A DNA stretch of 6,870 nucleotides, taken from a virus. Its lineage: Duplodnaviria > Heunggongvirae > Uroviricota > Caudoviricetes. Below are positions 1 through 6,870 of this stretch, piece by piece. The DNA is taken from the IMG/VR virus record IMGVR_UViG_2660238600_000004. The stretch is one strand, 5' to 3'. The position numbers and the translations under genes are program-made. How positions within the stretch are numbered: position 1 is the first letter of the stretch; every line of letters starts with the position of its first letter. Under the pieces are notes generated by a model, which was given only the letters and a program-made list of their open reading frames with translations, was not told the DNA's origin and ran no database searches.

Positions 1-1284
1 TTACTTCTTCGCCTCTGCAACCACTTTACTACCCACGCCGCGGTTATTGTATTCCCACATGCGGTTGTAGTTAGTGTCATTCAGATTGCGCTGTATTTCG
101 TCGTTATCATCTACGCTGCCGGTATTACCCGCAAACGGACGATTAGAGATCACCGCATCGGCCCACGGTTTAGCCGTGTTAAAACCTTCGTTGATGGCGC
201 TATCACGGATCACCACCTGACCGTTGGTATTGGCATCAACATCCAGCGAGCGGCCCAGTTGCGCCACACCATCACCGAAAGCATTGAAACGGCTGTTTAC
301 GGCGAGGAAACCGTAGTAAATGTTGGACAGCGTAGCCGGTGCAAACACATACGCTTCTTGCTGAGTACGTGAGTTCACCACGCGGAATTCGGTGTTATCG
401 AACACCACTGCGCCGCGACCAGAAACGATATCCACATCCCCTTCAATGTAGCTGTTGGTCACCAGCGTACGCGGCTGACGATTCGTTTCCAGACGGTTCT
501 GCACACCGCTGTTGGTGACAAAGAAGGTGTTCTGACGACCGAGAATGTTAACGTTGTTAATCTGTACCTGGTCACCATCAGTACGCAGTGCCACCGCCGG
601 ATGGTTACCTGCATCTACGCTATCGCCCAGCGTGTTTTCGATGGTCAGATTTTGCAGTTGCAGGCCATTGTTTTGTGACCAGAAGACCGCAGAGCAGAGA
701 ACACCGATACTGTCGCTGCGTTTGCTCTGGCAGCTATCGTACATATACCACGCTGGTTTACCTGGCATATATTTGCCGCGCGGGTTGACGTCGTGACGCC
801 AGTCGGCAGGGCTCATGCCACCATCAAGGGAAAGCCCAATCTTCACATCAATCGGTTTTTCACCTGTACCGTACAGAGTAATTCCACCCGGAGCGGCAGG
901 GACATATACCGTTCCCTGATACTCACCAGGCATCACGGCAATATACTGGCGCTTGTTGGTACGCTTGATAATTGCCGCATCTACCGCCGCCTGAATCGTG
1001 GTATGCGTTACACCTTGAGTGCCCGCCGGGCCGACAACAAAGTCAGGTTGCGCAGGCAGGGTAATCGGGGAAGGATTCCACGCTGCAGCACCTGGTGTCA
1101 GGGATGCAAAATAGTGTTGAGCATCGAAATTCTGCGCTTCTTTTGCCGACAGAATCGGGCGAGAAGAGGTACCAGGCGCGGTTTGATCAGAAGGACGTTG
1201 ATCGGGCGGGGTTGAGCTACAGGCGGTCAGCGTCACGCCAAAAGCCAATGCCAGCGCCAGACGGGAAACTGAAAATGTGTTCAC
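1..1284 (-). CDS. ybhC: YbhC-like putative lipoprotein (pectinesterase-family / acyl-CoA thioesterase-like), host chromosomal gene flanking attL
   Basis: Complete 427-aa ORF with GTG start at 1284 and stop at 1-3. N-terminus MNTFSVSRLALALAFGVTLTAC has a signal peptide and lipobox-like LTAC. Position immediately beside the lambda att core matches the known ybhC-attB-ybhB arrangement in E. coli. Identity is recalled, not searched. Confidence 0.8.
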   Translation of the reverse strand: MNTFSVSRLALALAFGVTLTACSSTPPDQRPSDQTAPGTSSRPILSAKEAQNFDAQHYFASLTPGAAAWNPSPITLPAQPDFVVGPAGTQGVTHTTIQAAVDAAIIKRTNKRQYIAVMPGEYQGTVYVPAAPGGITLYGTGEKPIDVKIGLSLDGGMSPADWRHDVNPRGKYMPGKPAWYMYDSCQSKRSDSIGVLCSAVFWSQNNGLQLQNLTIENTLGDSVDAGNHPAVALRTDGDQVQINNVNILGRQNTFFVTNSGVQNRLETNRQPRTLVTNSYIEGDVDIVSGRGAVVFDNTEFRVVNSRTQQEAYVFAPATLSNIYYGFLAVNSRFNAFGDGVAQLGRSLDVDANTNGQVVIRDSAINEGFNTAKPWADAVISNRPFAGNTGSVDDNDEIQRNLNDTNYNRMWEYNNRGVGSKVVAEAKK

Positions 1285-1330
1285 AGGTTGCTCCGGGCTA
1301 TGAAATAGAAAAATGAATCCGTTGAAGCCT

Positions 1331-1345
1331 GCTTTTTTATACTAA
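1331..1345. other. attL core: 15-bp lambda att common core (overlap region) GCTTTTTTATACTAA
   Basis: Exact 15-mer GCTTTTTTATACTAA seen at 1331-1345. It is preceded by bacterial-side sequence (tgaagcctgc) and followed by phage P'-arm sequence (gttggcattataaaaaagcattgcttatcaatttgttgcaacgaacaggtcactatcagtcaaaataaaatcatt), i.e. a B-O-P' arrangement. Confidence 0.9.
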
Positions 1346-1365
1346 GTTGGCATTATAAAAAAGCA

Positions 1366-1421
1366 TTGCTTATCAATTTGTTGCAACGAACAGGTCACTA
1401 TCAGTCAAAATAAAATCATTA
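1366..1421. promoter_or_regulatory. attL P' arm protein-binding sites: IHF H'-like site (tatcaatttgttg, about 1371-1383) and three tandem Int arm-type sites (aggtcactat / cagtcaaaat / aaaatcatta, about 1392-1421)
   Basis: Sequence matches the IHF consensus WATCAANNNNTTR and the Int arm-type consensus C/AAGTCACTAT known for the lambda P' arm. Sites lie between the core and the int stop codon (1419-1421). Confidence 0.7.
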
Positions 1422-2489
1422 TTTGATTTCAATTTTGTCCCACTCCCTGCCTCTGTCATCACGATACTGTGATGCCATGGTGTCCGACTTATGCCCGAGA
1501 AGATGTTGAGCAAACTTATCGCTTATCTGCTTCTCATAGAGTCTTGCAGACAAACTGCGCAACTCGTGAAAGGTAGGCGGATCCCCTTCGAAGGAAAGAC
1601 CTGATGCTTTTCGTGCGCGCATAAAATACCTTGATACTGTGCCGGATGAAAGCGGTTCGCGACGAGTAGATGCAATTATGGTTTCTCCGCCAAGAATCTC
1701 TTTGCATTTATCAAGTGTTTCCTTCATTGATATTCCGAGAGCATCAACATGCAATGCTGTTGGGATGGCAATTTTTACGCCTGTTTTGCTTTGCTCGACA
1801 TAAAGATATCCATCTACGATATCAGACCACTTCATTTCGCATAAATCACCAACTCGCTGCCCGGTAACAACAGCCAGTTCCATTGCAAGTCTAAGCCAAC
1901 ATGGTGATGATTCTGCTGCTTGATAAATTTTCAGGTATTCGTCAGCCGTAAGTCTTGATCTCCTTACCTCTGATTTTGCAGCGCGAGTGGCTGCGACCGG
2001 GTTTGTTGTTATATGGCCTTCAGCTATAGCCTCTCGGAATGCATCGCTCAGTGTTGATCTGATTAACTTGGCTGATGCCGCCTTTCCCTCGTCTATGTAT
2101 CCATTGAGCATTGCCGCAATTTCTTTTGTGGTGATGTCTTCAAGTGGAGCATCTGGCAGACCCCTCCTTATTGCTTTAATTTTGCTCATGTAATTTATGA
2201 GTGTCTTCTGCTTGATTCCTCTGCTGGCCAGGATTTTTTCGTAGCGATCAAGCCATGAATGTAACGTAACGGAATTATCACTGTTGATTCTCGCTGTCAG
2301 AGGCTTGTGTTTGTGTCCTGAAAATAACTCAATGTTGGCCTGTATAGCTTCAGTGATTGCGATTCGCCTGTCTCGGCCTAATCCAAACTCTTTACCCGTC
2401 CTTGGGTCCCTGTAGCAGTAATATCCATTGTTTCTTATATAAAGGTTAGGGGGTAAATCCCGGCGCTCATGACTTCGCCTTCTTCCCAT
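1419..2489 (-). CDS. int: Lambda-type integrase (tyrosine site-specific recombinase), 356 aa, apparently intact
   Basis: Complete ORF MGRRRSHERRDLPPNLYIRNNGYYCYRDPRTGKEF...REWDKIEIK, which I recognise as lambda Int. It sits directly beside attL and its start overlaps the xis 3' end, as in lambda. Confidence 0.95.
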   Translation of the reverse strand: MGRRRSHERRDLPPNLYIRNNGYYCYRDPRTGKEFGLGRDRRIAITEAIQANIELFSGHKHKPLTARINSDNSVTLHSWLDRYEKILASRGIKQKTLINYMSKIKAIRRGLPDAPLEDITTKEIAAMLNGYIDEGKAASAKLIRSTLSDAFREAIAEGHITTNPVAATRAAKSEVRRSRLTADEYLKIYQAAESSPCWLRLAMELAVVTGQRVGDLCEMKWSDIVDGYLYVEQSKTGVKIAIPTALHVDALGISMKETLDKCKEILGGETIIASTRREPLSSGTVSRYFMRARKASGLSFEGDPPTFHELRSLSARLYEKQISDKFAQHLLGHKSDTMASQYRDDRGREWDKIEIK

Positions 2490-2685
2490 TTCTGATCCTC
2501 TTCAAAAGGCTACCTGTTACTGGTCGATTTAAGTCAACCTTTACCGCTGATTCGTGGAACAGATACTCTCTTCCATCCTTAACCGGAGGAGGGAATATCC
2601 TGCACTCGCGTACCCATCGACGAACTGTTTCAAGGCTTCTTGGGCGTCGCTGGCGTGCGTTCCACTCCTGAAGTGTCAAGTACAT
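2467..2685 (-). CDS. xis: Lambda-type excisionase Xis, 72 aa
   Basis: ORF MYLTLQEWNARQRRPRSLETVRRWVRECRIFPPPVKDGREYLFHESAVKVDLNRPVTGSLLKRIRNGKKAKS matches lambda Xis. It overlaps the int start by 23 nt. Confidence 0.95.
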   Translation of the reverse strand: MYLTLQEWNARQRRPRSLETVRRWVRECRIFPPPVKDGREYLFHESAVKVDLNRPVTGSLLKRIRNGKKAKS

Positions 2686-2711
2686 CGCAAAGTCTCCGCA
2701 ATTACACGCAA
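2663..2711 (-). promoter_or_regulatory. pI-like int promoter region with a CII-type TTGC-N6-TTGC activator site (minus-strand TTGCGTGTAATTGC at 2698-2711)
   Basis: The minus strand reads TTGCGTGTAATTGCGGAGACTTTGCGATGTACTTGACAC. The TTGC-N6-TTGC motif lies just upstream of the xis ATG, so a transcript from here would begin inside xis and express int alone, as described for lambda pI. The exact -10 and start site are not determined. Confidence 0.55.
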
Positions 2712-2724
2712 GAAAAAACCGCCA

Positions 2725-2892
2725 TCAGGCGGCTTGGTGTTCTTTCAGTTCTTCAATTCGAATATTGGTTACGTCTGCATGTGCTATCTGCGCCCACAGC
2801 ATCCAGTGGTCATAGCAGTCGCTGATGTTCTCGGCTTCGATAACTCTGTTGAATGGTTCTCCATTCCATTCACCTGTGACTCGGAAGTGCAT
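2725..2892 (-). CDS. Small hypothetical protein, 55 aa (lambda orf55-like, position-conserved ORF downstream of xis)
   Basis: ORF MHFRVTGEWNGEPFNRVIEAENISDCYDHWMLWAQIAHADVTNIRIEELKEHQAA, not in the supplied track because it is under 60 aa. A GGAG motif lies 7-10 nt upstream of the ATG. Its size and spacing from xis match the orf55 I recall in lambda. Confidence 0.55.
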   Translation of the reverse strand: MHFRVTGEWNGEPFNRVIEAENISDCYDHWMLWAQIAHADVTNIRIEELKEHQAA

Positions 2893-2930
2893 TTATCATC
2901 TCCATAAAACAAAACCCGCCGTAGCGAGTT

Positions 2931-2962
2931 CAGATAAAAGAAATCCTCGTCAGTGCGAGGAT
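2931..2962 (-). terminator. Candidate intrinsic terminator for leftward transcription (7-bp stem atcctcg/cgaggat, 6-nt loop, then a U-rich tract on the minus strand)
   Basis: Inverted repeat at 2943-2949 / 2956-2962. On the minus strand it is followed by TTTCTTTTATCTG (plus 2931-2942). No folding energy was computed. Confidence 0.35.
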
Positions 2963-3134
2963 GCTGTTCATTGCTGCTATACACTTTTTTGCTCTCAACG
3001 TAAGCGGTAGCCCATTCTGTTGGGTTGGTGCAGTTGCTTTTAGGAAATGCTATTTACCCCTTAAATGTCGGCTGAAAGAGCTAAAATCCATGCAAAAAAT
3101 TTACGCAATTTTGTGTATTATTGTGCAGTAAGTA

Positions 3135-3737
3135 ATGAGCTATTTTCTGCGCAAAAAATGGATGGTAAATTTGTCCGGGTCAGGAAAAATTTTATGGGCG
3201 CTAAACATGAAAAAAGATTCGTATCCTTATTTGATTTGCATGACAGTTTCAGGGCTGATCTTTATTTTCCTTTTCTTCTGGTGGCGGGCAGATATCTACA
3301 GGGTCACGTTTCTTAATCAGAGTATATCCCACTATTACATTCTGTTTAGCATGGGAATAGCTTTTCTGTTATCTCTGTTTTGGGTTAAGAAGGGGATAGT
3401 AAAACAAAGCGGCTGGAAGAGTCTGTCAGCATACATTAAGGTTTATGCAGGGATGTGCATATTTGCTGGATTTTTTCTGATTATACCCCTTACGACACTA
3501 ACTTATTTTTTGCCTGGAGAGACATCGTCTTATGTTGCACCGTATCGGTATACTTCCGGTAGTTCAAAAAGTTGTTCTGGAGCTGAGGTGGATGACCCCG
3601 ATCTACATGAGAATATTCGCATTTGCTATCCGTATGGCAATTATGAGTACGATAATATTATCTATGTTGAAAAGAAAATTAATATATTAGGTGCGGTAGT
3701 GACATATGCACAGACCGCGCGTGATGATACTGAATGA
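3135..3737 (+). CDS. Hypothetical membrane protein, 200 aa: three predicted N-terminal TM helices plus an ~75-aa C-terminal soluble domain; AT-rich moron on the strand opposite the early-left operon
   Basis: Complete ORF. Hydrophobic stretches PYLICMTVSGLIFIFLFFWW, SHYYILFSMGIAFLLSLFWV and YIKVYAGMCIFAGFFLIIPLTTLTYFL. Base composition is visibly more AT-rich than the flanking lambda-like DNA. A hairpin terminator follows. Start codon is uncertain (in-frame ATGs at 3135, 3162 and 3207, none with a strong SD). I recognise no family. Confidence 0.6.
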   Translation: MSYFLRKKWMVNLSGSGKILWALNMKKDSYPYLICMTVSGLIFIFLFFWWRADIYRVTFLNQSISHYYILFSMGIAFLLSLFWVKKGIVKQSGWKSLSAYIKVYAGMCIFAGFFLIIPLTTLTYFLPGETSSYVAPYRYTSGSSKSCSGAEVDDPDLHENIRICYPYGNYEYDNIIYVEKKINILGAVVTYAQTARDDTE

Positions 3738-3771
3738 TATAGTATATAGCGGGCAAGTTTTAGTTAATTTA

Positions 3772-3806
3772 TCGAGGTAATATAATTTACCTCGACTCGT
3801 TTGTTC
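3772..3806 (+). terminator. Candidate intrinsic terminator downstream of the membrane-protein gene (9-bp stem tcgaggtaa/ttacctcga, loop tataat, T-rich tail)
   Basis: Perfect inverted repeat at 3772-3780 / 3787-3795, followed by ctcgtttgttctgg. It lies 35 nt after the stop codon at 3735-3737. Confidence 0.45.
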
Positions 3807-3947
3807 TGGTATTAATATTTCGCTTTACGACCGATTTTTATCTGATGATATCATGCGGTTTTCATATACTGACTTACTGTCTTTTCTCCGTTAGCGATTT
3901 TCTCCTGCTCAGCGATGATTTTATCTTTGGCTTCTAGTTAATTTCGC

Positions 3948-4169
3948 TCACTTCGAACCTCTCTGTTTACTGATAAGCTCCAGATCTTGCTGGCAACTGG
4001 CACAAGTCCGACAACCCTGAACGGCCAGTCGTCTTCGTTCATCTATCGGATCGCCACACTCACAACAATGAGTGGCAGATATAGCCTGGTGGTTCAGGCG
4101 GCGCATTTTTATTGCTGTGTTGCGCTGTAATTCTTCAATTTCTGATGCTGAATCAATTATGTCTGCCAT
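3948..4169 (-). CDS. TraR/DksA-family C4 zinc-finger protein, 73 aa (lambdoid TraR-like, Orf73-type)
   Basis: ORF MADIIDSASEIEELQRNTAIKMRRLNHQAISATHCCECGDPIDERRRLAVQGCRTCASCQQDLELISKQRGSK. The CxxC-N17-CxxC spacing and length are typical of F-plasmid TraR and phage TraR-like RNA-polymerase-binding proteins. Confidence 0.8.
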   Translation of the reverse strand: MADIIDSASEIEELQRNTAIKMRRLNHQAISATHCCECGDPIDERRRLAVQGCRTCASCQQDLELISKQRGSK

Positions 4170-4220
4170 CTTTCATTAATCCCTGAATTGTTGGTTAATA
4201 CGCTTGAGGGTGAATGCGAA

Positions 4221-4246
4221 TAATAAAAAAGGAGCCTGTAGCTCCC
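4221..4246 (-). terminator. Candidate short intrinsic terminator on the minus strand (GGAGC-5 nt-GCTCC followed by TTTTTTTATT on the minus strand)
   Basis: Inverted repeat at 4231-4235 / 4241-4245 with a run of seven A at 4224-4230 on the plus strand. The stem is only 5 bp, so this is weak. Confidence 0.3.
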
Positions 4247-4267
4247 TGATGATTTTGCTTTTCATGT

Positions 4268-4483
4268 TCACCGTTCCTTAAAGACGCCGTTCAACATGCC
4301 GATCGCCAGGCTTAAATGAGTCGGTGTGAATCCCATCAGCGTTACCGTTTCGCGGTGCTTCTTTAGTACGCTACGGCAAATGTCATCGACGTTTTTATCC
4401 GGAAACTGCTGTCTGGCTTTTTTGATTTCAGAATTAGCCTGACGGGCAATGCTGCGAAGGGCGTTTTCTTGCTGAGGTGTCAT
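4268..4483 (-). CDS. Hypothetical small protein, 71 aa (alternative upstream start at 4549 gives 93 aa)
   Basis: ORF MTPQQENALRSIARQANSEIKKARQQFPDKNVDDICRSVLKKHRETVTLMGFTPTHLSLAIGMLNGVFKER. The ATG at 4481-4483 overlaps the stop of the upstream micro-ORF (ATGA), suggesting translational coupling. No family recognised. Confidence 0.45.
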   Translation of the reverse strand: MTPQQENALRSIARQANSEIKKARQQFPDKNVDDICRSVLKKHRETVTLMGFTPTHLSLAIGMLNGVFKER

Positions 4484-4563
4484 TGAACAAGCCCCATGTC
4501 GGCAAGCATAAGCACACAGAATATGAAGCCCGCTGCCAGAAAAATGCATTCAGTGGTTGTCAT
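4480..4563 (-). CDS. Candidate hydrophobic micro-ORF, 27 aa (MTTTECIFLAAGFIFCVLMLADMGLVQ), translationally coupled on both sides
   Basis: Its ATG at 4561-4563 overlaps the orf63-like stop (ATGA) and its TGA overlaps the next ATG (ATGA). The peptide has one predicted TM-like segment. It is below the ORF-track size cutoff. It could instead be a coupling artefact, and its frame overlaps the N-terminal extension of the 93-aa version of the next ORF. Confidence 0.3.
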   Translation of the reverse strand: MTTTECIFLAAGFIFCVLMLADMGLVQ

Positions 4564-4751
4564 ACCTGGTCTCTCTCATCTGCTTCTGCTTTCGCCACCA
4601 TCATTTCCAGCTTTTGTGAAAGGGATGCGGCTAACGTATGAAATTCTTCGTCTGTTTCTACTGGTATTGGCACAAACCTGACTCCAATTTGAGCGAGGCT
4701 ATGTGCCATCTCGATACTCGTTCTTAACTCAACGGGAGATGCTTTGTGCAT
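4560..4751 (-). CDS. Small hypothetical protein, 63 aa (lambda orf63-like by size and position)
   Basis: [66 protein letters not shown]. Its length (192 nt with stop) and 28-nt overlap with the upstream ORF match the orf63/orf60a arrangement I recall for lambda. Confidence 0.55.
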   Translation of the reverse strand: MHKASPVELRTSIEMAHSLAQIGVRFVPIPVETDEEFHTLAASLSQKLEMMVAKAEADERDQV

Positions 4752-4906
4752 ACAGCTCCCCGTTTATTATTTATCTCCTCAGCCAGCCGCTGTGCTTTCA
4801 GGGGATTTCTGATAACAGAAAGGCCGGGAAATACCCAGCCTCGCTTTGTAATGGAGTAGACGAAAGTGATCGCGCCTACCCGGATATTATCGTGAGGATG
4901 CGTCAT
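4724..4906 (-). CDS. Small hypothetical protein, 60 aa (lambda orf60a-like); start chosen at the ATG overlapping the exo stop
   Basis: [63 protein letters not shown]. The track begins it two codons earlier (4912). The ATG at 4904-4906 forms an ATGA overlap with the exo stop, matching the 4-nt exo/orf60a overlap in lambda. Confidence 0.5.
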
Positions 4907-5583
4907 CGCCATTGCTCCCCAAATACAAAACCAATTTCAGCCAGTGCCTCGTCCATTTTTTCGATGAACTCCGGCACCATCTCGTCAAAACTCGCCATGT
5001 AATTTTCATCCCGCTCAACCACGACATAATGCAGGCCTTCACGCTTCATTCGTGGGTCATAGTTGGCAAAGTACCAGGCATCTTTTCGCGTCACCCACAT
5101 GCTGTACTGCACCTGGGCCATGTAAGCCGACTTTATGGCCTCGAAACCACCGAGCCGGAATTTCATGAAATCCCGGGAGGTAAACGGGCATTTCAGCTCA
5201 AGGCCATTGCCGTCACTGCATAAACCATCGGGAGAGCAGGCGGTGCGCATACTTTCGTCGCGATAGATGATCGGGGATTCAATAACATTTACGCCGGAAG
5301 TGAACTCAAACAGGGTTCTGGCGTCGTTCTCGTACTGTTTTCCCCAGGCCAGCGCTTTAGCGTTAACTTCCGGAGCCACACCGGTGCAAACCTCAGCCAG
5401 CAGGGTGTGGAAGTAGGACATTTTCATGTCAGGCCACTTCTTTCCTGATCGGGGCTTTGCTATCACGTTGTGAACTTCTGAAGCGGTGATGACGCCGAGC
5501 CGTAATTTGTGCCATGCATCATCCCCCTGTTCGACAGCTCTCACGTCGATCCCGGTACGCTGCAGGATAATGTCCGGTGTCAT
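4903..5583 (-). CDS. exo: Lambda exonuclease (Red-alpha, 5'-3' dsDNA exonuclease), 226 aa, intact
   Basis: [71 protein letters not shown]...[10 protein letters not shown], recognised as lambda Exo. Its start overlaps the bet stop in ATGA fashion. Confidence 0.95.
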
Positions 5584-5774
5584 GCTGCCACCTTCTGCTC
5601 AGTGGCTTTCTGTTTCAGGAATCCAAGAGCTTTCACTGCTTCGGCCTGTGTCAGTTCTGACGATGCGCGAATGTCGCGGCGAAATATCTGGGAACAGAGC
5701 GGCAATAAGTCGTCATCCCATGTTTTATCCAGGGCAATCAGCAGAGTGTTAATCTCCTGCATGGTTTCATCGTT
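5580..5774 (-). pseudogene. bet: 3' fragment of bet (Red-beta), C-terminal ~64 codons only; N-terminal ~200 codons absent
   Basis: The minus frame reads ...[64 protein letters not shown], matching the lambda Bet C-terminus as I recall it. Immediately upstream the frame reads SYPAQPS after a stop at 5796-5798, instead of the Bet sequence (..ERDITPV..). Homology therefore ends near 5775. Confidence 0.8.
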
Positions 5775-5797
5775 ACTTGGTTGAGCAGGATAGCTTC

Positions 5798-5980
5798 ATG
5801 GCTAGGTTGGCTGAAATGGAAAAGGAACTCAGTGAGGCAAAACAGGCTGTCATTCTCAACGCACCACGCCACCAGAAACTGAAGGAAATTAGTGAAGGTA
5901 TTGTGTCGATGTTTCGTGTGGACCCAGATCTGGCTGGTCCATTGATGGCGATGGTTACTACCATGCTGGGGGCGATATGA
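5798..5980 (+). CDS. Hypothetical small protein, 60 aa (MARLAEMEKELSEAKQAVILNAPRHQKLKEISEGIVSMFRVDPDLAGPLMAMVTTMLGAI); possibly a remnant of a gene upstream of O
   Basis: ORF with AGGA 7 nt upstream of the ATG at 5798. The track starts it at a TTG at 5777. It lies exactly at the bet truncation joint. No HTH or known family recognised. Confidence 0.3.
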   Translation: MARLAEMEKELSEAKQAVILNAPRHQKLKEISEGIVSMFRVDPDLAGPLMAMVTTMLGAI

Positions 5981-6066
5981 CAGGTTCAGAAATGGCGAAA
6001 GCCGGTCTGCTGGAACAGAACCGACTTTCAGGTGCAAATCGTAACACACTCATTGCGGGAGGAATT

Positions 6067-6870
6067 ATGGCAAACACTGCTGAGATATTCAATTTTCCAG
6101 TGCCGGATGCGGCACAAAAGGAGCCGCGCGTGGCAGATCTCGATGATGGTTATACGCGCATTGCAAATGAGTTGCTGGAAGCTGTGATGCTGGCCGGATT
6201 AACACAGCACCAGCTTCTGGTCTTCCTAGCTGTCATGCGCAAAACATATGGCTTTAATAAAAAACTGGATTGGGTGAGCAACGAGCAACTGTCCGAATTG
6301 ACCGGGATATTGCCGCACAAGTGTTCTGCTGCAAAAAGTGTTCTGGTAAAGCGTGGGATTCTTATTCAGAGCGGGCGGAATACCGGCATTAATAATGTGG
6401 TCAGTGAATGGTCAACATTACCCGAATCAGGTAAGAAAAATAAAGTTTACCTGAAAGAGGTAAATTTACCTGAATCAGGTAAAAAAAGTTTACCCAAATC
6501 AGGTAAAGACGTTTACCCGAATCAGGTAAACACAAAAGACAAACTAACAAAAGACAATATAAAACCTTTTTCGTCCGAGAATTCTGGCGAATCCTCTGAC
6601 CAGCCAGAAAACGACCTTCCTGTGGAGAAACCAGATGCTGCAATTCAGAGCGGCAGCAGGTGGGGGACAGCAGAAGACCTGACCGCCGCAGAGTGGATGT
6701 TTGACATGGTGAAGACCATCGCGCCATCAGCCAGAAAACCGAATTTTGCAGGGTGGGCTATACCGCCAGCTTGGTTGATAAAAAATGGTTGCGACTGGCA
6801 GCAAGGAGGAGTCATGGCTGATTTGAGAAAAGCAGCGCGTGGTCGGGAATGCCAGGTAAGAATCCCTGGC
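6067..6870 (+). CDS. Lambdoid O-family replication initiator (N-terminal iteron-binding domain plus internal origin); 3' end not defined in window
   Basis: GGGAGGA SD at 6056-6062 and ATG at 6067. Translation MANTAEIFNFPVPDAAQKEPRVADLDDGYTRIANELLEAVMLAGLTQHQLLVFLAVMRKTYGFNKKLDWVSNEQLSELTG...VSEW parallels the lambda O N-terminus (MTNTAKILNF...VADLDDGYARLSNMLLEA...LRKTYGWNKPMD...SQLSEIT...ISEW). The frame stays open to the window end. Sequence after about 6755 appears to derive from ninE/ybcO-like DNA, so the native 3' end is probably missing. Confidence 0.8.
   Translation, partial: MANTAEIFNFPVPDAAQKEPRVADLDDGYTRIANELLEAVMLAGLTQHQLLVFLAVMRKTYGFNKKLDWVSNEQLSELTGILPHKCSAAKSVLVKRGILIQSGRNTGINNVVSEWSTLPESGKKNKVYLKEVNLPESGKKSLPKSGKDVYPNQVNTKDKLTKDNIKPFSSENSGESSDQPENDLPVEKPDAAIQSGSRWGTAEDLTAAEWMFDMVKTIAPSARKPNFAGWAIPPAWLIKNGCDWQQGGVMADLRKAARGRECQVRIPG
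6417..6530. repeat. Replication-origin iterons: five ~19-bp direct repeats, consensus TTTACCYRAATCAGGTAAA, each an internal dyad (TTTACC..GGTAAA)
   Basis: Copies at about 6417-6435, 6446-6464, 6465-6483, 6489-6507 and 6512-6530, all inside the O-like coding frame. They encode a repeated LPESGKK-like peptide. Layout is as in ori-lambda but the repeat sequence differs. Confidence 0.8.
6531..6590. other. AT-rich tract immediately after the iterons (candidate DNA-unwinding region of the origin)
   Basis: cacaaaagacaaactaacaaaagacaatataaaacctttttcgtcc is strongly A/T-rich. Its position relative to the iterons mirrors ori-lambda. Confidence 0.6.
6756..6821 (+). pseudogene. ninE-like 3' fragment (reads ..GYTASLVDKKWLRLAARRSHG-stop); no in-frame start codon upstream
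   Basis: The frame ending in TGA at 6819-6821 gives a C-terminus I recall from prophage NinE proteins. The same frame has a stop at 6702-6704 and no ATG after it. The stop overlaps the next ATG (ATGGCTGA). Identity is from memory. Confidence 0.4.
6814..6870 (+). CDS. YbcO-like (DUF1364, cysteine-rich putative nuclease of the nin region) protein, 5' end only; continues beyond window
   Basis: Strong SD AAGGAGGA at 6802-6809 and ATG at 6814. MADLRKAARGRECQVRIPG matches the N-terminus I recall for E. coli DLP12 YbcO. Confidence 0.5.
   Translation, partial: MADLRKAARGRECQVRIPG

Follow-up and report, generated by a model that had tools for sequence, protein, structure and literature searches.

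A phage 434-type cassette in place of lambda ea8.5/ea22 encodes a predicted inner-membrane protein, a candidate for superinfection exclusion

The window analysed here is a 6,870-nucleotide stretch of a lambdoid prophage (IMG/VR record IMGVR_UViG_2660238600_000004). By blastn, its match to phage lambda spans only positions 1331-2962 and 3936-5755, with breakpoints at exactly 2962/2963 and 3935/3936. In the matching parts, int, xis and orf55 on the left and orf73/orf63/orf60a/exo on the right are kept in lambda order at 97-98% identity, in agreement with the collinearity proposed in an earlier note on this DNA. The intervening segment (2963-3935) stands for lambda 29356-30379, which contains ea8.5 and ea22 minus the first codons of ea22; the locus is thus not the canonical lambda one. 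Its GC content is 38.1% (39.0% in the gene described below), compared with 46.0% in the left and 49.2% in the right flank, so the segment is indeed more AT-rich than its surroundings, as had been noticed. It contains a plus-strand open reading frame between two leftward genes, the orf55-like gene (2725-2892) and the TraR-like orf73 (3948-4169). The slot between orf55 and orf73 is common to this gene and to lambda ea8.5/ea22, but Ea8.5 and Ea22 are leftward-encoded soluble early proteins, whereas the present gene lies on the opposite strand and encodes a membrane protein without protein similarity to either of them (tblastn E-values 0.24 or worse). The prophage is decayed, with bet through cro missing, and the membrane-protein gene is intact.

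The left border of the substitution is marked by two terminator-like hairpins on the minus strand (2912-2962), in a region that the phage 434 record names t-L4 (t-L4 as annotated in M60848 corresponds to window positions 2936-2966). Near the right border, relics of an ead/Ea22-like gene lie on the minus strand (3851-3951). They consist of GTG-S-E-I-N-stop at 3934-3951, to be compared with the N-terminus VSEINSQ of translated lambda Ea22, and of an out-of-frame 28-codon coiled-coil fragment at 3851-3937, which aligns to an Ea22-like pseudogene adjoining a copy of the gene in a P2-like prophage. The supposed replacement of ea8.5 and ea22 therefore stands as a substitution, but the loss of ea22 is not total. 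All of these relics are outside the membrane-protein gene. An Rfam scan of the window yielded no credible RNA.

The gene had originally been read as a rightward 200-aa frame at 3135-3737, of which the strand can be kept but not the length. In alignments, all diverged homologues start at M25 of this frame and the 24-codon extension is missing from them; the Salmonella copies lack an in-frame ATG before this codon; and in the copy of the KplE1 prophage remnant codon 9 is an in-frame TAG, the RefSeq call there being 176 aa. Based on these data the 200-aa model was ruled out, and the gene was assigned to 3207-3737 on the plus strand (176 aa). The unconserved 5' extension (3135-3206) is non-coding and holds a conserved promoter-like element. 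A further plus-strand ORF of 56 aa (2961-3131), given as a second membrane protein in the 434 and mEp332 records, is probably not a gene: in the KplE1 remnant, whose 176-aa gene is undamaged, it is frameshifted and interrupted by several stops, it lies outside the cassette common to the P2-like copies (blastn), and family searches gave no match for it.

The candidate promoter is an extended -10-like element, TGgTAAATT (3163-3171, plus strand), situated 35 nt upstream of the conserved ATG. Lambdoid copies, P2-like copies from Salmonella and chromosomal copies from Cedecea all have the pattern TGnTAA(A/T/G)TT at this distance from the start; a generic promoter scan did not call the element. Direct repeats TTGTGTATTA and TTGTGCAG with 10-bp spacing (3111-3128, plus strand), annotated as a CII site in the phage 434 record, may represent a regulator site, and the repeat ATTGTGCA is kept as two to three copies in the Salmonella P2-like copies. 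P2-like phages are not known to have CII. Since the motif is conserved in these phages, and since the pattern TTGYN6TTGY does not exceed chance expectation in the window (3 occurrences versus 1.86 expected), we rejected a CII-dependent promoter and read the direct repeat as a putative regulatory repeat. On the other side of the gene, a hairpin with a 9-bp stem and a 6-nt loop (3772-3795, plus strand; centroid structure, -12.9 kcal/mol) forms a terminator-like end. This hairpin agrees with the clean terminator formerly placed at 3772-3806, but clean it is not: the T run that follows (CTCGTTTGTT) is interrupted and weak, and the fold z-score of the 93 nt around the hairpin is only -1.5. The hairpin is retained in a P2-like copy with 76% DNA identity, where its stem shows a single compensatory exchange (A-T to G-C), a single wobble and a single mismatch.

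When the segment is compared with phages 434, mEp332 and 2B8, and with ECs_0804 of the O157:H7 prophage Sp3, the identity is 98.8-99.8%. Of 5,426 complete E. coli genomes, 905 carry the 1,055-bp module over 80% or more of its length. The gene is thus present both in phage 434, a founding model phage of molecular genetics, and in an O157:H7 prophage of the Sp3/CP-933K type. It is intact in the decayed Sp3 of strain Sakai, where int and bet are pseudogenes, and in the KplE1 prophage remnant. The earlier note had considered that the protein might be undescribed. This applies to its function; the sequence is already known as gp36 of phage 434 and ECs_0804 of O157:H7 Sakai, annotated as a hypothetical or putative membrane protein, and has no name, Pfam family or functional annotation. 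The homology and HMM searches proposed at that time gave no well-characterised match: Pfam contained no family at threshold and NCBIfam nothing above noise for the protein or any of 25 family members, PADLOC-DB 2.0 had no match for the protein and its neighbours (E-value up to 1) and nothing above noise for the 25 family members, and a profile search of solved structures by sequence reached E = 0.37 at best. The sole match in PHROGs was phrog_1416, annotated as function unknown (E-value 7e-51, residues 113-200 in the 200-aa numbering). The protein belongs over its full length, with three transmembrane helices and a domain carrying the motif CSGA...IC, to this unnamed Enterobacterales family of 74 clusters (57 representatives at 50% identity), all of about 170 aa. 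Whether looked up under accession, locus tag, phage name or topic, the gene was not the subject of any functional study in the literature searched; a paper on the small RNA svsR concerns another locus, inside cI.

Hydropathy and an AlphaFold2 model both support the three helices and C-terminal domain that had been predicted. The helices comprise residues 5-29, 38-61 and 70-101 (approximate limits) and are followed by a 75-residue C-terminal domain predicted to fold as a five-stranded beta-barrel (about 102-171); the pLDDT is 87 for the whole protein and 91.5 for this domain. Cytoplasmic loop 2 has a charge of +4 and the C-terminal domain a net charge of -6, a distribution that fits an N-in/C-out topology, and the barrel is probably located in the periplasm. 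This predicted periplasmic domain is the most conserved region of the protein (conserved residues G104, C123, G125, I137, C140, K156 and G162). C123 and C140, both within it, are almost invariant in the alignment and are probably joined by a disulfide. Among the closest known systems are small OB-like extracytoplasmic beta-barrels (DUF1093 3npp, BcR97A 2k5q and cold-shock/EF-P OB domains). With a dN/dS of 0.09-0.16, the gene is under strong purifying selection.

A small, membrane-anchored protein with a disulfide-type cysteine pair in a predicted periplasmic domain could also be an orphan immunity protein, directed against a bacteriocin acting in the periplasm or membrane or against a contact-dependent toxin. 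The immunity protein for colicin M, membrane-anchored and periplasmic, has an analogous architecture, and a patchy spread over mobile elements and chromosomes, as seen here, is typical of orphan immunity genes. Given that an adjacent toxin gene is absent in every context examined and that no Pfam immunity family matched, we regard this explanation as quite improbable.

Five genera have P2-like prophages with diverged alleles of the gene (52-78% identity). The six prophage alleles examined, with identities of 78% (E. coli), 70% and 58% (both Salmonella), 57% (Enterobacter), 55% (Klebsiella) and 52% (unassigned host), all lie between the portal gene gpQ and the replication gene gpA, in constant orientation and next to cargo such as a STAND/NB-ARC NTPase, HicAB or YafO. 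This position corresponds to the anti-phage hotspot known for old and tin, which also houses non-defence cargo, including partition systems and a cytolethal distending toxin (PMC9122126). Alleles of the window gene hence share their position with old, tin and other anti-phage systems, but the window gene itself resides in a lambdoid prophage and matches no PADLOC model. When window positions 2893-4000 were compared by blastn with two E. coli P2-like copies (L046/L043), the plus-strand stretch 3070-3827 aligned at 76% DNA identity; Salmonella P2-like copies aligned from 3074/3111 through 3705. Promoter-like region, ORF and hairpin travel jointly between prophages of the lambdoid and P2-like types, and the view of the locus as an opposite-strand, foreign cassette in the ea8.5/ea22 slot is borne out structurally. 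The E. coli P2-like copies also bear a fragment of an Ea22-like gene which, together with the shared cassette, points to direct transfer between lambdoid and P2-like phages.

More remote homologues, 42-55% identical to the query, lie on the chromosomes of several Enterobacterales. Those with 42-46% identity show conserved synteny in several Enterobacter species, six loci of this genus having the homologue convergent with a HAMP-GGDEF gene, as well as in Klebsiella, Pantoea, Erwinia, Serratia, Kosakonia and Phytobacter. This synteny suggests an envelope function unrelated to phages and counts against superinfection exclusion. The gene may then serve lysogenic conversion of another kind, as an envelope accessory factor captured from an Enterobacterales chromosome for host benefit; it could, for instance, help in stress tolerance or modulate the activity of a membrane transporter, a sensor kinase or a diguanylate cyclase. 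Strongest conservation in the periplasmic domain would suit it, as this is more easily reconciled with a conserved partner in the host than with an arms race against phage proteins that vary; virulence and maintenance cargo in the P2 hotspot (PMC9122126) and virulence-factor genes among the morons of phage 434 (PMC9119081) are in line with it as well. However, no conserved partner gene was found when the chromosomal contexts were compared, so no pathway can be named. Moreover, the P2 defence hotspot harbours all six of the diverged prophage alleles examined, the 434-type allele occupies an accessory slot of lambdoid phages, and HK97 gp15/YebO functions in exclusion despite having chromosomal homologues (PMC3594210). 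On balance we judge a phage-unrelated envelope factor unlikely, yet a serious contender. Should the gene prove not to be protective, its syntenic chromosomal homologues would point to an unrecognised envelope function of Enterobacterales.

Morons in the sense of Juhala and Hendrix are extra or substituted DNA of deviant base composition, with a promoter and terminator of their own and expression from the repressed prophage (PMC3594210). The present locus consists of substituted DNA of deviant GC content between flanks that closely match lambda, and a conserved -10-like motif and a hairpin travel with the ORF, albeit the motif was missed by the scan and the T tract is weak. HK97 gp15, a moron-encoded inner-membrane exclusion protein of the YebO family with mostly chromosomal Enterobacteriaceae homologues (PMC3594210), provides a precedent: it too is a small inner-membrane protein from a lambdoid moron with its own expression signals, and its homologues are restricted to Enterobacteriaceae and in many cases chromosomal outside prophages, a distribution like that of the window gene. 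The two are nevertheless unrelated in sequence, YebO or any other Pfam model matching none of 25 members of the window-gene family. Furthermore, gp15 is reported as a small inner-membrane protein encoded in the tail operon, whereas the window protein combines three helices with a beta-barrel and is encoded in the exo-xis region. P22 SieA (PMC10883804) is likewise a prophage-expressed multi-helix inner-membrane protein (about 165 aa) which has its own promoter and is encoded against its neighbours, a layout like that of the window gene; its sequence is without the C-terminal beta-barrel domain that the window protein has. Homology to SieA was rejected (hhalign probability 0.1%), and none was found to the other known superinfection-exclusion families T4 Imm, SieB and YebO/gp15 where Pfam has a model.

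Its occurrence in phage 434, in about one sixth of E. coli genomes and in the P2 defence hotspot makes the gene a credible candidate, judged from sequence, for protecting the host against other phages. Its joint transfer with its signals between lambdoid exo-xis regions and that hotspot also makes it a well-defined candidate for a new exclusion protein. Since its alleles occupy the gpQ-gpA hotspot, a role in defence or lysogenic conversion gains in plausibility. Among the possibilities weighed we favour, tentatively and with a probability short of even, a prophage-expressed envelope protein acting in superinfection exclusion. The 0.76-kb moron of promoter-like element, single gene and terminator-like hairpin would be transcribed against the leftward early operon; because of this orientation, the protein could be made in a repressed prophage or, as here, with the immunity region deleted. 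Its N-terminus would lie in the cytoplasm, with three helices spanning the inner membrane and the barrel, probably locked by the C123-C140 disulfide, packed in the periplasm onto a conserved strand that the first periplasmic loop contributes. Positioned on the periplasmic side of the inner membrane, the barrel may bind a conserved envelope component or the incoming tail tip and thereby stop the DNA of the other phage from crossing the membrane, as with HK97 gp15 and P22 SieA. Exact replacement of ea8.5/ea22, foreign composition and retention in decayed prophages are also on the side of exclusion; counting against it are the absence of similarity to known exclusion or defence families, the non-defence cargo of the hotspot, a promoter recognised only as a conserved motif and the weak T tract. 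If the protein is protective, a mechanism facing the periplasm would be added to the few that inner-membrane exclusion proteins are known to use, and the survival of the gene in decayed prophages would be explained. A more far-reaching proposal, possible but rather doubtful, is that it founds a new single-gene exclusion/defence family: a chromosomal Enterobacterales envelope gene recruited by lambdoid and P2-like phages, whose disulfide-bonded OB-like periplasmic barrel would block a conserved step of genome entry and contribute to the phage resistance of some 17% of E. coli, O157:H7 among them.

The hotspot and moron arguments apply equally to a membrane-acting abortive-infection or sensor defence, in which the inner membrane would be depolarised or permeabilised upon infection and the cell would die before the phage cycle is completed. 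RexB-like and other membrane effectors act in this way, and a single-gene, three-helix membrane protein could do so too. We consider this improbable: no PADLOC model matched, a cytoplasmic sensing domain is absent (loop 2 is only about 17 residues long), conservation lies in the part predicted to be periplasmic, and the existence of stable chromosomal orthologues is hard to reconcile with a toxic effector.

Finally, the gene might modulate lysogenisation or induction within the phage life cycle, or be a functionless, decaying ORF. It is located in the exo-xis region, genes of which reportedly influence lysogenisation, and the 78% allele commonly occurs as a 112-aa form truncated at its 5' end. 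Either role is very improbable, however, for a gene that runs opposite to the early operon, occurs also in the differently regulated P2-like phages and on chromosomes, and is maintained by strong purifying selection and intact in decayed prophages.

The window opens with host ybhC (1-1284, minus strand) and crosses the lambda attachment site into a lambdoid prophage. There, leftward int (1419-2489), xis (2467-2685) and an orf55-like ORF (2725-2892) lie on one side of the gene at issue, and a TraR/DksA-type C4 zinc-finger ORF (3948-4169, minus strand; Pfam PF01258, phrog_54) and leftward phrog_303 ORF (4268-4549), orf63/DUF1382 (4560-4751), orf60a and exo (4903-5583), in that order, lie on the other. 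By blastn, window 1331-2962 matched lambda 27724-29355 at 98.2% identity and window 3936-5755 matched lambda 30380-32200 at 97.0%, with no lambda match between 2962 and 3936. The lambda interval absent here carries ea8.5 (29374-29655) and ea22 (29847-30395), as the earlier note had stated. The substituted segment (2963-3935, 973 bp) has a GC content of 38.1% versus 46.0% and 49.2% in its flanks, and contains a plus-strand ORF (3135-3737). The lambda break, the GC contrast and this ORF bear out the note's description of an AT-rich, rightward foreign gene replacing ea8.5 and ea22 between lambda-collinear flanks, its gene model aside. The TraR-like ORF corresponds to lambda orf73 (lambda 30392-30613), which lacks annotation in NC_001416.

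The prophage is a deletion derivative, missing everything from inside bet to inside a cII/YdaT-like gene, repressor included. In the junction region (5580-5980), what remains of bet, its last 60 codons (5580-5762, minus strand), is joined at approximately 5763-5772 to the 3' part of the cII/YdaT-domain gene, after which comes replication gene O (plus strand). Intact relatives carry bet-gam-kil-S24 repressor-cro (approximately 3.1 kb) at this junction; the window prophage therefore lacks the repressor and the PL region.

The 200-aa product originally proposed had to be shortened. Homologues from Salmonella, Klebsiella, Enterobacter, Cedecea and others all start at the equivalent of M25, and three observations ruled out the first 24 codons (72 nt) as coding sequence: upstream DNA alignments revealed no in-frame ATG upstream of the M25 equivalent in the Salmonella copies; codon 9 is TAG in the E. 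coli copy borne by the prophage remnant KplE1, where the RefSeq call is likewise 176 aa; and the extension contains a motif, TGnTAA(A/T/G)TT, conserved at one and the same spacing from the ATG in copies that are lambdoid, P2-like (Salmonella) or chromosomal (Cedecea). This places the gene at 3207-3737 on the plus strand, encoding 176 aa. Window 3163-3171 looks like an extended -10 element and is a candidate promoter. Further upstream, at 3111-3128, are two copies of the direct repeat ATTGTGCA with 10-bp spacing, of which one Salmonella P2-like copy has three (L005, approximately 5895-5930). Curators of the phage 434 record mark this site as a CII site; the CII-site consensus by itself is no more frequent in the window than expected by chance, and the repeats are kept in P2-like phages too, which are not known to have a CII. 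The 434 and mEp332 annotations include a 56-aa ORF at 2961-3131, which is frameshifted in the KplE1 copy and falls outside the conserved cassette; it is probably not a gene.

The cassette (promoter-like element, ORF and hairpin) moves as a unit. Window 3070-3827 shares 76% DNA identity with an E. coli P2-like copy, from approximately 137 nt before the ATG to approximately 30 nt past the hairpin at 3772-3795, which is retained there with one compensatory pair change. That P2-like copy adjoins an ead/Ea22-like pseudogene fragment (L046, 4835-5205), and the window retains minus-strand Ea22-like relics, namely GTG-SEIN-stop (3934-3951) and, out of frame, a 28-codon fragment (3851-3937). Such relics beside both copies imply that the cassette passed directly between lambdoid and P2-like phages. 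In the simplest history, the cassette would originally have lain beside an Ea22-like gene in the lambdoid exo-xis region and would have been copied into the P2 hotspot along with a piece of that gene, most of ea22 being lost later in the 434-type arrangement.

A 1,055-bp segment spanning the gene is 99.8% identical in phage mEp332, 98.9% in phage 2B8 and 98.8% in classical phage 434, and 905 of 5,426 complete E. coli genomes carry at least 80% of it, among them O157:H7, where it sits at the ybhC site. The 434 record lists the gene as CPT_434_36, 'putative membrane protein', and in strain Sakai it is ECs_0804 of prophage Sp3; the 434 genome paper states only that its morons differ from those of lambda (PMC9119081), and a literature search found no publication on the gene. 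The suggestion that the protein may be undescribed thus holds for function and fails for the sequence, which is long recorded and widespread. The protein had no match in Pfam, NCBIfam or PADLOC, nor in a profile search of PDB sequences; its sole PHROGs match was phrog_1416 (function unknown), a 90-position profile over the C-terminal half. Comparison with P22 SieA was negative. The family is a small one, limited to Enterobacterales (74 clusters at 90% identity; 57 representatives, each a stand-alone protein of approximately 170 aa, among 1.84 billion proteins), with hosts including Citrobacter, Pantoea, Erwinia, Serratia, Enterobacter, Klebsiella, Kosakonia, Phytobacter and Pseudescherichia. 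A 3.5-kb 'Candidatus Nanosynbacter' MAG contig (JARKOR010000073.1) has a copy 99% identical to the E. coli gene, its label almost certainly reflecting a binning contaminant.

The protein is under purifying selection (dN/dS 0.09-0.16 against the 434, KplE1 and Salmonella alleles). A full-length AlphaFold2 model from a 25-sequence alignment (pLDDT 87) has long helices at 5-29, 38-61 and 70-101, a short strand (34-36) in the first loop and a five-stranded C-terminal beta domain, which reached pLDDT 91.5 when modelled by itself. Hydropathy maxima coincide with the three helices, in agreement with the three TM helices and C-terminal domain first predicted. With two lysines at the N-terminus, four K/R and no acidic residues in the loop joining helix 2 to helix 3, and a net charge of -6 in the C-terminal domain, the positive-inside rule fits a predicted N-in, C-out topology. 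Residues G104, C123, G125, I137, C140, K156 and G162 are near-invariant down to members near 30% identity; since C123 and C140 flank one beta-hairpin, a periplasmic disulfide between them would be the natural reading. The predicted periplasmic domain is the best-conserved part of the protein, at 84% identity versus 78% overall in the E. coli P2-type allele and 55% versus 42% in an Enterobacter chromosomal copy.

Every diverged prophage-borne allele that we looked up lay between portal gpQ and replication gpA of a P2-like prophage and had the orientation of gpQ in each case: in E. coli (78% identity to the window protein), Salmonella (70%, and a second allele at 58%), Enterobacter hormaechei (57%), Klebsiella michiganensis (55%) and an unidentified host (52%). 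Neighbours there include a 790-aa NB-ARC/STAND NTPase, HicAB, the YafO toxin and ParM/StbA. This locus is a hotspot of anti-phage systems, with old and tin in P2 (Rousset et al., PMC9122126), and also carries partition systems and cytolethal distending toxin (PMC9122126). The gene's anatomy fits that of a moron, with foreign composition, candidate signals of its own, an antisense position to the early operon and retention during prophage decay, both in the window's deletion derivative and in Sakai Sp3 (int and bet pseudogenes). For a predicted inner-membrane protein with a conserved domain expected to face the periplasm, whose gene is found repeatedly in accessory slots of prophages and in a defence hotspot, the simplest reading is exclusion at the stage of genome entry, which is quite possibly its role; HK97 gp15 is a precedent for exclusion, and like the window protein has homologues on chromosomes (PMC3594210). 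The main rival, an envelope function unrelated to phages, is suggested by the syntenic orthologues on chromosomes and by the strong conservation of the predicted periplasmic domain; we consider it rather doubtful. Enterobacter copies at 42-46% identity are chromosomal with conserved synteny, other genera have homologues in chromosomal contexts of their own, and the Cedecea copy adjoins an integrase fragment. A role in abortive infection, in orphan bacteriocin immunity or in the life cycle is less probable. With its gene model corrected, the observation in the earlier note holds, and its interpretation (exclusion, abortive infection or lysogenic conversion) is reasonable and now better supported by genomic context, and we regard the product as a putative moron-encoded envelope protein and candidate exclusion factor.

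In the Klebsiella hotspot (L018-L020; 3251-5623, 2281-3120), the NB-ARC/STAND NTPase forms a two-gene module beside the homologue with a 279-aa protein that had no domain match; the module, which had no PADLOC match, may be an uncatalogued Avs-like system. A 112-aa, 5'-truncated form of the 78% allele (E. coli P0127/P0129), starting at a GTG for V65 and retaining helix 3 and the periplasmic domain, was found on at least 1,000 contigs and may be either a working variant with a single membrane anchor or a frequent pseudogene. The Enterobacter chromosomal homologues (L007, L029-L031, L033 and L039; gene at 6001-6510) are in every case convergent with the gene of a 570-aa HAMP-GGDEF diguanylate cyclase, with a GGDEF-EAL gene nearby, and in Phytobacter and Kosakonia a 980-aa protein that BLAST grouped with the Enterobacter GGDEF proteins is encoded 1.6 kb from the homologue; this proximity could be coincidence or a functional link.

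Follow-up and report, generated by a model that had tools for sequence, protein, structure and literature searches.

Layout of the locus

The window analyzed here is the whole 6,870-nucleotide stretch of IMG/VR record IMGVR_UViG_2660238600_000004 (Caudoviricetes), and its genes and features are collected in Table 1. The surroundings are a lambdoid prophage integrated at the classical att-lambda site, whose attL is the exact lambda att core next to ybhC. Beside ybhC, the synteny of orf73-orf61-orf63-orf60a-exo-bet together with int-xis has been kept. Over 3936-5775, the identity of the DNA is 97.1% with lambda and 99.5% with phage mEp332. Homology to lambda stops at position 3936, which marks a mosaic boundary. 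Here the window differs from lambda in that ea22 has been replaced five codons in by a convergent cassette on the plus strand, as in phages 434, mEp332 and 2B8. This cassette encodes a 56-aa open reading frame and a 200-aa predicted membrane protein. The latter matches phrog_1416 over its C-terminal 88 aa, and no match to it was found in Pfam or NCBIfam. The module is common to 434, mEp332 and 2B8 and looks like a moron.

Table 1. Genes and sequence features of the window, in order of position.
Feature	Position	Strand	Basis or remark
ybhC	1-1284	-	
Exact lambda att core, GCTTTTTTATACTAA, between ybhC and int	1331-1345	+	
int	1419-2489	-	
xis	2467-2685	-	
55-aa open reading frame, phrog_676	2725-2892	-	
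Cassette in place of ea22	2961-3737	+	
Hairpin between orf73 and the convergent plus-strand cassette	3772-3795		Scan; -13.8 and -12.9 kcal/mol on the two strands
Five-codon ea22 remnant, GTG AGC GAA ATT AAC, then TAG; overlaps the orf73 stop	3934-3951	-	Lambda Ea22 starts VSEIN
orf73, 73-aa TraR-family zinc-finger protein, lambda Orf73 orthologue by sequence	3948-4169	-	Open reading frame list, profile matches, lambda alignment
C4 zinc finger, C35-x2-C38, 17 residues, C56-x2-C59; takes in R46/R47 and the extra cysteines C36 and C53	3993-4067	-	Translation; alignment to TraR 5w1s_M; six-cysteine description in PMC9239242
DxxDxA motif in the N-terminal helix, codons D3-I-I-D6-S-A8	4146-4163	-	Translation; motif definition in PMC9239242
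Small open reading frame, 31 aa from GTG 4271 or 29 aa from ATG 4265	4176-4271	-	Open reading frame listing; CDS in some lambda and mEp332 records
Predicted intrinsic terminator t2 (hairpin 4247-4229 and T-tract)	4219-4247	-	Terminator scan; RNA fold; PMC4195576 Table 4
Predicted promoter p1 (BPROM; Bloch et al.), -35 TCATCA, -10 TTTTATTAT	4220-4252	-	PMC4195576 Table 3; overlaps the t2 hairpin
orf61-like gene	4268-4483	-	
orf63 (DUF1382)	4560-4751	-	
orf60a (DUF1317)	4724-4912	-	
Stronger hairpin, t1 of Bloch et al., in the orf60a/orf63 overlap	4820-4842	-	Scan, 9 pairs, 6 of them GC; PMC4195576 Table 4
exo	4903-5583	-	
bet, last 65 codons	5580-5775	-	
Deletion junction with GTTA microhomology	5772-5775		Comparison with the E. 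coli E24377A prophage
Leftward promoter-like site, TTGAAT-17-CATAAT with upstream TG (extended -10)	6064-6092	-	Scan; lambda alignment

The orf73 gene and its product

An initial annotation had placed a 73-aa open reading frame on the minus strand between the ea22 remnant and the small open reading frame. The listing of open reading frames reproduced its coordinates exactly, with an ATG start and 73 codons followed by a stop. The predicted protein is identical to lambda Orf73 at 71 of 73 residues (97%) with no gaps. The two substitutions relative to lambda are V49A, near R46/R47, and E61Q, in the C-terminal helix. The gene has the same start, stop and length as in lambda, and its frame is uninterrupted. 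At 73 aa, the product falls within the range of about 70-80 aa that is typical of TraR-family proteins.

The translation holds six cysteines (C35, C36, C38, C53, C56 and C59), the number also carried by lambda Orf73 (PMC9239242). The CxxC-N17-CxxC architecture described by the initial annotation is correct, with C35/C38 (C35-C36-E37-C38) and C56/C59 (C56-A57-S58-C59) forming the two pairs and 17 residues (G39-T55) separating C38 from C56. In TraR, the N-terminal helix that bears the DxxDxA motif reaches the active-site region of RNA polymerase (RNAP) (PMC9239242). In the phmmer alignment to the TraR chain 5w1s_M, R46/R47 align with R48/R49, a pair that accounts for contacts with the rim helices and beta' Si3 (PMC9239242).

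Homology searches bore out the proposed membership in the TraR family. The protein matched Pfam PF01258 (zf-dskA_traR) with an E-value of 5.1e-09 and 36.4 bits, above the gathering cut-off of 24.9. It also matched phrog_54 (DksA-like zinc-finger protein) over residues 1-71 (E = 1.8e-25; model positions 1-72 of 75). The match to NCBIfam TIGR02419 (C4_traR_proteo) spanned the whole model (1-64 of 64; E = 5.7e-15) and, at 55.6 bits, fell short of the curated cut-off (59.7) by 4 bits. In a search of PDB sequences, the F-plasmid TraR chains from RNAP complexes (5w1s and 6n57) matched residues 1-64, with an E-value of 7.8e-05 for 5w1s_M. Every sequence-level defining feature that was tested was found, except for the narrow shortfall on the one curated HMM cut-off. 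A low-confidence AlphaFold2 model from the single sequence (mean pLDDT only 56.5) placed helices at residues 5-30 and 56-70 around a non-helical stretch at 31-55, which supports no more than the helix-globular-helix layout expected of the family. Wild-type lambda Orf73 likewise models poorly (PMC9239242). By its sequence, the window gene is a lambda Orf73 orthologue and a member of the TraR family.

Several E. coli genomes have the same orf73 allele (A49 and Q61), and so does mEp332, a viable phage that plates on K-12. Of 5426 complete E. coli genomes, 3315 (61%) carry the gene with its leader, and RefSeq names the product there "TraR/DksA family transcriptional regulator." Across eight alleles compared, orf73 was intact in seven, including several other att-lambda remnants that lack the early region. 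The sole broken allele belongs to assembly GCA_900449145.1 (11945-12306 of sequence L004), in which a nonsense codon at position 13 and a 1-nt deletion (frameshift) make orf73 a pseudogene. Could the window copy also be a chance open reading frame or a decayed pseudogene that lacks coding capacity? The prophage is defective, and the related allele in GCA_900449145.1 has its nonsense codon and frameshift. This explanation is barely credible for a full-length frame that has the lambda start and stop, profile matches with E-values down to 1.8e-25 and an allele identical to that of a viable phage.

Transcriptional activity of Orf73 and its relatives

The activity of Orf73 has been characterized with the lambda protein, which was identified as "Orf2310" in a ribosome-profiling study cited by PMC9239242. 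Purified lambda Orf73 was shown to compete with DksA for RNAP and to bind at the DksA site (PMC9239242). In reactions without ppGpp, about 50 nM of the protein gave half-maximal inhibition (IC50) of the promoters rrnB P1 and rpsT P2, and this activity was lost in the D3N and D6N variants (PMC9239242). Lambda Orf73 also complements a dksA deletion on minimal medium (PMC9239242). When it was induced from pL, host growth was slower and plating efficiency was lower by about 10^4-fold (PMC9239242). Phage yield was 3-4 fold higher with lambda orf73, a result that stands in a literature that conflicts on the sign of the effect (PMC9239242).

The initial annotation had proposed that the window protein binds RNAP and has DksA/ppGpp-like effects. 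Binding and inhibition of an rRNA promoter have indeed been shown for lambda Orf73 (PMC9239242). The idea of full mimicry did not hold: lambda Orf73 inhibits rRNA and ribosomal protein promoters, and the promoters of thrABC and argI as well as rpoH P3 are activated weakly if at all (PMC9239242). Since activation is this weak, lambda Orf73 is not a complete DksA/ppGpp mimic.

Given the 97% identity, the window copy would be expected to bind RNAP at the DksA site, that is, in the secondary channel, making no contact with DNA, as was shown for lambda Orf73 and F TraR. Its N-terminal helix would carry the DxxDxA tip toward the active site, with the globular zinc-finger domain (including R46/R47) and the C-terminal helix probably contacting RNAP. 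Acting alone and independently of ppGpp, the protein would inhibit kinetically sensitive promoters such as those for rRNA and ribosomal proteins. In lambda, this inhibition redirects host resources in the lytic cycle, with a gain in phage yield. Unlike TraR, Orf73 would activate amino-acid promoters weakly if at all. The window copy would work in this manner if it were expressed.

Lambda Orf73 is also the closest comparison for gene context. The window and lambda have the same upstream neighbors (a 29-aa open reading frame, t2, orf61, orf63, orf60a and exo), the same DxxDxA tip, C4 finger, R46/R47 pair and two extra cysteines, and the same att-lambda site by ybhC. They differ in that all of the early control region, from bet to cII, is missing from the window prophage. 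The F-plasmid TraR protein shares the length of 73 aa, the DxxDxA-bearing N-terminal helix, the CxxC-N17-CxxC finger, the arginine pair after the first CxxC and the C-terminal helix. Like lambda Orf73, it works without ppGpp at about 50 nM on rrnB P1 (PMC9239242). However, TraR is a distant relative by its phmmer E-value, has four cysteines rather than six, and is encoded in a conjugation operon rather than in a phage early operon. Amino-acid and tra promoters are activated by TraR, while activation by lambda Orf73 is weak if present at all. E. coli DksA belongs to the same family (PF01258), shares with Orf73 a site on RNAP for which the two compete, and likewise requires its tip aspartates. 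DksA is about twice as long and has a full coiled coil. DksA and TraR are only distantly homologous; DksA needs ppGpp for full activity, and TraR and its homologs act at lower concentrations than DksA does (PMC9239242).

A function outside RNAP has also to be weighed, in which this DksA/TraR-type finger protein would serve as a YbiI-like host stress protein or would directly inhibit the initiation of replication in the host (the old "bin" phenotype known from lambda exo-xis). The top PDB sequence match of Orf73 was E. coli YbiI (2kgo, E = 1.1e-05), slightly ahead of TraR. YbiI shares the C4 finger of DksA and TraR, but it is a chromosomal protein with a solved chain of 108 residues. The similarity is confined to the finger (residues 29-65) with none at the N-terminal tip region, whereas the TraR match starts at residue 1 and covers the DxxDxA tip. 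As for replication, exo-xis genes including orf73 have been implicated in blocking its initiation in the host; yet the effect of Orf73 on dnaA mRNA is weak, and the effect on replication is indirect according to the authors (PMC9239242). The 97%-identical lambda protein was directly shown to bind RNAP and to inhibit transcription in vitro (PMC9239242). A role apart from RNAP has already been largely refuted by that work and is very improbable here.

Predicted terminators and leader upstream of orf73

A candidate terminator at 4221-4246, upstream of orf73, had been pointed out in the initial annotation. The hairpin and T-tract there are real and had already been published as t2 (PMC4195576). 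In the terminator scan, the t2 hairpin at 4247-4229 (minus strand) has a stem of 8 pairs and a loop of 3 nt, and TTTTATTATT follows it. Folded as RNA, it has a free energy of -10.2 kcal/mol compared with a shuffle mean of -4.97 (z = -2.78), and 1 of 200 shuffles folds equally well. The terminator lies 50-78 nt upstream of the orf73 ATG, inside the small open reading frame. Bloch et al. (2014) predicted t2 for lambda and Phi24B, and in lambda it was linked by RT-qPCR to lower mRNA of orf73, ea22 and ea8.5 (PMC4195576). The 38-nt t2 sequence of the window, AAAATCATCAGGGAGCTACAGGCTCCTTTTTTATTATT, is identical to t2-lambda and t2-Phi24B (PMC4195576 Table 4). Both the leader and the t2 hairpin were invariant across the eight orf73 alleles compared.

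The small open reading frame overlaps the stop of orf61 (GTGA), and 6 nt separate its end from the ATG of orf73. No match to it was found in Pfam, NCBIfam or PHROG. The t2 hairpin falls in its codons R-E-L-Q-A-P. If the frame is translated, ribosomes would traverse the t2 hairpin, and translation, termination and the initiation of orf73 could conceivably be coupled.

The t1 hairpin in the orf60a/orf63 overlap, at -18.5 kcal/mol (z = -3.5), is stronger than t2 and also sits between any upstream promoter and orf73. We take this hairpin to be the classical lambda tL3. When the whole window was scanned against Rfam at E <= 1, the only matches were three chance ones below threshold (two miRNA models and rliD), which leave the leader, the hairpins and the oop-like region uncovered.

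The same stretch of leader holds the predicted promoter p1, whose sequence is conserved letter for letter in the published phages (PMC4195576) and in the alleles compared. Its hexamers, counted by eye, match the consensus at 3/6 and 4/6 positions with an 18-nt spacing, which makes it weak, and p1 was not called by the sigma-70 scan of the window. On account of these matches and the missing call, p1 was set aside as a real promoter and kept only as part of the alternative considered below. The Stx phages Phi24B and 933W encode an orf73 homologue, annotated as "putative C4 zinc finger protein," at the same position of the exo-xis region and with identical t2 and p1 (PMC4195576). In Phi24B, orf73 mRNA is abundant despite t2, and after H2O2 treatment in particular it exceeds that of the other exo-xis genes (PMC4195576).

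Loss of the early control region

Among relatives in which the junction is intact, the prophage of E. coli E24377A is the closest. Positions 1-5775 of the window are 99.0% identical to it and positions 5772-6760 are 98.7% identical. Between these two parts, 3196 bp of the E24377A prophage are absent from the window. At the junction, the 65 codons that remain from the end of bet meet the 3' end of a cII-like gene in antisense orientation. The missing 3196 bp hold the 5' three-quarters of bet, gam, a kil-like gene, an S24 repressor, a cro-like gene and the 5' part of the cII-like gene, which is of the YdaT type. By lambdoid gene order, the deleted interval includes the early leftward promoter (pL) and any N. 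The initial annotation had described a prophage lacking N, which was borne out for the window but understated the loss, as the whole interval from bet to cII has been deleted. No N-sized open reading frame was found between the kil-like gene and the repressor in E24377A (8449-9047 of sequence L003). The E24377A element is itself a remnant, in which ren is followed directly by emrE (L003 12391-12960) as in DLP12, though it lies at att-lambda. The exact deletion junction was not found in GTDB species representatives or JGI metagenomes, and the window had no single-piece match among the 5426 complete E. coli genomes.

What could drive transcription of orf73 after this deletion? The promoter scan called no sigma-70-like leftward site in 4170-5775. 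The only such site found upstream of orf73 is the extended -10 site near the start of O. It aligns with lambda hexamers at the O start, where CATAAT is identical and lambda has TTGAGT, and it overlaps the lambda-equivalent O ATG at 6067. This site is presumably pO, the oop promoter. A long hairpin with a poor U-tail follows downstream at about 5997-6029 (minus strand). An oop-like antisense RNA from 6064-6092 is possible, and it had no Rfam match. As a result of the deletion, read-through from the pO-like site would enter the truncated bet, then exo and the genes down to orf73. Before it reached orf73, a transcript starting at about 6057 would have to pass three hairpins over about 1.9 kb with no antitermination.

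In lambda, orf73 is a distal member of the N-antiterminated pL operon. Judged by gene order, the 3.2-kb deletion of the interval from bet to the cII-like gene would have removed pL and any N along with the repressor, and the two predicted hairpin terminators (4820-4842 and 4229-4247) persist upstream of orf73. The deletion and the remaining terminators together make orf73 most likely an intact relic without an early leftward promoter. The lambda mode of expression from pL with N cannot operate here because of the context of this copy, not because of a property of the protein. We consider it very probable that the gene is a lambda Orf73 orthologue with a TraR-type mechanism, here orphaned from its early leftward promoter.

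Could the same protein still be transcribed independently of pL and N? Transcription would then come from p1, possibly in response to stress, or from pO-like read-through, and the product would act as a ppGpp-independent brake on ribosome synthesis encoded by a domesticated gene. The letter-for-letter conservation of p1 and the excess of orf73 mRNA in Phi24B after H2O2 (PMC4195576) are in keeping with the first source, although p1 is a weak match that was uncalled by the scan. The survival of the extended -10 site at 6092-6064 (minus strand), with a next hairpin of poor U-tail, agrees with the second, but read-through from 6057 would face the 1.9 kb and three hairpins with no N. Uninduced lambda lysogens grown at 30 C with and without orf73 showed no difference, with ratios of 0.95 for rRNA and 0.93 for rpsT mRNA (PMC9239242), which argues against meaningful expression that does not depend on pL. 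The 10^4-fold drop in plating efficiency (PMC9239242) shows that Orf73 expression is costly. Intact orf73 in seven of eight alleles, among them att-lambda remnants that lack the early region, and its presence in 3315 of 5426 complete genomes speak for this reading. However, one allele is a pseudogene, and an intact 222-nt gene is expected by chance in young remnants. Taken with the evidence on both sides, expression of this kind is unlikely.

The further step, that hosts have co-opted orf73 in att-lambda remnants lacking pL by means of a stress-responsive p1 or pO-like read-through, appears improbable. If it were true, the cell would gain a ppGpp-independent throttle on ribosome synthesis under oxidative or other stress. 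A copy that is expressed would represent a phage-derived "stringent-response mimic" kept by the host, but the lack of an orf73 effect in uninduced lysogens and the weak promoters point otherwise. The orf73 gene of the window is most likely the intact relic of a defective att-lambda prophage, silent or transcribed at a background level.

Nothing here is new in kind: the literature (PMC9239242; PMC4195576) already contains the protein with its family and mechanism, the terminator, and the question whether orf73 is expressed independently of pL. The significance is mostly one of annotation. The local question concerns the expression of a growth-inhibiting effector of RNAP in a promoterless remnant.

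Rearrangements in bet and the replication origin

The deletion breakpoint falls in the only GTTAAC of bet (bet nt 589-594; window 5772-5777). In other E. coli genomes, three further and distinct rearrangements have a breakpoint in these 6 nt of bet. One joins gam to bet, one joins the ninG side to bet, and strain 11PC retains the other side of bet, the N-terminal one, fused to a fragment of int at the argU/DLP12 site. The breakpoints lie near 9990-9995 in sequences L005/L008 and L006/L007/L009 and at 2697-2704 in L011. Short imperfect homologies are visible at two of the bet junctions, and a fifth bet rearrangement breaks elsewhere. The exact-protein look-up behind two of the bet cases could accept breakpoints over 138 nt, and the other two cases were selected otherwise. 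The GTTAAC, at the linker that precedes the C-terminal domain of Red-beta, may be a hot spot of rearrangement.

Similarity to related prophages ends at 6760, within O. The start of O is placed at 5977 by RefSeq and at the lambda-equivalent ATG 6067 by the lambda alignment; either is possible, and the finding on orf73 is unaffected by the choice. Within O, five iterons (TTACCYGAATCAGGTAA) were found on the plus strand at 6418-6534. They are 18-22-nt palindromic repeats with 19-29-nt spacing, followed by an A-rich stretch, and are the expected lambdoid origin of replication.

Follow-up and report, generated by a model that had tools for sequence, protein, structure and literature searches.

A 27-codon reading frame between orf63 and orf61 of the lambdoid exo-xis region probably encodes a conserved hydrophobic peptide

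The window analysed here, a stretch of 6,870 nucleotides from a virus of the Caudoviricetes (IMG/VR record IMGVR_UViG_2660238600_000004), is a lambdoid-phage exo-xis region, with an identity of 99.6–100% to phage mEp332. Its minus strand carries a chain formed by exo, orf60a, orf63, an ORF of 27 codons (4480–4563; hereafter the micro-ORF) and orf61, the members being linked by ATGA overlaps and by one overlap of 28 nt. The exo gene (4903–5583; lambda exonuclease, YqaJ domain) terminates at a TGA (4905–4903) that overlaps the ATG of orf60a (4906–4904) as ATGA (4903–4906). The orf60a-like gene (4724–4906; DUF1317, Pfam PF07026, E = 2e-39) specifies 60 aa from the ATG at 4906, or 62 aa if read from 4912; it contains a terminator-like hairpin at 4842–4820, which is t1 of PMC4195576, and its end (stop 4726–4724) overlaps the start of orf63 (ATG 4751–4749) by the 28 nt. 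The orf63-like gene (4560–4751; 63 aa; DUF1382, Pfam PF07131, E = 3e-31) is annotated in relatives. Its TGA (4562–4560) is shared, within the ATGA at 4560–4563, with the ATG (4563–4561) of the micro-ORF, whose 27 codons plus stop translate to MTTTECIFLAAGFIFCVLMLADMGLVQ; the TGA of the micro-ORF (4482–4480) is shared in turn, within the ATGA at 4480–4483, with the ATG (4483–4481) of a 71-aa orf61 (4268–4483; MTPQQENALRSIARQ...), the start also annotated in mEp332 and by PGAP. A 93-aa model of orf61, starting at 4549, adds an N-terminal extension of 22 codons (4484–4549), which we reject below. The original prediction of a chain of overlapping small ORFs was reproduced on the minus strand in all of its coordinates and overlaps, including the position and translation of the micro-ORF.

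The chain is longer than had been listed: a remnant of bet and exo share an ATGA (5583–5580), and the stop of orf61 overlaps the GTG of a 31-aa ORF (GTGA, 4271–4268). This 31-aa ORF (4176–4271, minus strand; GTG here, ATG in lambda) is annotated in mEp332, 434, 4A7 and SfI, and contains an intrinsic-terminator-like hairpin with a T-run (4247–4229), which is t2 in PMC4195576. Its coding signature was equivocal (8 synonymous to 13 nonsynonymous changes, p = 0.089), and it is probably the 31-aa "orf2313" cited from lambda ribosome profiling in PMC8614690. The conserved block closes with orf73 (3948–4169, minus strand; Pfam PF01258, E = 5e-9), for a TraR/DksA-like zinc-finger protein; lambda Orf73 has been characterised (PMC9239242). 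The region of the operon promoter, pL, is deleted in the window, and therefore this copy of the operon may be silent.

Of 5426 complete E. coli genomes, 3142 (about 58%) carry the interior of the micro-ORF, at 4246 places in all; the 3′ part of orf61 was found at 4398 places. The 27-aa gene is unannotated in RefSeq E. coli and in the lambda annotations. The earlier statement that it is too small for standard ORF finders is mostly true, but not wholly so, since the exact peptide stands in databases as "hypothetical protein [Escherichia coli]" in a few GenBank records and as UniRef A0A0A2SGE8, with 981 contigs. The small-gene supplement for EHEC Sakai has no entry for the peptide, and lambda ribosome profiling, as summarised in PMC8614690, adds only two ORFs to this block, of 7 and 31 aa. 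A tblastn search of 50,697 phage records (E ≤ 10) returned only copies at least 92% identical, and no divergent homologue was found. In Klebsiella phages with the DUF1382 gene a 101-aa gene occupies the place of the micro-ORF; phage SfI carries orf61 but lacks the micro-ORF, and therefore orf61 is not strictly dependent on it. Four apparent distant homologues of orf61 with 51–73% identity (P0104, P0110, P0072 and P0059) were set aside as frameshift-ridden assemblies, a copy broken by an IS or the truncated remnant of a prophage, and the Orf63 matches in scanned genome contigs as mainly contamination of unrelated genomes by lambda DNA.

Variation was assessed over 214 related loci, representing 91 haplotypes. 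Conservation of the reading frame in relatives was borne out: the 27 codons are intact in 90 of the 91 haplotypes, the remaining one stopping one codon early, and the frame bears a coding signature of its own. The 29 distinct substitutions within it, from relatives that are all E. coli/Shigella lambdoid sequences at least 92% identical and hence of shallow depth, comprise 15 synonymous and 14 nonsynonymous changes, where 25% synonymous is expected (p = 0.002); common variants, present at 3 or more loci, are 11 synonymous to 2 nonsynonymous. The same 29 substitutions look neutral when scored in the frame of the 93-aa orf61 (8 synonymous to 21 nonsynonymous, p = 0.41) or in the third frame (6 to 23). 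A synonymous variant of the micro-ORF also tends to be carried by more haplotypes than a nonsynonymous one (Mann-Whitney p = 0.0013; one gapped, error-laden locus was left out of this analysis). With the same test the control genes gave p = 9e-4 for the 71-aa orf61, p = 0.11 for orf63 and p = 0.086 for orf60a, so that the coding signals of known neighbours are comparable to or weaker than that of the micro-ORF; the orf63 control encodes a protein with an NMR structure. The peptide is identical at 197 of 226 loci (87%), and its rare replacements are mostly conservative (F8L, A10V, A21V/S); the 493-bp orf63–orf61 stretch around it is 94–100% identical among related phage genomes. When the 76 interior bases were shuffled with both ATGA junctions fixed, the frame stayed open in 31% of shuffles, and was both open and equally hydrophobic in 0.2%; the frame-specific conservation is a stronger argument against chance than these statistics. 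As judged from the comparisons, then, purifying selection on the amino-acid sequence is shown for the micro-ORF frame only. The frame behaves like a real gene, and we infer from its evolution that it is translated; the frame specificity of the variation argues that the peptide is really made and that the textbook "orf61" frame is partly wrong.

Were the 76-nt stretch an untranslated spacer, its conserved look would come from the recent divergence of the prophages or from an RNA or regulatory element, and the blank in RefSeq, the low overall divergence of the block and a weak sigma-70-like promoter, p2, predicted by others in a search of about 400 bp upstream of orf73 (PMC4195576) agree with this. 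Neither a spacer nor an RNA structure, however, predicts variation with a period of three, and 16 of the 29 substitutions take position 3 of the micro-ORF codons; nor does either sit well with a frame open in all haplotypes but one. Rfam gave only noise at the locus, with no family match and no antisense RNA family, and a scan of the coding (minus) strand detected no promoter-like site within the micro-ORF. We therefore regard a spacer as quite improbable. The opposite reading of the same DNA, in which the 93-aa orf61 from 4549 is the real gene and the 27-codon ORF a chance open frame over its 5′ end, can point to an ORF that is open in the window, to its annotation in AP005153 and other records, and to databases in which this form is common (PHROG 303 takes that length as its basis). 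Its 22 extra codons nevertheless vary as if neutral, 11 of the 13 common variants changing a residue; the codon just before the ATG at 4549 is an in-frame TGA here and Gly or Arg in other haplotypes; and the start has no well-placed Shine-Dalgarno sequence (−3.8 kcal/mol, 13 nt upstream). In variants of orf61 whose N-terminus differs, the start always lies at the 71-aa position, which is also the choice of RefSeq/PGAP and mEp332, and the extension was modelled with a pLDDT of 43–52 versus 75–91 for the rest of the protein. Overexpressed "orf61" formed insoluble aggregates (PMC6213356). The 93-aa gene is thus highly improbable, and the 4549 start, which had been raised as the finding that would undo the micro-ORF, was not upheld. 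Because the micro-ORF frame is selected and the 93-aa frame neutral, the sequence comparisons place the start of orf61 at 4483, giving 71 aa.

The 71-aa Orf61 was predicted by AlphaFold2 as three helices with a mean pLDDT of 88 and a pTM of 0.73; Foldseek found no fold match in the PDB at E ≤ 0.001, and no ZapA. The name ZapA, given by PGAP to some copies of orf61, was rejected (PF05164, 15.7 bits over 33 residues versus a cut-off of 23.8).

Conservation of the ATGA overlaps among lambdoid phages had been named as a check, and the junctions are conserved at every related locus examined. The upstream ATGA is kept at 225 of 225 loci, whether the gene before it is orf63, in several alleles, or an unrelated Dam methylase (17 loci); the downstream overlap of micro-ORF and orf61 reads ATGA in 78 of the 91 haplotypes and GTGA in the other 13, and both 4-nt overlaps are retained even where the Dam methylase replaces orf63. 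Such junctions have the geometry expected for translational coupling, and their conservation suggests that the translation of orf63 or dam, the micro-ORF and orf61 is coupled. Ribosomes that complete orf63 or the Dam methylase would stop at the TGA sharing three bases with the ATG of the peptide and re-initiate there, and those completing the peptide would stop at the TGA overlapping the orf61 ATG or GTG and so feed translation of the 71-aa Orf61. The Shine-Dalgarno sequence before the micro-ORF is modest in the window (−5.6 kcal/mol) and strong in the Dam context (GGAGG, −10.3 kcal/mol), and that before the 71-aa orf61 is weak (−4.7 kcal/mol); as regards coupling, the values of −5.6 and −4.7 are only suggestive. 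The micro-ORF might on these grounds be translated purely as a relay, passing the ribosomes of orf63 or dam on to the weak orf61 start by termination and re-initiation and yielding a functionless peptide. The perfect conservation of both 4-nt overlaps, the weakness of the orf61 start with its GTG in 13 haplotypes, and the joint movement of micro-ORF and orf61, as one module, behind more than one upstream gene would all fit. A relay needs an open frame only, however, and here the amino acids are conserved: the excess of synonymous changes among the common variants, the one peptide found at most loci, and replacements that are few, rare and mostly conservative are not what a relay predicts, and SfI expresses an orf61 homologue without any relay ORF. 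A functionless peptide is therefore unlikely.

The peptide MTTTECIFLAAGFIFCVLMLADMGLVQ has a GRAVY of 1.62, and the micro-ORF is the most hydrophobic of 49 ATG-initiated ORFs of 20–46 aa in the window. Its best 19-aa Kyte-Doolittle mean is 2.33 and its uninterrupted apolar core, C6–A21, measures 16 residues with a Hessa-scale sum of −3.4. The apolar length taken as the criterion for spanning the membrane is about 18–20 residues, and the best peptide windows of 19–21 residues include D22, with a Hessa-scale sum near 0. Charged side chains are limited to E5 and D22 (net charge −2); the peptide has no K, R or H, and hence none of the positively charged flanks of the positive-inside rule. With a 16-residue core, no positive flanks and an Asp in any span of 19–21 residues, a canonical transmembrane helix cannot be taken for granted. 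As regards the host-killing or division-inhibiting role raised earlier, no match to a toxin, holin or other family was obtained in Pfam (E ≤ 0.1) or PADLOC, and NCBIfam and PHROGs returned only noise for the peptide (MtrF at E = 0.034; a "membrane protein" of PHROGs at E = 0.68).

Small hydrophobic inner-membrane proteins, as in the surveys of the Hemm/Storz type, include single-helix regulators of 20–50 aa that act on larger membrane proteins. By analogy the peptide could be placed with such enterobacterial and phage proteins, being 27 aa long, with one dominant hydrophobic segment, missed by annotation, and the product of an operon gene putatively coupled to the translation of its neighbours; it differs from them in lacking a sequence family and positive flanks, in its charge of −2 and in its 16 apolar residues. 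It may also be likened to the lambda Kil class: it too would be a small product of the N-antiterminated pL operon, expressed early in the lytic cycle and not needed in the laboratory, but unlike that class it is strongly hydrophobic. Kil and T7 Gp0.4 are small host-takeover peptides of early operons that act on FtsZ and block cell division (PMC11323111). With the type I toxins (Hok, TisB, Ldr, Ibs and ShoB) it has in common that it is short, hydrophobic and carried by a mobile element; in contrast to them it has no Pfam match and no detected antisense RNA family, and is acidic rather than basic, and the micro-ORF lies within a polycistronic operon to which it would be coupled, unlike the stand-alone toxin/antisense loci.

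Taken as a whole, 4480–4563 on the minus strand (84 nt) is in our judgment likely to be a genuine gene of the pL operon, encoding a strongly hydrophobic, acidic peptide of 27 residues; its translation would be coupled to that of its neighbours, and its action would be at the membrane. As one short inner-membrane helix (core CIFLAAGFIFCVLMLA), the peptide would most likely act early in the lytic cycle upon the membrane or a host membrane protein. A membrane target such as the FtsH/HflKC machinery, which sets CII stability and so the bias between lysis and lysogeny, is pure speculation.

The DNA of the micro-ORF is occupied, in other reading frames, by the orf61 annotated in lambda (NP_040613, 61 aa) and by the 93-aa orf61 of Stx phages (PHROG 303 / 26061; the 93-aa model is used for the Stx-phage "orf61", vb_24B_7c and phrog_303), both of which read through the 27-aa gene in the wrong frame. 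The lambda version is a composite, which begins with the last 20 nt of orf63, passes through the micro-ORF out of frame, takes in 22 true orf61 codons and ends in a frameshifted tail that arises from one extra A in an A-run. On the lambda map the micro-ORF ATG lies at complement 31008–31006 and the start of the 71-aa orf61 at 30928–30926. Lambda PaPa, then, has a frameshifted true orf61 and an intact 27-aa gene. The published orf61 deletions, which gave more lysogens and altered induction (PMC6213356), map to the micro-ORF interval and removed the peptide gene too, and in lambda deletion of the "orf61" interval still had these effects. The coordinates themselves link the peptide to the phenotype reported, and the present evidence agrees with such a link; that the "pro-lytic" phenotype of lambda orf61 is due to the peptide, acting in the inner membrane, and not to Orf61 is nonetheless a long shot. 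A link to "bin", the block to host replication initiation, was rejected, as PMC9239242 assigns bin to orf73, ea22, ea8.5 and orf55 rather than to the micro-ORF interval.

Lambda is the best-studied temperate phage, and its exo-xis block is studied for its modulation of lysogeny and induction in Shiga-toxin prophages, in a literature that counts seven ORFs there and gives "orf61" a length of 61 or 93 aa. Should the 27-aa gene be real, the N-terminus was wrong in the orf61 protein used for modelling, for overexpression (where it proved insoluble) and for yeast two-hybrid tests, and loss of the peptide gene confounds every published Δorf61 phenotype, as lost coupling to the downstream genes probably does too. 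Lambda and every Stx phage would then gain a conserved gene, one that is present in more than half of complete E. coli genomes.

The window derives from a lambdoid phage, of which it carries the exo-xis block. Over bases 4100-5000 it has 100% identity to Escherichia phage mEp332 and matches 187 phage records at 90% identity or more; it corresponds to the same DNA in λ at about 97% identity. The genes under study, all on the minus strand, run in the order exo (YqaJ domain), an orf60a-like gene (DUF1317), an orf63-like gene (DUF1382), the 27-codon micro-ORF (4480-4563), orf61 (71 aa, 4268-4483), a 31-aa ORF (4176-4271; start codon GTG in the window, ATG in λ) and orf73 (TraR/DksA zinc finger). 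The original prediction of a chain of overlapping small ORFs was borne out at each junction: ATGA is common to the exo TGA and orf60a ATG (4906-4903), to the orf63 TGA and micro-ORF ATG (4563-4560), and to the micro-ORF TGA and 71-aa ORF ATG (4483-4480), and orf60a overlaps orf63 by 28 nt. The pattern extends to both sides, a bet remnant being joined to exo by ATGA and orf61 to the 31-aa ORF by GTGA, and no gap from bet to orf73 exceeds 6 nt once the micro-ORF and 31-aa ORF are included. When the micro-ORF interior was shuffled with both ATGA junctions held fixed, 31% of the shuffles stayed open; 0.2% were open and equally hydrophobic.

We examined in which frame natural substitutions act like those of coding sequence, using related loci drawn from annotated phages, complete E. 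coli genomes and IMG/VR contigs. The 225 loci, of shallow divergence and with possible sequencing errors among singleton variants, gave 31 micro-ORF haplotypes with 29 distinct substitutions; in the micro-ORF frame 16 of these fell at codon position 3 and 15 were synonymous (25% expected, p=0.002), and for variants seen in at least 3 loci the synonymous to nonsynonymous ratio was 11:2. Among 91 distinct haplotypes of micro-ORF plus orf61, the number of haplotypes carrying a variant was significantly higher for synonymous than for nonsynonymous changes (p=0.0013), and the micro-ORF was intact in 90, the remaining one stopping one codon early. Its upstream ATGA, whose conservation among relatives had been proposed as a check, was kept in 225/225 loci. 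The same coding test gave p=9e-4 for the 71-aa orf61, p=0.086 for orf60a and p=0.11 for orf63, whose protein has a solved NMR structure (PMC10869804); the coding signature of the micro-ORF is thus at least equal to that of accepted adjoining genes. This evidence, which is evolutionary, supports the micro-ORF as a real, coupled, hydrophobic micro-gene with a predicted translation product. As judged from the substitutions, selection is shown to act on the peptide sequence itself, which would give the peptide a role beyond ribosome relay.

The rival reading is that orf61 starts at 4549, giving a 93-aa form that is used in several Stx-phage records and in the exo-xis literature and of which the micro-ORF would be an overlapping frame. 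The constrained frame proved to be that of the micro-ORF (15 synonymous:14 nonsynonymous); the same 29 substitutions gave 8:21 over the 22 extra codons of the 93-aa form, so that these are without protein-level constraint, and 6:23 in the third frame, both indistinguishable from neutral. The codon immediately before the 93-aa ATG is TGA, GGA or AGA depending on haplotype, this start has no usable Shine-Dalgarno sequence, and the 22 extra residues are modelled at pLDDT 43-52. RefSeq/PGAP and the mEp332 authors place the start at the equivalent of 4483, which leaves 76 nt without annotation, precisely the space taken up by the micro-ORF, and the 71-aa Orf61 modelled alone (AlphaFold) forms three helices at mean pLDDT 88. 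PGAP labels many copies of this gene "cell division protein ZapA"; the name appears unsupported, the Pfam ZapA match being below threshold (15.7 vs 23.8 bits) and the confident model having no significant PDB neighbour.

The micro-ORF also occurs behind a different gene. In phage PhiR30_1 and E. coli SCU-111 an unrelated N6-adenine methyltransferase replaces orf63; homology to the window starts exactly at the micro-ORF ATG, which the methylase TGA overlaps as ATGA with a strong GGAGG ahead of it. Such mosaicism is independent support for the micro-ORF as a gene. In phage SfI, by contrast, the orf61 homologue has another N-terminus and the micro-ORF is missing; the two genes co-travel as a rule, yet are separable. 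Counts in complete E. coli genomes were 4246 places for the micro-ORF interior and 4398 for the 3' part of orf61. Decayed copies were seen at loci L113 (E. coli EC13, 701-753), L236 (GCA_026134875, 253-1500) and L233; one decayed copy has an IS3 element within the micro-ORF, one an IS within orf61, and in one IMG/VR contig a rearrangement deletes the micro-ORF 5' half. The λ orf63 allele with its flanks was also found in assemblies labelled Shewanella, Bradyrhizobium, Paenibacillus, Pseudomonas, Kitasatospora and others (L088-L106), often on contigs of ~48 kb or low coverage; this almost certainly represents contamination of public genomes by λ control DNA.

The peptide, MTTTECIFLAAGFIFCVLMLADMGLVQ, has a GRAVY of 1.62 (the highest among the window's 49 ORFs that start with ATG and are 20-46 aa long), a 16-residue uncharged core and a best 19-residue Kyte-Doolittle mean of 2.33; it lacks K, R and H, its acidic residues are E5 and D22 only, and the replacements tolerated are mostly conservative (F8L, A10V, A21V/S, T3A/I). 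This composition points to a location in the inner membrane, which the short core and the missing positive flanks leave no more than plausible. Searches of Pfam, PHROGs, NCBIfam and PADLOC gave no family match for the peptide, nor does any Rfam family span the region. The analysis yielded no sign, in either direction, of a host-killing or division-inhibiting role. The exact peptide is already in protein databases as an E. coli "hypothetical protein" (UniRef A0A0A2SGE8, 981 contigs); it is absent from the λ reference, the sampled RefSeq E. coli annotations and the exo-xis literature searched. It would join a known class, the small hydrophobic proteins of phages and bacteria, as a new and unstudied member. 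Two unrelated 428-aa glycosyltransferase-like proteins (P0006, P0007) share its 90% cluster, an artefact of clustering in the protein collection. As cited in PMC8614690, the λ ribosome profiling of Liu et al. added only 7-aa and 31-aa ORFs here; micro-ORF footprints in those data would presumably be credited to "orf61". The 31-aa "orf2313" of that profiling probably corresponds to the window's ORF of this length, which overlaps the stop of orf61 and has been annotated in some phages. The coding signature of the window's 31-aa ORF is marginal (8:13, p=0.089), and it contains an intrinsic-terminator-like hairpin (4247-4229) with a T-run, the t2 of PMC4195576.

The window's own copy belongs to a deletion derivative or defective prophage. 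Colinearity with mEp332 stops at 5775 within bet, of which the last ~60 codons remain (5580-5762), and jumps to a cII-labelled/YdaT-like gene, of which the 3' part is present, and on to replication gene O (distal segment 5772-6760; the two alignments overlap by 4 nt, 5772-5775). Lost is gam through cro, including kil, cIII, N, pL, cI, cro and pR; because pL went with it, this operon copy may be unexpressed. The junction was absent in one piece from the complete E. coli genomes of the collection. At the λ ea22/ea8.5 position lies an opposite-strand cassette (2961-3737, plus strand) that looks like a moron, with a 56-aa ORF, a predicted multi-pass 200-aa membrane protein, its own terminator-like hairpin (3772-3795), and no Pfam or PADLOC matches.

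In λ itself an A-run (window 4418-4424 region) has 7 A, compared with 6 A in 191/215 loci, and this one extra A (λ NC_001416, locus L004 1040-1225) frameshifts orf61. The annotated 61-aa λ orf61, MRETRYDNHGMHFSGSGLHILCAYACRHGTCSMTPQQ...SQTAVSG, is consequently a composite, in which the micro-ORF read out of frame is followed by 22 codons of orf61 proper and then by a frameshifted tail. The description of λ Orf61 as seemingly "truncated" and unstructured (Donaldson, PMC8614690) and the insoluble product obtained on overexpression (Dydecka et al., PMC6213356) fit this composite.

From the conserved geometry and weak Shine-Dalgarno sequences we infer as most likely that ribosomes re-initiate on the peptide gene, an early gene of the pL operon, where the preceding gene stops, and are then handed over to orf61. 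In the published Δorf61 mutants the annotated ORF was swapped for a scar, which leaves them also without the peptide gene. Part of the "pro-lytic" Δorf61 phenotype could therefore belong to the peptide gene, especially in λ, where orf61 proper is already frameshifted; the micro-ORF reading corrects both the annotation and the genetics of λ orf61.

What the first reader, a model, noticed from the sequence alone, without database searches (positions are those of the whole stretch)
5580..6066. bet truncated to its last ~64 codons and joined to unrelated DNA: immunity and control region absent
The minus-strand frame matches the Bet C-terminus up to NDETMQEINT (about 5774) and then changes abruptly to unrelated sequence ending in a stop. 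About 290 bp later the plus-strand O-like replication gene begins. Within this window gam, kil, cIII, N, the cI/cro immunity region and cII are all absent. This looks like a deletion joint that fused the early-left recombination module to a replication module, leaving a prophage that keeps intact int, xis and exo and an origin but no repressor. Such an element cannot follow the normal lambda induction programme.
Basis: partly seen in the sequence, partly recalled or inferred. Interest (0 to 1): 0.65.

Follow-up and report, generated by a model that had tools for sequence, protein, structure and literature searches.

The report
Prophage deletion joint at recurrent breakpoints
A decayed lambda-like prophage lost its 3.2-kb control region in one deletion, which is ordinary, but both ends of that deletion lie at TA steps that many unrelated E. 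coli prophages have also used as deletion ends, with no known cause.

Summary
On the minus strand, 5580-5774 encodes only the last 64 codons of Bet (NDETMQEINT...), and homology to bet stops at 5775.

The "unrelated DNA" is not foreign. It is the 3' third of the ydaT-type gene that sits in the cII position of the same prophage lineage. The window is collinear with the att-lambda prophage of E. coli E24377A except for a clean 3,200-bp deletion. That deletion removed bet codons 1-197, gam, kil, the S24 repressor, the cro-like gene and the 5' part of ydaT. The joint (5772-5775) has GTTA microhomology.

A second TA joint at 6756-6760 cuts the O gene and removes P, so the retained origin has no initiator. 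Neither joint occurs in any of 5,426 complete E. coli genomes.

The unexpected result concerns the bet end of the joint, GGT-TA-AC (the GTTAAC at lambda 32217):
- It is joined to at least 13 different partners in other genomes, and either side of it can be kept.
- The ydaT end has 5 partners.
- Several other sites of the form GG(N)TA or TA(N)CC in bet, gam and exo recombine with each other.

The joint itself is an ordinary decay event. The recurrence of the sites is unexplained and I found no description of it.

The parts
1..1284 (-). ybhC, the host gene that flanks att-lambda
   Evidence: 427-aa ORF. Annotated ybhC in E24377A and MSI001 at the collinear position.
1331..1345 (+). Lambda att core GCTTTTTTATACTAA (attL)
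   Evidence: Exact match; 0.01 matches expected by chance.
1419..2489 (-). Intact lambda-type integrase (356 aa)
   Evidence: Pfam Phage_integrase and Arm-DNA-bind_1.
2467..2685 (-). Intact excisionase (72 aa)
   Evidence: Pfam Exc, E 4e-41.
4903..5583 (-). Intact exo (226 aa, lambda exonuclease/YqaJ family)
   Evidence: Pfam YqaJ, E 2e-29; 99% identical to widespread Exo proteins.
5580..5774 (-). bet remnant: the last 64 codons plus the stop. This is the Red-beta C-terminal (Exo/SSB-binding) domain only.
   Evidence: Intact bet in relatives is 261 codons.
5772..5775 (.). Joint 1: GTTA is shared by both parents, and the minimal shared core is TA at 5774-5775. 3,200 bp are missing relative to E24377A.
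   Evidence: BLAST offsets 3000 and 6200 against L001; three-way display of window and both parents.
5776..5980 (+). 3' remnant of the ydaT-type gene in the cII position (C-terminal 68 codons plus the stop)
   Evidence: Pfam YdaT_toxin profile positions 45-90 of 92. Annotated 'toxin YdaT domain-containing protein' or cII in relatives.
6064..6092 (-). Promoter-like site at the position of lambda pO (oop), pointing towards the joint
   Evidence: TTGAAT-17-CATAAT with an upstream TG. This is a consensus match only; the analogy to lambda pO comes from my own knowledge.
6067..6760 (+). N-terminal about 231 codons of an O-type replication initiator. Relatives are annotated from the position equivalent to 5977.
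   Evidence: Pfam Phage_rep_O, E 1.5e-34. Homology to O of relatives ends at 6760.
6417..6530 (+). Origin iterons: five 19-bp repeats of the form TTACCYRAAWSAGGTAA
   Evidence: Pattern search; sequence.
6756..6760 (.). Joint 2: O (...GGGC-TA-ACGAT) joined to the end of ninE (...CGGA-TA-TACCGCC). 3,345 bp are missing relative to MSI001: the O C-terminus, P, ren, other genes and most of ninE.
6761..6870 (+). ninE tail (stop at 6819-6821) and the start of the DUF1364/ybcO gene (ATG at 6814), which is in frame with the truncated O

Best explanation
SHOWN. The window is the left arm of a cryptic lambdoid prophage integrated at att-lambda. Relative to intact members of its own lineage it has two internal deletions.
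- Joint 1 (5772-5775) removed 3,200 bp: bet codons 1-197, gam, kil, the S24 repressor, the cro-like ydaS and the 5' two-thirds of ydaT.
- The two parental sequences, CATCGT-TA-ACCGG in bet and GCGGT-TA-CCTGG in ydaT, were joined so that one TA (GTTA) remains.
- Joint 2 (6756-6760) is another TA-to-TA join. It truncates O and removes P.

INFERRED consequences. The left operon has lost pL, and pR is gone as well. No repressor, cro, N-type control, Bet annealase domain, Gam, full O or P remains. The element is therefore a fixed, non-inducible remnant. Its int, xis and exo genes, its att site and its iterons could act only if a related helper phage supplied regulators and O/P in trans.

SHOWN, about how the joint arose. 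It was not made at random positions. The bet site is joined to at least 13 different partners in other genomes, the ydaT site to 5, and further sites of the form GG(N)TA or TA(N)CC in bet, gam, exo and a lysis gene are reused and are joined to each other.

INFERRED mechanism, about 45% likely. DNA is broken at such TA steps and the two outer ends are rejoined through the 2-nt TA, with loss of the piece between them. The agent would be an unidentified nuclease, topoisomerase or recombinase with loose site preference. The main alternative is passive slippage or microhomology end-joining, about 35% likely.

The confidence of 0.8 applies to the shown parts (a real internal deletion between two recurrent sites), not to the inferred mechanism.
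For: Deletion and collinearity:
- Window 1-5775 matches E24377A 3001-8775 at 99.0%, and 5772-6760 matches 11972-12960 at 98.7%. The result is the same against MSI001, plus 6756-6870.
- The genes in the missing blocks are listed.
- No IS lies at either joint.

Recurrence at bet:
- The 60-aa Bet C-terminal ORF is called as a separate gene in 1,109 blocks of the collection.
- Seven different left partners are all joined at ...|TAACGATG. Parents were identified for six, with microhomology TAAC, TT, TTA, TT, TA and TA.
- Six fusion proteins consist of Bet 1-197 (...DITPV) followed by something different. DNA for five shows ...CCGGT-TA-partner.
- In the held loci the only bet breakpoints seen are this site.

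Prevalence in 5,426 complete genomes: 21, 7, 6 and 4 genomes for four of the classes, and 0 for the window's joint.

Recurrence elsewhere:
- The ydaT site has five left partners at ...|TACCTGG.
- Sites at the start of exo, exo codon 134, gam and bet codon 167 are each reused.
- A 293-bp TA-TA deletion in a lysis gene starts at GCGCGGT-TA.

Flank motif: 16 of 19 junction TA sites fit GG(N0-1)TA or TA(N0-1)CC, against 26% of all TA sites. The motif was defined after seeing the data.

All classes whose partner orientation is known are collinear deletions.
Against: - The exact joint was found in no other genome, contig or metagenome, so it rests on a single assembly.
- The break-and-rejoin mechanism is inferred only. 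No enzyme was identified, and two classes (c2, c4) share only T or TT with bet rather than TA.
- The flank-motif statistic is post hoc.
- Searching by ORF and by protein favours breakpoints that leave callable ORFs. That bias narrows the detectable window to about 150 nt but cannot explain coincidence at a single nucleotide.
- Another TAACCGGAG site, in xis, showed no reuse, although that test had low power.
- Survivorship (only harmless deletions persist) could inflate the apparent preference for deletions over inversions.
Confidence: 0.8

Rival explanations
1. Passive illegitimate recombination. The joint arose by replication slippage or microhomology-mediated end joining at a chance GTTA match. 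The apparent hot spots reflect the enormous E. coli population, imperfect extended homology between sites (CGGNTA...), and survivorship of deletions that remove toxic genes while keeping folded domains.
For: - Several pairs share more than TA: bet CCGGTTAA and int GCGGCTAA; exo GGCGGTAC and ydaT CGCGGTTAC; a 12-19-nt repeat in L146.
- The hot spot lies at the boundary between the N-terminal part (annealase domain plus linker) and the C-terminal domain of Red-beta.
- All events are deletions, as slippage predicts.
- Two classes use TT rather than TA.
Against: - Selection on domains cannot focus 13 independent events on one dinucleotide within a linker of about 60 nt.
- Slippage does not predict a preference for the weak TA pair, or for only 2 nt of identity across 0.7-10 kb.
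- No other breakpoint in bet was seen in the sampled loci.
Confidence: 0.35
2. Mosaic exchange. The left arm (int to the Bet C-terminal domain) and the right arm (ydaT 3' end, then O) come from two different phages joined by recombination, as the first reader's phrase 'fused to a replication module' implies.
For: - Lambdoid phages are mosaics.
- The right arm is 98-99% identical to phages (PhiR34_1, Turner) that match the window at a second place of unchecked extent.
- L149 shows the same ydaT boundary behind a lambda-type cII.
Against: Hundreds of E. coli genomes carry both arms in the same prophage at att-lambda, in the same order and orientation, at 99% identity, with the missing 3.2 kb between them. 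One deletion explains everything.
Confidence: 0.05
3. Assembly chimera. The joint is a mis-join of two contigs at a short repeat.
For: Neither joint 1 nor joint 2 is present in any of 5,426 complete genomes, in the species-representative genomes or in the metagenome contigs.
Against: - A 4-nt overlap is too short to mislead an assembler.
- Both arms are collinear parts of one prophage.
- The joint has the same TA-to-TA anatomy, at the same two sites, as joints present in many independent complete genomes.
Confidence: 0.03
4. IS-mediated adjacent deletion, or a hot spot for an insertion sequence such as IS30 or IS5.
For: - IS elements are common in these prophages (IS3-family, IS66 and IS1).
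- IS30 makes 2-bp target duplications and has a hot spot in lambda (PMC9333248).
- TTAA fits the IS5 target YTAR (my own knowledge).
Against: - No IS or IS scar lies at any of the joints.
- The IS30 lambda hot spot is at 33244-33498, not 32217.
- The ydaT, exo and gam sites do not fit YTAR.
Confidence: 0.03

Closest known systems
Cryptic (defective) lambdoid prophages of E. coli, such as DLP12 and Rac
   Same: An integrated lambdoid genome reduced by internal deletions, retaining int/xis-side genes and fragments of nin-region genes. The right-hand part of close relatives carries DLP12-type genes: ren, emrE, ylcJ, ybcK, ninE, ybcO, rusA.
   Different: It sits at att-lambda next to ybhC rather than at the DLP12 or Rac sites. 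Its particular pair of deletions is not found in 5,426 complete genomes.
Short-homology-dependent illegitimate recombination in E. coli and lambda (Spi- / lambda-bio assays)
   Same: RecA-independent type of join with a few bases of shared sequence and no mobile element at the joint. The general concept is from my own knowledge; related papers are listed.
   Different: Here the shared bases are nearly always TA, the flanks are G/C-rich (GG(N)TA or TA(N)CC), and the same few sites are reused with many partners. I found no report of a hot spot at lambda 32217.
Deletion hot spots with one fixed endpoint at an enzyme's nick or arrest site, for example rolling-circle origins of M13 and pC194, or Ter sites (from memory; not checked in the library)
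   Same: One endpoint is fixed to the nucleotide and the other is variable. Partners sometimes resemble the fixed site.
   Different: No origin, nick site or Ter sequence is recognisable at GGTTAACG. Either side of the site can be the retained side, which argues against a polar replication-linked process.
IS30 natural target hot spot LHS in lambda
   Same: A nearly palindromic preferred site in the lambda early-left region, with a 2-bp staggered attack (PMC9333248).
   Different: It lies at lambda 33244-33498 (kil/cIII region), has an unrelated sequence, and leaves an IS30 copy behind. None is present here.

Membership tests
Functional Red-beta (Bet) annealase | N-terminal DNA-annealing domain (Pfam RecT PF03837, about residues 1-180) | tested here: not met
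   Only codons 198-261 remain. The remnant has no Pfam hit, and intact relatives are 261 aa with PF03837.
Functional Red-beta (Bet) annealase | C-terminal Exo/SSB-binding domain | tested here: met
   63 of 64 residues are identical to PDB 8tfu and 6m9k 'Recombination protein bet'.
Lambdoid prophage at att-lambda | att core next to ybhC, followed by int and xis | tested here: met
Inducible (complete) lambdoid prophage | Repressor/cro immunity region with early promoters | tested here: not met
   The S24 repressor and the ydaS (cro-like) gene of relatives lie inside the missing 3,200 bp.
Inducible (complete) lambdoid prophage | Complete replication genes O and P | tested here: not met
   O is cut at 6760, and P lies in the missing 3,345 bp.
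Inducible (complete) lambdoid prophage | Late, lysis and structural genes, and attR | not testable with these tools
   The window ends at 6870 and the source genome could not be found.
Lambda-type origin (ori inside O) | Tandem iterons inside the O coding region | tested here: met
   Five 19-bp iterons at 6417-6530.
Microhomology-type internal deletion | Both flanks collinear in an intact relative, a short shared sequence at the joint, and no inserted DNA | tested here: met
IS-mediated adjacent deletion | An IS copy at the joint | tested here: not met
   There is no IS at 5775 or 6760. IS insertions elsewhere are easily recognised in the junction census.
Conservative site-specific recombination (serine or tyrosine recombinase) | Both partners carry an extended, similar recognition sequence around a fixed crossover | tested here: inconclusive
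   The crossover is always at or next to TA, and the flanks show a weak palindromic GG(N)TA(N)CC trend. No extended consensus is evident, and two classes lack TA in the partner.
Conservative site-specific recombination (serine or tyrosine recombinase) | A cognate recombinase acting on these sites | not tested
   Relatives carry the large serine recombinase gene ybcK. No link to the sites was tested.
O-iteron-like secondary sites as breakpoints | Breakpoint TA sites score high with a matrix built from the iteron half-sites | tested here: inconclusive
   Four of 15 sites fall in the top 6.5%, but the main bet site is only at the 22nd percentile.

The most novel reading that the evidence does not exclude
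A sequence-preferring DNA breakage-and-rejoining activity exists in E. coli or its lambdoid phages. It could be a nuclease, a topoisomerase or a recombinase, and it would make 2-nt TA joins. It acts on loosely palindromic GG(N)TA(N)CC-like sites, with GGT-TA-AC in bet (lambda 32217) as its best substrate. It would be a main driver of prophage decay and of in-frame gene fusions and mosaic joints in lambdoid genomes. The window's joint would be one product, made between two of its preferred sites.
Probability: 0.3. Interest if true: 0.8.

Novelty: new variant of a known kind. Interest (0 to 1): 0.5.

Why it matters
The joint itself only shows that this prophage is a dead remnant. It has no repressor, no early promoters, no Bet annealase, and no complete O or P, so it cannot be induced. 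It could at most be excised, or have its origin fired, by a related helper phage.

The wider point concerns how prophages decay and how lambdoid mosaics form. The standard view is that illegitimate recombination occurs at random positions and is then filtered by selection. Here one dinucleotide in bet has been used at least 13 separate times, and a small set of similar TA sites recombine with one another. Because TA mostly falls on codon boundaries, these joins often give in-frame fusions.

If a specific activity underlies this, deletion and module exchange in temperate phages would be partly directed and therefore predictable. The question can be tested directly with a lambda lysogen and a synonymous change of one codon.

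Tried and rejected
1. Fixed polarity ("the ACCG side is always lost"). This was suggested by 7+5 classes and by zero reciprocal hits in IMG/VR. It was refuted by six Bet(1-197) fusion proteins that keep the other side.
2. TAACCG, shared by the bet and ydaT sites, as a sufficient motif. It occurs at the expected frequency in the prophage. A xis site with the same TAACCGGAG 9-mer showed no reuse, though the test had low power.
3. The TAACGAT heptamer shared by the bet joint and the O side of joint 2. The O site is not reused in IMG/VR, so this is probably chance.
4. Iteron-like O-binding half-sites as breakpoints. The matrix test was weak and the main site scores poorly.
5. Chi sites. There are none in 17.9 kb of the intact relative.
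6. Hairpins. Only a weak 5-bp stem lies next to the bet site, and it is absent from a common allele.
7. IS30 lambda hot spot. It is at a different place with a different sequence. IS-mediated deletion in general is excluded because no IS lies at the joints.
8. A HpaI/HincII-type blunt cut at GTT^AAC. This is compatible with the bet data, but the other reused sites (GGTTACC, GCGTACC, GTTTACC) are not GTTAAC, and the T before AAC is always kept.
9. Gyrase. The paper read (PMC6379681) gave no explicit core consensus that I could test. From memory, the GTAC-type sites fit a GRYC stagger but the bet site does not.
10. From memory only, and none fits the crossover position: RusA (cuts 5' of CC), Xer, Hin/Gin/Pin, Rci sfx, IS200/IS605 TnpA, CRISPR targeting and type I/III restriction. 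The IS608-type prediction was worked through on class c3 and failed.
11. Finding the source genome. The exact joint sequences and window-specific ORFs gave nothing.
12. Literature searches for a known hot spot found none.

Full report
**What the window is.** ybhC occupies 1-1284 on the minus strand. It is followed by an exact lambda att core at 1331-1345, an intact lambda-type integrase (1419-2489) and excisionase (2467-2685), several small exo-xis-region genes (a TraR/DksA zinc finger and DUF1382, with DUF1317 by annotation of relatives) and an intact exo (4903-5583). This is the left arm of a lambdoid prophage integrated at att-lambda. Hundreds of complete E. coli genomes carry 99%-identical DNA at the same chromosomal place: 797 genomes cover at least 80% of the window, always in two or three pieces.

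**Checking the observation.** The minus-strand frame of 5580-5774 reads NDETMQEINT...EQKVAA followed by a stop. That is 64 codons, preceded by seven unrelated codons and a stop. The 64 residues correspond to the crystallised C-terminal domain of Red-beta (8tfu, 6m9k), and the RecT-family annealase domain is absent. Nucleotide identity to intact bet ends at 5775. The O-like gene's lambda-equivalent start is at 6067.

**What the 'unrelated' DNA is.** From 5772 onward the window matches, at 98-99%, the 3' end of the gene that phage records call cII and RefSeq calls 'toxin YdaT domain-containing protein'. That gene is followed directly by the O gene, and Pfam places 5771-5977 in YdaT_toxin, profile positions 45-90 of 92.

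Against the E24377A prophage, the window aligns as 1-5775 to 3001-8775 and 5772-6760 to 11972-12960. This is one clean 3,200-bp deletion with a 4-nt overlap (GTTA). The missing block holds bet codons 1-197, gam, a kil-type division inhibitor, an S24 repressor, a YdaS/cro-like regulator and the first two-thirds of ydaT. The parents read CATCGT-TA-ACCGGAG (bet) and ATCGCGGT-TA-CCTGGTTG (ydaT). The window reads CATCGT-TA-CTTGGTTG. The single nearby difference, C to T at 5777, falls on the inner C of a CCTGG site.

**A second deletion.** Homology to O stops at 6760, and 6756-6870 matches the end of ninE and the start of the DUF1364/ybcO gene of strain MSI001, 3,345 bp further on. The parents are GGGC-TA-ACGATATCC (O) and CTCGGA-TA-TACCGCC (ninE). 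O is thus cut after about 231 codons and P, ren and other genes are gone, although five 19-bp iterons survive at 6417-6530. The truncated O happens to be in frame with ybcO.

**Consequences (inferred from established lambda biology).** The element has no repressor, no early promoters, no annealase, no Gam and no complete O or P, so it cannot be induced or replicate on its own. int, xis, exo and attL are intact and could respond only to a helper phage. However, the joint is an internal deletion of one prophage rather than a fusion to a foreign module. N, cIII and a lambda-type cII are not annotated even in the intact relatives of this lineage that I examined. The 'origin' is an orphan.

**Is the joint real?** Neither joint 1 nor joint 2 is present in any of 5,426 complete E. 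coli genomes. Joint 1 is also absent from the species-representative genomes and the metagenome contigs. The source genome could not be traced, so a chimera cannot be formally excluded. The collinearity of both arms, and the match in anatomy to many verified joints described below, make it very unlikely.

**The unexpected part: the bet endpoint is reused.** The 60-aa ORF left by the truncation is called as a separate gene in 1,109 blocks of the assembly collection. In the loci read, and in targeted scans of IMG/VR and metagenomes that excluded the intact context, non-bet DNA is joined to bet at the same place...|TAACGATGAAACC, in seven different contexts:
- the window's ydaT;
- the end of kil;
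- the middle of gam;
- ninG;
- three others.

Intact parents were found for six of them. The shared bases are TAAC, TT, TTA, TT, TA and TA, and the deletions span 0.7 to about 10 kb.

A protein search with full-length Bet then showed the mirror image. Six different proteins consist of Bet 1-197 (...ERDITPV) fused to two kinds of integrase (one at two positions), to DUF551, to the C-terminal part of Exo and to an unidentified tail. The DNA of five reads ...CCGGT-TA-partner. At least 13 different joins therefore use one dinucleotide, the TA of GTTAAC at lambda 32217, and either side of it can be kept.

In the loci sampled without regard to context, no other breakpoint inside bet was seen. Four of the classes occur in 21, 7, 6 and 4 complete genomes from unrelated sources.

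**The ydaT endpoint is reused too.** Its 60-aa C-terminal ORF is a separate gene call in 127 blocks. Besides frameshifted copies, there are four further left partners (exo antisense, int antisense, a cro-like gene, and DUF2740 behind a lambda-type cII), all joined at ...|TACCTGGTTGAG. One of these lies within a 12-19-nt repeat.

**Other reused sites.** All of them are TA steps:
- the start of exo, GCG-TA-CCGGG, joined to gam, to bet codon 113 and to a third partner;
- exo codon 134, GTT-TA-CCTC, joined to bet V197 and two others, plus a frameshift at the same spot;
- the gam site, CAT-TA-CCCG, joined to bet and to the start of exo;
- bet codon 167, GGG-TA-TC, with two partners;
- a 293-bp deletion in a lysis gene that starts at GCGCGGT-TA.

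Of 19 distinct junction TA sites, 16 have GG within 0-1 nt on the 5' side or CC within 0-1 nt on the 3' side. Only 26% of all TA steps in the intact prophages do (binomial 2e-7). The motif was defined after seeing the data, so that figure is indicative only.

In E. coli genes TA mostly spans the boundary between codon position 3 and position 1. This explains why so many of the joins are in-frame fusions. Every class whose partner orientation is known is a collinear deletion, and none is an inversion.

**Mechanism.** What is shown is a TA-to-TA deletion between two sites that are each preferred. Why they are preferred is not shown.

I favour, at about 45%, breakage at such TA steps with rejoining of the outer ends through the 2-nt TA. 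Four observations support this:
- each retained side always ends exactly at the TA;
- as little as 2 nt is shared across kilobases;
- either side of a site can be kept;
- the flanks show a loose palindromic trend.

Passive slippage or microhomology end-joining followed by survivorship is the main rival, at about 35%. It fits the pairs with extended imperfect homology and the absence of inversions. It does not explain the TA specificity, or 13 events at one dinucleotide.

No candidate enzyme could be tied to the sites. Hypotheses involving Chi, hairpins, IS30, IS elements, HpaI-type cutting, iteron-like O sites and several recombinases were examined and were either not supported or left inconclusive.

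**Known or new?** Decay of prophages by internal deletion is well known, and the window's joint is one more case. Library searches turned up no description of a deletion hot spot at this site in bet, or of a network of reused TA sites in lambdoid prophages. The library is incomplete, so prior description cannot be excluded.

**Verdict.** The joint is ordinary in kind but was made between two recurrent breakpoints whose cause is unknown. That recurrence is the part worth following up.

Noticed in passing
window 6067-6870 (+): After joint 2, the truncated O reading frame runs through 18 codons of out-of-frame ninE tail straight into the ATG of the DUF1364/ybcO gene (6814) in the same frame. This predicts an O(1-231)-YbcO fusion ORF that continues past the end of the window.
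   Followed up: partly
window 5777: The only mismatch next to joint 1 is a C to T change that turns CCTGG into CTTGG. It falls on the inner C of a Dcm-type site, as expected for 5-methylcytosine deamination. It also creates a TTG that the ORF listing takes as a start codon.
   Followed up: no
window 6064-6092 (-): A promoter-like site (TTGAAT-17-CATAAT with TG) lies just inside the start of O and points leftward, at the place where lambda has pO for oop RNA. After the deletion it would read towards the bet remnant and exo. No terminator-like site was found.
   Followed up: no
L151, L154, L148, L150, L152 around locus position 6975; P0232; L155; L157: Small indels occur at or next to the same reused sites. 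Examples are an extra T in ydaT GGTT[T]ACC, loss of the A at exo codon 134 (TTTACC to TTTCC, giving a frameshift protein), an extra T at the kil|bet joint, and loss of a G in the xis TAACCGG. This suggests local fragility or slippage at these sites.
   Followed up: partly
L002 9430-9810; L146 4338-5911; L160 1223-2830; L162 1525-2941; L154 4070-5468: The slot between the kil-type gene and the S24 repressor of these prophages holds a different cargo in each relative: a BamE-like lipoprotein, HipA_2 plus DUF3037, a 535-aa SIR2_2 protein, an ASCH protein, and DUF6932. It looks like a variable moron or defence slot.
   Followed up: no
P0010 (224 aa, 331 member sequences): Bet is interrupted after ...EINTLL by a sequence that translates as EPPRKSWRLNSLRKR. 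I read this, from memory, as the end of an IS629/IS1203-type IS3-family element. It is a common IS insertion allele of bet, distinct from the TA joins.
   Followed up: no
L003 7399-8183; P0043-P0051 (208 aa): There is a widespread frameshifted bet allele with one A missing from GAAAAT near codon 180. It also yields the separate 60-aa C-terminal ORF.
   Followed up: no
window 3135-3737 (+): A 200-aa ORF with several hydrophobic stretches and no Pfam match lies on the strand opposite to the surrounding early-left genes. It is conserved as a 'hypothetical protein' in relatives (WP_000120064).
   Followed up: no
L001 14849-15960; L147 9853-11379; L158 999-2525: Relatives carry a DLP12-type block (emrE, ylcJ, and the large serine recombinase gene ybcK, 508 aa, which is a pseudogene in E24377A) inserted after ren. 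The block looks like a small element lodged inside the prophage.
   Followed up: no

Follow-up and report, generated by a model that had tools for sequence, protein, structure and literature searches.

Can a lambdoid replication origin still serve as a replicon once the prophage that carries it has been eroded from both sides? The question is raised by a stretch of 6,870 nucleotides (IMG/VR record IMGVR_UViG_2660238600_000004; hereafter the window), in which it had been predicted from the letters alone that an O-type replicon with five dyad-containing iterons, distinct from ori-lambda, is retained in a defective prophage. Lambdoid phages have been known since about 1978–81, from hybrid work with lambda, phi80, and 82, to divide into O/ori specificity types; PMC6022878 and PMC3349717 give the references to that work. 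On the evidence set out below, positions 6067–6760 are read as the 5′ three-quarters of a lambda-family O gene that carries an origin intact in cis, orphaned, and of a common non-lambda type, and not as a replicon; the probability of this reading is put at about 0.8.

Results

A truncated O gene at one end of a decayed prophage

The window represents one end of a decayed Escherichia coli lambdoid prophage at the lambda attachment site. It contains ybhC (1–1284, minus strand), lambda-type int and xis genes identified by eye from their translations, and an ORF of 226 aa that has the size of exo and whose copy in the identical scaffold L025 matches PF09588 (YqaJ). The stretch at 5580–5762 presumably represents the last 60 codons of bet, as it aligns with the C terminus of lambda Bet. 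The cII position, upstream of O, is taken by a YdaT-domain gene, of which a 3′ remnant of ∼67 codons is left (5777–5980, plus strand; PF06254, E = 1.3e-9; aligning with L003 at 3001–3209). At the far end lies the start of ybcO (DUF1364; 6805–6870, plus strand), which is in frame with the truncated O gene and continues past the end of the window. Scaffold L025, from an ENA metagenome, shows 0 mismatches to the window over 5054–6870, and in it the O′-ybcO fusion is followed by rusA and then ylcG.

The truncated O-type initiator gene occupies 6067–6760 on the plus strand, giving 231 codons from an ATG that aligns with Met1 of lambda O; a second in-frame ATG upstream, at 5977, is the start used by RefSeq. 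From the ATG at 6067 the frame is open to the end of the window. A Phage_rep_O DNA-binding domain (PF04492) was found at 6127–6411 on the plus strand with a Pfam E-value of 1.7e-34, corresponding to residues 51–145 of the protein that starts at 5977 and covering the profile in full (1–95). Over its first 115 residues the protein shares 49% identity with lambda O (E = 2e-34), and the predicted relationship of the N-terminal domain to lambda O is thus well borne out. The truncated protein can be aligned with lambda O and with a 339-aa homologue as far as ...KPNFAGWA, residue 231, which corresponds to residue ∼222 of the 299 in lambda O. Beyond ...NFAGWA there are 18 unrelated residues and then the YbcO N terminus. 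The complete C-terminal, P-interacting domain of O that belongs to a lambda-type module is therefore missing here.

As seen in L025, the frame that joins O′ to ybcO begins with the ATG at 5977, closes at the stop codon of ybcO, and is 375 codons long; automated gene calling gave a 370-aa product that starts at an internal ATG. Because this frame is open throughout, any transcription that enters the region could yield a fusion protein carrying a DNA-binding domain. A sequence search of the PDB with the full-length homologue returned no relative of solved structure, and the names attached to the protein clusters read just “replication protein (O)”, with no classical phage name among them.

Architecture of the origin region

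Five dyads of the form TTACC-N7-GGTAA are found at 6418–6529, with starts at 6418, 6447, 6466, 6490, and 6513 and hence spacings of 29/19/24/23. These are iteron 1 (TTACCCGAATCAGGTAA, 6418–6434), an extra copy relative to four-iteron origins, iteron 2 (TTACCTGAAAGAGGTAA, 6447–6463), iteron 3 (TTACCTGAATCAGGTAA, 6466–6482), iteron 4 (TTACCCAAATCAGGTAA, 6490–6506), and iteron 5 (TTACCCGAATCAGGTAA, 6513–6529). A search with the consensus of the original prediction, TTACCYRAATCAGGTAA, at up to 2 mismatches gave 8 matches, representing the five sites, three of which are also matched on the other strand; shuffled sequence gave a mean of 0.01 matches, and 0 of 200 shuffles reached 8. The count of five sites thus stood, with minor amendments to their description: copy 1 agrees with the 19-mer over a 17-bp core only (ATTACC...GGTAAG), and the centre of copy 2 (GAAAGAG) is a variant one.

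An AT-rich tract, ACACAAAAGACA...ACAAAAGACAATATAAAACC, follows at 6530–6572 and is homologous to the unwinding region of lambda, P22, and HK97. GC content falls to 0.28–0.37 over 6440–6599, compared with 0.47–0.63 on both flanks, so that the AT-rich tract proposed to follow the iterons is also found. After it comes an imperfect palindrome, GTCCGAG-N14-CTCTGAC (6573–6600), which is the counterpart of the right-arm palindrome of lambda ori. The iterons and AT-rich tract are positioned as ori-lambda is within lambda O, just after the DNA-binding domain, where this borders on the linker; all members of the family likewise have their origin within the initiator gene.

On the minus strand, a pO-like promoter (TTGAAT-17-CATAAT, with extended TG; 6064–6092) aligns with lambda pO and, as there, overlaps the O start codon. 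RNA from this promoter would contain a strong hairpin (5997–6029, minus strand; MFE −29.2 kcal/mol, z = −2.1), which is possibly that of an oop-like antisense RNA, although no clean U-tract follows it. An Rfam scan of the whole window at E-values up to 1 gave no match to an oop-like RNA. The same scan returned just three sub-threshold chance matches, to two miRNA families and one Listeria sRNA; two of these overlap the iterons.

Conservation of the repeats at the DNA level

Because the repeats lie inside an ORF and some of them encode similar short peptides (LPESGK, LPKSGK), they could in principle be a coding-sequence repeat only, giving a repetitive linker peptide, and not act as an origin at all. 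The five copies, however, fall in reading frames 0, 2, 0, 0, and 2, and their spacings are mostly not multiples of three. Copies 1–5 accordingly encode LPESGK, VYLKEVN, LPESGK, LPKSGK, and VYPNQVN, the second and fifth being read in another frame from the rest. Among 99 IMG/VR copies, which represent 67 haplotypes of a closely related population, 2 of 50 arm positions were variable, whereas the N-terminal coding region had 51 variable positions out of 351 (Fisher p = 0.043) and the centres and spacers of the iterons had 16 out of 62 (p = 0.0017); against all other sites the difference has p = 0.0039. The arms are thus conserved well past coding constraint.

The five iterons were found at identical offsets in 101 of 103 copies. 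In Klebsiella phages, the O genes of which are 78% identical in DNA (76% outside the arms), 49 of the 50 arm bases are kept at the same offsets. SEN34 and HK97, with more distant N-terminal domains, have TTAGC-N7-GCTAA in the same place, which amounts to a symmetric change in both arms, as would be expected of a dyad bound by a dimer. The position, the spacing, and the AT-rich neighbour are moreover homologous to the experimentally defined lambda origin (NC_001416). The coding-repeat explanation is therefore regarded as very improbable, and the pattern of conservation favours the repeats being sites that act at the level of DNA.

Comparison with known O/ori types

The iterons had been proposed to be distinct from those of ori-lambda, and this agrees with a comparison that was extended to phi80, HK97, and P22. 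The window motif, TTACC-N7-GGTAA, differs from ATCCCTC-N5-GAGGGA in lambda, TTCCCG-N4-CGGGAA in phi80 (the annotated gp15 sites), TTAGC-N7-GCTAA in HK97 and SEN34, and TTACC-N5-GGTAA in P22-like phages. Among characterised initiators, P22 gp18 came closest in a tblastn comparison, with 54.8% identity (N-terminal 135 residues), followed by lambda O (42.5%), HK97 O (39.7%), and phi80 gp15 (38.4%).

In lambda (NC_001416), the iterons at 39034–39118 lie inside O at the same alignment position as those of the window. Downstream of them the two are very close, with 92.2% identity between window positions 6530–6760 and lambda 39119–39349, a segment that comprises the AT-rich tract, the palindrome, and the C-terminal half. 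The N-terminal DNA, in contrast, is only 53% identical (49% for the protein), lambda has four iterons rather than five, and the O gene of the window is truncated and lacks P and pR. Four iterons are spaced 20/24/23 in lambda, a P22-like phage, and HK97, whereas the window has 19/24/23 plus the extra copy 29 bp to the left. The Stx phages 933W and P27 also have additional iterons leftward of the core set of four, along with a corresponding insertion in O, but their iterons number six and are of the lambda sequence type (PMC7466680).

P22 gene 18, as read from the P22-like phage SE1 (L015), shares the arms TTACC/GGTAA and the AT-rich tract ACACAAAAGACAATAT with the window, but its arms are separated by 5 bp rather than 7, there are four iterons, and the gene has another C-terminal half, which is paired with the DnaB-type helicase gp12 and not with a lambda P-type loader. 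The O genes of HK97 and SEN34 belong to the same family and have a 7-bp dyad centre with a spacing of 20/24/23 or 24/23; they differ in their arms (TTAGC/GCTAA), and their N-terminal domains are 40–56% identical to that of the window. In phi80 (NC_021190), four annotated initiator sites likewise fall within the O-like gene 15, upstream of which lies an oop homologue (M3 RNA), but the sites are of another sequence, and the N terminus is only 38% identical. In every member compared, ACACAAAAGACA... follows directly after the last iteron.

Across these relatives, iterons and N termini co-vary, with five iteron types matching five groups of N-terminal domain. Klebsiella relatives keep the N terminus (79% aa identity) and the iterons, with a different C terminus and loader. 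To judge from its sequence, the O gene is a mosaic of a type-specific N terminus with its iterons and a shared AT-rich tract with the P-binding half, and the pattern within the family makes an O/ori specificity separate from that of lambda likely.

Distribution of the O/ori type

Of 5426 complete E. coli genomes, 2158 (∼40%) contain the same O/ori, and window positions 5772–6760 are present at ≥95% identity in most of those 2158. The adjacent ydaT segment was found in 2213 E. coli genomes (BLAST, best place per record). The whole O′ segment also occurs in at least 15 phage records at 97.7–98.4% identity, next to a lambda-type P; carriers include 4A7, Lambda_4C10, Perceval, PhiR26_1, IdasGreatGrand, and others. 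A single protein cluster has 7825 members. The novelty implied by the original prediction does not survive these counts: a non-lambda iteron type found at ∼98% identity in 15 phage records and in 2158 E. coli genomes is widespread, its sequence is not new, and the feature is in that respect an ordinary one. None of the annotated records inspected mark the TTACC-N7-GGTAA iterons, and a literature search with the iteron strings found no paper. For an O/ori type carried by ∼40% of complete E. coli genomes, what can be offered is a checkable consensus, TTACC-N7-GGTAA repeated five times with spacings of 29/19/24/23, together with a further case of the classical rule that the O N terminus and iterons co-vary and the AT-rich tract and P-binding half are shared. 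Its importance is modest.

The resemblance to one classical phage is of interest in this respect. The origin of phage 82 is said, in work by Grosschedl and Hobom in 1979 and by Moore et al. in 1981, to combine a type-specific O N terminus and iterons with an O C terminus and P that are reportedly lambda-compatible. The ninE-ybcO-rusA nin region of prophages with the present origin resembles that of phage 82 and DLP12. From this context, namely five iterons, a lambda-compatible C terminus, and an 82/DLP12-like nin region, the origin of the window is suspected to be of the phage 82 type. Literature searches on ori82 and the phage 82 origin returned mentions in reference lists only, and the collection of phage genomes yielded no record of phage 82.

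Deletion joints and missing replication functions

That the prophage is deleted on both sides, as had been supposed, is confirmed by two joints, bet′/ydaT′ at ∼5775 and O′/ninE′ at ∼6760. At the left joint (5772–5779), the 3′ part of bet′ (minus strand) meets the 3′ part of the YdaT-domain gene at the microhomology GTTA, bet sequence extending up to 5775 and the match to the YdaT-domain gene beginning at 5772; the window reads TTGG here, compared with CTGG in all relatives. The left deletion lost gam, kil, the immunity genes, pL, pR, cro, and two-thirds of the gene in the cII position. The right joint (6758–6761) connects O at codon 231/232 to the 3′ end of ninE through a TA microhomology, with O matching up to 6760 and the ninE end from ∼6758. 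The ninE remnant (6761–6812, plus strand) is read in the O frame as the 18-codon linker IPPAWLIKNGCDWQQGGV. Lost on this side were O codons 232 onward (∼77 residues), P, ren, and the nin genes up to late ninE.

P lies directly after O in intact relatives; it is absent from the window and from L025 within 1.5-kb flanks, and ren is absent from the window. Nor does rightward transcription from pR pass through or near the origin as in a lambda-type module, the immunity region having been deleted, and a consensus scan found no sigma-70-like promoter on the plus strand in 5500–6870, although promoters of low strength may be present. The arrangement of the window was absent from the 5426 complete E. 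coli genomes, from GTDB representatives (searched with the right-joint string), and from IMG/VR; elsewhere it was found only in the one ENA metagenome scaffold, L025. Other decayed copies of the O region have different joints.

The cis-acting DNA, by comparison with phage copies, is undamaged, as had been proposed. Over the 694 nt of 6067–6760, two phage contigs from IMG/VR match the window exactly, and the 10 differences from the population consensus are all polymorphisms shared with 6–30 of 99 phage copies, leaving no private substitution.

Discussion

Status of the origin

We infer from homology that O binds the iterons, that the origin fires, and that its specificity differs from that of lambda. 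In relatives with a complete module, phage 4A7 among them, O dimers would, as in lambda, assemble on the iterons into an O-some, upon which the AT-rich tract would open; the C-terminal domain of O would recruit P-DnaB, and rightward transcription from pR would assist, as for lambda-type origins. In the window, this machinery was taken apart by two illegitimate, microhomology-mediated deletions, and O′ became fused in frame to ybcO. What remains could be expected to fire only in trans, with full-length O and P from a phage of the same type as well as transcription of the region. Such firing by a related phage is possible but handicapped, since all the factors that act in trans, and the promoter that activates the origin, would have to be brought in from outside; a co-resident phage of the same type may supply O and P in the host genome.

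The term replicon used in the original prediction cannot be kept: O ends its homology after residue 231, a loss of the C terminus that the prediction itself had named as counting against it, and P, ren, and the promoter region are gone. Intact origin DNA and an open O frame might still be taken to indicate an autonomous O-type replicon. The C-terminal 77 residues of O have, however, been swapped for unrelated sequence, P is lacking from the window and from the 1.5-kb flanks of L025, and the pR/immunity region is deleted; in lambda O, the C-terminal region is the P-binding domain, and even its last five residues are essential (PMC6022878). Autonomy is accordingly barely conceivable, and the prophage at this locus cannot replicate by itself.

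A different role has been considered, in which the retained block (the pO-like promoter, the oop-like RNA, the DNA-binding domain of an O protein that lacks the end that binds P, and the array of iterons) would act as a replicon-type-specific decoy or dominant negative against superinfecting or co-resident phages of the same type, to the benefit of the host or of the remnant itself. The block does keep the parts that a plasmid needs to inhibit rep-lambda phages, namely oop from pO and iterons 3–4 (Hayes et al., PMC3349717), and ectopic copies of ori-lambda block lambda replication (PMC4488673). The pO-like promoter is conserved, the O′ frame is open into ybcO, and the arrangement recurs without change over 5054–6870 in an independent metagenome scaffold. 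The published effects, however, come from multicopy plasmids, whereas the window represents a single chromosomal copy. The consensus scan gave no promoter for O′, and other decayed copies have different joints, as neutral decay predicts. The absence of the arrangement from the 5426 E. coli genomes, GTDB representatives, and IMG/VR means that there is no sign of its having spread by selection. This role is therefore thought unlikely, although, if the decoy were real, incoming phages that share this very common type of replicon would replicate less. Little credence is likewise given to the speculation that the orphaned block is active, whether as such a decoy or by being fired in trans so as to amplify the ybhC side of att-lambda, and that, separately, ∼5775 is the site of a site-specific break. 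An origin intact in cis and orphaned by two deletions, as proposed above, remains the preferred reading.

A recurrent joint near 5775

It was also noted that five unrelated left partners are joined at one identical nucleotide of the ydaT-like gene, the joint falling between ...TAC and CTGGTTGAGCAGG. These partners are bet′, exo′, int′, a ydaS/cro-like gene, and a P22-like cII-DUF2740 module, and each joint has 2–4 nt of microhomology inside GTTAC. As the lookup behind this observation could return joints within ∼70 nt, a span estimated from upstream in-frame codons, the coincidence is not an artefact of the search. All 169 of the 169 IMG/VR copies are intact at the joint site. Joint patterns gave 0 matches in IMG/VR, 0 in GTDB representatives, and one unrelated chance match in JGI metagenomes. 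The idea that an IS3-family element formerly occupied the joint found no support, its pattern (CA+TACCTGG...) giving 0 matches in IMG/VR. Two candidate causes were rejected: a large serine recombinase, which some of the loci with such a joint lack, and an EcoRII cut at CCTGG, which would fall to the right of the TA microhomology that the joints have in common. The intact site reads GGTTACC, that is, GGTNACC, a BstEII-type restriction site, and a site-specific break at ∼5775 followed by microhomology joining would fit. This recurrent joint is more unusual than the origin itself and could merit a systematic survey of lambdoid prophage decay.

Recurrent deletion joints in the decayed prophage and related loci

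One identical nucleotide of the ydaT-like gene (...TAC/CTGGTTGAGCAGG) was found joined to five unrelated left partners, namely bet', exo', int', a ydaS/cro-like gene and a P22-like cII-DUF2740 module. This joint lies at 5772-5779 in the window, at ~7980 in each of the compared loci L016, L017 and L018, and at ~1480 in locus L027, with 2-4 nt of microhomology at the joints. The same position is undisrupted in all 169 IMG/VR copies. Its intact sequence, GGTTACC, is a GGTNACC restriction site. The pattern suggests a hot spot for site-specific breakage. At 5776-5780, the window and the metagenome scaffold L025 have CTTGG versus CCTGG in all relatives; the inner C of a Dcm site (CCWGG) has thus become T, as expected of 5-methylcytosine deamination.

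At the opposite end, the right-hand deletion placed the truncated O gene (O') in frame with ybcO, with the 3' end of ninE lying between them and read in another frame (window 6761-6870; 1680-2807 in L025). The predicted fusion product of 375 aa would join the DNA-binding domain of O to a putative nuclease (DUF1364). Further O' fusions from decayed copies are represented by proteins P0024, P0032 and P0002. In two of these, one fused to the C-terminus of YbcO and one to RusA, the joint falls directly after iteron 4 (after ...SLPKSG), and in one fused to an MT-A70-like protein the break is two codons past the right joint of the window. Judging from these joints, deletions may tend to end within or close to the origin.

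Origin geometry and the start of O

Start-to-start iteron spacing is 20/24/23 bp in lambda, HK97 and a P22-like phage (L015) alike, despite differing iteron sequences among the three origins; the array thus keeps its geometry better than its sequence. The iterons at 6447-6529 in the window are spaced 19/24/23. Two Klebsiella phages (L010 and L012) share the O N-terminus and five-iteron origin of the window but differ in the O C-terminus and carry a DnaC/AAA-type loader in place of lambda P, a combination that marks the AT-rich tract as the module boundary.

A pO-like promoter (TTGAAT-17-CATAAT, extended TG) is present on the minus strand within 5997-6092 and, as in lambda, overlaps the O start codon. 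Downstream lies a hairpin with a 14-bp stem and no clean U-tract. The minus-strand RNA of this region is possibly an oop-like antisense RNA; an Rfam scan gave no match for it. A second in-frame ATG at 5977, overlapping the stop codon of the gene before it (ATGA), would add 30 codons to O. In RefSeq and in phage 4A7 the annotated O begins at the equivalent ATG (339 aa), whereas in lambda and the Klebsiella and Salmonella relatives O starts at the equivalent of 6067. Because annotations differ and the extension (5977-6066) overlaps the oop-like region, both starts are kept as candidates.

Accessory genes

Between ren and the nin genes, phages with the window-type replicon often have genes for a small multidrug-resistance protein (QacE-like) and a 508-aa large serine recombinase, as seen in phage 4A7 (L001, 5495-7609) and also in loci L018 and L020. 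In the window, a plus-strand ORF of 200 aa (3135-3737), with hydrophobic stretches as judged by eye, sits between xis and the exo-side genes on the strand opposite to its prophage neighbours and may be a moron.

Follow-up and report, generated by a model that had tools for sequence, protein, structure and literature searches.

With a probability that we put at about 0.9, positions 6590–6870 of the analysed DNA (the window, 6,870 nucleotides in all) are an internal deletion scar in a defective lambdoid prophage at att-lambda. The open reading frame (ORF) that crosses the scar consists of a truncated replication gene O (O′), a linker and ybcO, and it belongs to the same reading as an accidental by-product of the deletion. 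A second deletion of the C-terminal part of O, gene P and most of the nin region had been proposed in the first-pass annotation of this DNA. Comparison with the intact prophage of Escherichia coli MSI001 bears this out, as 3,345 bp are absent from the window at this point.

The window comprises a complete ybhC gene (1–1284, minus strand) and a defective lambdoid prophage of E. coli. An exact copy of the lambda att core lies between ybhC and int, which places the prophage at att-lambda; the coordinates of this and the other features are collected in Table 1. A megablast search with the whole window found an intact prophage at the same locus in many E. coli strains. The best match, strain MSI001 (L002), covers the entire window in three collinear pieces spread across 13.9 kb. 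Thus, the prophage in the window is a lambdoid prophage at att-lambda from which two internal segments have been lost. When the whole window was compared with Rfam, no family reached its gathering score. Among the minus-strand early-left genes there is also an ORF for a hydrophobic protein of 200 aa on the plus strand (3135–3737). It is followed by a terminator-like hairpin (3772–3795), is annotated as hypothetical in MSI001 and looks moron-like.

Table 1. Coordinates of the main features of the window, and left breakpoints in O of the window and of four other degraded prophages (O nucleotides are counted from the long ATG)
Feature	Position	Strand	Remarks
Lambda att core GCTTTTTTATACTAA	1331–1345		between ybhC and int; exact match; attL
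Lambda-type integrase	1419–2489	minus	
Excisionase and early-left genes			after integrase, before exo
exo	4903–5583	minus	
bet remnant	5580–5775	minus	
Deletion junction 1	5772–5775		microhomology GTTA; 3′ part of bet joined to 3′ part of the ydaT/cII-position gene
ydaT (cII-position) remnant	5772–5980	plus	followed by replication gene O on the plus strand
O′	5977–6760	plus	first 784 nt of O, a lambdoid replication-initiator gene; collinear with intact copies
Replication origin inside O′	6418–6561		five iteron-like repeats TTACCNGAATCAGGTAA and an adjoining A/T-rich repeat; repeat families D1–D3
Deletion junction 2	6756–6760		left parent O ends ...GGGCTA at 6760; right parent ninE GGaTATACC
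ninE 3′ remnant	6759–6821	plus	last 20 codons and stop 6819–6821 (63 nt); without start codon
ybcO Shine–Dalgarno sequence AAGGAGGAG	6803–6811	plus	native, within the ninE remnant
ybcO, first 19 codons	6814–6870	plus	DUF1364/YbcO; ATG 6814–6816; complete (96 codons) in L019
Left breakpoint, window	O nt 784; window 6760		joined to ninE
Left breakpoint, L022	O nt 784; L022 6001–6753		joined to mid-rusA; DLP12/argU site
Left breakpoint, L020	O nt 790; L020 6001–7023		joined to MT-A70 remnant
Left breakpoint, L025	O nt 529; L025 5149–5847		joined to mid-ybcO
Left breakpoint, L026	O nt 530; L026 6001–6885		joined to ybcO end and rusA

The second junction, between O and ninE, was located by blastn against intact relatives, which puts the breakpoint at 6758–6760. 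The match to O ends at 6760 in 2,161 complete genomes as well as in many phages, and the match to ninE–ybcO begins at 6755 or 6756 in about 3,500 genomes and is exact from 6759. In MSI001 coordinates, window positions 5772–6760 correspond to L002 10965–11953 and positions 6756–6870 to L002 15294–15408. Base by base, the O parent reads ...GGGCTA/ACGATA and the ninE parent ...GGaTA/TACCGCC. A three-way comparison with both parental sites in L002 reveals that the parents share exactly TA (6759–6760), or four of the five positions in GGnTA.

In MSI001, the missing interval contains the final 78 codons of O as well as P, ren, a tagO-like gene, a small ORF, ybcN and nucleotides 1–108 of ninE (its first 36 codons). 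The corresponding interval is longer in other relatives (about 6.9 kb in strain S21), so the exact size of the loss depends on the ancestor. In MSI001 one prophage, at the same att site, contains both the O flank and the ninE–ybcO flank, with 3,345 bp between them. The window therefore has the make-up of a deletion scar: its flanks are collinear with one intact relative, the middle segment is absent and the join shows microhomology only. Positions 6590–6760 align collinearly with O and the following positions with ninE–ybcO. Intact O genes differ from the window beyond 6760.

The first-pass annotation had also described a NinE-like C-terminal frame from about position 6756. Its identity stands, since the frame reads GYTASLVDKKWLRLAARRSHG before the stop and NinE of the intact prophage ends in ...LLGYTASLVDKKWLRLAARRSHG; its start is tightened to 6759, with the match running from 6756. 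The remnant is 100% identical to ninE of MSI001 and K-12 from 6759. As had been noticed, the frame is closed upstream by a TGA at 6702–6704 and contains no ATG. NinE is thus incomplete here, with 20 codons left of a 56-codon ORF. The described overlap of the ninE stop with the ybcO ATG and the strong Shine–Dalgarno sequence in front of it are both present, and intact ninE–ybcO pairs have the same layout, with an 8-nt gene overlap.

From ATG 6067 the O frame remains open to the end of the window, reading ...KPNFAGWA, then IPPAWLIKNGCDWQQGGV, then MADLRKAARGRECQVRIPG. The 18-residue linker in the middle is encoded by positions 6761–6813 and represents the ninE remnant translated out of phase. 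The ybcO ATG is in phase with O, as had been claimed (6814 − 6067 = 747 = 3 × 249). Entry into the ninE remnant is possible in three phases, which lead in frame into ybcO, into an O–NinE tail or to an immediate TGATAA. As one of the three enters ybcO in frame, the chance of such a read-through is about 1 in 3 and is unremarkable by itself.

A first homology search returned no cluster representative that crosses the junction, and the truncated translations of the window had no exact entry in the protein collection. For an exact look-up, the expected product was assembled from O starting at ATG 5977, the 18-residue linker and a K-12-type YbcO. The resulting 375-aa sequence is present in a collection of 15 billion proteins, within a YbcO cluster. 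Its ORF is carried by one contig of 3,432 bp, CBDHMR010000221.1 (L019; NCBI assembly GCA_965264705.1). Bases 1–3175 of this contig are 100% identical to window positions 3696–6870, and a further 257 bp extend beyond the window. There, the ORF in the O frame terminates at the usual ybcO stop, which overlaps the start of rusA, and the contig ends 23 nt later. The extension past 6870 that had been suggested as a check thus gives the frame its end. Counted from ATG 6067 the ORF has 345 aa and from ATG 5977 it has 375 aa, both lengths using the end read from this second contig, which may share the lineage of the window. The two contigs start and end at different places, so the join has come out of at least two assemblies.

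In the ORF completed from L019, Pfam recognizes Phage_rep_O (PF04492) at residues 51–145 (E 2.6e-34) and YbcO (PF07102) at residues 282–372 (profile positions 2–92 of 92, E 1.5e-41). Both domains occur in a single predicted product that runs through the full ybcO, in agreement with the O–YbcO chimeric ORF of the first-pass annotation. The NinE and YbcO termini had been identified correctly in that annotation: the former is the NinE end of the intact prophage, and the YbcO sequence used in the construct aligns with PDB 3G27 across its 96 residues (E 7e-64). The fold of YbcO is listed as a His-Me finger nuclease fold, from which nuclease activity is predicted (PMC5714182).

O′ has a start at the lambda-equivalent ATG 6067 and an in-frame upstream ATG at 5977, which overlaps the ydaT stop and is the start picked by gene callers in intact homologues. 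The truncated gene is 97–98% identical to annotated replication proteins. It keeps residues 1–231 of 309 (1–261 of 339 in the long form), which cover the Phage_rep_O origin-binding domain, the linker and a portion of the C-terminal domain. The match to O breaks off at nucleotide 784 of 1,020, which leaves the C-terminal domain incomplete by the 78 codons mentioned above. The C-terminus of O is the part that interacts with P. Gene P itself does not lie downstream of O′; it belongs to the absent 3,345 bp, and in L019 rusA directly follows the ORF.

The five iteron-like copies of the replication origin span 6418–6534, and their position and form agree with those described for the ori-lambda iterons (PMC3349717). 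The orphan origin (6418–6561) persists in the truncated gene despite the deletion of P. The number of iterons differs among public O alleles (P0006, P0010–P0012, P0016, P0059, P0062 and P0013): some contain fewer copies of the LPESGKK unit, one contains nine, and internal deletions or duplications that keep the frame are seen in others, as expected from slippage in origin repeats. Just within the 5′ end of O, a promoter-like site on the minus strand (6092–6064, TTGAAT-17-CATAAT with TG) points leftward and is followed on the same strand by a strong hairpin (about 6037–6005, RNA fold z −2.2). The position of this pair is reminiscent of lambda pO/oop. Rfam gave no match to the oop-like element, and related phages carry no annotation there.

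The earlier deletion that the first-pass annotation had implied corresponds to junction 1. In MSI001 coordinates it removed 3,693 bp with the 5′ end of bet, gam, kil, a bamE-like gene, the S24 repressor gene (cI), a cro-like gene and the 5′ end of ydaT. As the loss extends from the 5′ end of bet through that of ydaT, PL and PR are gone, and the loss of PR leaves the fusion without its native promoter. A crude consensus scan of 5400–6870 detected no sigma-70-like promoter on the plus strand, which leaves room for weak or read-through transcription; further upstream of 5400, the scan found weak sigma-70-like sites only. Since ybcO keeps its own Shine–Dalgarno sequence and ATG, any transcript would permit the separate synthesis of YbcO. 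A chimeric protein is therefore a prediction from the ORF, in a setting where PR has been lost and ybcO has a ribosome-binding site of its own. The bet and ydaT remnants, of 60 aa each, were also used as queries. Neither junction was present in any of the 16 loci returned, and the two remnant peptides proved common to many differently degraded prophages.

At least 120 IMG/VR contigs contain the intact version of the region, and in every usable copy (119/119) collinearity extends to the end of O. Among 5,426 complete E. coli genomes, none has junction 2 and none has a contiguous junction 1. The exact 40-mer across junction 2 had no match in the GTDB species representatives. The same was true of a broader pattern covering the join, GGGCTA followed by a base other than A (intact O has A), in GTDB, IMG/VR and JGI metagenomes. 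Elsewhere, junction 2 was found in one other contig, L019, by way of the 15-billion-protein collection. The retained O′ shows no difference from the intact O alleles of several strains (100% identity; H2–H9). From 6759 on, the right flank does not differ from MSI001 or K-12 (99.1% similar to both K-12 DLP12 and MSI001). The identity of the retained parts to intact alleles and the restriction of the join to one lineage point to a recent, lineage-specific event. Judged from these sequences, the deletion is recent, is confined to one lineage and has seen no decay since.

In E. coli genomes, the ninE–ybcO module occurs at a median of 2 sites, with a maximum of 7. The window (at 6870) and L019 (at 3432), which both contain the junction, break off within the ninE–ybcO–rusA module. 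Contig ends in this module suggest a break of short-read assembly within a repeat.

Independent O′ fusions are present in other degraded E. coli prophages, where O is joined to the middle of ybcO, to rusA, to an MT-A70 remnant or to P. These chimeras were drawn from the top of one score-ranked homology list and four were mapped on the DNA (Table 1), which makes for a small sample. O nucleotides 529–530, at about window position 6505 in iteron 3, are the breakpoint of two events mapped on DNA. In three further proteins the break follows KSLPKSG(K), and the partner differs each time; in P0003, P0008 and P0030 the break in O lies elsewhere. The clustering of the breakpoints exceeds our own chance expectation; with a sample that is small and score-ranked, we regard this as an unexplained pattern and not as a finding. 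DNA folding at the breakpoint at nt 784 gave no unusual structure (z +0.8), and a hairpin-driven hotspot is thus unsupported. We also considered whether the L022 junction could be a secondary deletion of the arrangement seen in the window. This was rejected, as the predicted joint is off by 2–3 nt and the att site is different.

Could the O–ninE join be an artefact of assembly, that is, a chimeric contig end made from the ninE–ybcO–rusA repeats of co-resident prophages? The window does stop 110–112 nt past the join and L019 23 nt past the ybcO stop, both within the repeated module, and repeated modules are typical break points of short-read assemblies. However, a graph assembler joins sequences only through long k-mers that they share, and the parents have 2–5 nt in common. 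Moreover, the same join appears in two contigs with different ends, both of its sides are 100% identical between these contigs, and the ORF was called. We hold an artefact to be very improbable. The multi-copy nature of the ninE–ybcO module (median of 2 places per genome) also bears on a rearrangement between prophages, in which O at att-lambda would have been joined to ninE of another prophage, for example one at the DLP12 site, so that the join would mark the end point of a duplication or inversion and not a simple internal deletion. Consistent with such an exchange, the right flank is equally similar to K-12 DLP12 and MSI001 (99.1%), and a DLP12-site prophage in strain S21 has an O gene that matches O′ at 100% identity, which indicates that modules move between such prophages; the contig reaching furthest to the right, L019, extends 257 bp past the window. 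In the intact relative, however, a single prophage contains both flanks with order and orientation unchanged and 3.3 kb between them, so a simple deletion needs one event and is more economical. Joining in direct orientation to a prophage that lies upstream would need a duplication of about 240 kb, as estimated from the K-12 map. A rearrangement between prophages seems unlikely to us.

The fusion itself might instead have been selected, if the O origin-binding domain directed the YbcO nuclease fold against the iteron DNA of phages of the same O type, or if the O′/iteron segment excluded such phages. One ORF indeed combines a sequence-specific DNA-binding domain with a nuclease fold (PMC5714182). 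The iterons and the oop-like minus-strand promoter and hairpin have been kept, plasmids with oop and iterons 3–4 exclude rep-lambda phages (PMC3349717), and the same O allele occurs in active phages. Turner, PhiR5_1, PhiR34_1 and PhiR68_2 are among the phages with this O allele. Set against this are the single lineage with zero divergence since the event, the missing native promoter, the prior of about 1 in 3 for an in-frame outcome and a linker made of out-of-frame junk. An active fusion would also attack the iterons in its own gene, and the other O′ chimeras are singletons with unrelated partners. Selection for the fusion is, in our estimate, highly unlikely. Two readings that do not exclude each other can also be taken jointly: a fusion expressed at a low level that acts on the origin or excludes phages, and breakpoints in O that are deletion hotspots. 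Exclusion of lambdoid phages of the same type is possible through an origin-targeted nuclease or through a fragment of O with a dominant-negative effect, with or without a contribution from the iterons and the oop-like element. Hotspots are possible at O nt 784–790 (three independent events) and at nt 529–530 in iteron 3 (at least five), with different right partners. Taken together, we give the two a small chance.

These considerations leave an internal deletion within one prophage as the preferred reading. We propose that the join of O nt 784 to ninE nt 109, with its loss of about 3.3 kb, arose illegitimately at a microhomology of 2–5 nt, probably through end joining or slipped replication. 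Its phase keeps the O frame open across 18 out-of-frame ninE codons and on into ybcO. The resulting ORF comprises the O origin-binding domain, the linker and a partial C-terminal domain, 18 junk residues and a full-length YbcO. With P gone and the C-terminus of O missing, the element can no longer replicate, and there is no initiation from the retained origin. Both deletions combined, the other of which took cI, cro, PL and PR, make this a grounded prophage. Any YbcO would most likely come from the retained Shine–Dalgarno sequence and ATG of ybcO itself, and we infer that the fusion is without function. The loss of O and P may have been neutral or favoured, as it would avoid replicative killing and the toxicity of P. 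Induction of a trapped lambda prophage is lethal through initiation at ori-lambda, and in the few cells that survive, O or P has suffered an insertion or deletion (PMC3640518). In addition, P has a toxic effect in trans (PMC3640518; PMC4926192).

The scar is a case of ordinary prophage decay and not a new system; it is a new instance of a well-known type of event. For annotation, this means that the "replication protein–YbcO" ORF of 345 or 375 aa is best treated as a fusion pseudogene made by deletion and not as a new two-domain family. The prophage as a whole is properly labelled replication-defective and repressor-less. It offers a clean, datable case of how lambdoid prophages are grounded by O–P deletions at short microhomologies. 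Beyond this case, the sole wider question is whether deletions of this kind strike preferred sites in O repeatedly.

Among known systems, nin5-type deletions of lambda take out about 3 kb of the stretch that separates Q from the replication genes, together with genes of the nin region, while O and P stay intact and the phage remains viable. The deletion in the window has a similar size of about 3 kb, but it begins inside O, takes P and ends inside ninE. The cryptic prophage DLP12 of K-12 (ybcN–ninE–ybcO–rusA–ylcG–quuD) has a ninE 3′ end and ybcO 5′ end identical to window positions 6759–6870, with the same 8-nt ninE/ybcO overlap and Shine–Dalgarno sequence. Both are grounded lambdoid prophages. 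DLP12, however, sits at argU, retains the whole of ninE and is not known to carry an O remnant, whereas the prophage in the window sits at att-lambda and has 20 codons of ninE joined to O′.

In its outcome, the event resembles the replicative-killing-resistant (RK-) deletion and insertion mutants in O or P of the Hayes laboratory, in which loss of O or P function in a trapped lambda prophage abolishes the lethal initiation at ori-lambda (PMC3640518); the prophage in the window has lost P and the C-terminus of O. The RK- mutants are lambda derivatives selected in the laboratory, whereas the event described here is natural, PR and cI are gone as well and selection would be a matter of inference. 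Further parallels are the other accidental O′ fusions of degraded prophages: an O–YbcO C-terminal part (P0034), O–RusA (P0043), an O–MT-A70 remnant (P0001), O joined out of frame to rusA (P0017) and O–P (P0003, P0008, P0030 and P0053). Like the window, they involve the same O allele family, and P is wholly or partly deleted. Their partners and hosts are different, and the version in the window is the only one that has a complete YbcO with its own ribosome-binding site.
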